From Carcharhinus amblyrhynchos (lineage: Eukaryota): a stretch of 64,000 nucleotides of DNA. The first letter of the stretch is position 1. Every line of letters starts with the position of its first letter. The notes under the pieces are model-generated. The model saw only the letters and a list, made by a program, of their open reading frames with translations. It was not told where the DNA came from and ran no database searches. A program made the position numbers and the translations under genes. Location: contig OZ336884.1 in NCBI GenBank assembly GCA_965287045.1, positions 47,492,001 to 47,556,000 on the forward strand. The letters run 5' to 3'. Positions 1-64,000 of the stretch are shown here, in pieces.

Positions 1-199
1 AAACAGTTAAGAGGAGTGCACTGTTCCTCAGATGTGATTTGTACAGCAGATCTTTTGATAACATTTTTTCTGAGTAGAAGTTCACACACCGTGATTGGTT
101 TAATTTATCACGAACCATAATACCCACATTGGTTCGCAGTTAAACAACACCTTGATTTTTAAATTCTTATTTTCAAATCTCTTTATGGTTGCCTTTCAA

Positions 200-470
200 C
201 ATCTTTGCAATCTCTCCAGCCCCACAGACCTCGGAGATATCCATGCTCCTCTGATTCCAGCCTCTTGAGCACCCAGATTTTAACTGATCCACAAATAGCA
301 GCTGTGTTCCCCCCTCTCCCCCTCCCCCTCCCCCCACCACCGCCAATTTCTCCGTTTAAAATGTTCATCTCTTTGGCCAAGCTTTTGGTTATCTTCTCAA
401 ACATCTCATAGGATGTCAAATTTCAATTTATAATGTTCTTGTGAAGTGCTTTGGGACATTATTATGTGAT
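200..470 (+). mobile_element. L2-like LINE 3' end
   Basis: tctccagccccac...cctctgattccagcctcttgagc...ggccaagcttttggt...gtgaagtgctttgggaca resembles the L2 3' region. Confidence 0.55.
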
Positions 471-1456
471 GAGGAACAAGAATTGCCCTCTATCCGATTA
501 TCGCTTTACGATGGTGGAACCACATGAATGTCTTGTTGTATGGAGTTGAAATGCCAGAAGCAACATTTGTTTTGTGTACGTTGGCTCTGTCATTGTAGGA
601 TATCCAAGGCATGTTGTAAACCTGCATGGGAAAAAGCTGATGACAAACAACAGTGCAAGAGTGCTTATTTAAGTACCTGAATTGTGCTCTGGGATGATAC
701 ACTGGGGAGGCTTGCATTGGGGCCATTTGTTCAAAGGTAGTCGTCTGTTACTGACTATCCACACTAATTTCCTCAGGTGGCATTCATAAGATTGCACATC
801 GAAACTTTTTGCTTTCTTATTTCATTATCAAAGCTTCCTAAAAAGCTGAGTGTAGTTATTCCAACTGTACTAATAGAATAGGAATTCCAACCACCCATAG
901 ACTTCTTTATGACTCCTCCATTCTAAATCCCAGGAAGATGGTAATTATATGGGGTAGAGACTCACAGTGGTACCAGCAGTATTACAGCAAGCACTATACA
1001 AGTGTGGCTGCATCTATCAACATTACCTGGTTGAGGGAGCATGAAAGATGAGTCTGACTAGAGATGTGTATGGTTGCAACTGCTCTCTCAACGTATTCAC
1101 TAGTGGTTGTCAAATTCCAACAGCATTACGGGGTACATGTTGCCTTAGCACACCGCACATGCTTTTCTTCACGCATGTGTACTTACTGCTGGCTATAGCT
1201 GAAGTGTTACAACACAATGACACAGTGGTTTGCACTGCTACCTAAGCGTCAGTTTACATTCAGGGCTTGGGTGACTGTGTGTTTTTCCTCTGGGTGCTCT
1301 GGTGAAAGAGAATGTGAGTGAGGGGGAGAGACAGAGTGTGAAGAGCGGGGGTGCTTCCTTTGAATAGACCAATGGAAATTTAAAGTGAAATTAACAGACT
1401 AAAAGTTAACAAGGTGGCAAATTAAACAATTAACAAATCAATAAAGTGAAAAGCCA

Positions 1457-1660
1457 TGGGGGGGGGGGGGGGGGGGCGCGGTGGGAGCATGCACATGAGA
1501 CGTGTGTGTGCACATGCGTGAAAGGTGTATGTACATGAGGGAAGGGTGTCTGCATGCATGTGAGAGGCACATGTGAGACAGCTGTGTATGCATGTGTGAG
1601 AGAGGTGGTAGGTGTAGAGCAGTTGTGTGTATCAGAGAAGGGTGTGTATGTTGGAGAGAC
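1457..1660. repeat. Poly-G run followed by degenerate (TG/CA)n low-complexity sequence
   Basis: About 20 consecutive G at 1457-1476, then alternating purine-pyrimidine gtgtgt/catg repeats. Confidence 0.85.
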
Positions 1661-3053
1661 AGACAGAATGAGGTTTCGGCGGGGGGTGGAGTGCATTTCT
1701 GTTTCACTCTCAGTCTCATGGTTCTCACTGATCCTTGCACCCTACCTCACAGTGGATGAGGCTGAGAGAGAGAACAGGACAAACATTCTCATCTTTCACA
1801 GTCTAATGATCATCTTTCTTTACAGTTCTTGTTTTTAATTATCAATTTACCATTTTGACTTTTTCTTGCTCAGCAAATTCCCTTCAGATGTCAGCTTTTT
1901 TCAAAGATTAAAGTTTAATGTGGTGAGAAACAAGTTGAATGTGCCCTCCCCGTAGCACAGGAAAAGGTTTGACACGGCTGCTCTGAGACCAGAGCTGTTT
2001 GAGGATGTCCTGCAAAGCCATCTGCAGTCTCTTTTCAGCTATGCTGCAGCCAATGAGGTAGAACTCAATAGGTCAGGCAAAGGTACCATCAAAAAGGGGA
2101 TGCATCAGGGTCAATAGCTGACTACACATCTACTATTGGTTGGTTTGTTGGATGAGGTCGGTGTGGATGATTGCATTGTGGTAATGTTTATTTCAGCATT
2201 GCAGCCAAGAGGACTCTGATGTTCCAAAAGGGAGGGACCAGAACATTATAGGCGGGAGTTTCTGGTGTCACTCACCCTGAAATCAAAAACTCCTGCCCGA
2301 GGTTAGCGGACCTTTGGTCTGCCCCTCGCCTGCTCTGACTCCTGTGGTGGGCAGAACAGAACATTCAACCCAGATGTTTGACTGTTGCACAATTTGGGCT
2401 TGTGTTTGAGTGGAATCATAGTTGACTGATGTGATCAGGGATCAGCTGGCTGGAAAGGGGAACTGCTGAAAGTTCCTCAAGTTGCTCCCTGTATCCTTGA
2501 TGGCAAGGTCTGGTCCTCAATGGTTAGGTTGTGGAGGCCATCGCGAATCAGGACACACACTCAGGCTAATGCTGGTGGACTCCCTCTGGGAAATTTAAAG
2601 AATGGAATTATTTCTTCAGAACCCCAGTGGACTGCTCTATGATTTGTCAAGTACCATGGCACTCGTGTAGAGTGAAGTTACGTGCCAGCTGTCAAGCAGA
2701 GAGTCATGAACTCCTAACAGTCATCCTCTGATTTGATGGGGTGGCTCAAATGCTATGGGAACAACAGACTGGCACAGACAATTGTGATGGCTGCCAGGAT
2801 AGTGGGCCCTCACCTGTATGATGTGCTGCATCATCGCACACAAACTACATATTTCCCAAGTGGTTGTGATGCAATTCAGGATTTAAATGAGGCAGTTGGA
2901 AAGGCACTTGTGCAGTCAATGCCACCTTGCAACACTGGATATCCACCCCCTCCCCCACATCCCCTTCCTGACAAAACTAAGTGCACACTCTGCCTTCTCT
3001 CTGGTCAGAAAGAACACAATGAGCTTCCCTCCTCTGGCAAAAGAAACATTGCT

Positions 3054-3090
3054 GCTTCTCAGCCTTTTGGCTAAGGTCAAGTGTAGTATC
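3054..3090 (+). pseudogene. U2 snRNA 5' fragment (nt 4-40: stem-loop I, U6-pairing region and branch-point recognition GTAGTA)
   Basis: gcttctcAgccttttggctaagGtcaagtgtagtatc matches vertebrate U2 nt 4-40 at 35/37. There is no Sm site or 3' domain, so it is not a functional U2 gene. Confidence 0.9.
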
Positions 3091-3358
3091 AACATGCTTG
3101 AAATCATGAGGTTAGACTGAGGTTTCATTTGAAGCAAATTTTTTAAACGGCATCTCGGCCTTTTGGCTAAAATGCAAATGAGATCAAGCCTTGGAGGAGC
3201 CTTGCAATGCCTGTTCGAATCAGCTTGGATCATGTAGATCAAGTCCAAGACAGGGAGTGAGAGGCCTGTCTTGTCAGCTTGGATCGGGAATGTCTCACTT
3301 GCTGAAGCTTGGAATTGGACTTTGATTGAATTGGATATATAAACAAAAAAATCTTATC
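3054..3358 (+). mobile_element. U2-derived, structured, A-tailed retroelement end (SINE-like element or 3' UTR of a non-LTR element)
   Basis: Two U2 segments (3054-3090, and 3153-3170 which is U2 nt 7-24 exactly), several inverted-repeat stems, a direct repeat TCAGCTTGGATC (3220-3231 and 3274-3285) and an A-rich tail at 3341-3351. Confidence 0.6.
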
Positions 3359-4531
3359 TCTCTGTAGCAGCAGTTAGCACTATATAAAGATCATACCTAA
3401 TTCATCCTAGAAAGGATGCAATGAGATGGTCACCAGATCTAGTCATTTTGAATTAAATTTTAGGAACATTATTTTTGTAAAGTACAGGCAATGCATTAAT
3501 TCATCCTTGCTAAGTGGGAGGTAAAGGCATCTGGAATACTGGAAGTGAATGAGACTTCCTACAGAGAGCTCTTTCCTCCTCCTCCTCCGTGCAATACAGC
3601 TAGTCTTTTTTGCTGCTTCTGCTCAATCTCCCCCACTTGCCTCAGTTCAAATGTGATTGCAATTACAGCACTCAAGACGGAGAGAAAGGGGCCTGACCAG
3701 AATCCTTGCAGTCACAACTAAGCCCTTCTCTATGTGCAGCACAACTCCCTAAGCACAGACCACTTGTGTGCATGCACATGTTTGTGTGCGGATATGTGTC
3801 TGTCTGTGTTCTTGTTGCTGAACATATGCTCAGCTCTGCATTTTTAAGAGAAGGCGTTGGCTAGAACAGCAAGCTCAAAAATCAAAAGTACTGGCTCTAA
3901 ATCAGCTTTACATGCTGATTGATATCACAATCTGGCTACTCTGTATACGTCTGGTGCACACTCCTTACATCCAAGTCATAACCCTCAACAAAATGACATT
4001 GGGCCCAGGCCATGTGGGAATTGTTATAGACAATACAGGCACCCCTATTTTAATACCAAAAGGGCACCTGGAATATAAACTGTCTGCATAAGGGAGCCCA
4101 ATTTTGGCGCCATAATCTTTTTAGCCTTTTTTGGACTGAAAAGCTTGAAACATTTCTGGTGGAGACAAAATTACAATTTTAAATTGTACCGTACTTTGCA
4201 TGATCAGTGAAACATTCCTGGCAGCATTTGACTGTTGGACAATGAAAAGTGAGCACATTAGTTGTTTGGAAATGTTGATGACTGATCAAGAATAGGCAAG
4301 CAATTATTTTTCAAGCATCTGCCCAGAAGAAGAAGAGCGTTTGTCCAAATGGCTTCTATTCCTCCATCCTCTTCAATTTCAGACCAAAATTACTGGTTAA
4401 TTATTAGTCATCAAAATTGATTGCTTTCTTTTCTACAATTGGTTGAACCCTGATAAACTGACAATGTTAATCACATTATGCCCATTTTTTAGAAATTAAG
4501 TGTAAAATGCCATTTTTCAGTGCTAATGAGT

Positions 4532-6378
4532 TTTATTGTACATTTAACAGTTATAGATGTGCAGAAGAATCAAAAAAATAATTTTCTTTTAATTGATTGA
4601 TGCAATAACTGAAACATGCACAAACGGCTGAAAAATCAGTGGCGCCTTCGGGGAGAGTTTTCATTCAATTCTGCCAATTAATTTATTTCCACTGATGTGC
4701 CAGTGACACTGGAGATCTCCTTTTAAACTGATGTCCATAGGCTGCTGCTTTGACTCGCAGCATTACAGGGTGGGTGAAGAAACAGTCTTTAGACTTGTAC
4801 ACAGCTGGTGTGGTAGGTAACTTCTGCAGAAGTTGCTTCGGCACTGCTCTCATCAGCAAGTCAGTATTTACATAACACTGATGGAAGCAGCTTTGTTAAT
4901 TAAATAAAATAACTCGGGTACGTAGCTAAGTGCTTTACACCACTGGTAATTGAGACAAAATTTGGTACTTGGGTGAAATCTGTTGGCGTGTCCATGTCAG
5001 CAAAAGACCTCCACAGTAACTCTCAGAACTCAAAGGTGTAATCTCGCGTTGGGCCTCAGCCTCTTGCACCCTGAAAAACAGCCTTTTAGCTGGGCAATTA
5101 TAGCCCAGCAGTTCCAAGACAGTGGGAGAACCGGAAATCTGTGCCAACCAGCAATCTGCCAGCTAGAGGATTCCATCGGATGCAAATAATGTATAACAGT
5201 TGCAAGAGTCATCAACACTATTAAAAAATGTAAACATAATTAATTGTTGCAATACAAGTGCAACCTAATCTCTTAATAGGGAAAAGAAATATTTCTTCAG
5301 TAAATGTTTAACCAAAGCTTTTACAACAAAGTGCTGAAACACTGACTTTAGCCAATGGAAATCATTTTTTTCCACTACAACGAACATTTTAAACCTTGAT
5401 GTGAAAACAAAACTTTGTAAAATACCGGTTTATTGTTCTGGAGAGCAATTAAGAGCATGTTCAGTCCGATAATTTGCAAATCCATTTTGGTGGCTAAAGA
5501 TATCATTTAGTACTTGCATTCCATTTTCATTTATTTTTCTTAAATCATCTCAAGCAGTCTAGTTTTCTCATGATGTCACATGGGTCTCGCTACCTGTAAT
5601 TTGCATCACTGTCCTTCTTGCAGAACTGTTTCATAGCTGTGTTTCAGCAAAAACAATGTGTTGCAACGTCTTAGAACATCCATATTGGAGGAGACCACAA
5701 TCATTCCCTTCAGAGAAAAATGCATTATTCCACAGTCATGGCCCAGCTGACAAAACTACTTTTCCACCAATTCCTGGCCTTCGCAATGCACTTAGAATTA
5801 GTTATTGAACTTCTGGAATTCAGTTGTTAATTTTCCAGAACTAATTCTTACATTTCAACATTGTCCTTCACTCAAATACTTATTCTCTTCCCAGATGTGC
5901 TTACAAGCATCTGAAGGTTAAGTGAACTGATGGAATCATAATTTTGAGATATTCCTGCTTAAAAAAAATCTTTAGGTATTCCTGTCTCCGAGGACAGTAA
6001 CTTAATTTCAGACACTTTTTCAGTCCCTCAGAAATTAAGAAGGTTTATTCAAATCATTCATCTTTAATCATAAGCAACTGTCTTGTTCCTTTTGGAATAA
6101 CGTGTACTTTTGTTTTAAAGAACCTTAGGAAAGCACATCAATATTAGTCGATGACTTTTGAAAAGCGAAATAAGACTTCAGAAATGTTAATTTAAGACAA
6201 AATGCAACTGCATTTAAATCAAACTCAGGCATGAAATGGCTTTGCTTTTACATAACCCCTCTCACCAATCAGGAAGAGGACCTTGCAAGAAAGTGTTTTT
6301 TTAAAACATGAAAAATATCAGTCTGCAATTGAAATTTAGGACAGGAGTATAGTCTTCAGTCTATCAGTGAAATGTTAC
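4532..6378 (-). other. IGSF11: Probable IGSF11 3' UTR with candidate polyadenylation signals
   Basis: AT-rich, largely repeat-poor sequence after the stop codon. AATAAA occurs on the minus strand at 5429-5434 and at 4532-4537, the latter with an upstream TGTA (TGTACAATAAAA). The true 3' end cannot be determined from sequence alone. Confidence 0.5.
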
Positions 6379-6805
6379 CTATACCAGAGATCCTGCCCTG
6401 TTCTGTGCAGGTATCATGACTGGTATGCCACCCATTCGCTGAAGATTTGAATGACTAACAGCATAGGAGAGTGTGTGCTGTGAAGGAGTCTTACGACTAA
6501 GTGAGCCATTGCATTTTGCTAGGTTTTGTGAAGATGGACTTCTTGTAGCAACAACCATTGCCTTTGGTGTGGCGTGGTGGCTTCCGTTTGTATACAGTGG
6601 TCGGTTCTGTGGTTGACTAGATGTCGTTGTAATTGAGTGGAGCGTGTGTCCGTTGTACTGACTGAATGGATTTGACTCGTAGATGGGCTTCTTGTTTTGC
6701 CAGTAGTGGGCATTATATGTGTTTGCTGACGTAAGGGTAACATTTTCAGAGGAACTAGCTGGATGGAAACCTTTGGTAGATGCTGCTGGTGGGATGTCAT
6801 CTTCC
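6379..6805 (-). CDS. IGSF11: IGSF11 last coding exon (cytoplasmic tail ending in the class I PDZ-binding motif ...AQNRAGSLV*)
   Basis: Acceptor ttcttttcttcag|G. The frame (not in the ORF track) reads EDDIPPAASTKGFHPASSSENVTLTSANTYNAHYW...SYAVSHSNLQRMGGIPVMIPAQNRAGSLV, with TAG stop at 6379-6381. The C-terminus matches IGSF11 VPVMVPAQSRAGSLV. Confidence 0.96.
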
Positions 6806-9232
6806 CTGAAGAAAAGAACATTATTTTTTTAAAAATCTCAGAATAATTGTTAGCCATCTACTGATTCTGTTGCATTTTCTGTTATATCAATAAATATCAC
6901 AAATAATTCATGACATGAATGATGATTTATTCCAGGAGTTAAAGTGCTAAACCTGATCATAGGAAATTAAAATTCAATAAACTAAATAGATTGCACTAAT
7001 CCTGTGCTCAAAATGAACACAGGTCAGAATGCTCCATTTGCATGCAATTTCTCCCTGAGATATTTGTTCTCTATATATTTTATTTGTACAACATTGAATC
7101 AGTGAATTACATTAAAACTCTGATATAGCGAAGCCTATTAACCCTCTTTATGGCACGAAGAAATCAGTATCGTATATTCAAAGTATCTTCCAACAAATCT
7201 CAGTTCCACTGGAATCCAATCTCACCCGTGAGAGCAGGAATCTTGCATTTCATTAATTATTACAATTGACAACATTGTTCATGTCCATTAGATTAAAATA
7301 TAATTAAAATAAAACCAGTGTGCTTTACAAAGTAAACTGCTGTTCCAAAACTAAAAGCTTTAATGAATTCCACAGTACCTTGATCGTTACACAAGTGTTC
7401 TCGAGAGTTAGAACAGACCTTGAAGTAAATTATCCCTGTATCTTGTGAGTTGCCTAGCAACTTTGAAATCAAAGTGATTTCAGTACTCCTATCAGTTTGA
7501 CCTAGTTTCAAATCCACAAGTAAGTGGTGAAAGCACAACCTTCTGATCATCTGCTTCACTCTCCTCCTTATAGTTAGGTATTTATGAAGTTCATCACGAA
7601 GACACCATAGCACAGACTAATGGTCGAGTGGATAAAAGCACAGCATGATATAGTATTGAACCTGCCCTCCACTAAGTACCCAAATCCGTAGCATGATGAC
7701 TCTGCGGGGGAATTCTGGAAGAATCAAACACGTCTCTCATCACTCTACATTGATGTTCGAACATATTACACCATCAAACTATCCTCACACAAAATAGTGC
7801 ACTTGGTCACTGAAACCTCACATTTTAAAATCGTCTTTTTAAATGTAATCTTGTATTTAATGCACCTATTACAAACAGACTGCCCAACTAATCAGACGAC
7901 CTGTGAAAAAAAATCCTAAGGTCCACAGAGTCCTTGTACATCATCCATTATTCCATAATCCATCAATTCTCAGCACACGTTTTTTTCTGGAATCACATAA
8001 TTAGGACCTGATATTTTAGCTTAAAAGGATGACAAATGTAACTGCTATAGCCTTCAGAATGAAAACTACATTTATTCATTTAACTCGATCAATCAAGTAT
8101 TCTGCACAATGAAAATATGCAGTTCCATAATTTTTCTTCCACAGAACTTAATAAGGAACATTTTGGTGAATTCAGCATTGATGTCAATCAGAGTAATGCA
8201 CATTACATTCACAACTTCCTGTGATCGCTAATCATGGAGCAAGGGAAGAACAGAACAAATTGGATCGATGTATGTTGTACAAATAAAAACCTTATGCCCA
8301 GCATGTATCTGTAGCTCTTCAAATGTCAAGGCTTTACATATTGTGGCTGTGCTCTTGCATGTGCAATAAACCTTTATACCACCACATCCTTCAGAACTAC
8401 TAATGCTGAGATATGCCAAATGAATCAATTGTCTGTTTCAAGTTGCATCCAAAACATTTCCTCTTAGCGGGGCAACACATTCATCAGTTTAACTGGGAAT
8501 ATGAGGCTGAAGTTTGGCAAGTACAGGGTTTCCATAGTACAGGGGATAGTAGATGGCATTCCATGCTTCAAAATTATTTTCTGGCAAGACCAGCATTTAG
8601 TGCCCATCTCAAATTGTCCTCGAGGTGGTGGGTATTTAAACAACTTGTTGTTGGATTGCACTCATCAGGGAAACTGTGGAGTTGTCAGCCTCTTGATTTG
8701 TGTCTTGCAGGTGGTATAAAAACTTTTGGGAACCATAAGGTGGGTCAATTGCCACAAAGTACCCAAGTTCTGATCAATTCCTGTAGCTGGCTGGACCAGT
8801 TAAGTTTCTTGTCAATGGTGTCCCCCAGGATGACAATGGCAATGCCACTGAATGTCAAGTGTATGTGGTTAGACCTTCATGTCATTGTTTGGCACATGAA
8901 ATACAAATGTTACTTCCTCCATATTAACACAAACCAGATGTTGACCACAGCTTCAAGCCGGGAAAGACTGCCCCATTAAGAGGAATTGCAAAAAGGATTG
9001 AAATACTACTAGTCATTAACTCCTATCTCCATTTCTGACCACATGACGGAGGGAAGGTCATTCAAGTTTCAGCTAAAGATGGTTCAGCCTAGGGTCCTAC
9101 CCCAAGGTACTTGCTAGTGATACCCTGTAGCTGATTGGCCTCCAATAACTATGGCTTTACGAACTGGTATGATTTTCTGACAGACCAGGTGTGCTACTTC
9201 TATTGGAAAAAGACGCACTGATACCCTGTTGC

Positions 9233-9465
9233 AAAGGGTGGTGAGTCTCTGGAATTCTCTACCCATTGAAGTGGTGGAGGCTACCTCGCTGAATATATTT
9301 AAGTCACAGGTAGCTAGGTTTCTGATAGACAGGGGAATTAAGGGTTATGAGGAGAAAGTGGGAAAGTGGAACTGATCCACTTCAGATCAGCCATGATCCT
9401 GTTGAATGGCGGGGCAGGCTCAAAGGGCTAGATGGCCTACTCCTTCTCCTATTTCTTATGTTCTT
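9233..9465 (+). mobile_element. CR1 LINE 3' end
   Basis: agggtggtgagtctctggaattctctacc...gatggcctactccttctcctatttcttatgttctt, homologous to the copy at 25.8 kb. Confidence 0.85.
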
Positions 9466-10373
9466 ATTGTGCTTAACCATGTCAAGGCGAACAAATGCTA
9501 TCCACTGTCACTTGCTGATGGACTCCATTTTGTATCTCCATGTTACGTTTTCTTTCACCTCATTGGCAGCATTCTCACCCTGCCACCCCTCCCACCCTCC
9601 CCAAAGACTTGATCAACACAAACAAATATTTGAAATTCACTGGAAGTTTTAAAAAGGTTGAAATAATACTTGTCCTCTTAAGTTGACGTATACTTCTTTA
9701 TATCTGAACTGCCGACCAGGTTCTGTGTATCCCTCATTAGTTGCCGGTGCACCACCAGCACTGTGCTGTAAGCTAGCATGAATTATTCAGACCCTATAAA
9801 TTTGGGCACGCACTCGTTTGAGCGCACCGGGCAGGCTGCCAACTGTTCCCAGAACAGGTTTTGCTCAGTTACAAAAAACGAAGTTCATGTTAAAGTGAAG
9901 ATCAATACATAAGTTATACAAAAACCTTTTGCTTTATTTTTGAAGAAAAGATTCTGGTCTGCCTGAGAAAGGTTTCAAAGAAAATGGAAAGCAACAGGAA
10001 ATGTCCTTTCAAGCCCTATGGGAGGCATAAATTGATCGTCAGGGAGGTTACAGTTATTTTAGATCACATCAGGGTGCAAAAGGAAGAGTGAAACTTTTTT
10101 TTTTAATATAGCATTTTTAACGATTTCAGGATACCCAAAAGTACCTCACAGTCAATTAAATCTTTCTGCTGCGCCGTTACTGTTGTCATGCAGAAACAGT
10201 AGCAGCCAATTTGCACTTAGCAAAGGTCCATAAGCAGCAACGTGATAATACCAGATTACCTGTTCTGACAATTTGAGTTGAGGGACAAATATTAACCAGT
10301 GAACTCTTCTTCAAAATAATGTCGTGGATTTCTTACAGCCACCTAAGAGGGTGGGTGAGGCTTAGACTGGACA

Positions 10374-11152
10374 TGTTATATGATCAGCTGGCTATGGGTA
10401 AACTGGCTTCCTTCTATTCAATCTCCTCAATTGGTCATAACAAAGGTTTAAGTTTTTTTTTTACACAAGAATTTGCGTTTTGCAAACCAGAATGTACTTA
10501 ACTATTTATGCAGTGAGCATTAAAGAGCCAATCAAATATAGCGTTTTGAATTAAAGGGCAAATTTATTAACCATTAAAGCAGAGAAAAAAATAATAAAAA
10601 CACAGAGCATTTGGCCCTTGTGGAGTCATTCAGACCTACACACATACGCACACACGCATGGACACACATGGACACGGACAGACACACATCCAAGTCCAAT
10701 AAATAAAAGTAAAATATAAAACTAAATGTCCTTGAGGCATAGATTTTAAACGTGGTGGCTAATTTGGGTTAGCTGGTTTCTTGATGTGGTCACATGCTGA
10801 ATATGTTGCAATTATTACACGATAATAATCACTGGTAGATTTCTAACAGAGTTGGCTTCTTGAACCAGCTGACAATCATATTCCAAAAGACAGAAAGGGA
10901 GAGAGAGCAAATTTCAACCTCTTTCTTCTGCTGAAGACTTTCTTGATAACACCTGGGTCAATTACAATCCCTTTCTAATGGCTGGGCAGCCTTGCCTTGC
11001 AAATACTTCACCTACTGTGCATTTCCAAGAGGTTTGGGTATGACTTTCTATGGCAGCCATTGCTTCAATATCCAGTACTTGCAAAATTTCCATTCAGTTA
11101 AAAGTTGAGCAAGCAATTTCTCAGAAAAATAATGGGGCATTGCCTCACGACA
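10374..11152. mobile_element. Possible solo LTR nested in a Deu-type SINE
   Basis: TGTTAT...CACGACA termini. The interrupted SINE-like sequence appears to resume at about 11155 (ctcatctgaaag...gacagtg). No clear target site duplication. Confidence 0.35.
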
Positions 11153-11715
11153 AATGACTCATCTGAAAGGGGGCAAATACGACAGTGGATCATTCCACAG
11201 GTAATGAACGGGATCCATACACAAGATTTTGCCCTCAAGTGGTTGAAGGAGTTTAAATCCATGGCCTCATGACAGTGAAGCAAAGACATTAGCGACTGAG
11301 CCACAGCGGACACCTGATAAATCCACAGTTCTCAAAGGGTTTACTAATTGCTACCTGATTTTGGATCTGTCCAAAAATCCCCAAGTACGGTGGGAATGCT
11401 AACACTATCAGATTAAATACTTAGACTCCATTTGCTATTCAGTTGGAGATAAAGCAAAATCCAATAGAACTGTTCAAATAAAACAGAAGAGTTCTCTTGG
11501 TGTAACAGCAAGATTTAGTCTACAGGCAACATCACCAAAATGCAGATTATAACCGGTCTTTGTTGCATTGCTGTGACCAGATTAGGTTTAAATTTGCTGC
11601 TTGATTTACCTACATCTGTGACTATACCTCAAAAGTAATTCATTAGTTCTGAAATGTTTTGAAAAGTGCTGTATAAATGCAAATTCTGCCTTGCTTCATG
11701 GTCTGAAGTACTAAC

Positions 11716-11863
11716 CTGATCTCATTGGGAATCTCTTCCTCTTCATACTTGTTTTTACTCTTCCAGTAGAACAGAATGACAATAATAGAGAAGATGCATA
11801 GCAAAAGGGCCAGAATCCCCGTCACCACTGCTCCGATGATGATTCCAAAATTCTGGAGTTGTG
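11716..11863 (-). CDS. IGSF11: IGSF11 coding exon 6 (transmembrane helix and juxtamembrane acidic segment), 148 bp
   Basis: Acceptor cttttgcttcaacag|CA and donor ATCAG|gttagt. Translates (P)QLQNFGIIIGAVVTGILALLLCIFSIIVILFYWKSKNKYEEEEIPNEI(R). YW.SKNK.EEEEIPNEIR is characteristic of IGSF11. Confidence 0.96.
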
Positions 11864-12171
11864 CTGTTGAAGCAAAAGAAGCCAAGAGAGAATTTTAGCT
11901 TCTCTTTCTTCCCTGTAACCAATATTTAATAAGTATTTCCACTATGTGTGATATTGTCCAGAAAATGTATCATTGTATAATAAGCTGGTGGCCCGCTTCT
12001 CATTTCTGATGCTTTCAAACCAGCTGTTCTGATATTTACTTACTTTCTGAGGAAGCACCAAGCCTCCGGTGGAGATCTTTCTGATGTGCTTCCTGAAATA
12101 GGTATTTTAGGACTTGAACCTGCAAGCAGCAAACTAATAAAAGCTGATAAATCCTCAGGCTCTGATTATCT

Positions 12172-12539
12172 GGGCAGAACAGTGGCACAGTGGTTAGCAC
12201 TGCTGCCTCACAGCACCAGGGACCAAGGTTTGATTCCAGCCTTGGATGACTGCCTATGTGGAGTTTGCATGTTCTCCCCGTGTATGCATGGGATTCCTCT
12301 GGGTGTTCCAGTTTCCTTCCACAGTCCAAAGATGTGCAGGTTTAGGTGGACTGGCCATGCTAAATTGCCACTTCAGTGTTCCAAAGTGTGTCAGTTAGAG
12401 GATTAATGGGGTAAGTGGATTTATGGGAATAGGGTGGGGGTGGTCCTGGGTAAGGAGTTCTGTCGGAAGGTCACTATATACTCGATGGGCCAAATGGCCT
12501 CCTTCTGCACTGTAGGAATTTTATAACATGATTCTATGA
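12172..12539 (+). mobile_element. HE1-type tRNA-derived V-SINE
   Basis: A-box head gtggcacagtggttagcactgctgcctcacagc, B-box-like ggtttgattcc, V-domain core, and CR1-type tail gggccaaatggcctccttctgcactgtagg...attctatga. Confidence 0.85.
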
Positions 12540-14085
12540 CCTACAACCCAGGGTATTAAAAGAGCCAGTTATGGAAATAGTGGCTGTCATCATCCAAATT
12601 TCAGTAGATTCTAGAACAGTCCTGGCAGTTTGGAGGATGTCAAATATAACCCCATTATTTAAAGAGGGAGGGATGGAGGAAAGGGGGAATTTCAGACCAG
12701 TTAGCCTTACATCAGCAGTGGGGAAAATTCTAGAGTCTATTGTAAAGGATGAAATAACAGGACAGTTAGAAAATACTAATGGAACTAGACAAAGTTAGCA
12801 TGGCTTTATGAAAGGGAAGTCATATTTGACAAACTTATTGGAGTTTTTTGAGTACGCAACTAGTAGAATAGGTAAGGGTGAACCAGCGGATGTGGTGCAT
12901 TTGTATTTTTATAAAACTTTTTACAAAGCCCCACATAGGAGGTTCATGTGCAAAAGTGCACGGGACTGGAAGTAATGTATTGGCATGGATTGAGAATTGG
13001 TGAGCAGATAGGAAAACAAGTAGGAATAAATTGGTCTTTTTCAATGAAATAGGCAATGACTTGGAGCCCACAGGGATCAGTGCTTGGATCCCAGCTTTTC
13101 ACAATATACATCAATGATTTGGATATGGGAACCAAAAGTAATATTTCCCAGGTTTGCTTATGACATGAAACTTGATGGGAAGGTGAGAGGTGAGGAGAAT
13201 GTTAATAGGCTTTAAGGTGATTCAGACAATGAGTGAGTGGGCAAATATGTGGCTGATGCAGTATAATGTGGATAAATGTGAAGCTATCCATGTTGGACAG
13301 AGAAACGGAATGGCAGAATATTATTTAAATAATGACAGATTGTACAAAGGGACCTGGTTTTCCCTCTACACGTTACTGAAAGTAAGCCAGATGTTAAGAA
13401 TATAAATGATATGTTGGCCTTTATTGTAAGAGGGCTTGAGTACACGAACAAGTGTGTCTTACTGCAGCCGTGCAAGGCCTTGGTGAGGCCACACCTCAAG
13501 TATTGTGTGTAGTTCTGGTCTGAAGCATTGGTAACTTTTAATACTTTTTCCTTCCCATTCTGTGACACAGGGTGACATTTTGCCAAAGCGATGACACATA
13601 TCCCGTTAGAATGTTGTAAAAATACAATGATCTTCACAGGGTTTGCCATAGAGTTCACCAGACTGATTTCTGGGATGGCAGGATTGTCGTACGAAAAAAG
13701 ACTGGGTCAAAAAAGCCCGCATTCCCTGGAATTTAGAAGAATGAGGGGGGACCTAACTGAAACACAAAATTCTGACATGGCTGCACATACTGGATGTAAG
13801 AGCATTGCTTCTTCTGGCTGGAAGGTTTAAAACAAGTCTTAGGATACAGGCTAGGCTCTTTAGGACTGAGATGAAGAGAAACTTCTTTAGTCAGAGGATG
13901 ATGAACCTGTGGAATTTTCTAACAAAGAAGGGGCTGGAAGCCAAGTCACTGAATATATTTAAGGGGTCAGATAGATTCCTAGACTCTAAAGATATCAAAG
14001 GTAAGGGGAGAGCACAGGAGTTTTGCAGTGAGATAAAGGATCAGTCCTGATTATGTTGAGTGGCAAAGCAGGCTCAAAGAACCAA
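12540..14085 (+). mobile_element. CR1/HER1-type LINE, decayed ORF2 reverse transcriptase region through the 3' end
   Basis: ORF fragments W..SNITPLFKEG....GNFRPVSLTSAVGKILE, PQGSVLGSQLFTIYINDLD, WLMQYNVDKCE, SLEFRRMRGDL.ET and KRNFFSQR..NLWN, with many stops and frameshifts. Confidence 0.9.
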
Positions 14086-14774
14086 GTAGAAAATAGAAGC
14101 AGGAATTGGCTAAGTTTCTATATGTAATATAACATACCACATGTTGGCCTAACAGTGCAATGGCATCTTTATGTTCTACGAACCACTTCACAAAAAACAT
14201 TTTGGGGTATACTAACAAAGTATTTTTATGGTTTAGTTCACTGTATTGTTATGGCTTCTGCAACACCAATCTAAAATTCTGAAGATAGTAATAATCGTAC
14301 ACGTATTGCAGGACTGTTATCAGAGTGTAGATCTATTCCACCTGAACTCAGTCAGAAGCGTGGCAGGAAAAACATGTGTTTATTCACATAATAGGTCATC
14401 GTTGCACCTTTGGCATAGTTTAAATAGTAAGAGCGAGAACAACTCCAAGGGTTGCAGCATATGTCACTTGTCTTAAATATGGTAACCTTAAAATTCTGAT
14501 GAAAATTCTTCAGTCAGAGGGTTAAAGACTCATTAATGAGTCTTCTACTTTGGACCAGTAAGTCTTCCTTTAAGTGGACAGATTTTTATGCCATGTTTAT
14601 AATATTAGTGCACACAGTTGATCTGGAATGGTTCTGCCAGAATTCGTTTCTGAGACTAACCTTAGACTACTAGAAAACACTTTGTGAAAAAAATGCAGCC
14701 ATTTCCAGAAATTGGCAAATGAACCAGGGTGTATGGCAGTTCACAAGACAGAACATAAATTGCTAAATTCCAGA

Positions 14775-15190
14775 TTTGGTACAGTGGTAGGACTCTCGCC
14801 ATTGATGGGTTATATTTCAAGACCCAAAGTTCTGATTCCATAAGCGCAGCTCACACTGGGGGTGTGCTGTCTGGTTGGAGGTACTGTCCTGTAGGAAAGA
14901 CATTAAAATGGAGACTTCTGTCCCTTCAGAAGCATAGCACCTTCAAAAAAAACAGCAAAAGGGTTCTCCTGAAATCCTAACCAACACTTATCTCTTACCC
15001 AACACACAAAACAGGTTACCTGATTGTTCATCACATGGTTGTTTGTTGGATCTTTGCAGTGCACAACTTGACTATTGATTTTCCTGCATTCAAATAATGA
15101 CTAGACTTCAAAAGCACCTATGGGCTGAAAGGCATTTTGGAGTGTCCTGAAATTGTCAGTGGTGCTTTATAAATGCCAGTCTTCATTTCT
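14775..15190 (+). mobile_element. Deu-domain SINE (SacSINE1/AmnSINE-like), old
   Basis: tRNA-like head cagtggtaggactctcgcc, a central domain (gttctcctgaaatcctaaccaac...tttgcagtgcacaa), and an L2-type tail ggtgctttataaatgccagtctt. A related antisense copy lies at about 10095-10365. Confidence 0.55.
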
Positions 15191-18111
15191 CATTTCCACT
15201 ATTCACCTAGATTTATAACCACACAATGGTTGCCCATAGCTTTTCAGGATTTGGTTTCTCTTCCTATCTATTTAAGAATGCATCTGCAAAGTGGTTACTT
15301 CTAGTAGTTCCACAGCAATACGATTGGAATAAAAATATTCCTTTGTAACATTGCACAGTATTTCTGGAAATTTTAATGAGCAACATGTGCCAAACATCCA
15401 TCTGAGAGGTAACCAATAAAAGGTGTAAGATTATTATTTGTATAACACTGCAAACACAGTTTGTTGCAGAAAGCTACTGGAATCCCTTCCTCTTCCCTCA
15501 CAATATTAGCATGACATTTCCATTTCTCACATTATCCAGCCTCATAATGTTTCTGTGAGATTGCCTCATTAGTGTCAATTAGTGCCAAAGTATTGGGAGA
15601 TCTGTGCTATGGACCTGCATCCCCAGAGAACTGGATTGTGATTGCCTGAACTAATTTCACTTAGGACCGTTAACAAGCATGAGCGAGAGGTGACTTTCAT
15701 CCCAGCAGTCTTACTAGGATTGTCATATAATATCACACAGTCCCTTCAACAATGATATTTTTTAAAGATTAGCTCAAATGACAAGCAGAGAATGAATAGT
15801 AAGTGGCAGAGGCATATAACACAGGATTTTTGAAAGGTAAATTTCATAAATGTTTTTGACATTCTCATGCGAATTCTTTACATATTATTACTGCCAGATT
15901 CTTATCTATCTTGGTAGATACACGTGCTAATTATAGTACCATATATGTATAATTTTAAGCTTTTTTAAAAAAAAAGTGGGTTTACAACAGTAGCATCTAG
16001 CTGAATACAATTCTCACCCTTACTCTGCATTTTTTCAATCGGATTTTATCTCAAAAGTATACCAATAAGATATTTTAAATGAAAAGGTAGCACCTGTCAA
16101 ACCATTTAAGGAATCGAAGATATTTATTTCTAAGGTAAACATTGCAACTAGCTTCTCTTAATGGCCCAACCACCAGATACTCTTTGCCAGTGTAATTTTT
16201 CCCAGGAACATAGGAAAATTTTAGAGTCAATCCTGAGTTTATGCTAACTTACTTTATCTCAGCTAGAGTAGCATGAGGCGTGCTACAATTGTCCTAAAGT
16301 GTGGGAAGTATATATTAAAAAATTCTCAGCATTCCCACTCATGGTGACTATTCAGTGAATCATACTCGTTAAGTAAGAGTGTGATCAACTGCAATACAGC
16401 TTTAAATCGTAAAGCATGTCAAAATGTACATAAAGGATAGTCACCAAGGCAATTCTACTGGAAAATACCATTGCCTGTGAAACTGAAACCCAGAATATGA
16501 GAGTGTCTTCATCAGGGAAAGTGAGAAAATTGAAGGGTTGCTATGGTGGGAGCAATGGGAACCCCTGTTTTAATGGACTATCAAAACAAAGTAGATTAGG
16601 GACCACCGTGTTCCTTATATTTTGAAGTATTTCAATGTGCATCACTTACATGCCACGCAAGTGTTGTCTGTTTAAGCACATATATAATCATTTTTTGAAC
16701 AAGTATTATTAGGTTTAAACTGTATTTTTGTATTTTATTGTAAACTTTGGCCAATGAGCAGTTTACCCCTTAGCATAATGGGAAATAGGTTTAAGCAGAC
16801 AAACTGCATTCTTTTGGAATAAAGAAGTATAGAATAATGTATTACTCTATACTTCTTTATATTATCAGAGGCAGAATAGGCAGCTATAATGCCAAGGTTT
16901 TTTGAAATGAATGAATGGATTCAGCTTCTAGCTGTAATGAATAGTTGGAATGTAGCTTCTACTAATAAAGGGGCAAGGAAACTGACAGGGAAGATGATTC
17001 CCTTATTGTTAGGAGGTGTTCAGAGCGACCCTAGGACCTACCGGATTTGTGTGGGTGAAGTTACTAGGCAACAGGTTGACCAATGAATTCCTAAATCTAT
17101 TCAAAGCTAGAAGGCCAATGGTCAAAGTAAACGAAGTGTGTTAATGTAATTGGATCATCCAGTTTGAATGAGAGGTGGCACAGGAAGATCATATCTTCAG
17201 AAATGTTATCTGTTATGCTCATGTGATGTAACGTCACAGAGGCTACAATCCTCAGATCATCTCTGTCCCAACACATGTTGGTTAAACAAAACACCTTTTA
17301 CTACACATTGTTTTTCAGTCTTTGTGTTTGCTGTGTTCAACTGCATATAAGATTCCCCAGGAGGTTACCCCAAGAAATTCCCCCTACTGTTATACATAAG
17401 AGGAAGCCAGTTTATGCTTACAAAAACAAAAGTAATAAAACAAACCTCTTATTTCTATAAACCCATCATAAATTGTACTTAAACCTCTCTCTGGCCTGCA
17501 ACTTTCTCAGAAAGATATATCAGAAATGGCAGCTTCACTCTTTCCTTTGATTCATAAGGTTGCAGACTCACATTAGGACGTGAGTGCATAGTTTGAGCTG
17601 ACTCTCCAATGCAATGCTGTATTGTCAGAGCAAATAAGCCACTAAACTGAGGTTCTGTCTACTTGCTCAGATAGATGTTTAAGCTGCAACAAGAGGATGG
17701 CAGAATAGTTATTACAGGCTTGAGATGAAATATAACAACAGCCTTATTCATCTAATGTTTAACATACCCAATTTTCACACTGAAAAACCCCAAAAATATT
17801 GCCATATAATAGAACATTATTGTCAAAGATAATTCTTTATAAAATTCACAAGGATTCACAAGGTAGGTATTTTTATAATGAATAGGTTACCTTAAATGTT
17901 CTTTCAACAGGCTTAACTCTGCTTAATCTAGAGTCTGAATTGTTTTCAGTGGCTGGATGGCTGATGTGTGCAACTGCTGTAGATTTCAAAATTCTACTTG
18001 CTATTAATGCATGGTGTAAATGCAGGTCAAACTAAATTCTTCACTCAGAGGAGAAGAAAAATTCACAAAGTGGTATTTTCTGCAAAAAGCCAGCGTTGAT
18101 AGCGTACTTAC

Positions 18112-18234
18112 GTGCAATAACCTGTAGGTCAATGGCACAGGTACTGGATCCAATCGTATTAGATGCTGTACATTGGTACAAACCATTTGTAGCAGTGCTG
18201 ATATTCCGGAGAATCAACGTTCCCGGTGTCTGAT
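18112..18234 (-). CDS. IGSF11: IGSF11 coding exon 5 (second half of the Ig C2 domain), 123 bp
   Basis: Acceptor attctttcag|AT and donor GCAC|gtaagt. Translates (D)[40 protein letters not shown], with the GLYQC motif and the second extra CTX cysteine. Confidence 0.96.
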
Positions 18235-20569
18235 CTGAAAGAATATATTGAATGATTAGGGGAGTCATAATAATATATCAATTTATAAAAAGTATTTCTG
18301 AATAATCCTAAAATATGTCACTTCATCGACAAGGCAGTACTGACATTGCTTGAGCTCACAGACACTTGCTGAAGGTCACATCTGCATTTGATGATTAATA
18401 TAGTTTGAAGGAAAGCCATATAAAAGTAAAACCCTCAAACTGCTGTAGCAACCCCCACCCGTAGGCCGCCTGGGTCACGATTCAGTTGTTTTTATACAAC
18501 AAATTATTTTTTAAAAAAAAAGGAGAAGCTGATAGTAAACAGCAAGAGAAATTATGAGGTCACATTTCAAGTGCAGACCTTTGACTGTAAATTTCCTTGA
18601 AATTGTGCGCGTTCCATTACCACCTTTGCAGTAGAAACGCAGCAAAACTATTACAATGATACCCATGCTTCCAACAGATACAGGTCCAACATGTCAATGC
18701 TAATAAGGTGGAAAGGAATATCCCACCATTTGGTCCTGCAGTAAGTCCCAAAGGTGCAACAAGATGCCTGGCAATCCATCAACTTGATGCTCAATGTGTA
18801 CCAAGTCTTCTGCTTGTGAGTAGAGGTGCCCAATAAGTTGAATCTTTTTCTAGTTATCCACTGACTCTTTGGTACTTAGGATTTTTGCACTCCTGCACTC
18901 TAGATCCTGAGGTTAACAACAAAGGATGCAGCTGCAGGGTTGTCTAGTATTCCTCCCCCTCTTTGTCTTCCAGCCAAGCCTTGCCGAGGGACAGACCTGC
19001 ATCCAGGCCACATTAACAGCCTGCTTTGGAAAACTGCAGCACACCTGGACCAGGAAGTGGTCTAATGATCTACTCCTGTGAATGCCCATGAGTATTTAAT
19101 TACATTTTTAGGTGCTAGATGAATGCAAGTTGCTGTTGCCTTTAAGGATAGGCGCAACAGACTTGAGGTACACTGGTCCTGTTAGTGGAAGAGCGGGGAG
19201 AGCAACAGAACAAGTTGACCTCCTACAAGCTGACTGTCCATGACGACTCACAACAAATTCAACTGCTCAGCCCGCCATAGAATCGGAGCGGGTGAGGAGT
19301 GGAGAACGGAGATGTCCATTGACCTTGAATGACATTTTCCAGTCTCAGGTCAAGCGAGGCCATTAATTCCCACCCATATCTTAGTGGTTGGATGCTTTGT
19401 GTTTCCGAAAGTTGACATTGCCTCCACAGGTGATGCACCCCATAGAGTTGTCCCATCACCTACCATGGTTCAGTTTAAGTGCCCTCTGTGGAACAGATGG
19501 AAGCCAAAAGTGAGACTGGTCATTTCTCTACAAATTGGATGCAAGTAAGACAGAGGCAACACTTTAGATATTGTTGGTGGGTCAAGTCTATCATTTTTCT
19601 GTGGCTTTGACAGATCTTCTTTCAGCAAATGAACAAGAGAACCCCTATGAAAATTTATCTCAACCTTCAGACCTCAAGAACCTCATCATGCAAGTCAATA
19701 GCTATATCCTAGCAGCATTGAAAGACCCGAGTTTCATGACAATCTGTCAAACAAAAAACTTTGAAAGAATGGAGAAAAGGCAAGAGCTTACATGAGATTT
19801 TGATGATGAACTAATGAATACCCCAGCACCATCCCACTATCTCCTGAGAAACGTGACTTGAATAAAGAAACAGAAAGGCACATTCCTCAAAAGAATTAAC
19901 ATTGAGTGTACCAGAATATGCAACGTAAGGATTGCTATCTTTGGACTGAATGTAAGGAATGGACTACAGCTGTACACCCAGCAAGAATTCCCAATCTCAC
20001 CACCATCTGTTACACACTACACATTACAACAGTCGTCTACAGCAGGAGAACAAATAGACTAGCCCAATTATCGCCAGTCAGAGGATGCTCAGAAAAAGGT
20101 GGAACATGTGGGCAAAAGAGATTTACTCTGTCAGCCATGGACAATTCTCACAAAAAAAATCCATAATTCATCTACAATCCTGCTCCTGCAGAATCACTCG
20201 TGCACAAACTTTCAGCATTCAGTAGCAAGTTTTTTCCTTCTGTACAATGCATCTGTTTTAAAAAATGAATTTGTATGTGTGACCCCAGTGCTCGCCTTCA
20301 CTGTCTCTGCATGGTATGTCATTCAGAATCTAAATTGCTTCTCTTCAAGAACATACTGTAATGAAGGCAGCAGTGTGGAAGCAGGCAGACCTTCATCACT
20401 GTGGCCTTCATATCCCATCAAATGTTGGCACCATGCCTAATACTGTGGCTGTGCGTCAACTCTGTCCCCCAAATTGGTAATTCCTCAGCCCAATGACAGC
20501 ATCGGCTGGATAAAACAATGAGCCATTCTCCTCAGATTTACCTGGCTCATTTGGTCCTTTTTTTGTGTT

Positions 20570-21530
20570 CATTCATTCCATGGTTGTGGGCATGACTGGA
20601 AAGGTTAGCATTTATTGTCTATTTCTAATTGGCCTCAAGAAGGTGGTGATGAGCTGCCTCCTTGAATTACTGCAGGTACACGCACAGTGCCGTTATGAAG
20701 GGTGCTCTAGGTTTCTGACTGGGTGATAGTAAAGGATTGGATTATATTCCAAATCAGCATTATGTTCATCTTGGAGTAGAATATTGCGAGTTTCCCGTTG
20801 TGGCTGTTGCCCTTCTCCTTCTAAGTGACAGAGGTTAGTGGTTTGGGAGATGCTATTGAGAAAACCTTGGTGAATTGCTGCAGTGCAACTTGTAGATGAC
20901 ATTCACAGCTGTCATTCTGCACCAGCTAGAGGGTGTGAATGTTACGAGGATGGATGGAGCGTCGATCAAACTGGATGCTTTGCTTTGGCTAGTGTAAGCT
21001 CCTTGAGTGTTATTGGAGCTGCACTCACCCAGATAAATGCAGATTACTTCTTCATCCTGACTTGAAGGTGATGGACAAATTTTGGGGAGTCAGGAAGTGA
21101 GTTACTCTCTGGCTAAATGAGCAGGTCAGAGTCTGGGAAATTCTGCACAGTAGTTATATGGCTGGTCCAGTTCAGTTTCTGATCAATGCTAATGTCCAGG
21201 ATGTTGTCGATGAGGGAATTTGATGATGGCACTGCAATTGACTGGGTGGTTTAAAGACACTTCCTTCTTGGAGTTGGTCACTCTCCAGCACTTGTGTGGT
21301 GTGAATGCTACTTATCAGTACAAGCTTGGATGTTACTTGTTAGTATGGGCTGCTTCAGTATCTAAGGAATTGTGAATGATACTGAATACTGTGCAATCAC
21401 CAGAGAACATCCCCATTTCATGGTCACTGATGAAGCGGCTGAAGCTTAGGACTCTGCCCTGAGGAACTTAGGCAAAGAAAACCTAGGGCTGAGATTACTG
21501 GCCTTCAAAATTCACAAGCAACTTCTTGCC
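20570..21530 (-). mobile_element. CR1-clade LINE fragment (same family as 54.4-55.3 kb)
   Basis: Reverse-complement homology to the element at 54.4-55.3 kb (tgctgcagtgcaacttgtagatg; ttggagctgcactcaccca; cagagaacatcccc). Confidence 0.6.
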
Positions 21531-22384
21531 ACGCCTCAAGTACGGAGCATTCCTTCAGGATAACTAGAGAGCTGTACGAGAGAAAATTATTTGCTACCAC
21601 TTGAATTCTAACGTCTTATTCAGTAGATAGTCACGGCACTGTCATGTGCACCATGGTGACGTCAAGGAATGCGAATCCATGTGCTATTATCACAAAAGTT
21701 AGGACCACACCTCTATAACTTATTCAATTATCTCGCAAAGTTGTGTCTACATCCGCGAAAGACCTGCAGAGCCTTTTGTTTGTTTATCAAATCTCTTCTA
21801 TAGGTAGGCCTATGAAGTACCAATGCATGCTTCACATGACAGAACACTGTCTGTAGCAAGCTCTGCAGCCACCTTCTTCCTGTTCCTTCCTTTCGCCTCC
21901 TCTTGCCCTTCCACCTCATTTGTAGTGTGCAGTTCACCCAGTGCTTCTTCCAGAGTTCCATCCTCTAAATGAGCCAAGATTCTTCTCCTCTGATTCTGTA
22001 TGCACAAAGTGAGATGTTATGAAGGGTCACTGAACCCAACTCTTCAACTTAGGAAAACATATACAGACAGAGAAAAGGAACATATGTTGCAATGATATTC
22101 GATAAGATAAAAATCTAATGCAGCACACTGTAGTGCTCAAAAGGAAATGAGGATCTTAGCAACTAAGTAGGATAAGAAGAAAAACTAACAAAAGGTGGAT
22201 ACTTGCTGCACATTTTCTTCCCCCATTCCATCAATGGCTTCTGATGCAAAGATTTGCAGAAGTAAGGAAGGCATCAGAAGTTCAGATGACCATCTTTAAT
22301 CCAGGTTTTCTCTTTAAAGTTATATAGCGCTTTCTCGTGTGTGCACAGGTAAAACAAAAGAGGCTGCATCTTTCTGCAGCCTAC

Positions 22385-22472
22385 ATCCCTTCTTGCATTC
22401 ATCATAATGTATCATGCATGTTTGTTCTATCCCTTCTGGCATTCATCATAATGCATCATGCATGTTGGTTCT
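22385..22472. repeat. 44-bp tandem duplication (2 copies)
   Basis: atcccttct(t/g)gcattcatcataatg(t/c)atcatgcatgtt(t/g)gttct occurs twice. Confidence 0.9.
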
Positions 22473-23195
22473 GATTGCACTGCTGTTGGATCATGCATTT
22501 GAGTGTAAAATAAAAAAGTCTTCAGTGCCACCTATATGTGCCTAGCAACAAGGAGGGCATGGAAGCATATGTCAGATAGCTGAAAGGATACATCAACATG
22601 GACAGTCAGATATTGAAGGTAATAATAAACTGTTCCCAGTATTCATGTGACAACCCAAAATCTTACAATGCAGTTGGCACTCCTGGAACATGCACAGGTT
22701 AACACAAGAGCCTGCAGCAGCTCCATTAAGTGTGGTTTATTAGAATTTATTATTAATGCAGTGTGTAAATATTCTACGGGCCTATTATTTTTGCATTTTG
22801 TTTGGATTTTAGTGGATCTTGGGAAAGGGAAGGCCCAGATCCCCAAGAGTTATGAATCCAGCTCGGCAAAGTAGTTTTCAATGGCTACCCACAAAATAAA
22901 ATTTGCAGGTTCAGTTTATTGTGCTTCCAGTTCAATCCTAGCCATAGTCAGTATTTTTTTTGCAAGTCCCCGTTTATACTTACTATGTATAGCTGCACAA
23001 GGTCTCATTGTACTTCCAGTACCACAATTTGTTTCAACAATCCATTGGTTTGCATCAAGAAGTTTTTTTTGACTGGTCGGTATTTTTTTTAGAAAGTCTC
23101 AGGTTTTTGAAAGTTTTGTCAGATTCCAGGCCTGCATCTTAATGGAAACTAGCATAGCTGAGCGAGATGACACAGACCCTACAAAACTACAGCCA

Positions 23196-23511
23196 ACAGA
23201 ATCATAGAATCCCTACAGTACAGAAGGAGACCATTCGGCCCATCGAGCTTGCACTGACAACAATCCCAGCCATGTCCTATCCCCGTTACCCCACATATTT
23301 ACCCTGCTAATCCCCCGACACTGAGCAGCAATTTACCATAGGAGCCAATCAACCTAACATGCACATCTTTGGACTGTGGCTGGAAACCAGAGCACCCAGA
23401 GGAAACCCACGCAGATACAGAGAGAAAGTGCAGTCACCCAAGGCCAGAATTGAACCCGGATCCCTGGTGCTGTGAGGCAGCAGTGCTAACCACTGTGCCA
23501 CCATGCCACCC
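23196..23511 (-). mobile_element. HE1-type V-SINE
   Basis: Reverse complement of the same head, core and tail (gtgaggcagcagtgctaaccactgtgccacc; atcatagaatccctacagt). Confidence 0.85.
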
Positions 23512-24377
23512 GAACTGAGAAGGGAATTGATCAAGACCATGAATAAGGAGGAGGAAAGCTACAATGTTGGCAGTGGGTGATAGTTTGATTAATTGTGATA
23601 CATCTAAACAAATCTTTGCATATTTGTATGCAAGTATTATTCTGGATAGGTTTAACCATAATTAAATGACCATGAAAATGATGAAGCTAAGTCTGATGGC
23701 AAATACTTTTGAACTCTATGTGACCTCTGTCTGTGTCACATTGTCATATCTACTTCGAAGAAGTTTGCAGCACCACATTCTGACATGTTGCTTCATTTTT
23801 TTTCACCCAGGAACATATTCCCTCAACCTGCAGAAATGCAGTCTAAAACTGTAAATAAATATTTTAAGAATAAACTTGAAAAACAAAAAGATGAAAGTAT
23901 CAAAACTATACTCAATAAAATGACTAAACATTGCAAGAGGATGTTTTATCATTGATGGTACTTTTCTGTCATTTTTGACCACTTTTATATTTAACAAGTT
24001 TATTTTAAACAACGAATACAGACAATGCAATCAGAAACCTCAGAGGAGTATGATGTATCATGAAGCTGAAGGAACATTATTATATAAAGTAATTTACCCG
24101 CAGCGATTCAGTGGGTTTTGTCCTTTTGACCGTGTCTATTAAATGAGCCTTTTTTTTGCTACATCAGGTTTAGCAACTGTTCCAAGTCAGCTCTTTGATG
24201 AGGCTATCAAGTCTTCATTTGAATAAATTTCAATCTGAAGTAAATCACTAGTAATAGGTGAAAAGAAAAGTTAAAAAGTATTTAATTTTAGGAACGGGTG
24301 CTCATGGCATTATTATTCTTCACTCCCCCCCACTTCCATCCTGATATCCGCAGATATGTTAGTTTCAAGTTTCATAA

Positions 24378-24960
24378 AAACATAGAAAATAGGTGCAGGA
24401 GTAGACTATTCATCCCCTCAATGTCTGCTCCACCATTCAACATGATCCTCTGTCTTAATGCCATCTCTACCGCTCTCCCCATATCCCTCAAAACCATTAG
24501 AGTCTAAAAATCTATTCCCTTCTTAAATATATTCAGTGACTTGACCTCCACAGGCTTCCTTGGTAGAGAATTTTGCTGGTTAACTACCTTCCTACTGAAG
24601 AAGTTTCCCCTCATTTCAGTCCTAAATGGCCTAGCCCATATCCTGAGACTGTGACCCCCTTGTTCTAGACTGTCAATCCAGATGAAATAACATCTCTGCA
24701 TCCAGCCTGGTTAGAATTTTACACATTTCAATTCTAAATTCCAGTGAATACAGGCCCAGTCGACCCAATCTCTCCTCATACGACAATCCTGCCATCCCAG
24801 GAATCAGTCTGGTGAACCTTCACTGCACTTTCTCCGTGGCAAGTATATCCTTTCTTAGGTAAGGAGACCTAAACTGCACACAATACTCCAGGCATGATCG
24901 CGCCAAGGCCCTGCACAGCTGCAGTAAAACCTCCTATATGCAGGTCCTCTTGCAATGAAG
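24378..24960 (-). mobile_element. CR1 LINE 3' fragment
   Basis: GHSLRI..RPFRTEMRGNFFS motif, with a cata(g)aaaa tail at the left end. Confidence 0.85.
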
Positions 24961-25789
24961 CTAATCTGATCGTAAATTTGTCACTAGAAGCATTCCTCTT
25001 GTCTATGGTGTGCCAGTTGCCCCTTATTAAGCACCTCTCTGAACCAAGAATGTGGAGATCTCAGCAAATTAGTCCTCAAGTCAGACTAGCGGCAGAATTT
25101 AGTGGTATAACATGGGTCTTACCCACCAGTAGAAGAATCCCATATTACCTTCCCAAGGTAACCAGGAGCTTACTTAGACATCATAGGGTTTCCCACTGAA
25201 TTAAAGCCCCTGTGGTGTGGAAACCCTTACCCCCTTCCCCCTATTGGTCAATCAAACGCAGATCTGCAGCACCGACATGTCACCGGGAGCCATGGCCATT
25301 GCATAGGGGCCTACCCAGAGAATCAGCAATGGGTCCTCTGGAGACAGGTAAGTGGGTGGGATGGGTGCTGCAGGTGGAGGAAAGGGGGGGGGGGGGGGTG
25401 GGGGAAAAAGGGTGGTTGACAACAAGAGAGGGGGTGGGCTGTGTCCCCATTCATCACTGATGTAGCCCCCTCCCCCAGAAGACTACAAAAGCATTCCCAA
25501 CCCAGGTTCATAGGGAGCTGGAAAGGTGGCAGGATTTCCACACTATACCCCCCTATCTATTATTGCAAATCTTTTTGCCCCAATCCTGTCTGCAGGGAAG
25601 TTGGGAGGGGGCGGTGCTGGTTTTTATTAACATCCCAGGCATCCAGTTATTTTTTGTTCGTGCATTGAAGTGCAATAAATCCTCATGTGAAAGAAGTTGA
25701 CAAGTGATTTTCAGCATCAGAATATCATACATGCAATTATGCAACTTGGGTTTGTCAACAAGCTGACATGGGAATCAAATCACGTCTTA

Positions 25790-26236
25790 CATAAGAACAT
25801 AAGAAATGGGAGGAGTAGGCCATCCAGCCCTTCGAGCCTGCCCTTCGACAGATCATGGCTGATCTGTCGTGGCTCAGTTCCACTTTCCTGCTTTCTCCCC
25901 ATAACCCTTAATCCCCTCTCTTATCAAAAACCCATCAACCCACGTCTTAAAAATATTTAGCGAGGCAGCCTCCACCACTTCAACAGGCAGAGAATTCCAG
26001 AGATTCACCACCCTTTGAGTGAAGAAGTTCCTCCTCAACTCCGTTCTAAACCGCCCCCCTTTTATCTTGAGGCTGTGCCCCCTAGTCCTACTGTCTTTTT
26101 TGAGCGGGAAGAGTCTCTCCACCTCTATCCTATCCATCCCATTCATCATCTTATAAGTCTCAATGAGATCTCCCCTCATTCTTCTAAACTCTAACGAGTA
26201 CAAGCCCAGTTTATTCAGCCTCTCCTCATAGCTCAT
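25790..26236 (-). mobile_element. Young CR1/HER1 LINE 3' end with an intact ORF2 C-terminal frame
   Basis: ORF 25874-26236 MSYEERLNKLGLYSLEFRRMRGDLIETYK...RRNFFTQRVVNLWNSLP...GIKGYGEKAGKW, followed by a 3' UTR and (cataagaa)n tail. Confidence 0.9.
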
Positions 26237-28297
26237 AACATGCTAAGATATTTGAATATGAAATTTCTCACATTAGTAATCTTATTAAAGCAAACTTCAT
26301 TCAGCATTCGAAAAATAAATATTAGTCCAATGCATTAACACGTGAAACCACTGAATCAGAGGTTTACATTGCAGAAAGAGGTCACTTAGCTATTGCTCTT
26401 TTCTAGAGTAATGCAAAACTAATCCAAGTGCCTATTCGCCTTTCCCATAATCTTGTGTTTCAATATTTATCCAGTTTTTCCTTAACAAATGCAATTCTCG
26501 CCTGTGGCAAAGCATGGCATAAAGAACTTACTCCCCGCTTTTCTTCTCACTCCTGTAACACATGCCTCCAGCTTCTTGTCAGAAGCCTTATGAAACATGG
26601 TCTTAAAAAATCCATATTCTCTTTCTTTACTGGACTTAACTTCCAGTGAGTAACTTCATCAAGCATCTACTGCAATTGTTCAAACGCCATTGCCATCACC
26701 AGGTCCATGCTGGCTGTCCTCCATTAACCCTTACATTTCTAGGTGATTACTAATTTTGTACCCATTTCTCACATTACATGGTATACTTTCAACCCAACGA
26801 TTTGTGTCACAAAGATATTATGCTTCCATTAAACCGCACTGTATGGCACATGAGGTGCATCATAATCAAAATGACAAGTTTATCAAGCCTTTTTCTTCCT
26901 AAACTAACAATTTCCTTTAACACTATTTAAATAAAGTCCTTCAAAAATGAAAGGGATCAACATCAGGTTGCCAAATGGTAAACTGGAATAACCACTAATA
27001 CAGGAGACCAAATATTCTTTGCAGTACTCGGGTTCCAGGCTACCACCACCATGAAAATGTCATAAAATATAACCAGGCAAGTGGATAATACAGATTGCAA
27101 TGTATTAGATTAATATCTCACAATTTCACCAGATTGTCTTCCAGCAGAAATTTCAAACAGTTTAGCGTTTGTATTTTTGCCTGTGGTTATTTGTTTCCCT
27201 CAAGAGATTAAATAAGTTGTTTTGAGTCCATGACATGATGCATTGCAAATAGTGTGCTTAATGTGCCAAATGACCTTTTTCTCATTCCCTTCTTGCTAGC
27301 GTTTCTATATTCCTCATATTTAGCTTCCACTAATGGTGGCATAATTCTATTGTGTGCCCTGTCTACAGTCACAGAATTATTCTGTTTTAATAAAAATGTT
27401 GATTTTTTTTTTATGTAACATCACCAAACATTGAACACAGGTCTGCCAGAGGTGACAGCATTCATTCAGGATACAAATGTCCTGCTCGCAAACTCGCTTC
27501 CATTGCGGAAAGGACCTTAGATTGCAGAAATTCGCTTAATTTGTTATCCTTAGCAGCAAGCATCGAGAGGTCTGCAGAGGTGAACAGCGATGTCCCATGC
27601 CAACGTACAATCTCAATGTTGTAATCTATATCTGTTGCATTATATGATTCCTGCCTAAGAATAGCATCCCGGTCTATCGCTATTCACTATGATCTCCTGA
27701 CATTTTACACCAATCTATTTCACGATTCCTTTGATTAATGTTGTCTGATCTTTTCCTTCCCCCAGTCATGACTTTCCCATTAATCTCCATCATTTCTCTT
27801 GTTCCCATTTGCAAAAAATTACCGTTCAATGCCACTGCTGCACTGATGCACTACATTTATTTTTATCAATATTTCCCGTGTTGTGTTTCAAAAACAAACT
27901 TCACAATCGTTAATGAGTTTCTGAGTTTTCTTGTATAAATGAGGCAGCTATTACATGGTAATTATATCAAAGGCGCAGTCTTCATCATCATCACTGTTGA
28001 TTTAACTGATAAGAGCACTATAAGAAGCCAGAAATAATAAGGTAACGCTAGCTGAAAATGTTGACTTTGAAAATCAGCTTCCCTAAATCTATCAGCATTA
28101 TCCATTTAACAGAAATGGATAATCAGGTAATTATAGATTTTATTTATGATATACGAGCCCAAAAGTGTTCACTCAGTACTGGACAAAACCACAAGACCAT
28201 CAGCAATTCATTTTAAAGCTCACAAATTCATAGTAATAAAAAAAATCAGAAAGAACTTTCTTAACCAGGTGTACTGATAACCAAGTATGTACATTAC

Positions 28298-28453
28298 CAT
28301 GTACTGACATTGGTGGTAGTTTAGTTATTGAGTCCAGTTTTTCCCAGGAATACATCGCAGTGGGGATAGCTTCTTTGGAGTTACAAGTCAGCGTGACATC
28401 ATTTCCAGTGTCAACAACTCCTTGAAGTCCACACAATGGGATAGTGGGTGGCA
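28298..28453 (-). CDS. IGSF11: IGSF11 coding exon 4 (first half of the Ig C2 domain), 156 bp
   Basis: Acceptor tcttttctttcag|TG and donor CATG|gtaatg. Translates (V)PPTIPLCGLQGVVDTGNDVTLTCNSKEAIPTAMYSWEKLDSITKLPPMSVH, including the extra CTX-family cysteine. Confidence 0.96.
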
Positions 28454-29506
28454 CTGAAAGAAAAGATTGCAAAACATGAGCTCTGAAAAGCACAGCGAGA
28501 GCATCATTAAAACACATCTCCCCCACAAATTAATGAGAGCACAGATGCAAGCAGGCTTCATATCACCCGGGGAAATGCTTATATTTATTGCCTCATCATT
28601 TCGGTGGGAAAAGCCACAAAGCTCCTGCGTGACCGTTCAACTCAACAAATGATCAAAGTTACACATTTTTTGCAGTTGTCAAGTTACAGAAATGTACTCC
28701 TGTTACATCAGGTCTGATGTTAGCGACAATACTCAGCACCCCAATTTTTGTACTATTGCATAATGACAAAGTTCTGTTTGGGTACAATTCGTGTTTACCA
28801 GAGCATTCACCAATTCACAGCAGACTGTGCACTCAGTCAGCTTGTCACTTTGATCTGTGATTTGATTTAATTTTTAGGATCATTCACGGCATTTTACATT
28901 AAATTCTCAAATTAGAAAGATCACAAATGCTCACAGATCTAATCGTAGCAGAAACATTATTCTGCAATAATGCTGTCCCTCTCAATGAGATGATTGAGTA
29001 GGGATCTCATAGCGGGGTTGGTGGTAATGTTACATTAAATATAACTATGGCAGAAATCTGGCCCCAATTTGGGGGAGACACCTGAGGCGGTTGAGGCGTG
29101 GAAGTGCACATTGCCAGTTGGTGAGAGTTTGCCAGCACCATCCTGCCTCTAGATCATTTCCTTGGAGGCTGGATTCGGGTAGAACCCATCTGCAAAGAGC
29201 ATGTGGGCAACTGAGATGATTGAAAAGTTCATCAATGATTAGAGAGAGGCTGACTGGAAAATTCCAGTTGGCCTGCAGGCCCTCCACAGCATTGGGGTGG
29301 TCTCTCAGTGGCAGACGACAGTTTGGGGCTACAGGTTGACTTTGAAGTCCCTCTCTCCCTCTAATTCCTCCTCCACAATGGTAGTCTGATAGCTGTGGCT
29401 TCAGAATGCAGAGTCCATTCTCTCTCTCTCTTTCCCTTAGCTGCAAGAACAGGATGCAGTTCATTCCAATGCAGAGGTTTATTGACTTTGTGGTTTTGAA
29501 AGCCAT

Positions 29507-29726
29507 GATGTTGGGATGCCGGTGTTGGACTGGGGTAAAACAGAAAGAAATTCCACAACACCAGCTTAATGTCCAACAAGTTTATACGTAGCAAATGCCA
29601 CAAGCTTTCGGAACAGGCTGTCTCAGCCACCTGACGAAGAGACAGCCTGTTCCGAAAGCTTGCGGCATTTGCTACAAATAAACTTGTTGGACATTAAGCT
29701 GGTGCTGTGGGAGTTCTTTATGTTTT
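29507..29726. mobile_element. Palindromic Penelope-like non-autonomous element: 88-bp inverted arms with a minimal hammerhead ribozyme core at the centre
   Basis: Arms 29537-29624 and 29639-29726 are near-perfect reverse complements around a 14-nt spacer. The plus strand reads GCCAC-CTGACGA-A-GAGACAGCCTGTTCC-GAAAGCT-T-GCGGC (29626-29666). The leader gatgccggtgttggactggggt is shared with the copy at 63.8 kb. Confidence 0.75.
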
Positions 29727-30379
29727 GAAAGCCTGCCCACCCTCCTTAATTGAATAGCAAGCACGCCCTTTAGTCACTAGGTCAGACACAAAGGCAGTCA
29801 GCTCAGAGATCCTGACACCATTTGGAGGCCTCCTTGACATCAGGGTCCTGACCCAGAATGGATAATCCTGCCCCATGGGCTGCATTTTGTTGAGAGTGTG
29901 CCGATCCTGTTATCGGGATGAATTCCAGGTCAGGGACCCCAAAGATTAAGTATGGGGCATCACGATGGAGCCACGCTATTAACTCTGGCAATCGCTAATA
30001 GCCAGAATTATCAGGATTCTTCTGCAGGGGAAGCAGCTCTGCTTGAAAGCATTTGCCCATGGATGTGCTGAATTATGCTAATATGCTCATTTAAAAGGTA
30101 ACTTTGTAGATTCGTTTCATGAAACACAGTTCCCCTGCTGTGCTCTTGTCTCCAGCGACAAGGCAAGCCACCAACACAGCAGTGGTCCGGTGTGCCTCAG
30201 ACAAACTGGCACTGCCCTTGGAAAAGGCCATGACAGAATGTATTAAACACCTTTAATTGGCTTCCCTGAGTTGCCAGGCAGGTTGCCATTTGTGCATACA
30301 GCCCGACTCTGGGGAAGCGATCCGAAACAAGGAGGTGATTGTGCAGTTGGAAAATGCACTTCAAAATTTTACAGGCCTC

Positions 30380-31270
30380 TTCTGCACCTCCATCTTTCCA
30401 AAGGGCCGAAAAAGCTCCCAATGGCCTACATGCCTTTTTAAACAGCCCTCTCAATTTGTCCTGCCACCTTCAAAAGATTTGCATGCATACACACCCAGAA
30501 TCACATCCTCTTTAGCTTACATTGCCTCCCCTCATTCTCCCTAGCAATATTATTTCACATCTCTCTGCATCATAAGTCTGTACATTTCAATAGCCTTTGT
30601 TCCAAAGTCTCTTCATATCCTCTTCAATGTTGACCATAGTTCCAAGTTCTGTGCCATCTGAAATGCTTAAATAAAGTTGTGTACATTTAAGTTTAGGTCA
30701 TTAAGGTGCATCAAGTAGTTCAGTGGTCTGAACATCAATGCCTGGAAGACAGCACTGCACATCCCTAAAGCCTTAAAAACTGTTCACTCCTATTTACTTT
30801 ATGCCCCTTGGCCAATTCACATTCACATAGTTATGCCTCACTAACTTGAATTTTGCTAACAAATCTATTGTGTGGTATTTTATTAGATGCATTTTGAAAG
30901 TCCATCAAGACAGCATCAGCTGCACAGCCACCATCCATCCTCCCCATTATTTCATGAAATAATTCAATTCAAATTAGTCAAACATGGTTTCTGCCATAAT
31001 CTGGCTGTCTTTCAGTTATTAACCCATATTTTGCCAATTAATTGTGTCTTGGATTAGTGTCTGAGTACCAACGTTAGGCTGTCTGGCCCAAATTGTCAGG
31101 CTTACCATTCTCCCTGTTTTTGGAACAATGCTGTAACATCTGTAATCCTTCATTCCAAAACCTAAGAGATTGCAAGTTGTGACAGGGGCTCCACAGTTTC
31201 TGCCCTTCCTTCCCTCAGCAAAACCGTGGTGATGGAGGACTGCTTTCCTCTGGGTGGATGAGCTACACTC
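30380..31270 (-). mobile_element. Old CR1 LINE reverse transcriptase fragment
   Basis: The minus strand near 30.9 kb reads ADAVLMDFQNAS, resembling the CR1 RT motif DVVYLDFQKAFD. Heavily decayed. Confidence 0.55.
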
Positions 31271-32139
31271 AGTCAAAAAGCTGTCCTCATCCCATATCTA
31301 TTCGGTGATCTTATGATGCGAGACATTATATAAAATGCTGGTAAGATTCAGTGGCAGGACATCAATACTTTACCAACCTTTATTTTCTATTGCATTGACA
31401 AGCTGTCCAATTTGGACACCACAAATCCTTCCCTCAGCATTTAATTGGACACTCAGCTGTCTATCGACACATTCAGAGATCTAACACTGAATTCGTGTGG
31501 ATGTGCTTCACCGCACCAACAACAGCATTGACAACTTCATACCACATATGGCACGGCAGTGAGGCAGCATGCATCTGTCGATAGATGAGGCAACTTTTAA
31601 CTAAATAGTAACAGCTACATTCCTACAATAAAATGATCGCATAACACACCATCTGCAATATCTGCTTCACCTTCTGATGGAACACTTCCAAGCCCCATTC
31701 AGAATTGAAAGTATCTGCGAAATGCTGAGATTACTGTTGTGAACAACTAGCTCATGATTCATGCGTGTCAGAATGTACTTTAGAGGGCAGCTTGTGGTTT
31801 CAGGAATTTAAATTTAACTGTAGAAATTGGGATAAGTGCAATTGGGTCAATCTCGGAGTTTATTACTCTCAAAAGGTTGGAGAGCCACATGACTGATGAT
31901 CATGTCTTTCTCGCTATTAACCTCATCAAACAGCAGGTGGGCTTACATAGCCAAAAAGCTGGAGAAATGCTGAATGCAATGCTTGCAAGAACAAGGGCAG
32001 TCCAGAGAGATGTTGCTGTTTTGGGAATTTGAGGGAAATTAGTTTTAAAACATTTAGAAAGTCCTGAAAGGTTGTAAAATCCAATTACTTAAATCGGATC
32101 AAAGAATAAATTCAAAATTTATTGCTCTTTCATGAGATC

Positions 32140-32388
32140 ATTGCTGATCTGCACCTCAATTCCCATTTTCTTGCTTTTATTCCAAGTACCCGTTGCCCTT
32201 ACCTAACGCAAATCTATTTACCTCAGTCTTGAAAGCTCCACGTGCCCAAAGTACCCACTGACTTTCTGGGGACAGAGTTCCGAATTTAAAACATCCTTTG
32301 TGTAAAAAAAAGGTACTTCTTGATATCACTTCCAAATGATCTACCTCCAATGTTAAGATCACGTCCCCTTGTTTTAGATTTCTCCATG
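32140..32388 (-). mobile_element. CR1 LINE 3' fragment
   Basis: Reverse complement of the CR1 3' region (ttctggggacagagttcc; ccccttgttttagatt). Confidence 0.7.
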
Positions 32389-32889
32389 ACTCAATTGGGC
32401 TGGAAAGGATCTTGTACGTGCGACTCAATTTCATTCTATTGCCTAGGATTTTGCATCGAATTATCTTTTGTTTTGAGTAAAGCATGGCAGTCGCAGTACG
32501 TATCACAAAGAAATCAAAGGAAAAGAGGTAAAATATGTCACAACAGCACCCTCTAGTGCATTGCTTCATTTCTGCACAAAGACAAGTACATATTAAAAAT
32601 CTAAAAAAAATGCCTAAATTATCTATAGAGTGCAACATTTTCCCAATGGTTCTATTATCCCATGAAAATGTTGTTTTCAAAATATTGAAGTTTTCCAAAT
32701 ATACCACCAATTACATTTATTTGTCCACTAATATAACGCAAAGACAAAAACTGTGGCAGGAATGCAGCCTTCTGTAACCCACACAATACTCATGCTAAAT
32801 ATGCATGATAGCTATACTCAAAAGAAAGAATAATTCAGTGCAAAATCCTTTCCAGCCCAATTGAGCCATGGAGAAATCTAAAACAAGGG
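32366..32889. repeat. 52-bp inverted repeat pair (32366-32417 and 32838-32889) with a 420-bp spacer
   Basis: The arms are reverse complements at 49/52 positions. Confidence 0.9.
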
Positions 32890-34811
32890 AACATAATGTG
32901 TCTTAGCAGAAATTAATGGCAATAATCTTTTAATAATTGGTGCAGGAAAATGATTTTTCATTTTATTTTATGGAGAGACATTATGGTTTCTAAGCTTTTT
33001 TTTTAAGATATGCTCTGGTCTGGTGTCTTTCAAACACACTTTGAATACTTCACATTCTTTTTCTTTATGTCAAAATGTTCATTGTAGCTTTCTGCATTCA
33101 ATTTATTTCTCATCCCTTCAAGTCTGCTTTACTTAAAACTTGGTTAATGACTCTCAGTTCTTCTCAAATTAAGTGCTAGGGAAGGAAGCAATCACTCACT
33201 ATGTGGGAGCAAAGGATCTTCAACTCTCAGCCATGACTTTAAAGGCCGCTGCCATCTTTTTTCTTAGTTATTCTTTCTCAAGAAGTGGGTGTCACTGGCT
33301 AGGCCTGGGTCTATTGCCCAGCTTCTTAAAATGTGTAGTCCAGGCGGTGTAGGTACACCATTACACTGTTAGGTAGGGAATTCCAGGATTTTAATCCAAA
33401 GACAGTTAAGGAGCGGCAATATATTTCCAAGTCGGGAAGGTATGTGGCTTGGAGAGGAATTTGCAGGCGGTGGTGTTCCTGTGCTACTGCCACCCTTTTC
33501 CTTCTAGTTGGAAAAGGCTGCAGATTTGAAGCTTTTTTTCTCAAAACAGCCTTGCTGAGTTGTTTCAGTACCTTGAAGAAAGTTGATTCCATGTGTCAGT
33601 GTGGATTGAGCGAACATTTAAGGCCAGTGCAGCTCTTTCCATCATGAGGTCATTAGCTGAAGTTCTGGGGTCACGAGCTCTGCAACAGCAATGTCTGCAC
33701 TGGAGCTCCGACAACGTTAACAGCTGCGAGTCCCCTTAAAATCCTTACTTTGGTCTTAAATAGTAGTCAGGGCCTGAAACACCCTGACCTCTGCCGCTGA
33801 ACAGGTGGAATCATAAGTATGTGAAGATACACAATGCGCACACACAGGAAATGCTGTGTTAAGTGTTTGATAGCTTCAATTAGGTTTGCCATTCCATTGA
33901 TCAATGAGCCGGATTCGGAACCGAGTGGGATGGTGATCACTGGAGTTGACCTAATTGATACTGCCATCTCTCTATACAACAGCACATTCCACAATTCTGG
34001 TTCGACTCCTCAGAATTCCATACCATCAGGGCACAGAAGCCAACACCAGGCAGCCTAGGAATAAGCACCAAAGATTCAACCAGCAATGGCTCCCTGTCAG
34101 AAACAATGCCATGAGAGGAGGGCCTGCTCAGTGCTGAGGGTTTTTTGAAGAGCATGACTAGACAACACAGTCAAACTCACTCAAAGGGTTGAATGACCCT
34201 CTTCTGCACTGTACGATTCTGTGGATCCTAAGGTGCTCAAATAGGATTGGTGGGGCAAGGTGAGAGGCAGAAGGATTCAGACACAAAAATGAGAATTTTT
34301 AATTTGTGGTGCTGGTAAACTGACAGTCACAGTCCTGTGAGCACAAGAGTAATGAGTGAACAGGATTAGTGGGAGTTGGGATAAGGGCAGCAGAATTTCA
34401 TGAAGGATGGCACATAAGAGATTGGCCATCAGAGCATTGAAATAGTTGCGTGTAGAGATAACAAAAGAAAGATGATGATTTCAGCAGAAGATGGGCCAAG
34501 ACAGATGGAAATGTAGAATATTCTGAAAGTGGATGTAGGCTTTGTGATGGAGAGGACAATGGGAGTCAGAAATTCAGTTCAGGGTCAAATGGGACACTGG
34601 ATTCATGAACAGCCTAGTTTAGTCTGACACAATAGCCTGAATGGGATGGTAATGGTGGTTAGAGGTCAGGTTTTGTGGCAGGAACCAAAGCAATAATTTT
34701 GGTCTTCCTAATATTTATCCAGGACAGGATGTTAGACGGGAAATAAGAGAGAATTGGAGGTAAAATAGAAGTGAGTGTTACCACATCATACAAGTAGAAC
34801 CTGACATTATG

Positions 34812-35500
34812 AGTGGGATTCTCCTAATTTGAGACTAAATGTTGTAGCAGGGAGAGAAACATGGTGTTCCCCCACTATGGTAGCTTTGGAAAACACACCA
34901 AATCTTCAACCCCAATGTTATCATTTATGACCCCGAATGTTTTACGCCACATTCCATGGCAGGGCTGGCCTGGATGGCACATTGTCCACCATTGTGTCCA
35001 AGTACCAAACTGAAAAGGTGCCCAATATCACTGACTCACCATCGAAGAAAGGTGGACCTCCCAGAAAAAAAGACAGATCTCCAGGCCACTCTAACACTGA
35101 AGATAGACCACCTCCAGACCACCTGATCTGGAAGATTCACCTGCAGGTGCTTTACCAACTCACTGTGGTGCTTCAGGGCCCAGGGTCACCATCCTGAACT
35201 CTGAAGGCAGCCCCAGCATTGTTCAGATGAATCCCATCATCTGTACGCCAAATTGTTCCAAATATATTTCATGACAGCAGGTGCTCCCACTGGCATTGCG
35301 GAGAATCTGATGTGGGGAAGGGGAGCTTCACCTGCATCCCATTTAAGGATGCAAATGAAGTCCTCTGGCAGGTTTTCTGACCCACCATAGTGGGCACCAG
35401 CAAGAGGTCCTTCTGTAAATTCACACTGGATAAAACTAGTTTCTGGCCCTCCCACTATCTTCTCCCACCATCAGTGGCAGGTGCTTGGGAGAATTCTGCC
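34812..35500. mobile_element. GC-rich MITE-like DNA element (possibly Harbinger-derived)
   Basis: Terminal inverted motifs gggattctcc ... ggagaattct. Similar termini occur at about 2250-2373, 25090-25560 and 46148 onward. Confidence 0.4.
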
Positions 35501-37132
35501 TTACGATTTCAAAGTGGGCCTTTACAAAACCCGCATATCCTAGGTAACTTTGTTATATCTGTAGCACTTGTTCAGGATAAAAGACCAGGAAATGAAAGCA
35601 CGTGGGTTTTGGGTGTAACAACAGAACAGCTTTATCAGATAACTGTTCACTCCACAATGGCTGGATCTGGACTGAGTAAAGCCTGCAAAGTAGTCAATGA
35701 CATCACAGACTGAACAAAGGAACTATGCATTGCACAATAACTAACATATAACAATCACATCAAATATTTTTTGAATACTACCCAGTGTTTTTCCTTAGGT
35801 TTAACAGTTCATCTCAGCTTGCTGGATTCAATTTACTTCTCATCCCTTTGAGACTGCTTTACTTGTACTTAAAGGCTAGGTTAGTGGCTCTCCCTTCTTC
35901 TCAAATCAAATATCAAATTCAATCACATTATGGTCATTATTCCCAAGATGTCCCTTTACTGTCAGATTGATATCTAATTCTGGCTCATAACACATCAGTA
36001 AATCCAGTATGGCCAATTGCTTTGCCAGTTCTAATACATATTGTTCTAGGGAATTGTTCCAAATGCATTCTAGAAATCCATTGCTTTTATGATTTGAGCT
36101 TTTAAAGTCCACCAGTCTCTGAAAATTAAAGTGTCCCAATAATCATTTTTTTCTATACTTCCTTGTTCTCTGTATTTGTGCAGTCCGTCACTGCCACTCT
36201 GCTTTCAGGAGGGCCAGTGATTTTCAACTGTGCGCTACAGGTAGGGTGCAAGTGTGCTGTGGCCGCAGGGTAGATCACAAGTCCCGACTTTATTTTATTT
36301 CTCTCTCTGTCAATTCCTGAAGGCTTGGCTCCAATGACACCATAGCAGCTATAGCTAATGGATTCAACCTCAATTAACACAAACAACATAATCAGGTGGA
36401 AAGGATGGAAGTGGTGCAGAGAAAATCCCAGTAGGTCAGAGAAATTTTAAACAATTAGGGATTTAAGGCACTAATCAAACAATTGACACCAAGTGAAATG
36501 GCCTCAGATCAGACTAACAGTTTAACAGGGAAACTGTCTGCATATAGGCATATAAGAATGAGATTTGAACAAATATTTATGATTGAACGTGTATTTTGAA
36601 AAGTATTAACTGTATTTTATAAAAATAATTGTGCACTTCAGCCAAGAGCAGCTGTTGCGGGGGATGATGAGCTAAAGCCTTAGCAGACAGAATCACATTC
36701 TTGGGAACCACGAACCTCAGAATATGCACGTTCTTATCAGTGAAAGTTGCTGGCATTACGGTTCTCAGGGCTACTTATGAATAGAGGTCTTCACATGATC
36801 CAGATAAGAAAGGTCTCTTCTTAGATGTGAGAATGTACATCTGTCTCATTTGGCCAGCGATAGCAGGAGTGGGTGGGAACCTTAACTTTGACCTTTGTAG
36901 CTAAGCATTGGGAATTACCAGACAACAGAGGAAGAAGCAGCAATAGGGGGAGGAAGCATCCAGATTCTACGGACCAATAAAATCCCACGATGTCAGAAGA
37001 TAGAACGCAATTGGCTAAAGTATGTAGCAAGTGTTATTAATGATTGATTTATATTGAAGATGATTGGTTCACAACTAATGAAAGGTGAGAGAGTTTGATA
37101 TGAAAAATGTATAATTGATCAGTTGATCAATT

Positions 37133-37435
37133 GGGACAGCACAGTAGTTAACACAGCTGCCTCACAGTGCCAGTGACTCAGGTTCAATTACAGCCGTGGG
37201 TCACTGTCTGTGTGGAGTTTGCACATTGCGTGGGTTTCCTCTAGGTGCTCTGGTTTCCTCCCACAGTCCAAAGATGTGCGGGTTAGATTGACTGGCCTGT
37301 TAAATTGATCCGAGTGTCCGGGGATTAGCAGGGTAAATATCTGGGATTATGGGTTTAAAGCATGGGTGGGATTGAAGACGGTGCAGGCTCAATGAACTGA
37401 ATGGCTTCCTTCTGCAGTGTAGGGATTCTATGATT
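37133..37435 (+). mobile_element. HE1-type V-SINE
   Basis: Head gctgcctcacag, core gtggagtttgcac...ggtttcctcccacagtccaaagatgtgc, tail gtagggattctatgatt. Confidence 0.8.
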
Positions 37436-37675
37436 TGTGCATTGTAACCTCAGAGTGAGTGGCATTGGAATGCTGAGAGCTTCTCTTGTAGTAAGGCACC
37501 AGACTGCCCCCAGTGCTCATTCTCCCATCGTTAAAGATATGTCTTTAAATTGGGACACTGGCTTTCGTGAGTCTTTGTATGGGCTGAAGTTATGGTGATA
37601 TGTAGCCTCCAGAGAATCCTACAACAGAAGGGAAAGGAAAAAGGAAGGGAAAGAAATTGGAGCTGAAGAACAGCA

Positions 37676-37876
37676 TATTGCTCCAGAAGCTCCAGGCCGC
37701 GAGGTCTTTGTTGGTGACTTCGGAACGGAAGCTGCCAAAGGAGAACTGGAATGAGCTTTCAACGATTGTGGCCCTTTAAGGAATGTGTGGATAGCATGGA
37801 ACCCTCCAGGTTTCACTTCTGTGGAGTTTGAAGACCCCAGAGGTGCAGAGGATGCTTTTCGGGAATGGACATCAAG
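37676..37876 (+). pseudogene. SRSF7: Processed pseudogene fragment of SR splicing factor SRSF7 (RRM domain), antisense within an IGSF11 intron
   Basis: From 37701 the frame reads [57 protein letters not shown]7 reads [54 protein letters not shown]. There is an in-frame TGA at 37752-37754 and frameshifts at both ends. KGELE and AEDA favour SRSF7 over SRSF3. Confidence 0.85.
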
Positions 37877-38480
37877 ATTGACAGAGGTTGAGAAATTCTG
37901 GGCTTATTTGGAATGATTGTGGGGTTTTGTTCATCTCTACATACACGTGGATTACACACATGTTTCACACCTTTTAAAACATTTACTTCCTGAGTCATTC
38001 AAGATTTTCAATCCCACCTGTTAAAACATGAGCTGTGTAACTCTCAGATGTGGATGGAAAGTGGCAGAATCAGAAAATAATCATTAAGGGGGCTGAAAGC
38101 ACTCAAGGAGGACCAATTTAAAATCATGTCTTGTGCCAGTTAATTTTAGTTCTGATTCACTCGAGCATTTGTTGGCATGTACAAAATACCAATTGATAAC
38201 AGGGCAAGTTCTGCACAATCACATTTACAGAACATATCCAGAGCTAGAATGACCTCCAAACATCCCCTGAACCCCTTAGCTGTATTTTTGGAGGTGCCAC
38301 TTTAAAACGTTTCAGGACAACTTGAATTAATAATCAAATTCACAGGCCTCATCATTTCCCAATTTCATGGATATTAACCTGCCCATTTAAGCTAGCAGCA
38401 TTACAGCTTCCTCGCTCTGGAAACGATGAATAACATGGGGCACGCCAGCATTTTAACAGTGGAAGGAAATATTTTTGTGC

Positions 38481-38712
38481 CAAAAGCAAAATACTGCAGA
38501 TACTGGACATCGGAAATAGAAACAAAAAATGCTGGAAGTACTTAGCAGGCGGACAGCATCTGTGGAGATGGAGAAACAGAGTTAATGTTCCAGGTTGGTG
38601 GCATTTCATCAGGACACAAAGAAAGGTCATCAAACTGAAATGTTAGTTCTGTTTCTCTCTATCCTTGCAGTCATATCCAGCATACTCTCTTTTTATTTTT
38701 GTTCCAGTTTTT
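38481..38712. mobile_element. Second, older family of palindromic Penelope-derived elements (degenerate hammerhead-like core)
   Basis: Left arm ...aatgctgga...cagcatctgtggaga...aacagagttaatgttccagg...tttcatcag mirrors right arm gaaaggtcatcaaactgaaatgttagttctgtttctctc...tccagcat...tttatttt. Related decayed copies lie at about 47830-47940 and 60960-61260. Confidence 0.55.
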
Positions 38713-41700
38713 CAGTGGGGATGGGGTTGTGTGATTACCTTGCGCCCAATCGAATTGAGACAGACAGGGTATAAATTTCATACTGCCTGTTCATATCAAT
38801 GATTGTAACACGCAGCTTAGGGGGGGAACATGTTGCTGACCTGCTAGTTACACTCAGCAGAAGGACATGGTTTGAGTGGGGCTAGCAAATAGGACGGTCT
38901 CATTCCCATTTAAGATGCAGATCAAGGGAGCATCGTTACACCAGCTCTCAAAGCTGAAGCTGGGATTGCAGGTCCCGTTTCAAGAGACGTCAGTCCCTCA
39001 CTCCACTGAGGTCTAAGTCCTGATCTCCAATTTGAGGAAGCCGTTCAAGATCAAGGCCTTGATCAAGGTCTTTCTCCATCAAAACTACTAACCTTTAGAA
39101 AGTTCTCAGACCATCCCAATTACCAGCCCAGACCAGCAATGCACGGGGTTATGGGGATAGGGCCTGGGTAGGATTGCAGTCGGTACAGACTCGATGGGCT
39201 GAATGGCCTCCTTCTGCACAGTAGGATTCTACAATTCTATTTTAATAAATTCTTGATAAGGCAGTTGAAACAGAAAGATATTATGAATAGTAGAGCAACA
39301 GGGCCCTGGCCATCTGACCACTTCTTAATTGACCCGGAATTTTTAGTTCCATTTTACATGCATCCATTCCACAGAAAAATGTTACTACTGTTCACATAGC
39401 ACAACAAAGTTATTAATTGGTTGTTGCTAAACAATCTATACGCTTGTTCTATGGAGCTCCCTCATTAACTGGCAGGGTTCAGTAAAACTACTTGCATTTC
39501 TTTGTATTAAATTTGACACGTTTAGAGAGATTCTGCTTCACTGAATTGCAGTGTGTCAAGTAATGTCTTGAAGATTAAAGAATCATGAATTTTTAAAACT
39601 CCCAAACCAGTTAACTATTTTATCTCTTTCGTTTTTCCTCCCACTTCCCAATAAAAAAAAACCTTAATCCACAGTGTGAACAGGTGTAAACAGAATCAAA
39701 ACAGCTGCACATGCTGAAACAAATTCGAAAAAGTGCTCAAAACTATCAGCTATATTCATGGAGACAGTGGGTCAAAAAAAGTGGGTGTGTCGTGGAACTG
39801 TTTGTCTCACTGAAGCATGTCATGTTACTGAAAAGGTTGGGAACCATTGCTTTAGACAACTCCCACCCATCTTTTTGCAGTTAATAGCTTTAAATATTGT
39901 GCTTTCATTTTTTGAGTCAGTTTTAAATACCTCCTTATTACTGCTGTAATTCTTCCAATTAATCGATATTGCTACTCCTCTTTTCTCAATATTGTGTCCT
40001 TTCTAAAGATGCTATGGCCTGAATTAAATGGATGATAAGCATGCCCTAATTGTAGCCATGTCTCTGTTTGCAATAAGCCTGATTTGCCAGCAACCACCTG
40101 CTACTCATGAGAGGTTCCTTCGGAGAGTTAGCTCTTAATTTCATTTTCCCCACATGTAATGGAGAAGCTAAGTGAGGGATTCCTGAACAAAATGGTGCAA
40201 GAATTTTACAAAAACCTACAGGTAGCTTCAAGAAATTAGAAGCCTACAATGCAATTTCATCTTCACCAACTTCCCTTTCATAGAAAGTATGCATATCATT
40301 GAACTGGTGCAGATATCTGTGCCAGTTCTAGAACCTGAAAGAGAATAGAACCCATGGGAAGTGGGATGGTTAGTGGCTTCACGCCTTGATTCCTTCATTT
40401 ACATTTTTCTGCCATGGATCAGGGGCTGCTTTAGACAGATCGGAGACTTGTTGGAATTTCTGACATAGCAGATTTGGAGCAGAAACCTGGCAGATATAGA
40501 GTCTGTTCCAAATTCTTACTTGCAGCCATCTCTAATTCTGAAGCTGACAAAACTAGGGAGAAGCAAAAAAAAACTGAGCTGAGGGTTTATGGTGATCAAT
40601 AGTCACAGAATCATTCACAAGAACATAAGCTTTGTTCAAAATTGCAATGTTTTAAACTTAAGTCTTAATGAAATAGTATTTACATGTGTATGCTAACAGA
40701 ATGTCTGCACGTCCACTCCTTTTGTGTGTATACTAGCACAATTCTCTCACTATTAGATTGTGTTTGAGTGATTGATCTATAATACCATTGAATCTACTTA
40801 AGCAAGCTCACAGAAATAAAAACATAAGCATGTGAAATATTTACAATTTCATGTCTGTTAATCAAAAATAAAAAGAGGGAAAGGAGGAAAAAGATCTTCC
40901 ATCTAAAATCAGTACCTTTCATAACTTCAGGATGTCCAATTTAGTATATCGGAGGTAAAACCACTGTTGTTTATTAAGAATACGTGGCAACCAATTTATA
41001 TTCAGCAAGATAGCACAAACAGCAAGAGATAAACGGTCAGAGGTTTTTTTTTTAAATGATGTTGGTTGAGAAAATGGGATTGCTGAATTTATGTTTGGGA
41101 CCCAGGTGGTAAATATGTCAGAGTATTTCTCAGGGAACTCTAATCAGTTCCTTCACATTTTAGAGAAATTGTCAATAGCAAATGAAGACCATTGGAAAAA
41201 AAATGAATCCATAAATTACAAAGATGTCTTCTTTCAAACATATTGCCCATCAGTTGTGATTGCATTAGGTTCAAAACAATAATGGTATTTTATCTACTAA
41301 TGCTAGAGGTAAATTGCACATTAAAATGGATCTGCAATTACTTCACAATAGGGGAACATGCAAGCATCCATCCAAACCGCTAAAGCATCAGAGAGGTTAT
41401 AGCTGGGTTTTTGATGTCATATACAATTCATAGATTTTACACCAGTTGTGAATGCATTTTCTGCATATTTGACTTTTGACCCAGAAATATTTGATCATCA
41501 CTAATATTCAAAGTGAAGGTAGTTAAGAGAAAGCAGTTGCCATTTTAACCACAGTTCCCATTTTTGTCTCAAGCTGCTGAATTCCTCTCTTAGTGAGATA
41601 TTATAGTAAAGCAAGATTTCTGCTCATTTGTTTAGCAAATGCAAATCCCCCAAGCAAGGCAACAATTTGTTCAGCTTTTTTTCTGGGTCAAGGGTCATTT

Positions 41701-42718
41701 GGCATGCAGAGACAAGATGGAGCCAGTGTCAAGCTGGAAATTAAACTACTGCTGTACCAGATGGTTAGAGATGAAGGAGAAGGATCCTGGGCAACATTTA
41801 AGAGACAAGAGGTGTTTTTCTTGGCTGTCTTTAAACAAACCAGAGCCATTATCACCACCTACAAGTCTTGTGCCCCATTTTACCAGGTAGCTCCACACTG
41901 TGATAGTAAGAGGCAATCAACAAGAAAACCCAGCAGGAACATAAGCCTCTTTGCACCCATCAATATTTAAATATAGCAGCAGATAGGAAGAGGTATACTC
42001 AAGGACAAGCTATGGGAAGTCTAGCTTGAGGCAAAAATGCAGCATAGGCATTCTTTCCCAAATGTTGTTCCCTTTCTGCCACTATCCCTCTCAGTTTCTG
42101 GCAAGATATTTAATACCTTTCCAAATTATGTAAACTGTATTCTTTACTTTTGCTCATCATTTTTTATATTTCATAGACACAGGAGTCAACATGTTTCATA
42201 ACATTCAGCTTTGGTTCCATTATTTGAAATATGATAGCGCTTAGATTACAAAATATAAAAGTGTGATTCAACAACACCTTGACAAACATTACATTATAAA
42301 CGCACTATTAAGTGAACTTGATAAACCAATGTTACACAGCTGAATTTGAACACAATTTTGTACTGTGGATTGATTTAAAGTGAAAATAGGATTGAAAATG
42401 GCAGTCTTAATTTGACCTATAACCCTTAAAAGCCAATTTAAAAAATAAACTTTCAAGTTCTCTATATAACTTCAATTTGACCATTGATTCTACTGTTTAA
42501 GGATCTCATAATCTGCAGCGTTTCATCTCTTCAGATGATTGAACAACCATGTAACAGGGGAGATCAATTGAAAGCAAGACAAGTCATACTGTAGCGTGAA
42601 CAGCTTCAAGGTAATTGGAGGCAATAACACTCAGAAGCAAAACGACAAAGTTTTATCTGATGGATGGCATACAATATCATAATCATTTAAAAGATGGCAG
42701 AAGAGTAAATAATTATAC

Positions 42719-42926
42719 CTAATACAGACAACCCAAGTATACCGATGTTCCTCTCTCCTCTGTCAGGCAGGTTGTTCACCAAACACTGGTACGTCCCCGT
42801 GTCTGACCGCTGTGTGTTATTAATGAAGATGGAGGCACTTGTGCTGGGCATGGTGGTGACAAAACCCACACGGGAATTAAATTGGGTGGCTCCACTAATT
42901 ACCTGCCCTCCCTGGTACAAAATTAC
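42719..42926 (-). CDS. IGSF11: IGSF11 coding exon 3 (second half of the Ig V-set domain), 208 bp
   Basis: Acceptor tttcttttgtcgcag|GTA and donor TTAG|gtataa. Translates [69 protein letters not shown], with the DxGxYxC V-set motif and an NNT sequon. In frame with the flanking exons. Confidence 0.97.
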
Positions 42927-43777
42927 CTGCGACAAAAGAAAACAAGAAGAGGAAAAATAAATACATTTAGCTTAAACTAAAACATAGCACAGAGTCATAG
43001 ATGTTTATAGCATATAAACAGGCCCTTCGGCCCAACTTATCCATGCTGTCCTTTTTTTAAAACTCCTAAGCTCATCCCAATTAAATTCAGTAACATTTCA
43101 TTCTATGACAAAATTTTATATTTAAACACCATTGACCACAGCATCAATGCTGTTATGTAGCAGTATAATTGCACTGAGTTCAACAACACAAGGGGTCCAA
43201 TTGTGCAGGACTCCAAAAGAGATGGCAATTGAGACCCCAACATGTCCAGCGATGGTTTGCTTGGTCAAAATCTTTATAATAATTTCAGAATTTCACCAAT
43301 CCAATTAATTGTCAGGGAATGTATACTTCCTGTCAGGCTGAAAATCCCCAATAGGAGCTTAACCATTTCAATTGCAATTCTACAATCTTGATGCTTTTTT
43401 CCTTTATTACTGGAGCTATAACTGAATTGTATATAATGTACAGCACAGATGCGAGTTTTTAAATGGAAAATGGTCATGGCTCATATGCAGGCTGCACACG
43501 ATATTTATTGTCAAAATCATGATGGTCTCTGACACCAAGCTCTATTAACAGTAGGAGTGTGCACACCAGTGAACCCAAACACTCCATAAAACATTTAGAG
43601 TATTAAAAACAGACTGTACGCGTTTTTTAAAATGTAGTACAGTAGCTTAACATATCTTAGTGCAGAAAAGGTGTGAAGGAATTCAGCATACCCTTACACA
43701 CAGGGGATTTAATTCAGAACAGCCCTGATTACCCACCCATAAACAGAAAGACATTTTGATTCCCGCCCCTTTTTCAC

Positions 43778-44874
43778 TGTTGCCGTGTTTTCCCCGCGAA
43801 CTCAGTTTTGGAGCAATCCAATCTTCCTTAAATAATCCAACAGCAAACTTGAGATCAGAGAGTTAGTTTATTTGATACACTCAAAAGGTGAGAAGGGGTT
43901 TCACAACATAGCCCCCAGCACATTCACACAATAAGTGAGGCATGGGGAAGAAAGAGGTTCAGAGCAAAGACCACAAACAAAATAAGAATAATCATTCTGA
44001 GTCCAGAATCAGAAGTCCAATGATTTATTCCTTAAGAGAGATTAACAGCTGAAACTGATGCATTGTGATCCACAACATGGATCCCAGTGTCCAGCATTGG
44101 GAACATAATTTCCATACCGTAGCATGTCATTACCAGGCCTCCACACCCAGGTCATTCCCTTCCCTGCTCGTAAGAAAGTCCATTCACATCAGCATGAGGG
44201 CAGAACGGTGCGAAACCCGACTAATCTCCTAATATGTGCAGCTGGTAAACAGAGCTCACAGAAAAACTCAGATGAGTCTATCACTCAGGATAGTAGAAGA
44301 GGGTCACAGCTGGACATTGCCCTGGTGCATTTGTGCCCAGGCAAAGCTGGGGGCAGCGGTTGTATTTTTTTTTCTTTTCTTGGGAAGGGGTTTTTCCAGG
44401 TGAACTAATGTGCACTGGGGTGGCCTTCAGAAATGACGTCCCAATCTTCAAACAACTAAGTCGCTGGTGGGACGGGCTCAATCAACCAGCATGACGGTGT
44501 GGGACTTACCCCTTGCCGTGTCCCAAACTGGAGAAAAACAGCTCTTCAACGCTGCTTTCCCCACCACTTGTCACCCTTTGCCAAATTCAGGGAAAATTCT
44601 GCTAATTGTCTATGTAGGCCAGAGTTCAGCCTTCAAAGTGTAAAAGGGTTTTTGCACATTTCCTTGGAATTTGATTTTTGTAGTCACAGAAGGCATAAGC
44701 AATCCTTTGGGGTAACAACATCCTTATTGTTTTCTGAAGGATAGTAATTCCTTTTGTGTGAGTCATAGCTACTGAGACTTCAGTATAAAGTCTTTAACCA
44801 TTTTAAAAAATAATAATTTTATGAAGTAGCCAAGACGATATTTATTTTACCCTTTATGTTTCTTCGGCATAACA
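43778..44874. mobile_element. Probable solo LTR (about 1.1 kb)
   Basis: Begins TGTTGCCG and ends CGGCATAACA (TG...CA with a short inverted terminus). Flanks tcac/acac resemble a 4-bp target site duplication with one mismatch. No internal coding remnants. Confidence 0.55.
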
Positions 44875-45151
44875 ACACTTAGAAAAACTTCAAATTCTTC
44901 AAATACAAAATAGCTGTTGGATGGATGGGAATTACTGCTGAAAACAACAGGATTTCTAGTATGTTTGCAGAACATGGTGTAGCTGCTTCCTATAACACCA
45001 AGAATGAATCATTATTTGAGGACCGTACGTTTATTAACCCCAGTAACATGATTTCAATCCCAATTAATTACCCATACTCCGATCAATATTTCCCTTCACA
45101 CTTGCCCCAAAATGACAATGTTAAAAATTTATATGTTGTTCAATTAGAGTA

Positions 45152-45447
45152 AAGGTGGCACAGTGGTTAGCACTGCTGCCTAACAGTACCAGGGACCCAG
45201 GTTCAATTCCCGTCTTGGGTCACTGTGCGGAGTCTGCATGTTCTCCTCGTGGCTGCATGGTTTCCTCTGGGCACTCGGTTTCCTCCCACAGTCCAAAAGA
45301 CATGCTGGTTAGGTGGATTGGCCATGCTAAATTCTCCCTCAGTGTACCCAAATTGGCGCTGGAGTGTGGCAGCTAAGAGATATTCACAGTAACTTCATTA
45401 CAGTGTTGATGTAAGTCTATTTGTGACACTAATAAATAAATAATAAG
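45152..45447 (+). mobile_element. V-SINE variant with an alternative 3' tail
   Basis: Same tRNA head and V core as HE1, but ends cagtaacttcattacagtgttgatgtaagtctatttgtgacactaataaataaa. Confidence 0.8.
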
Positions 45448-48400
45448 GTAGGGCATCCACAATATGGATTCTGCATATTTGCTTAAGGTGTTTTACTGTC
45501 TTTGAATACACCACACAGAGAAGGATGCTTATTCAAAATGGAGATGGATACTTAAATTTACTCTGCTATCAAGCTGAAACATTAGCCCAGGTCTGCCAGT
45601 CTCCAGATCGACAGAGACTGAATGTTGCCCCTCCTATAGGGCACCTCAAATCCCACAGCATGATGATTCTGTGGGAACGGCTTGAGAAGTTAATGCTCTC
45701 GAATTAAACCCTGTTGAATTACTAGTTCAGCTAGTTGAAAGCGGGATGAACTGATTCACTTTGAATCATAAGCCACAGATCAACCCTGAACCAAATTTCA
45801 TTATGCATTTAAATGGACAGCATTTCAGTGGACTTGCGTGTAGTTGCTAAAATGTTTCTCCTGGTTGGGAAATCGAAAACATAGGGTCACCATTCAGAAT
45901 TGGGGTAGGTCATTTCAAACAGAAAGGAGAAGAAATTTCTGCACTCAAAGAATGCAGAAATTCTTTGCTGAATCTTTTGAATTTTCTGTCCCACAGAGCT
46001 ATGGAAGTTCAGTCAAAATATATTCAAAACCAATGTCAATAGAATCTTCGGGTACGGCGGGAATTCTAGGATATTACAGGAGGATGAAATTAAGATCAGT
46101 TGAATGGCATTACAGGCTTAAAGAGCCAAATGACTTGATTCAGTTCCTGGGAGGATTCTCCAGGCCCGCTAGCTCCAATCGCAAATCACAATGGCTCAGA
46201 GAATTGGGTGGTGTCAGCACAAAAAAATGGGTTTTTGGCACTAAAAATGGCAGTGCCAATTGGGAGGGTGGGAGCCTGAATATTTAAACTGGCTAGCTAA
46301 CAAAGACCTTAATGGGCTTCAAGCCCAATTCAAATACATCCCTCTATTCACCTATCTCCCCACTGAGATCTGCAGTAGATGAACTTTCATACAGGTCCAG
46401 TAACCCCCAGCAACTAGAGGCACCCTCTCCCCAACGCCACGCAGACATGTTGTTTATCCTACACGATGTGTCACTCAGGTCCCCTTCCCCCTCAGACCCC
46501 CACTCAGTCTCCCTTTAGACTGCGTGGCTTGGCAGTGCCAACCATGCACTTCCCCCGGCACTAACACCCTGGCCTGGTGCCTTAGGCCTCAAGGGGGCTT
46601 GAAGATGGAGGTCCACTGGCCATTTACCCCATTGCCAGGCTACAGGAGAAGGGTCTGTCAAGGGTCCTGGGAGTTGGGTAGGCTTGGGCTGGGGGAAAGG
46701 GGTTGATCTCACCACTCGTCACTGAGATGGGGATGTCATGGCTGGACTGCCCCTTCTAATCCTGGCATAATGGCAGATCATGCCTGGCATGGTGATTTCA
46801 GGTAGCCCTGTGATTAATATCTGCATTCCTGCTGTGCAAATTCTGAAGTGGCCAGGTTACTTAAATCTCCATACCCCCGTCACCTGACAGTATTTTAAAT
46901 CATTGCAGCACTCCATTCTGCAGCAGAGATTTTCCTTTCTTCCTGTCAAAAATTGCAGACCCTTTGAAGTCCTCTGACTGAGAGTGGATGTCAATTTTAC
47001 CTGGCTAGGCTTCCATTCTTTGAGTGCTATGCACTGAGCCCCAATGTATGCACACAGCTTTGATGTGAAGTTGCTCAGGCTTCCCAGCGAACTGAAATCA
47101 TTGAAACCCTCTCCATTGCACTCAAAGCCTTTTATCAGTAACAAATGCAACATGCACTGCCTTAAGATTCAATTGTCAGCTCAACAGCTTTTTATCATCC
47201 TCCGGCCACCTGTGTTTTTTACTTCCCACAGTTGAATGCACTTCAAGCACCCCATTGATCCTGACTGCAATAGTGAGAGTAAAGCCTGATGACAATTTGT
47301 GATATAACTTCCTCTTTGAAGTGTTTGCAAAAGCCCACCAGATGGCCCTTAAAGGGGCCATGCTACCAAAGGAGACCAATTACAGATTAGGTGATCATTT
47401 TGCAGAATAGCTCAATTCAGTCCATAAGCGTAATCCTAAGTTTCCAATTGCCTGTCATTTTTATTCTCTACCCGCTTCTCACTCTGACCTACATTGTTCC
47501 AATAAAGTTCAATGCAAGTTTGATGAGACACTTTATACCTTCTGGACTCATTGAGTTCAACAATTACAGATCATAACTGGCTCCTATTGGTTTTGGACTG
47601 GCATTGCTGGCATGGAACTGCTTTTGTCATATGCAACTTATCCAGACTTGTATTTGTTTCTTCTCTTGACGCATTACCAGCTCCTTTTGCTTTCCATCAT
47701 GATCAGGGCATGTAATCTTTCTTGCTTTCTGAGCTATCACCAACCTGCTCTTTTGCTGTCCCCCACCCACCCCCAAACCCATCCACTCTCCTATCTCAGT
47801 ATTTACTTAGAATCTGCTACATGTCAAACTTCTCCAGTTCCAGTGAAAGGCCAGCAACTTGAAATGTTAACTCTGTTTCCCCCTCCATAGTTGATATGGG
47901 TATTTCCAACATTTTTTCTGTTTTTTTTTTGATTTCATTGCCTGTCTCAGTTCTGACTGCACCGTTTTTGCAGCTACCCTGACTTCTGATACCACATGGA
48001 TGCATTGTACTTCGCCAAATCGCCCAAAATGGAGCACCATTTCCACAGAGAATGAGGTCCACCATTTCCATATTGATCCTGCATGAATTTCCACTAAGCT
48101 CCCATCGGGGCCATCTTTGACCGCTTCTTCCCTGAAGCAAATATCCAGAGGGGGTAGACCCCATTTCTTGCTCGTCCACATTGAGTGGTTTAGGTTAGCA
48201 GTCAATTCCTGGTAAAATATGTTCTAAGTGAAAGTTATAGCTTTTAGCTCCTCGCACACAGGTCTTCTCAAAGTGGAAGCAACCCCAGATTAGACTCATG
48301 AGATTTACTCAGGAGAACTGTCAATACAAAAGTTCTGAGTAGCCGAATTTAAAAAAAAACTTCCTAGATTCTGGCCTTGATGAAGCTCATTAGGTTTCCA

Positions 48401-48472
48401 CAGATCTTGCTGCCAGCTATACTAGATCTTCTATATCAGCGTTGACTAACTGTAGAATTTAGTGTGAATAAT

Positions 48473-48815
48473 GAGCAGCACGGTGGCACAGTGGTTAGTG
48501 CTGCTGCCTCACAGCAATAGTTAGAGTAAAGCCTGATGACCCAGGTTCAATTCCTGCCTCGGTGACTGTCTGTGTGGTATTTGCATATTACTGCGTGGGC
48601 TTCCTCTGAGTGCTCCAGTTTCCTCTCACAGTTCCAAGATTTGTGGATTAGGTTGATTGGCCATGCTAAATTGCCCCTTAGTGTCCCAAGATGTGTAGAT
48701 CAATGAGGTCAACAGGGTATGTATGTTGTGGAGTTACGGGAATCGGGGCTGGGAGAACTGTTGTTGGTGCAGGCTCATTGGGCCAAATGGCCTCCTTCTG
48801 TACTGGGGATTCTAC
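48473..48815 (+). mobile_element. HE1-type V-SINE carrying a 27-nt templated insertion
   Basis: Head, core and tail as in the other copies. Foreign sequence occupies 48514-48540. Confidence 0.8.
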
Positions 48816-49099
48816 GGTTAAAAGCTCTGCTTTGGGGAGACTCAGCTGAGGGGCTGTTCTGAACTTGAGGAACAAAGTGAAGTAGTAAACTTAAGTTTAA
48901 AAAAAGATAAGACCAGTCACAGCCTGTGTAAGACACTATTTCTCTCAGTGCAGTTTTGTAAATTTTCTTTGTGTCAAGAACTTCACCAGCAAGTCATGCA
49001 CCAGTAAGGATAAACAGAGTGACTTTAACACCAGGGCTGAAGCACTCAGGCAAGTCTAAACTCATCAATTTACGACACAACGTTTTTTAAATAACCAAC

Positions 49100-49263
49100 C
49101 TGTTCTGGCTGATTGACATTGGAGAGGGGTGTCACAGTCCAGATGATGTTGAGTTGATTCAGAGCAGCATTTGTATTGAAGGTGCACGGTAGTTCAGCTG
49201 TTTGACCTCTGGCAACCTGTACACTCTTGCTACTCATAGTCACCTCTAATGACTCCACCCGAC
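49100..49263 (-). CDS. IGSF11: IGSF11 coding exon 2 (end of signal peptide and first half of the Ig V-set domain), 164 bp
   Basis: Acceptor ccttttcttggcag|GT and donor CAG|gttggt. Translates (G)[54 protein letters not shown], which matches the vertebrate IGSF11 motif VQVARGQ..LPC.F...AAL..LN.IW.V.PLSN.NQPEQ. Phase 1 start, phase 0 end. Confidence 0.96.
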
Positions 49264-52200
49264 CTGCCAAGAAAAGGTTAATAATATTGAACGGATGCAA
49301 ATGCAAACAACTAATGCCATTAAAGTGACTGGTGAACATTTTAAACTCGAGTATGGTTTTGCTTATGTGATGCAGATGCAATGAGCTGTTCAAATAGTGA
49401 GTGCAAGTTGAATTGGAATGTGTGACAAGCCTGTAACATGATCAAGGAGATCAGATGATACCGCAGCATGACAATTTGTGGTTTGTGAATTCTATCTCAA
49501 GCCCACAACCGTGCCGCAGAATAGGACTCGTTATCTATTACAATCTACAAAAGACCAAGATACTTTGTATCAACATAAAAAAGAACTTCCGTAAGCTGGG
49601 CTTGCTTCAAAATAGCAGATAGCCTGAAAGAATCAAAGATATTTTTACAATCATGCAATAGTAAGAGATTCTGAGTAGGTGACATGGTTTTCCAATGGAT
49701 ATTTCATGATTAGTAGCTTTACTGAAGGGGGAAGATGACACATTTGAAAACTATTGAGATATTATTCAACACCAAGACATCTGCACATCACAGATCTTTT
49801 CCCATCTCAGTGAAGAGCTCAGCATAAGAAATATGTGCTTCAGTAAAGAGGCATTAGGGGAACTGTGCCCAGCCAATACAAGACGACCTGGGGCTGCAGC
49901 AAGATTAATTTACACTCGGCACAAAGCTAACTCAGCGAATCAACAGTCCATGTTTCACCCTGGCAGAATTTATATTATATGGACAAATATTGTCAAAACT
50001 GTAAATCTCAGACACAGGCTAGGAAATGAGCCCCCAAATGATGATCAACTATCATTCTGTGAACTCCAGGGGAAAGACTGAATGAGATAAAATAAATGAC
50101 TGCAGATTCACAACAAGCCTTTTTCACAGTTTAGGCAAAGGCCAATTTCACCTCCAGCCCTGGACAAGATCATCTGGCTAAAAGCTTTGTCCATCCAAGA
50201 GGGAGGACCGGTCACCCCTAATTTCTATGTTGCAGACTCATTTCAGGTGGCCAAACATTTAGGATACCACTGTCCATGTCTATTATTTGTAGTTAACTGA
50301 CTCAATAAGGAGAATTTGAGGAATTTATCTCACTTAGCGTAACAGCAAGGCATAGCATGATAAGGATCAATAGGAAAAGGTAGCAACTGAATATCCAGAA
50401 TGTTTCTGTCTAGATGCAAATGATCTTCACAAAATGCTTGATTTTCTGGAAGTTATCATCATTCATTAACCTTCCCTGCACTGTTCTGGGAAGAGAGTCA
50501 GAGAAGAGTCAAATAAACAAATGTATTAAAGGTGACAAGGCATACATCTTAATAGAATGGATAAGGACTCTCTTAATATTTGCAAGTACAGTGGTGAAGG
50601 AAAATCGTACAAAGGCACAAGCCTTGACTAGAGTTGACATACAACAGTAAGGATCCTAAAAAAAGTTTCTTATATTACCACAAATAAGGAGTGCAGATTC
50701 CAGAGTTGCAGCTGTCCATCGCCTGAAAGATTGGACTCACAGCCTGTGTGTAGATATGATGGCTCTTGAATACACCAAGTTTCAGGCAATAGCCTATTAG
50801 CTCTCAGACCTGGACTCCAAAACAATAGGTTTCCTTCACCTCAACCAGAAATAGCAAGGTGGTAATGTCCATGGCCCTTCCCCAATCATCCAACTTCCTT
50901 GTGCTCTCTTTCTATAATGGTACCTCCCCCAATAACATTACCTATTTCCCCAAGGGGAGACAATCTGAGCTGGTGAATGAAAATGAAAATGCAAGCAACA
51001 CAATGTGATTGAAGAGGTACCAGAAGAACATGAAGCAGGATGTAAATCCAGAATCCCTGTGTGGTCTTTCCTGCTGCATCCCATAAACCACACTCACAGC
51101 ATAATTAACGCATGGAGGGCATCTATTTAAAATGAGCCCATCACTGCCACCTTCTCAGGACTAGTGACCAGTAATAAACATGGCTTAGCAGCAGTTCCCA
51201 TATACCAAAAATGAAAGATACACAATGAAAACTGCTGTCTACAGTGCCCCTTTAATCTTGCCCTCGGCCATGGAGAGGAGTAAGAGATACAACAAGGATA
51301 TGGCCTGCTCCTCACACAGCCAACAAGGAAGAAACTTGTGTCCTCTTCCCCATGTACCATCTCTATTATTGTTAAAAGATTTCAACTTAAAAATGGACAC
51401 AAGATAAGAATATTTCAGTCTGGAGGATTAGGGAACAGAAGGGCAGCAAAGTCTACTGTAATAATCTCGCCGAGGCCAGTCTTTCTTCACCATCGTCCTT
51501 TGTTTACAACACGGATAAAGTGCCACTCAGCAGCTACAGTGTGCAGATCAACCCCCAAAACCCTTTGACTACCAACATGAGTGGAGTCAGTTGGTCTTAA
51601 ACCCCCGTTGCTCCTTCCCTATTGGGCAAGCCTCCACTTGCCTAACAGGGGTGCTTGTACTCTACGAGACCCATGGGGAGAGTGGCTGACAATCTCCCAC
51701 AGCCATCATAACACCTGCCCCAGCACCTTGCCTTATTTGGACATTGCATCCAAGTTGCTCTTGTGAAAAGATTTGAGCAAATGGAGTGAAGGCTAACATT
51801 TAAATGATCTGTCCCAGATGGCATCAGACAACTAATGGCATTTAAGTGTTGCCATCACCAAACTGATGTCATGGTAGGGATTTTGGGCTGTACGTGCAAC
51901 TGCTTTACTGTTCGAAGTGGTGGTTAAACATAATGTCAAGTCCAAGTTAAGGAACTCTTAACCCCATGGTGCACTGTGAAGGACAATTTGCAGAGTTTAC
52001 CATTTCAGAGGGTGGACAACGCCCAGAATGCCAAGGGATGATGAGGCACAGTTTCCAAATTAACAAACTGGTTTATAAAAATACACAAAAAACAGAAAAC
52101 AACTTTTATAGAAGTGTACTGGAGGTAATTTTAATTCCTTCACTCAGACAGGAAACTGGCAGGATTAAATTGACCACCCACTTTATGCCCCACCTGATTT

Positions 52201-52927
52201 TACTTTACAATTAGACAATCCATTGATTTGGTTAAAATTAAATCCACAACCTTACTGACACATCCACATTCAAGCTAAACAATTCAAAATCGTGGTTGGA
52301 CAAAATTGAAGACAGCCATTTTAGACTGTAAGATCAGAGATTTGTCTTCTTTAGCTGTCAATTGCCCAGAGCTCCAAAATTAACCTTTAGAAATATAATT
52401 CTTTATTAATACCTAGCTATTTCAACCAACTTGTCTCCTTCCCAGTGTTGCAAAGCTGCAGAAACTTGCATAACCAAAAGGGCTGTGTTATTGAGATGTC
52501 TATAATGGATCAGCCGTGACTACCTCCCTCAACGGTTAATTAAATTGCAACCAGCTTGGTTTCATACTTGCTGACTTAATGTTGAGACAAAAAACTGAAG
52601 TTATCATTGGAACAACAATTTAAATCTGTACAGGAGCTTCAACCTAATAAAAGGTCTGAAAGGTGCCTCACAGAACCACTTTAAAACAAAAATAGGACAT
52701 CAAGTATTAGATCAAATGACCAAATACTTAGTAGGTTTTAAAGAGCAAAGTGAGGTAAAGATGCCAAGGACTGCAGGGAGGGAACTTCAGAGCTTACAGC
52801 CTAAATAATGGTGTAGCAATTAAAGTTCCCAATACTTAAGTGGAGGAAATTTGTGCTTATTGAGCACAGGACTTCATATAAGCAGTCAGATAGTTTAACA
52901 ACAGTGGCAGTTACCTGGAGCTGGTTA

Positions 52928-53238
52928 CAGAATCACTGAACCCCACACTGCAAAAGGAGGCCATTCAGCCCATCAAGTCTGCACCAACCACAATTCCACC
53001 CAGGCCCTATCCCGATGGCCCCACGCATTTAACCTAGGTAGTCCCCCTGACACTAAGGGGCAATTTAGCACAGCCAACCCACACATCTTTGGACTGTGGG
53101 AGGAAACTGGAGCATCTGCAAGAAGCCTATGCAGACACAGGGAGAATGTGCAAACTCCACACAGACAGCAATCCAAGCCAGGAATCAAACCCAGATCCCT
53201 GGCAGTGTGAGGTAGCAGTGCTAAGTACTGTGCCACCC
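52928..53238 (-). mobile_element. HE1-type V-SINE
   Basis: Reverse complement of head, V core and CR1-type tail. Confidence 0.8.
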
Positions 53239-53259
53239 AGTCATACATTATCATCAGCA

Positions 53260-54290
53260 TGTAGATGGGTAAGTGGGGGCTAAGAACAGTGGGACACAAG
53301 AGGGAAAGGTGCAGTTGGGGGATGAGAAGTTATTGCTGGGTGATATTCTAGAAATGATTAGATAAGAGTGGATAAGAATAATAAATTAGACACGCGAGAA
53401 TGGTATCACACAGCAGAACAACAATGGGGATGTCTTTGAGGAGGAGAATGTGATCAACTGCATGAAAGTCTACAGCCAAGTTGAGAAAGAGAACGACAGA
53501 AATTTTATTTTGCGGATGTCATTGGTGACTTTGATAGGAGCAACTAGGGTACTGTGCAGGGGAAGAAAGCTGACTGGATGGATTCAAATATGGAATTCCG
53601 AAAAAGACACACAAAGATTTGGAAAACCAACTACATGTTCAAAAGACTTTGGTGAGGAAAAAGGGAGGTGAGGCAGCAGTAGTTTTTGAGGATGGTGACG
53701 GCAGATTTAAAGGAGAGAGACATTACAAGATCAAGTTGGGTCATCAGTAATTTATTGAGATGAGAGACAAGGGAACAGGTGGTGAGGCTCAAGGGCAAGT
53801 TGAGCTTGGACAGGACAGGAAGGGAGATGGGAGAGGAATGAATAGTGAAACTGGAGTAAGATATTAGTTCAGGGCTGGGACAGGGGTGCAACCTGAGAGG
53901 AAGATTAGCTCGGTGGGTGAGTAAAATGGAGGTATGCGGCAGGGCAGCTGATCAGATAGTCTCAATCTTAATGCGAAACAAATCTACGAGCTCTTCATCC
54001 TTAAACAACAAGTACAAGGAAAATGAGGAGATTGATTTAAGGAAACTGCAGTGGAGAAAAGAAGCCAGTGGTTATCTTTATATTTTAAATGATCCTGGAA
54101 TGATGAGCTGGTTTAGTAGACTGAAGCAGGCCAAAAGCATTTTGTGTAGTCCAGAGAGTATAACCAGAGAATAATTAAGAGCATGGCATGGATGCATTAG
54201 GATAAGCCCAAAATGTCACTGTGTTTTAAATGTCTTTTAAAAGCGACATTGTCTATTTTTGCTGAGACAACGACTATCCTTGACTGACGT
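53260..54290 (-). mobile_element. L2-like LINE fragment
   Basis: Purine-rich plus strand typical of antisense L2. The minus strand has a decayed RT-like segment (aacatgtagttggtttttccaaat and SFKSAVTILK context). Confidence 0.5.
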
Positions 54291-54394
54291 GTGGTGTCGA
54301 GGAGCCGCAGCAAAATTGAAGTTAAATGGAAACCGGAAGACAATTCTTCACTGTTGCTATCATAGCACAAAGAAAAATGCCAGGATGTCACTGC

Positions 54395-55292
54395 ACAAGT
54401 TCCACAGGGCCCCAATCCCAAACATCTTTAATTGTTTCATTAAGTGACATTCCCTCCATCATAAGGTTAGAGGTAGATATTTGCAGTTGATTGTATTATT
54501 TCAATATCATTTGCAACTCCTCAAATACTGAAGTGGTTTACGTCTATTTGGACAATACTCAAGCTTGGCCTTTAGCAGAAAATAACACTTGCACCATACA
54601 AGTGCCAGGAAATGACCAACTTCAACAAGAGAAAATCCAGTCATCTTCCCTTAACACTCAATTGTATTATCCCCCACTAACATCCTGAGAGTTATCATGG
54701 ACTTGAAAATGAACTGGGTGAGCTACATAAATGCTGGATACAAGAGCTGTTAAATTTGATTCTCATTTCCCCAAATCCCACCATCTAGGCACAAGTTAGG
54801 TATGTGATGGAATACTCTCCACTTGCTTGGTTGGGTGAAGCTCCAACAATATTCAAGGAGCTTGACACCATCCAGGACAAAGCTGCCATTTGATTAGCAT
54901 CCCTTCCATCACCTTGAACCTTGACTCGCTCCATGACCGATGGAGAATACCAACAGTGTACACCATCTACAAGATGCACTGCAGTAATTCAGCAAGGCTC
55001 CTTCAACAGCACCTTCCAAATCTATGACCTCTATTACTAGAAGAACACAGGCAGCAAAAGTAGTGGGAGAACCAATACCAAATTCTCCTATTAGCCACAC
55101 ACCATCTGGACTTGGAATTATAACACCATTCGTTCAGTATTTCTAGATCAAAATCCGTGAGCTCTTTTTCAAACAGCACCGAGTGTATCTACATCAGATG
55201 GACTGCACTGGTTCTACAAGGTTGCCCAGCACCACTTTCTCAAGGGCAGAAAGGGATGGACAACACCTTATCAGTGATATTCAAATCCCATG
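54395..55292 (+). mobile_element. Second CR1-clade LINE family, RT motif through the 3' end
   Basis: gttccacagggc...catctttaattgtttcattaagtgacattccctccatcataagg corresponds to a decayed VPQG..IFSCFINDLPSIIRSEV..FADD. Antisense copies of the same family lie at about 20570-21530, 33270-33580 and 8620-9170. Confidence 0.65.
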
Positions 55293-57349
55293 AAAGGATA
55301 TGTATATGTATTTTTAAAGTGTTTATTTTGATGAAACTAAACAGAGGAGATAACTGCTACTGGATTTTCGAGGCAAGGAACCTCCCAAAATGTGTCTAAT
55401 GTCATGGAAAGGAGAAGGGCAGTGACATTGACAGCCTTCTCTCTCCTCCCAAACGCTGCACATCTTCATTATGATGATCAAGATATAATCCAGAATCAGC
55501 GAACAAAAACAATTAGCCAAAGAACAGAGTCAATTTTAGAAAAGTAATTTGTTGTATTAAAATTGAATGTACACTTGTGGAAATTACAATAATACAAGGG
55601 TACAATTATTTTGTGTTGATTCACATTGTCATGTAGAGATGAAAAAATTTGATGTGTTCTCAAGATAAGTATTGGGTTGAAGGATTTGTCCTGGGGCAAA
55701 GAAGTCAAGTCACTTATGACAGGATAGAATACATTAAAAGGGAAGACTTGAGTGAACATTTACACTCTGATATCCTTTGCATCAATCATTGAAGAGCAAA
55801 CGCAATATCATCTGGTTTCTAGTAATCAGTGGGAAATGTGATGAATTAATCCATTTTAGCAATCAAGCCATCGATTACCTCTGTCATGCAAAACTGAAAT
55901 GTGGACTGGTTGATGTTCCTGAAATTGTCTGGTGCTTGCTGATATTCCTTACTTTGCCTTTCCTGACAGGGTGAATAGATGCACACTGACATACCTAGAA
56001 TTCTTAGAGAAGCAGTGCACAAGTCTCCAGGCAGTTAAAGACCTAGACTGCCTCCTGCAACCCACTGTCTAAGCTGGCACTGAATTGCATGCTGCAGAAA
56101 ATCACTCTGGTCCTCAACTTCATTGTATGTGGCTATTTCCAAAATTATAGTCTTTACTCTATATAGTTCCAGTTGGAATGCATCGAGTAATCCCACATTT
56201 TCAATTCATTTTGGAATTAATTTGCCTTTGCCAAGTGATTTTTGTCAGTGACTGAGGTTGACAAAGATGTGGAGCATTGTACACTAATGAAGCTTGGAAA
56301 TCAGCAAAAGTCACATTTAAAAGAACTTCATGCTATTGATCACTGTTTAATTTGGAAATTTTAGCAATTAGCCAATTCAGTTCAATGAAAGTGACTTACC
56401 TTCAGCTTGTAACATATATATCTGGTAACTTTTATATCTGAAACACATCCTCATTTAACTGAAACTAGCATGGAACAAAGAACTAAAAAGTATTGTGCCA
56501 GAATAGAATCATGATCAAATATTTCCACTTTCCACCCTTGAGTCTCCCTCAAAATATCTGCCTTGGAATTTTAGTTTGGATAAATCAGAAAACTTCCAAA
56601 ATTATACACAATAAAATCTGTATTATCCAGCAAGCACAGGTGATGCCAATTAACAAAGAGTTCCATTCACCAATGAAATACAGCACAATACATGTCACAT
56701 GAACGAATATTCAAGTACTTAAGTGACGGCATTAATTCTACGTCAACAGTACATGAAAACATAAGTTGATGTATAAAATAATACAGGTATCAATCCCAAA
56801 TAATAATAACAGCCTATGGTTGGTAAAGTCACGATTCATATTAGGAATCGTAATTTCTGGAATTCCAGTTGATAAACAATTCCAATTGTTAGAATGCCAC
56901 ATAGCACAAAATTTACCATACTGAAAATGAAACAATATTTACTCAAATGAACACCACAGAGCAGCAAGTATTTAATCAATAATTCAAGTCTGTAACTACG
57001 GATTTATCATAAACCAACATTTTATTTTAATGCATAATCTCTGTTTGCTGTCAATAGGGAAATAATTAAAAACAACAGATAAAGAGTCAAATGCCTTAAG
57101 CAACTTTGATCAGCTCAGAACTTCTAGGCTAATTCTCTACACTCCGAAATTCAAACCTCAGGGTAGATCTATATTACATTTGTTTCAGGTATATTTCTTT
57201 GGTATTTGTCTTGTTAAGAATTGAGAAGTATTTCACCCAATTAAAATTATTTTTCAAATTAAAATCAAAAACCTTTTGCAAGCCATTGGCAATCTTAGGC
57301 CAAGAAAAAGGCAAGAACTATCATTTCATTTGCTACCTTTTACAAGCTC

Positions 57350-57431
57350 AGTAAGAAATCTCATAACACCAGGGTGAAGTCCAGGTTTATTTGGAATCAC
57401 TAGTTTTCAGAGTGCTGCTCCTTCATCAGGT
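57350..57431 (-). mobile_element. Penelope-like terminal repeat fragment with a degenerate hammerhead core
   Basis: The minus strand reads acCTGATGAaggagcagcactctGAAAactagtgattccaaataaacc...ggtgttatgagatttcttactg. Same family as the elements at 29.6 kb and 63.9 kb. Confidence 0.65.
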
Positions 57432-58004
57432 CAGGACACCTCAATCCCTTTCTCAGCTATTGAGGATATATGTTGGCCAAGACATCAAGAAAACACTCAT
57501 GCTTGAATTCACACAGTGCCCTGGGATCTTCAATGTCCATCTGAGAGGCCAGTTGACATCTCAGTTTAAAGTCTGATCCAAAGGGCATCACTTGGTACTG
57601 AAATGTCTGTCTAGATATGTGCTCAACTCACTGGATGGGGTTTTGAGCCCATGGCATTCTGACTTAAAAATAAGAGTTCTACCAATAATCTGAGACTGGC
57701 AATATAAAATAGTCTGGCTAAAATGAATTCAAATTTAAAGTAGTTGGGGTTTATTTCCATCACCTGTTGTGAGGACAAACATAAGTTCAAATCCAGAAAC
57801 ACCAGGAAGGACCACTGCATAAAAATCTACCTGATGTTTATCCTGTTCAGTCCAGGGCTTTCAAAAATAATATTCAAAAAAACACAGGCATGTTGAATGT
57901 AATGATGGCTAGCAATAAATAATTTCTATCTATTGACCATTAAAAGAAGTATCCTATCCAACATGGGTACATTATTAGGTAATAAATGATTGGATAAAGG
58001 CAAC

Positions 58005-58770
58005 ATACAAACATACGAAATGGGAACAGAAAACGGTCACTCAGCTCCACAAGCCTGCTCTGCCAGTTAATAAGGTCATGGCTGATCTGTTTGTGTTTCA
58101 CATTCTACCTTCCCATCAACCCCAGTAACCTTTGATTCCCTTGCCTACCAAGAATCTATCCATCTTCAAGGTATTCAATTTCTCCCACCTCCATCAATTT
58201 TTGAGGCAGAGTTCCAAAGTCACACAACCCTCAGAAAATACTTCTCATCTCCGATCTCAAAGGACACACCTAATTTTAAAACAGTGGCCCCCTAGCCTGG
58301 ACTCACCCACAAGAGGAAACTTCCTTTCAACGTCCACCTTGTCAAGACCATTCGGAATCTTGTACACTTCAATCAAGCCACCCTTTCATACTCTAGTGGA
58401 AACAATGCAAGTCTGTCTAATCATTCCTCAGAAGATAATTCACTCATTCCAGATATCAGTCCAGCAAACCTCCTCTGAACCACATTCAACACATTCACTT
58501 CCCTCCTTAACTAATTAGGCCAACATTACACACACATATCAATAAGATGCAGTCTCAACAATGCCCTTTATAAGTGAAGTATTTCTACTTACTTTTATAC
58601 TCAATTCCTTGCTTTATAAAGGATAGCATTCCATTAGCTTTCTTAGCTATTTGCTGTACCTGCATTATAACTTTTTGTGACTCATACACTGGAACCCCTA
58701 GGTCCCTCTGCATTTAGAATTCTGCAGATGCTGTCCATTTAGGTAACACTTTGCTTTTTTATTCTTGTCA
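58005..58770 (-). mobile_element. CR1 LINE 3' fragment (old)
   Basis: catacgaa tail and reverse complement of decayed ORF2 C-terminal sequence. Confidence 0.7.
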
Positions 58771-60265
58771 TCATTCTGACCATTTTGTGTCCAATGAGAG
58801 AATTCTACTGTTGGTGATAGAATTTAGTGCTTTGAAAGTGGGTAACTTCAGTTGTACCGAATTTTTCTTTCAAAATAAAATATTGTACATTTTGTAAAGT
58901 GAGAGGAATGTTTAGAGTTAAAGTTTCAGAAAATAACCTGGAATGTCCACAGTCCATTACCCAACTTCCCTACGCATCTGACAGTGCACCCATGATTTGC
59001 AGCCTAAATGCTATCTAGTTCAAACTAGTACCTCCTCACACTAAAGCTCATAGTAGGAATTTTCAGAAGTTCTTTCCAAATACCTGTGTGTTTGCCTTCT
59101 TTCTGCACAGATGCATGCCTCCTTCTGTTTGAAATCTCTACATCAATTCTCGTACATTAGAAACGGGACACGGCAAAGGCAACAGTAATAATAAATAATA
59201 AGTATAAAGACAGTAACAACAGAGATTCAATTTTCCTTCACGTCTTTGATCACAATCACTTCATCTACTAAAGATAGATTTTCATTCAGTCCAACATGAG
59301 TGAGATGACAGCTATAAAGAACAGGAATTTTCTTATTGTTGCCCTCACATCAGGGTTTACAACTAATAGAGCGGATCAATAGGATGACAATACTATAGTA
59401 ACAAGAATAAAAGTGCCACGTATCCTTCATTGTCGTTAGGAATGGAGTTGAAAAAGTATACTGCAAAATGGCCATCAAGTAATAAAATTTTCAATCTCAT
59501 CATTCTGTGGCATAGGCATCTTATTTGGCAGAAGGGAGAGCATCCAAGTTTTCCAAATTTTTTACATTAATCATTTTAAATGCAAGCTTTCATACAAGAA
59601 CATTTTCAGTGATCCCAGCTTTGAATTGGTCAAGACAGACCTTTGTTAAACATGTTCTAATAAATGTACCTCTGGTACCCAGCTGTTGACACTGCTCAAT
59701 GAAATCATCCTCATGAGCTTACCACATCATAATTGCTACCTTCCCACCTTAAAAGCAGTACTACTTCCACCCACTTCATGTACAAAGCCACCCAGGATTT
59801 CTAGTATTTCTAACTTTCAGGATTTTCAATCACTTTGACTGATGGGAGAAAACCTTGTCACTGAAAGATCTGGGAAAAGAATCATCCTAATTCACATTAT
59901 TTTTTTTCTGCAATGAAGCTTTACTTTCAGAAATCCAACTACATTGCTGAACTTACAGCTTTCGATGCAGAAAGAAGTCTCCACTCCAACATGTAGTAGC
60001 TGATTGCCAATTTTCTTTACCACTGACTTCGTTGAAGAGGAATATCAGGTAGGATACAAAGCAGGAACCCGATCTACTACACGCAATTTCATGCACCCAC
60101 CAAAATTGCACTTCACCAACTTTTATCCAATCCTATAGATAATCCTAACTTCAATAAATAGCCACTGATTTATTGACATTGTGAGTTTAATCATTTAACC
60201 TGCTGACCAGTCTAGGAGTATAGCAAAGTGAATGAATCTGCACCAAACCAAAATTTTAAGCTAAA

Positions 60266-60542
60266 GTTTATTTATTAGTCACAAGTAAGGCTTACATTAA
60301 CACTGCAATGAAGTTACCCTAAAATTCCCCTAGTCGCCACAGTCCGGTGCCTGTTCGGGTCAATGCACCTAAGCAGCACGCCTTTCAGAATGTGGGAGGA
60401 AACCAAAGCACCCAGAGGAAATCCATGCAGACACGGGGAGAACATGTAGGCTCCACAAAGACAATGACCCAAGCCGGGAATCGAACCCCGGTCCCTGGAG
60501 CTGTGAGGCAGCAGTGCTAACCACTGTGCTGCCATGCCACCC
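60266..60542 (-). mobile_element. V-SINE variant with an alternative 3' tail
   Basis: Reverse complement of the variant at 45.2 kb (tttatttattagtcacaagtaaggcttacattaacactgcaatgaagttac). Confidence 0.8.
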
Positions 60543-60577
60543 CTTCTGGTGACATTTTACAGGCAACGTTTTGTCAC

Positions 60578-60780
60578 AATTACTTTTACTCAGCATAACA
60601 GCCCACTGATCTCTCTCCAGATACAGCACAGGGAAGCTTTTGATATGGGAGTCCTCTCCCACTGACTTTGCCTAGAGATTTCAGAAGTCTAATGCAAACT
60701 TTCAGGGAAGACCAGGAGTTTGGATATCCAAAGCCTCAACCAGCTGCAGTCCCTCCAATTCGCTCCAATCAGAAGGGTCA
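60578..60780. repeat. About 200-bp direct repeat, copy 1 (copy 2 at 63393-63596)
   Basis: Colinear similarity throughout, including ctctccagatacagcacagggaagcttttgat-tgggagtcctctcccactgac. Also visible as the twin ORFs MGEDSHIKSFPVLYLE. Confidence 0.9.
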
Positions 60781-63392
60781 ATTGTGAGCTATCCTTAGAT
60801 CTGTTCCAAATCTGAAGTTACAATTCTTTGGAGTTTAACAGAAGTATTCTCAGACAGTCTCAACATCTTGCACTGTTTCATTTTCCATAGAGTCATGTGC
60901 TCCAAGTTTGTAGAAAGTTTACTTATGTCAGACCACAGTGAGGCAACCTAACATCAATATGCAATGCAAGAACAGAAAATGCTGGAAATTCTTAGCAAAC
61001 TGGCAGTATCTGTGGCGCAAGAAATAATTTCAGCTCAAGGATCTATCTTCAGAAGAAGCAAGGTATTGTATAATGTATGTTGGCATTATTCTTCTACATA
61101 ATCACCTCCAGTTTCTGAAAAGTAATCAAGCAAAACTATTCAATTATTCTTACATATTTTCACTATTCAGTTCTCTTGTGCTTCTCTCCATAGACATTAT
61201 TCAAGCTCGGCAAAATTACAGCCTTGATAAACTGAAATATTCATCCTCGCAGCTTTGATTTCATCTCTATAGTATTTTATCTCAATCACTCAACATAATC
61301 AGAGGCTGCTTAAGGCAAAATAGGTTATTTTTGGAAATGCTGTAAAATTTAATTTAAAACAATGTAGGCCACTACATTTTATAATTCATCTGGAAGTGAC
61401 TGTGTTTGAGAGACAGCTGCTCACACATGCAGTCCCATTTCAATATTACCACCACAGCAATTACTGTATCTCACTGCACCACACCACTTGGATATAAGGG
61501 ATTGAACCAAACCTATACTGTTTAATCTAATAGGAATAAATTGTCTCTGATAAATCTTCGATATTGATGAAATGTGAGAATTCATTATTGCTTGCTTTTC
61601 TAAAATAATTTTACTTGGGGGTTTGTAGATTGAAGATGTTTTGTATTGAGAGATGGGTTGTCTTGGGATTTTCTCAGATTTATCTCAGGATGATTTCTTG
61701 AACACCTAATGCCGTCAAACAAAATACATCTGCTGTAAACAAGTGATATAAGAGAGGTATTAATCCACAGATTTTGAAAAATCAATTACACCCCTTAGGA
61801 GGTCACATCAATTTTCGCTCTGAACTAACGATTTTCTCAGTTCTTCTCCTCCACTGCTTCATACTGGACACAGTTCCATGGTGCCTAATGCAAGGAGCCA
61901 TTTCCCATGTGTGAACCTCAAGCATGTGCGTCAGTGGTGTCTCTTCCTTCTCCTTCTATTAATCAAGCTCTGTCTGCACGGAAAGCTAATAAATATTCAC
62001 TGCTGCTCAGAGCAGATAAGAAAATAGAAACGCCACATCGTGAAGGGTTATCCTTCCTTCCATTCACTTTTAAATTAGCTTATTTATATCATTTAAATAA
62101 AACATCCTCTTCCTGTGGAAATGGCTTCTATTTCCTTACTTACATAGATAGGAGACAACTTTATGCATGATGCATCAAAAATCCAATCGGATTTCCTAAC
62201 TACCTACTATTCAGCATTAGTAATGCAGATGTTACTATCTAACACAATATGGTACAAAAGTGATATCAATAATTCCTAATATAGAGTGATGAACCAGAAT
62301 TCTGCACCATATTACATAACTTCAGCTATTAAATGACCGTACTTTGATGCTTATGCCATCTTAGGCAGTGATTAATATTGCTATAAGCAGATTAAGACAG
62401 CCCCAGCTGCCAGGAGTTTGTCTCTCTCTGGTCACTGCTGAGCAGGACTTGAGGAAGGGGAGCAGGTGTTTCTTATTGCTATGGAGACAATCCGTTGTAA
62501 TCCGATTTTAACAACTATTAATAGTCTTCTTCCCTGACACAAATGTATATACGTGGTCTACATGAATTCTGAGAGTTTGTGATGCAGAGTCAAATGAGAA
62601 AACTGGCAAAAGCTGACAACTGCAAAAACAACAGATCATTCAGAATCAGCCTGGACTACAAGCCTACGATCAAAGCCACTGAGGTGGACAATGCAACACA
62701 GGAATTTTCACTGATGTTTTTGGAGCCATATTCTGCAATTCAGTTCCTTTCTGATTTAGTCTTGCTCATGTAATTAAGCCCTTACTACAGACAGTGGTGT
62801 GGGTTATGAGGCTTGGCATGAATTAAGCTGCAATTTTATTCAACATTCCAAAACTTGGATAACCTAAAGAAAGTACTCAAAGTGCATTTTTCTTGTTTTT
62901 GTTTTAAGAAGTGTCTAAAAGAGGTGGTGAACACTGGAAATGAAAACTCATGCTTTCAGAGAGATCCAGAGGCTGATGTTCTCCAATCAAGAATTCTGTA
63001 GGTTTTTTTTTTAAAAATAAAAAAAGTCTGTTTATTGTTGTTTTTTTGCAGTGAAAAAGTATGCACCTGAAAATTTCTTCATCCTATGATCCTCACATAA
63101 ATGCCAGAATCAACTGTACACTGAAGTCTGGCAGTAACACTGCCAAAGTTGGTGATGTCAGGGAGTTCACCGAATTTATAAAAATTAGTGGGTGCCTGCA
63201 CTACTAAAATATCAGGTGCCCATGAGACAGACCAAGATTGCCTAAAGAGGGTGTCAGATTGAGTGGTCCAAATATAATGCGCAAAGTCTTTCTTCATAAG
63301 GAATGAGAAAAAAATTAATAAATTAAATTTTCTTCCTGGAGCCGAAGCAAGGATCCCCAGGAAGGTCTCGCTCAGCGAGCGATATTTGGTAG

Positions 63393-63596
63393 AATTACTT
63401 TTGCTTGGCATACCAGCCCACTGATTGCTCTCCAGATACAGCACAGGGAAGCTTTTGATGTGGGAGTCCTCTCCCACTGACCTTGCCTAGAGGATTCAGA
63501 AGCCCAACACAAATTTGCGGGGAAGACCAGGAGTTTGGCTAGCCAAAGCCCCAACTGGCTTGGAGTCTCTCCAATTCACTCCAACCGAAAGGGTCA
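63393..63596. repeat. About 200-bp direct repeat, copy 2
   Basis: Same sequence and orientation as 60578-60780. Confidence 0.9.
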
Positions 63597-63829
63597 TAGT
63601 TTCTTGGTCTTGATTTCTTCTGAAAGTGTTGCAGATAATTCAGATATGAAAATAAAGTAGTTGTGCAGATTTTGATCGAACTCAACAAGGTCTGGTTCTC
63701 CATCGTGAAGTCACCCCACACACGGCAAGCATCTGTATTTTACAAAGACTGCACTATTTCAGACCCAGCATCTGTTGTTCTGTATTTGAATTAAAATCAG
63801 TGTGAATTTAACCATGTGAAATCAAGAGA

Positions 63830-64000
63830 TGGAGATGCTGGCGTTCGACTGGGGTGGGCACAGTAAGAAGTCTCACAACACCAGGTTAAAGTCGAACAAA
63901 TTTATTTGGAACCATGAGCTTTCAGAGCCTGTGTGTTTGTGAAGTAAATTCCACTAATCTGATGAAGGAGCAGTGCTCTGAAAGCTCATGATTTCAAATA
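63830..64000. mobile_element. Penelope-like inverted-repeat element with hammerhead core, truncated by the window end
   Basis: Leader gatgctggcgttcgactggggtgggcac, then a left arm ...atgagctttcagagc, then CTGATGA-A-GGAGC-AGT-GCTCT-GAAAGCTC (63959-63987) beginning the mirrored arm. Confidence 0.7.

Follow-up and report, generated by a model that had tools for sequence, protein, structure and literature searches.

A U2-Headed Element in the Window

The window analyzed here, a stretch of 64,000 nucleotides from Carcharhinus amblyrhynchos, contains at positions 3051–3351 an interspersed element of ~300 nt on the plus strand, and all of the parts described below lie on that strand. Its boundaries are the points at which homology ends in 30 aligned loci, and the HMM match to the window copy spans 3053–3343. 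A first-pass annotation had described an RNA structure at 3121–3316; this span lies within the element but leaves out the head (3051–3113) and the tail (3317–3351), and what it marks is the central part of a retroposon and not a free-standing RNA. No ORF of 150 amino acids occurs near the element, which is short and non-coding. The locus almost certainly represents a short non-coding retroposon, in a decayed copy that belongs to subfamily A1 of what we call family A. No target-site duplication (TSD) is detectable around the window copy, the best flank repeat being 5 nt.

The element opens with a U2 snRNA head (3051–3090) that corresponds to U2 nt 1–40 and includes stem-loop I, the U6-pairing segments, and the branch-point recognition sequence. 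The head is identical at 35 of 37 positions to nt 4–40 of a U2 gene from the same genome and matches the Rfam U2 model with 43.9 bits (E = 2e-7), below the 46-bit cut-off. The window as a whole gives no Rfam hit at gathering score, and U2 is the sole meaningful family at E up to 10. An antisense arm follows (3091–3113) that is predicted to fold back onto the head and from which 9 nt are deleted in the window copy. Next are a family-conserved 5-bp hairpin (3122–3135), which is present in the copy's own MFE fold and intact in each of the four subfamily majorities as well as in 63 of 87 copies; a single-stranded linker rich in U (3136–3149), which is Sm-site-like in the alignment to the U2 model and includes six consecutive T, enough to stop Pol III; and a second U2 stem-loop I (nt 7–24) with an extended clamp (3150–3175), formed in majority folds. 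The last of these had been recognized correctly before: the stem-loop I copy at 3153–3170 is identical at 18 of 18 positions to nt 7–24 of the genome's own U2 gene, and the GCAT/ATGC clamp is present at 3150–3153 / 3172–3175.

The longer 11-bp stem onto which stem-loop I had been said to be grafted (3121–3131 with 3175–3185) can be drawn but is not a real feature of the family. Its pair probabilities are 0.12–0.39 when 3121–3316 is folded, 0.16–0.51 in the whole element, and 0.0 in the family majority. It requires a private C-to-T change near 3123, competes with the 5-bp hairpin, and shares base 3175 with the clamp and bases 3182–3185 with the first hairpin module; it is broken in all four subfamily majorities and complete in 4 of 87 copies.

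Two hairpin modules, as the first-pass annotation proposed, occupy 3182–3231 and 3237–3285, and the ends of each can pair over 8 bp. Module 1 consists of this 8-bp outer stem, a 1x3 internal loop, and an inner stem derived from the branch-point stem-loop (BSL) of U2, discussed below. Module 2 has the same frame and a perfect 9-bp inner stem (3246–3254 with 3265–3273), in which all nine pairs are Watson-Crick. The two modules align to each other with a score of 50, reached by none of 1000 shuffles. Module 1 is damaged in the window copy (z +0.36, versus z −2.1 to −3.5 in the majorities), as is a remnant of U2 stem-loop IIb (3292–3308), which is recognized by homology via the sister family B. 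The tail (3309–3351) comprises a remnant of the U2 region 5′ of the Sm site and an A-rich end (3341–3351); TATAAA occurs at 3338–3343 in the window copy, and AATAAA occurs in the three other subfamilies. What had been taken for a designed RNA at this locus is instead one decayed copy among thousands, differing from its own subfamily majority in 32 columns, and the genomic copy here is most likely ordinary, inert DNA.

The last coding exon of IGSF11 (6379–6828, minus strand; context only) is 82–97% identical to shark IGSF11, the best match, at 97%, being a shark IGSF11. As previously annotated, it is convergent to the element, with its stop codon ~3.0 kb away. Because five minus-strand AATAAA sites lie between the element and the stop codon, the element is probably outside the IGSF11 3′UTR. 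The region immediately upstream of the element (1900–3050) is compositionally distinct and by eye resembles a decayed coding mobile element.

Copy Number, Subfamilies, and Insertion Marks

A genome search with window positions 3040–3360 returned 3,123 candidates, 40 of which were scored, giving 42 matches that cover query positions ~14–312 at 78–86% identity, the self-match aside. The alignment of 30 loci shows sharp ends, the U2 head, and the A-rich tail. An exact 18-mer from module 2 has 2,796 matches in the genome (reversed control, 0), and all 30 of the matches sampled belong to family A. Among copies found without its use, the four subfamilies retain the 18-mer in 12 of 29, 11 of 27, 3 of 5, and 30 of 30 cases; by arithmetic from these counts the family has roughly 6,000 copies. 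The true number is probably above 6,000, since the sampled copies are better than average. Evenly spaced samples amounting to 400 kb contain no family A copy and one family B copy, which is compatible with this estimate. The same samples led us to reject the 119,259 Rfam first-look candidates as a copy number.

Clustering and further searches resolve family A into four subfamilies, A0, A1 (which includes the window copy), A2, and A3, with majority sequences of 301–311 nt including the A-tail. Identity to the own majority is ~89% in A0, 92.5% in A1, and 94.7% in A2. A3 is the youngest: its 30 best copies, chosen by likeness to one copy, are 98.8–100% identical to the majority, and its young tail has 437 exact matches (control, 0). 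A TSD score of at least 10 is found in 16 of 62 young copies versus 0 of 484 swapped flanks; 44 of the 62 show no TSD. Twenty-one of these copies begin within nt 1–5, and 33 are truncated beyond nt 12. The TSDs and 5′ truncations of the young copies point to a LINE-type insertion. The subfamilies carry diagnostic changes and have internal rearrangements in common, a combination that indicates descent from source genes and not a sum of independent chimeras.

True U2 5′ pieces stand in front of 3 of the 62 young copies (L265, L285, and L286). Such pieces, which extend to nt 45–55, are prefixed to SINE copies at these loci and at L029, as in SINEU-2. A head-to-tail SINE neighbor occurs within 60 nt at 19 of 167 loci, and none occurs in the opposite orientation. 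Trains of at least three SINE copies are found at L017, L112, L245, L250, L273, and L295, some of which mix families A and B or include the LINE Keno. Compared as possible pointers to a source locus, 30 young 5′ flanks share only assorted common repeats, and none of them matches the U2 promoter-proximal region.

Descent from U2 through Family B

Family B is an older sister family that was found beside a LINE and has at least 1,186 candidates, at 85% identity to its majority. Its members are ~215 nt long, correspond to U2 nt 1 to ~165, and contain the nt 24–31 motif in triplicate. The copies at L096–L125 and L139:4256–4442 retain an Sm-like site and stem III, have an A-rich end, and resemble SINEU-3 as described, which is likewise a rearranged U2.

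Two family B copies align to U2 nt 32–191 with scores of 105 and 100, and the 3′ part of family A aligns to the same two copies with scores of 68 and 94.5; none of 1000 shuffles reached the score in any of the four comparisons. Aligned straight to U2, the 3′ part of family A is not significant (176 of 1000 shuffles), so the descent of the modules from U2 depends on family B as a bridge. Judged from these alignments, each module is U2 nt ~24–62 with a duplicated 5′ arm, an origin that goes beyond what the first-pass annotation had said of the modules.

The BSL comprises U2 nt 23–47 and contains the mismatches A30–C40 and U27–U43 (PMC13019295). In family B, the A30–C40 mismatch is replaced by G–C, as is the adjacent G–U pair. 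In module 2 of A1–A3, the U27–U43 mismatch is gone, leaving a perfect 9 bp, and module 1 reaches a similar inner stem with different letters. The outer stem would consist of the duplicated nt 25–31 paired with an altered nt ~53–62, whereby stem IIa of U2 is removed. The oldest subfamily, A0, and family B retain an Sm-site-like stretch; A1–A3 have lost both this site and the 3′ stem-loops. The sequences can be placed in an ordered series from U2 through family B to A0, A1, A2, and A3, along which the BSL appears to have been duplicated, repaired, and locked.

Predicted Folding of the Source RNA and Tests for Selection

The whole majority sequences fold with z −5.2 (A1), −4.7 (A2), and −6.1 (A3), values reached by none of 100 shuffles in each case; family B gives a less extreme value (z −1.93, 5 of 100 shuffles). 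The outer stem is paired at 8 of 8 positions in all nine majority modules, while the inner stems turn over. For the stretch singled out in the first-pass annotation (3121–3316), the energy in the window copy is no better than that of shuffles (−59 kcal/mol, z −0.78, 37 of 200 shuffles as good) but is far better at the level of the family: the family-majority equivalent has z −4.05 (0 of 100 shuffles), and the median over 29 copies of A1 is −2.84. When the whole window copy is folded, an alternative pairing displaces the 9-bp stem (probability 0.0); module 2 alone has z −2.69.

Between subfamilies, three pairs are changed on both sides and kept, two in module 1 and one (253/264) in the IIb remnant of the youngest subfamily. 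Depending on the structure used, diagnostic changes keep the pair in 15 of 27, 16 of 26, and 16 of 30 cases, compared with 262 of 697, 275 of 714, and 272 of 713 for private changes (Fisher p 0.07, 0.024, and 0.12 for kept versus broken pairs). Paired columns also carry diagnostic changes at about half the density of unpaired columns (p 0.048, 0.017, and 0.061). These comparisons are circular in part, since the majority rows tested also served to derive the structures.

A module alignment was made from 17 regions, namely the window and 16 of the 24 best copies (1 of 6 from A3, 5 of 6 from A1, 6 of 6 from A2, and 4 of 6 from A0). In this alignment 94.8% of cells pair, versus 27–49% when it is slid, RNAalifold recovers both modules, and the covariation score is reached by 3 of 500 shuffles. 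Two of the 34 module pairs change on both sides, a count that 304 of 500 shuffles match. Many one-sided G–U changes could be due to CpG decay or A-to-I editing. A pairing between the module-2 loop and the IIb stem was rejected as a conserved feature; it is present in A1 and the window copy and absent from A2 and A3. Taken together, the tests on pairs are suggestive of selection but partly circular and short of decisive.

Part of the low fold energy is a trivial outcome of inverted duplication, and the self-complementarity as a whole might be a by-product of tandem and inverted duplications that arose in reverse transcription, with no selection on structure. The duplications are demonstrated, the selection statistics are weak, and the window copy folds like a shuffle. 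However, duplication alone is insufficient to account for the outer stem, whose 3′ arm is U2 nt ~53–62 altered until it pairs with the duplicated nt 25–31; moreover, the BSL mismatches are repaired, and three pairs are changed on both sides. We consider such a by-product unlikely. The data instead support the modules as a conserved fold, predicted for the source genes of the family, and selection on the fold in those genes is likely. Of the roles that had been suggested for the structure, that of a handle for the reverse transcriptase complex is one it may have.

The Antisense Arm and the Branch-Point Sequence

The arm behind the head is absent from the first-pass annotation. It corresponds to element nt ~41–72 and repeats U2 nt ~10–39 in inverted, degenerate form. 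Head and arm together fold with z −3.8 to −6.0 in all four majorities (0 of 200 shuffles). The similarity of the arm to the reverse complement of U2 is matched by 14, 19, 328, and 13 of 1000 shuffles in the four majorities, and is modest because many of the changes give G–U pairs. Over the four majorities, the unpaired probability at the four leading bases of the branch-point motif is at most 0.14 in 15 of 16 cells, versus 0.89–1.0 at five of six bases of the same motif in U2. By this prediction the arm hides the greater part of the branch-point recognition motif, a sequence left open in U2. That this masking, together with stability, is the reason for selection on the fold is a plausible suggestion in which our confidence is just short of even.

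Two other readings give the U2-like parts a more active role. In the first, the BSL, a switch that has to open for splicing, would have become in a still-active retroposon a duplicated, permanently closed protein-binding module that, with the self-masked head, hijacks U2 snRNP proteins to reach the Keno complex, in the way that Alu exploits the SRP fold to gain access to L1; we regard this as quite unlikely. The second elaborates the suggestion of the first-pass annotation that the RNA mimics U2 to recruit spliceosomal factors: stem-loop I and the locked BSL hairpins would be offered to SF3b and DDX46/Prp5, providing a ride to U2 loci or to nuclear bodies in which the LINE complex operates. 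This accords with the near-identity of the two stem-loop I copies to U2, with a module frame that is invariant across the nine majority modules as inner stems turn over, with the Sm-site-like stretch of A0 and family B, and with the reported binding of Prp5 to the BSL (PMC4281567). The predicted masking of the branch-point sequence argues against mimicry, however, and so do module loops that have drifted from the branch-point motif in the younger subfamilies and the loss of the Sm-like site and 3′ stem-loops in A1–A3. Furthermore, the BSL-stabilizing change U43A is described as leaving human cells with little U2 and little splicing (PMC13019295). Mimicry of U2 is decidedly unlikely, and we retain the reading in which the fold was selected in the source genes of a retroposon.

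Transcription

Runs of 4–6 T occur in all four majorities, and AATAAA or TATAAA directly precedes the tail. These features suggest transcription by Pol II and polyadenylation, by the argument advanced for SINEU (PMC4494074). No match to tRNA, 5S, or 7SL was found by Rfam in the element, nor any ribozyme family at Rfam E up to 10 in the window copy or the body of a young copy. Among 12 near-identical copies of the U2 promoter, 10 are at intact U2 genes, 2 are with Keno, and none is with a SINE; the window copy is absent from these loci. At L313:1501–2167 and at L314, which flank the U2 array, a degenerate U2 promoter is followed by U2 nt 1–15, an antisense fragment, and a partial family A element. 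The antisense fragment resembles a ribosomal-protein S18 retrocopy.

A Keno-Type LINE as Candidate Partner

The real U2 genes form an array with a 10.56-kb unit, the ORFs of which we take from their translations to be CR1-like and RTE-like. In the main array (L031–L038 and L298–L309, contig C45), 2 of the 12 promoter copies are interrupted by Keno. A 407-bp tandem satellite also occurs, in which a ~215-bp spacer alternates with a variant U2 that is 87–88% identical to the main gene. This satellite, at L055:7545–9187, L088–L090, and L095 (contigs C334, C98, and C734), is heavily invaded by the Keno-type LINE. Large gaps in the U2 satellite listing for contig C98 proved, over the 20 kb examined there, to be gaps of the listing, Keno insertions sitting elsewhere in such arrays.

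The LINE belongs to Tx1 and has an intact ORF2 of 1,135 amino acids with endonuclease, RT, and zf-RVT domains. It is inserted at U2 nt 37/38 in both the satellite and the real U2 genes, its copies are 97–100% alike, and the satellite insertions often have 15–18-nt duplications of U2 nt 38–56. Disrupted U2 genes without their first 38 bp are described in PMC4640811, where Keno and Utopia share that site. The LINE appears to be of the Keno type, a name given here by site and domains, not by tree.

Among the 167 SINE loci, which were chosen without regard to the LINE, 7 have Keno as an immediate neighbor on the same strand, none on the opposite strand, and 11 have it within 3 kb; in 464 kb of background (the 400 kb of samples and the 64-kb window), Keno has no match. 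L173 is a Keno-3′UTR/SINE chimera, and L221 contains Keno and SINE within one common target duplication. A SINE tail is followed by U2 nt 38/39 onward at five of five distinct loci (1 match in the reversed control versus 6), and the U2 pieces at these loci are without promoter. Young copies at the U2 nt 38 site amount to 6 pattern matches, 2 of them clearly an older SINE, against 437 tails; as this is only ~1%, targeting to U2 is weak. The tails of the SINE and Keno have no homology beyond a short AATAAA-containing motif (4, 199, 134, 95, and 38 of 200 shuffles). At L091:4835–4854 (minus strand), a dispersed, 5′-truncated Keno lies within a family B head with a short duplication, which indicates that Keno also hits U2-derived SINE heads. 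We propose the Keno-type Tx1 LINE as the probable partner that copies the element in trans, a candidate drawn from the one LINE clade examined.

The element could in principle be a non-autonomous, internally deleted derivative of Keno or a set of independent U2-LINE chimeric retrocopies, given that its U2 head ends near the Keno insertion site and that Keno copies also gain U2 heads. This is highly improbable and largely refuted by the source genes evident from the common rearrangements and diagnostic changes, as well as by a comparison with 4.3 kb of Keno in which neither body nor tail shows significant homology, any local matches being at chance level; the first part of ORF1 and the 5′UTR lie outside that comparison. 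A locus-specific functional RNA or IGSF11 regulator (an antisense RNA or 3′UTR hairpin), suggested by the convergent position near the IGSF11 stop codon, is hardly credible for a copy with 32 differing columns, a broken module 1 and 5′ arm, a fold no better than shuffles, and five minus-strand AATAAA sites between it and that stop codon.

We therefore favor, as the probable explanation, a U2-rearranged retroposon with a hairpin-chain source RNA that is likely copied in trans by a Keno-type LINE. A source copy would be read by Pol II and polyadenylated via the AATAAA or TATAAA before the tail, the T-runs speaking against Pol III. Keno ORF2 would take the source RNA by its poly(A), since the tails share no sequence, and target-primed reverse transcription would then place it at relaxed sites in most cases and at U2 nt 38 in some. 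The fold was likely selected in the source genes: the arm would cover the branch-point sequence, and the BSL stems, once repaired, would stay closed. The masking and closed stems would make the source RNA stable and harmless to splicing. The twin modules may also be a handle for the LINE complex.

Comparison with Known Elements and Implications

The closest parallels are SINEU-1 to SINEU-3 of crocodilians, which as described in PMC4494074 are likewise short, with a U2-derived head, poly(A), internal oligo-T, and no internal promoter. They also have in common with the shark element the absence of a tail shared with a LINE, repeated 5′ snRNA additions, tandem insertion, and, as a probable feature on the shark side, a Tx1-clade partner related to Keno. 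Of the SINEU features tested, the shark element shows the U2 head, a length below 500 nt, lack of coding capacity, poly(A), high copy number, TSDs and truncation, and 5′ snRNA additions. It differs from the SINEU of that account (PMC4494074) in that rearranged U2 makes up most of its body, which includes duplicated BSL modules together with an antisense arm, and in its association with Keno and U2 nt 38, that of SINEU being with Mariner-N4_AMi. Kojima 2015 (PMC4494074) found no SINEU outside crocodilians and left open how these elements are transcribed. Judged from the descriptions of SINEU, the shark element is probably of independent origin.

The U2-targeting Keno (Tx1) and Utopia LINEs (PMC4640811, PMC4494074) use the same U2 site, the 3′ flank starting in this genome at U2 nt 38/39. 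Unlike them, the shark element is non-coding and ~300 nt long, and Keno is its candidate partner. With U2 snRNA (RF00004) the element shares the head (nt 1–40), stem-loop I twice, the BSL-derived inner stems, and the IIb remnant; unlike U2, it is below the Rfam cut-off and polyadenylated, with stem IIa rewired, the branch-point sequence masked, and the 3′ stem-loops lost. The full U2 fold, Sm site, and upstream U2 promoter of a functional U2 gene or variant are absent. From classical Pol III SINEs it is set apart by its U2 head and by T-runs in all four majorities. Monomeric and dimeric Alu possess an internal Pol III promoter and a protein partner, SRP9/14, for neither of which a counterpart is shown in the shark element. 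Alu and the shark element are otherwise alike in that a small host RNA has been rearranged and duplicated into a structured RNA that follows a poly(A) route with an L1-like enzyme, the Alu side of which is in part covered by PMC4494074.

No report of a snRNA-headed SINE from a shark was found in the literature searched; Repbase and Dfam lay outside this search and may hold an entry. The portions considered of PMC5381603, PMC5786205, and PMC5753468 mention no shark case.

One genome combines a subfamily that is very young (437 exact tails) with an intact, young candidate LINE and an ordered series from U2 onward. The questions of partner, promoter, and RNA fold are directly testable in this genome, and retroposon copies may account for thousands of the 'U2' hits recorded in shark annotations.
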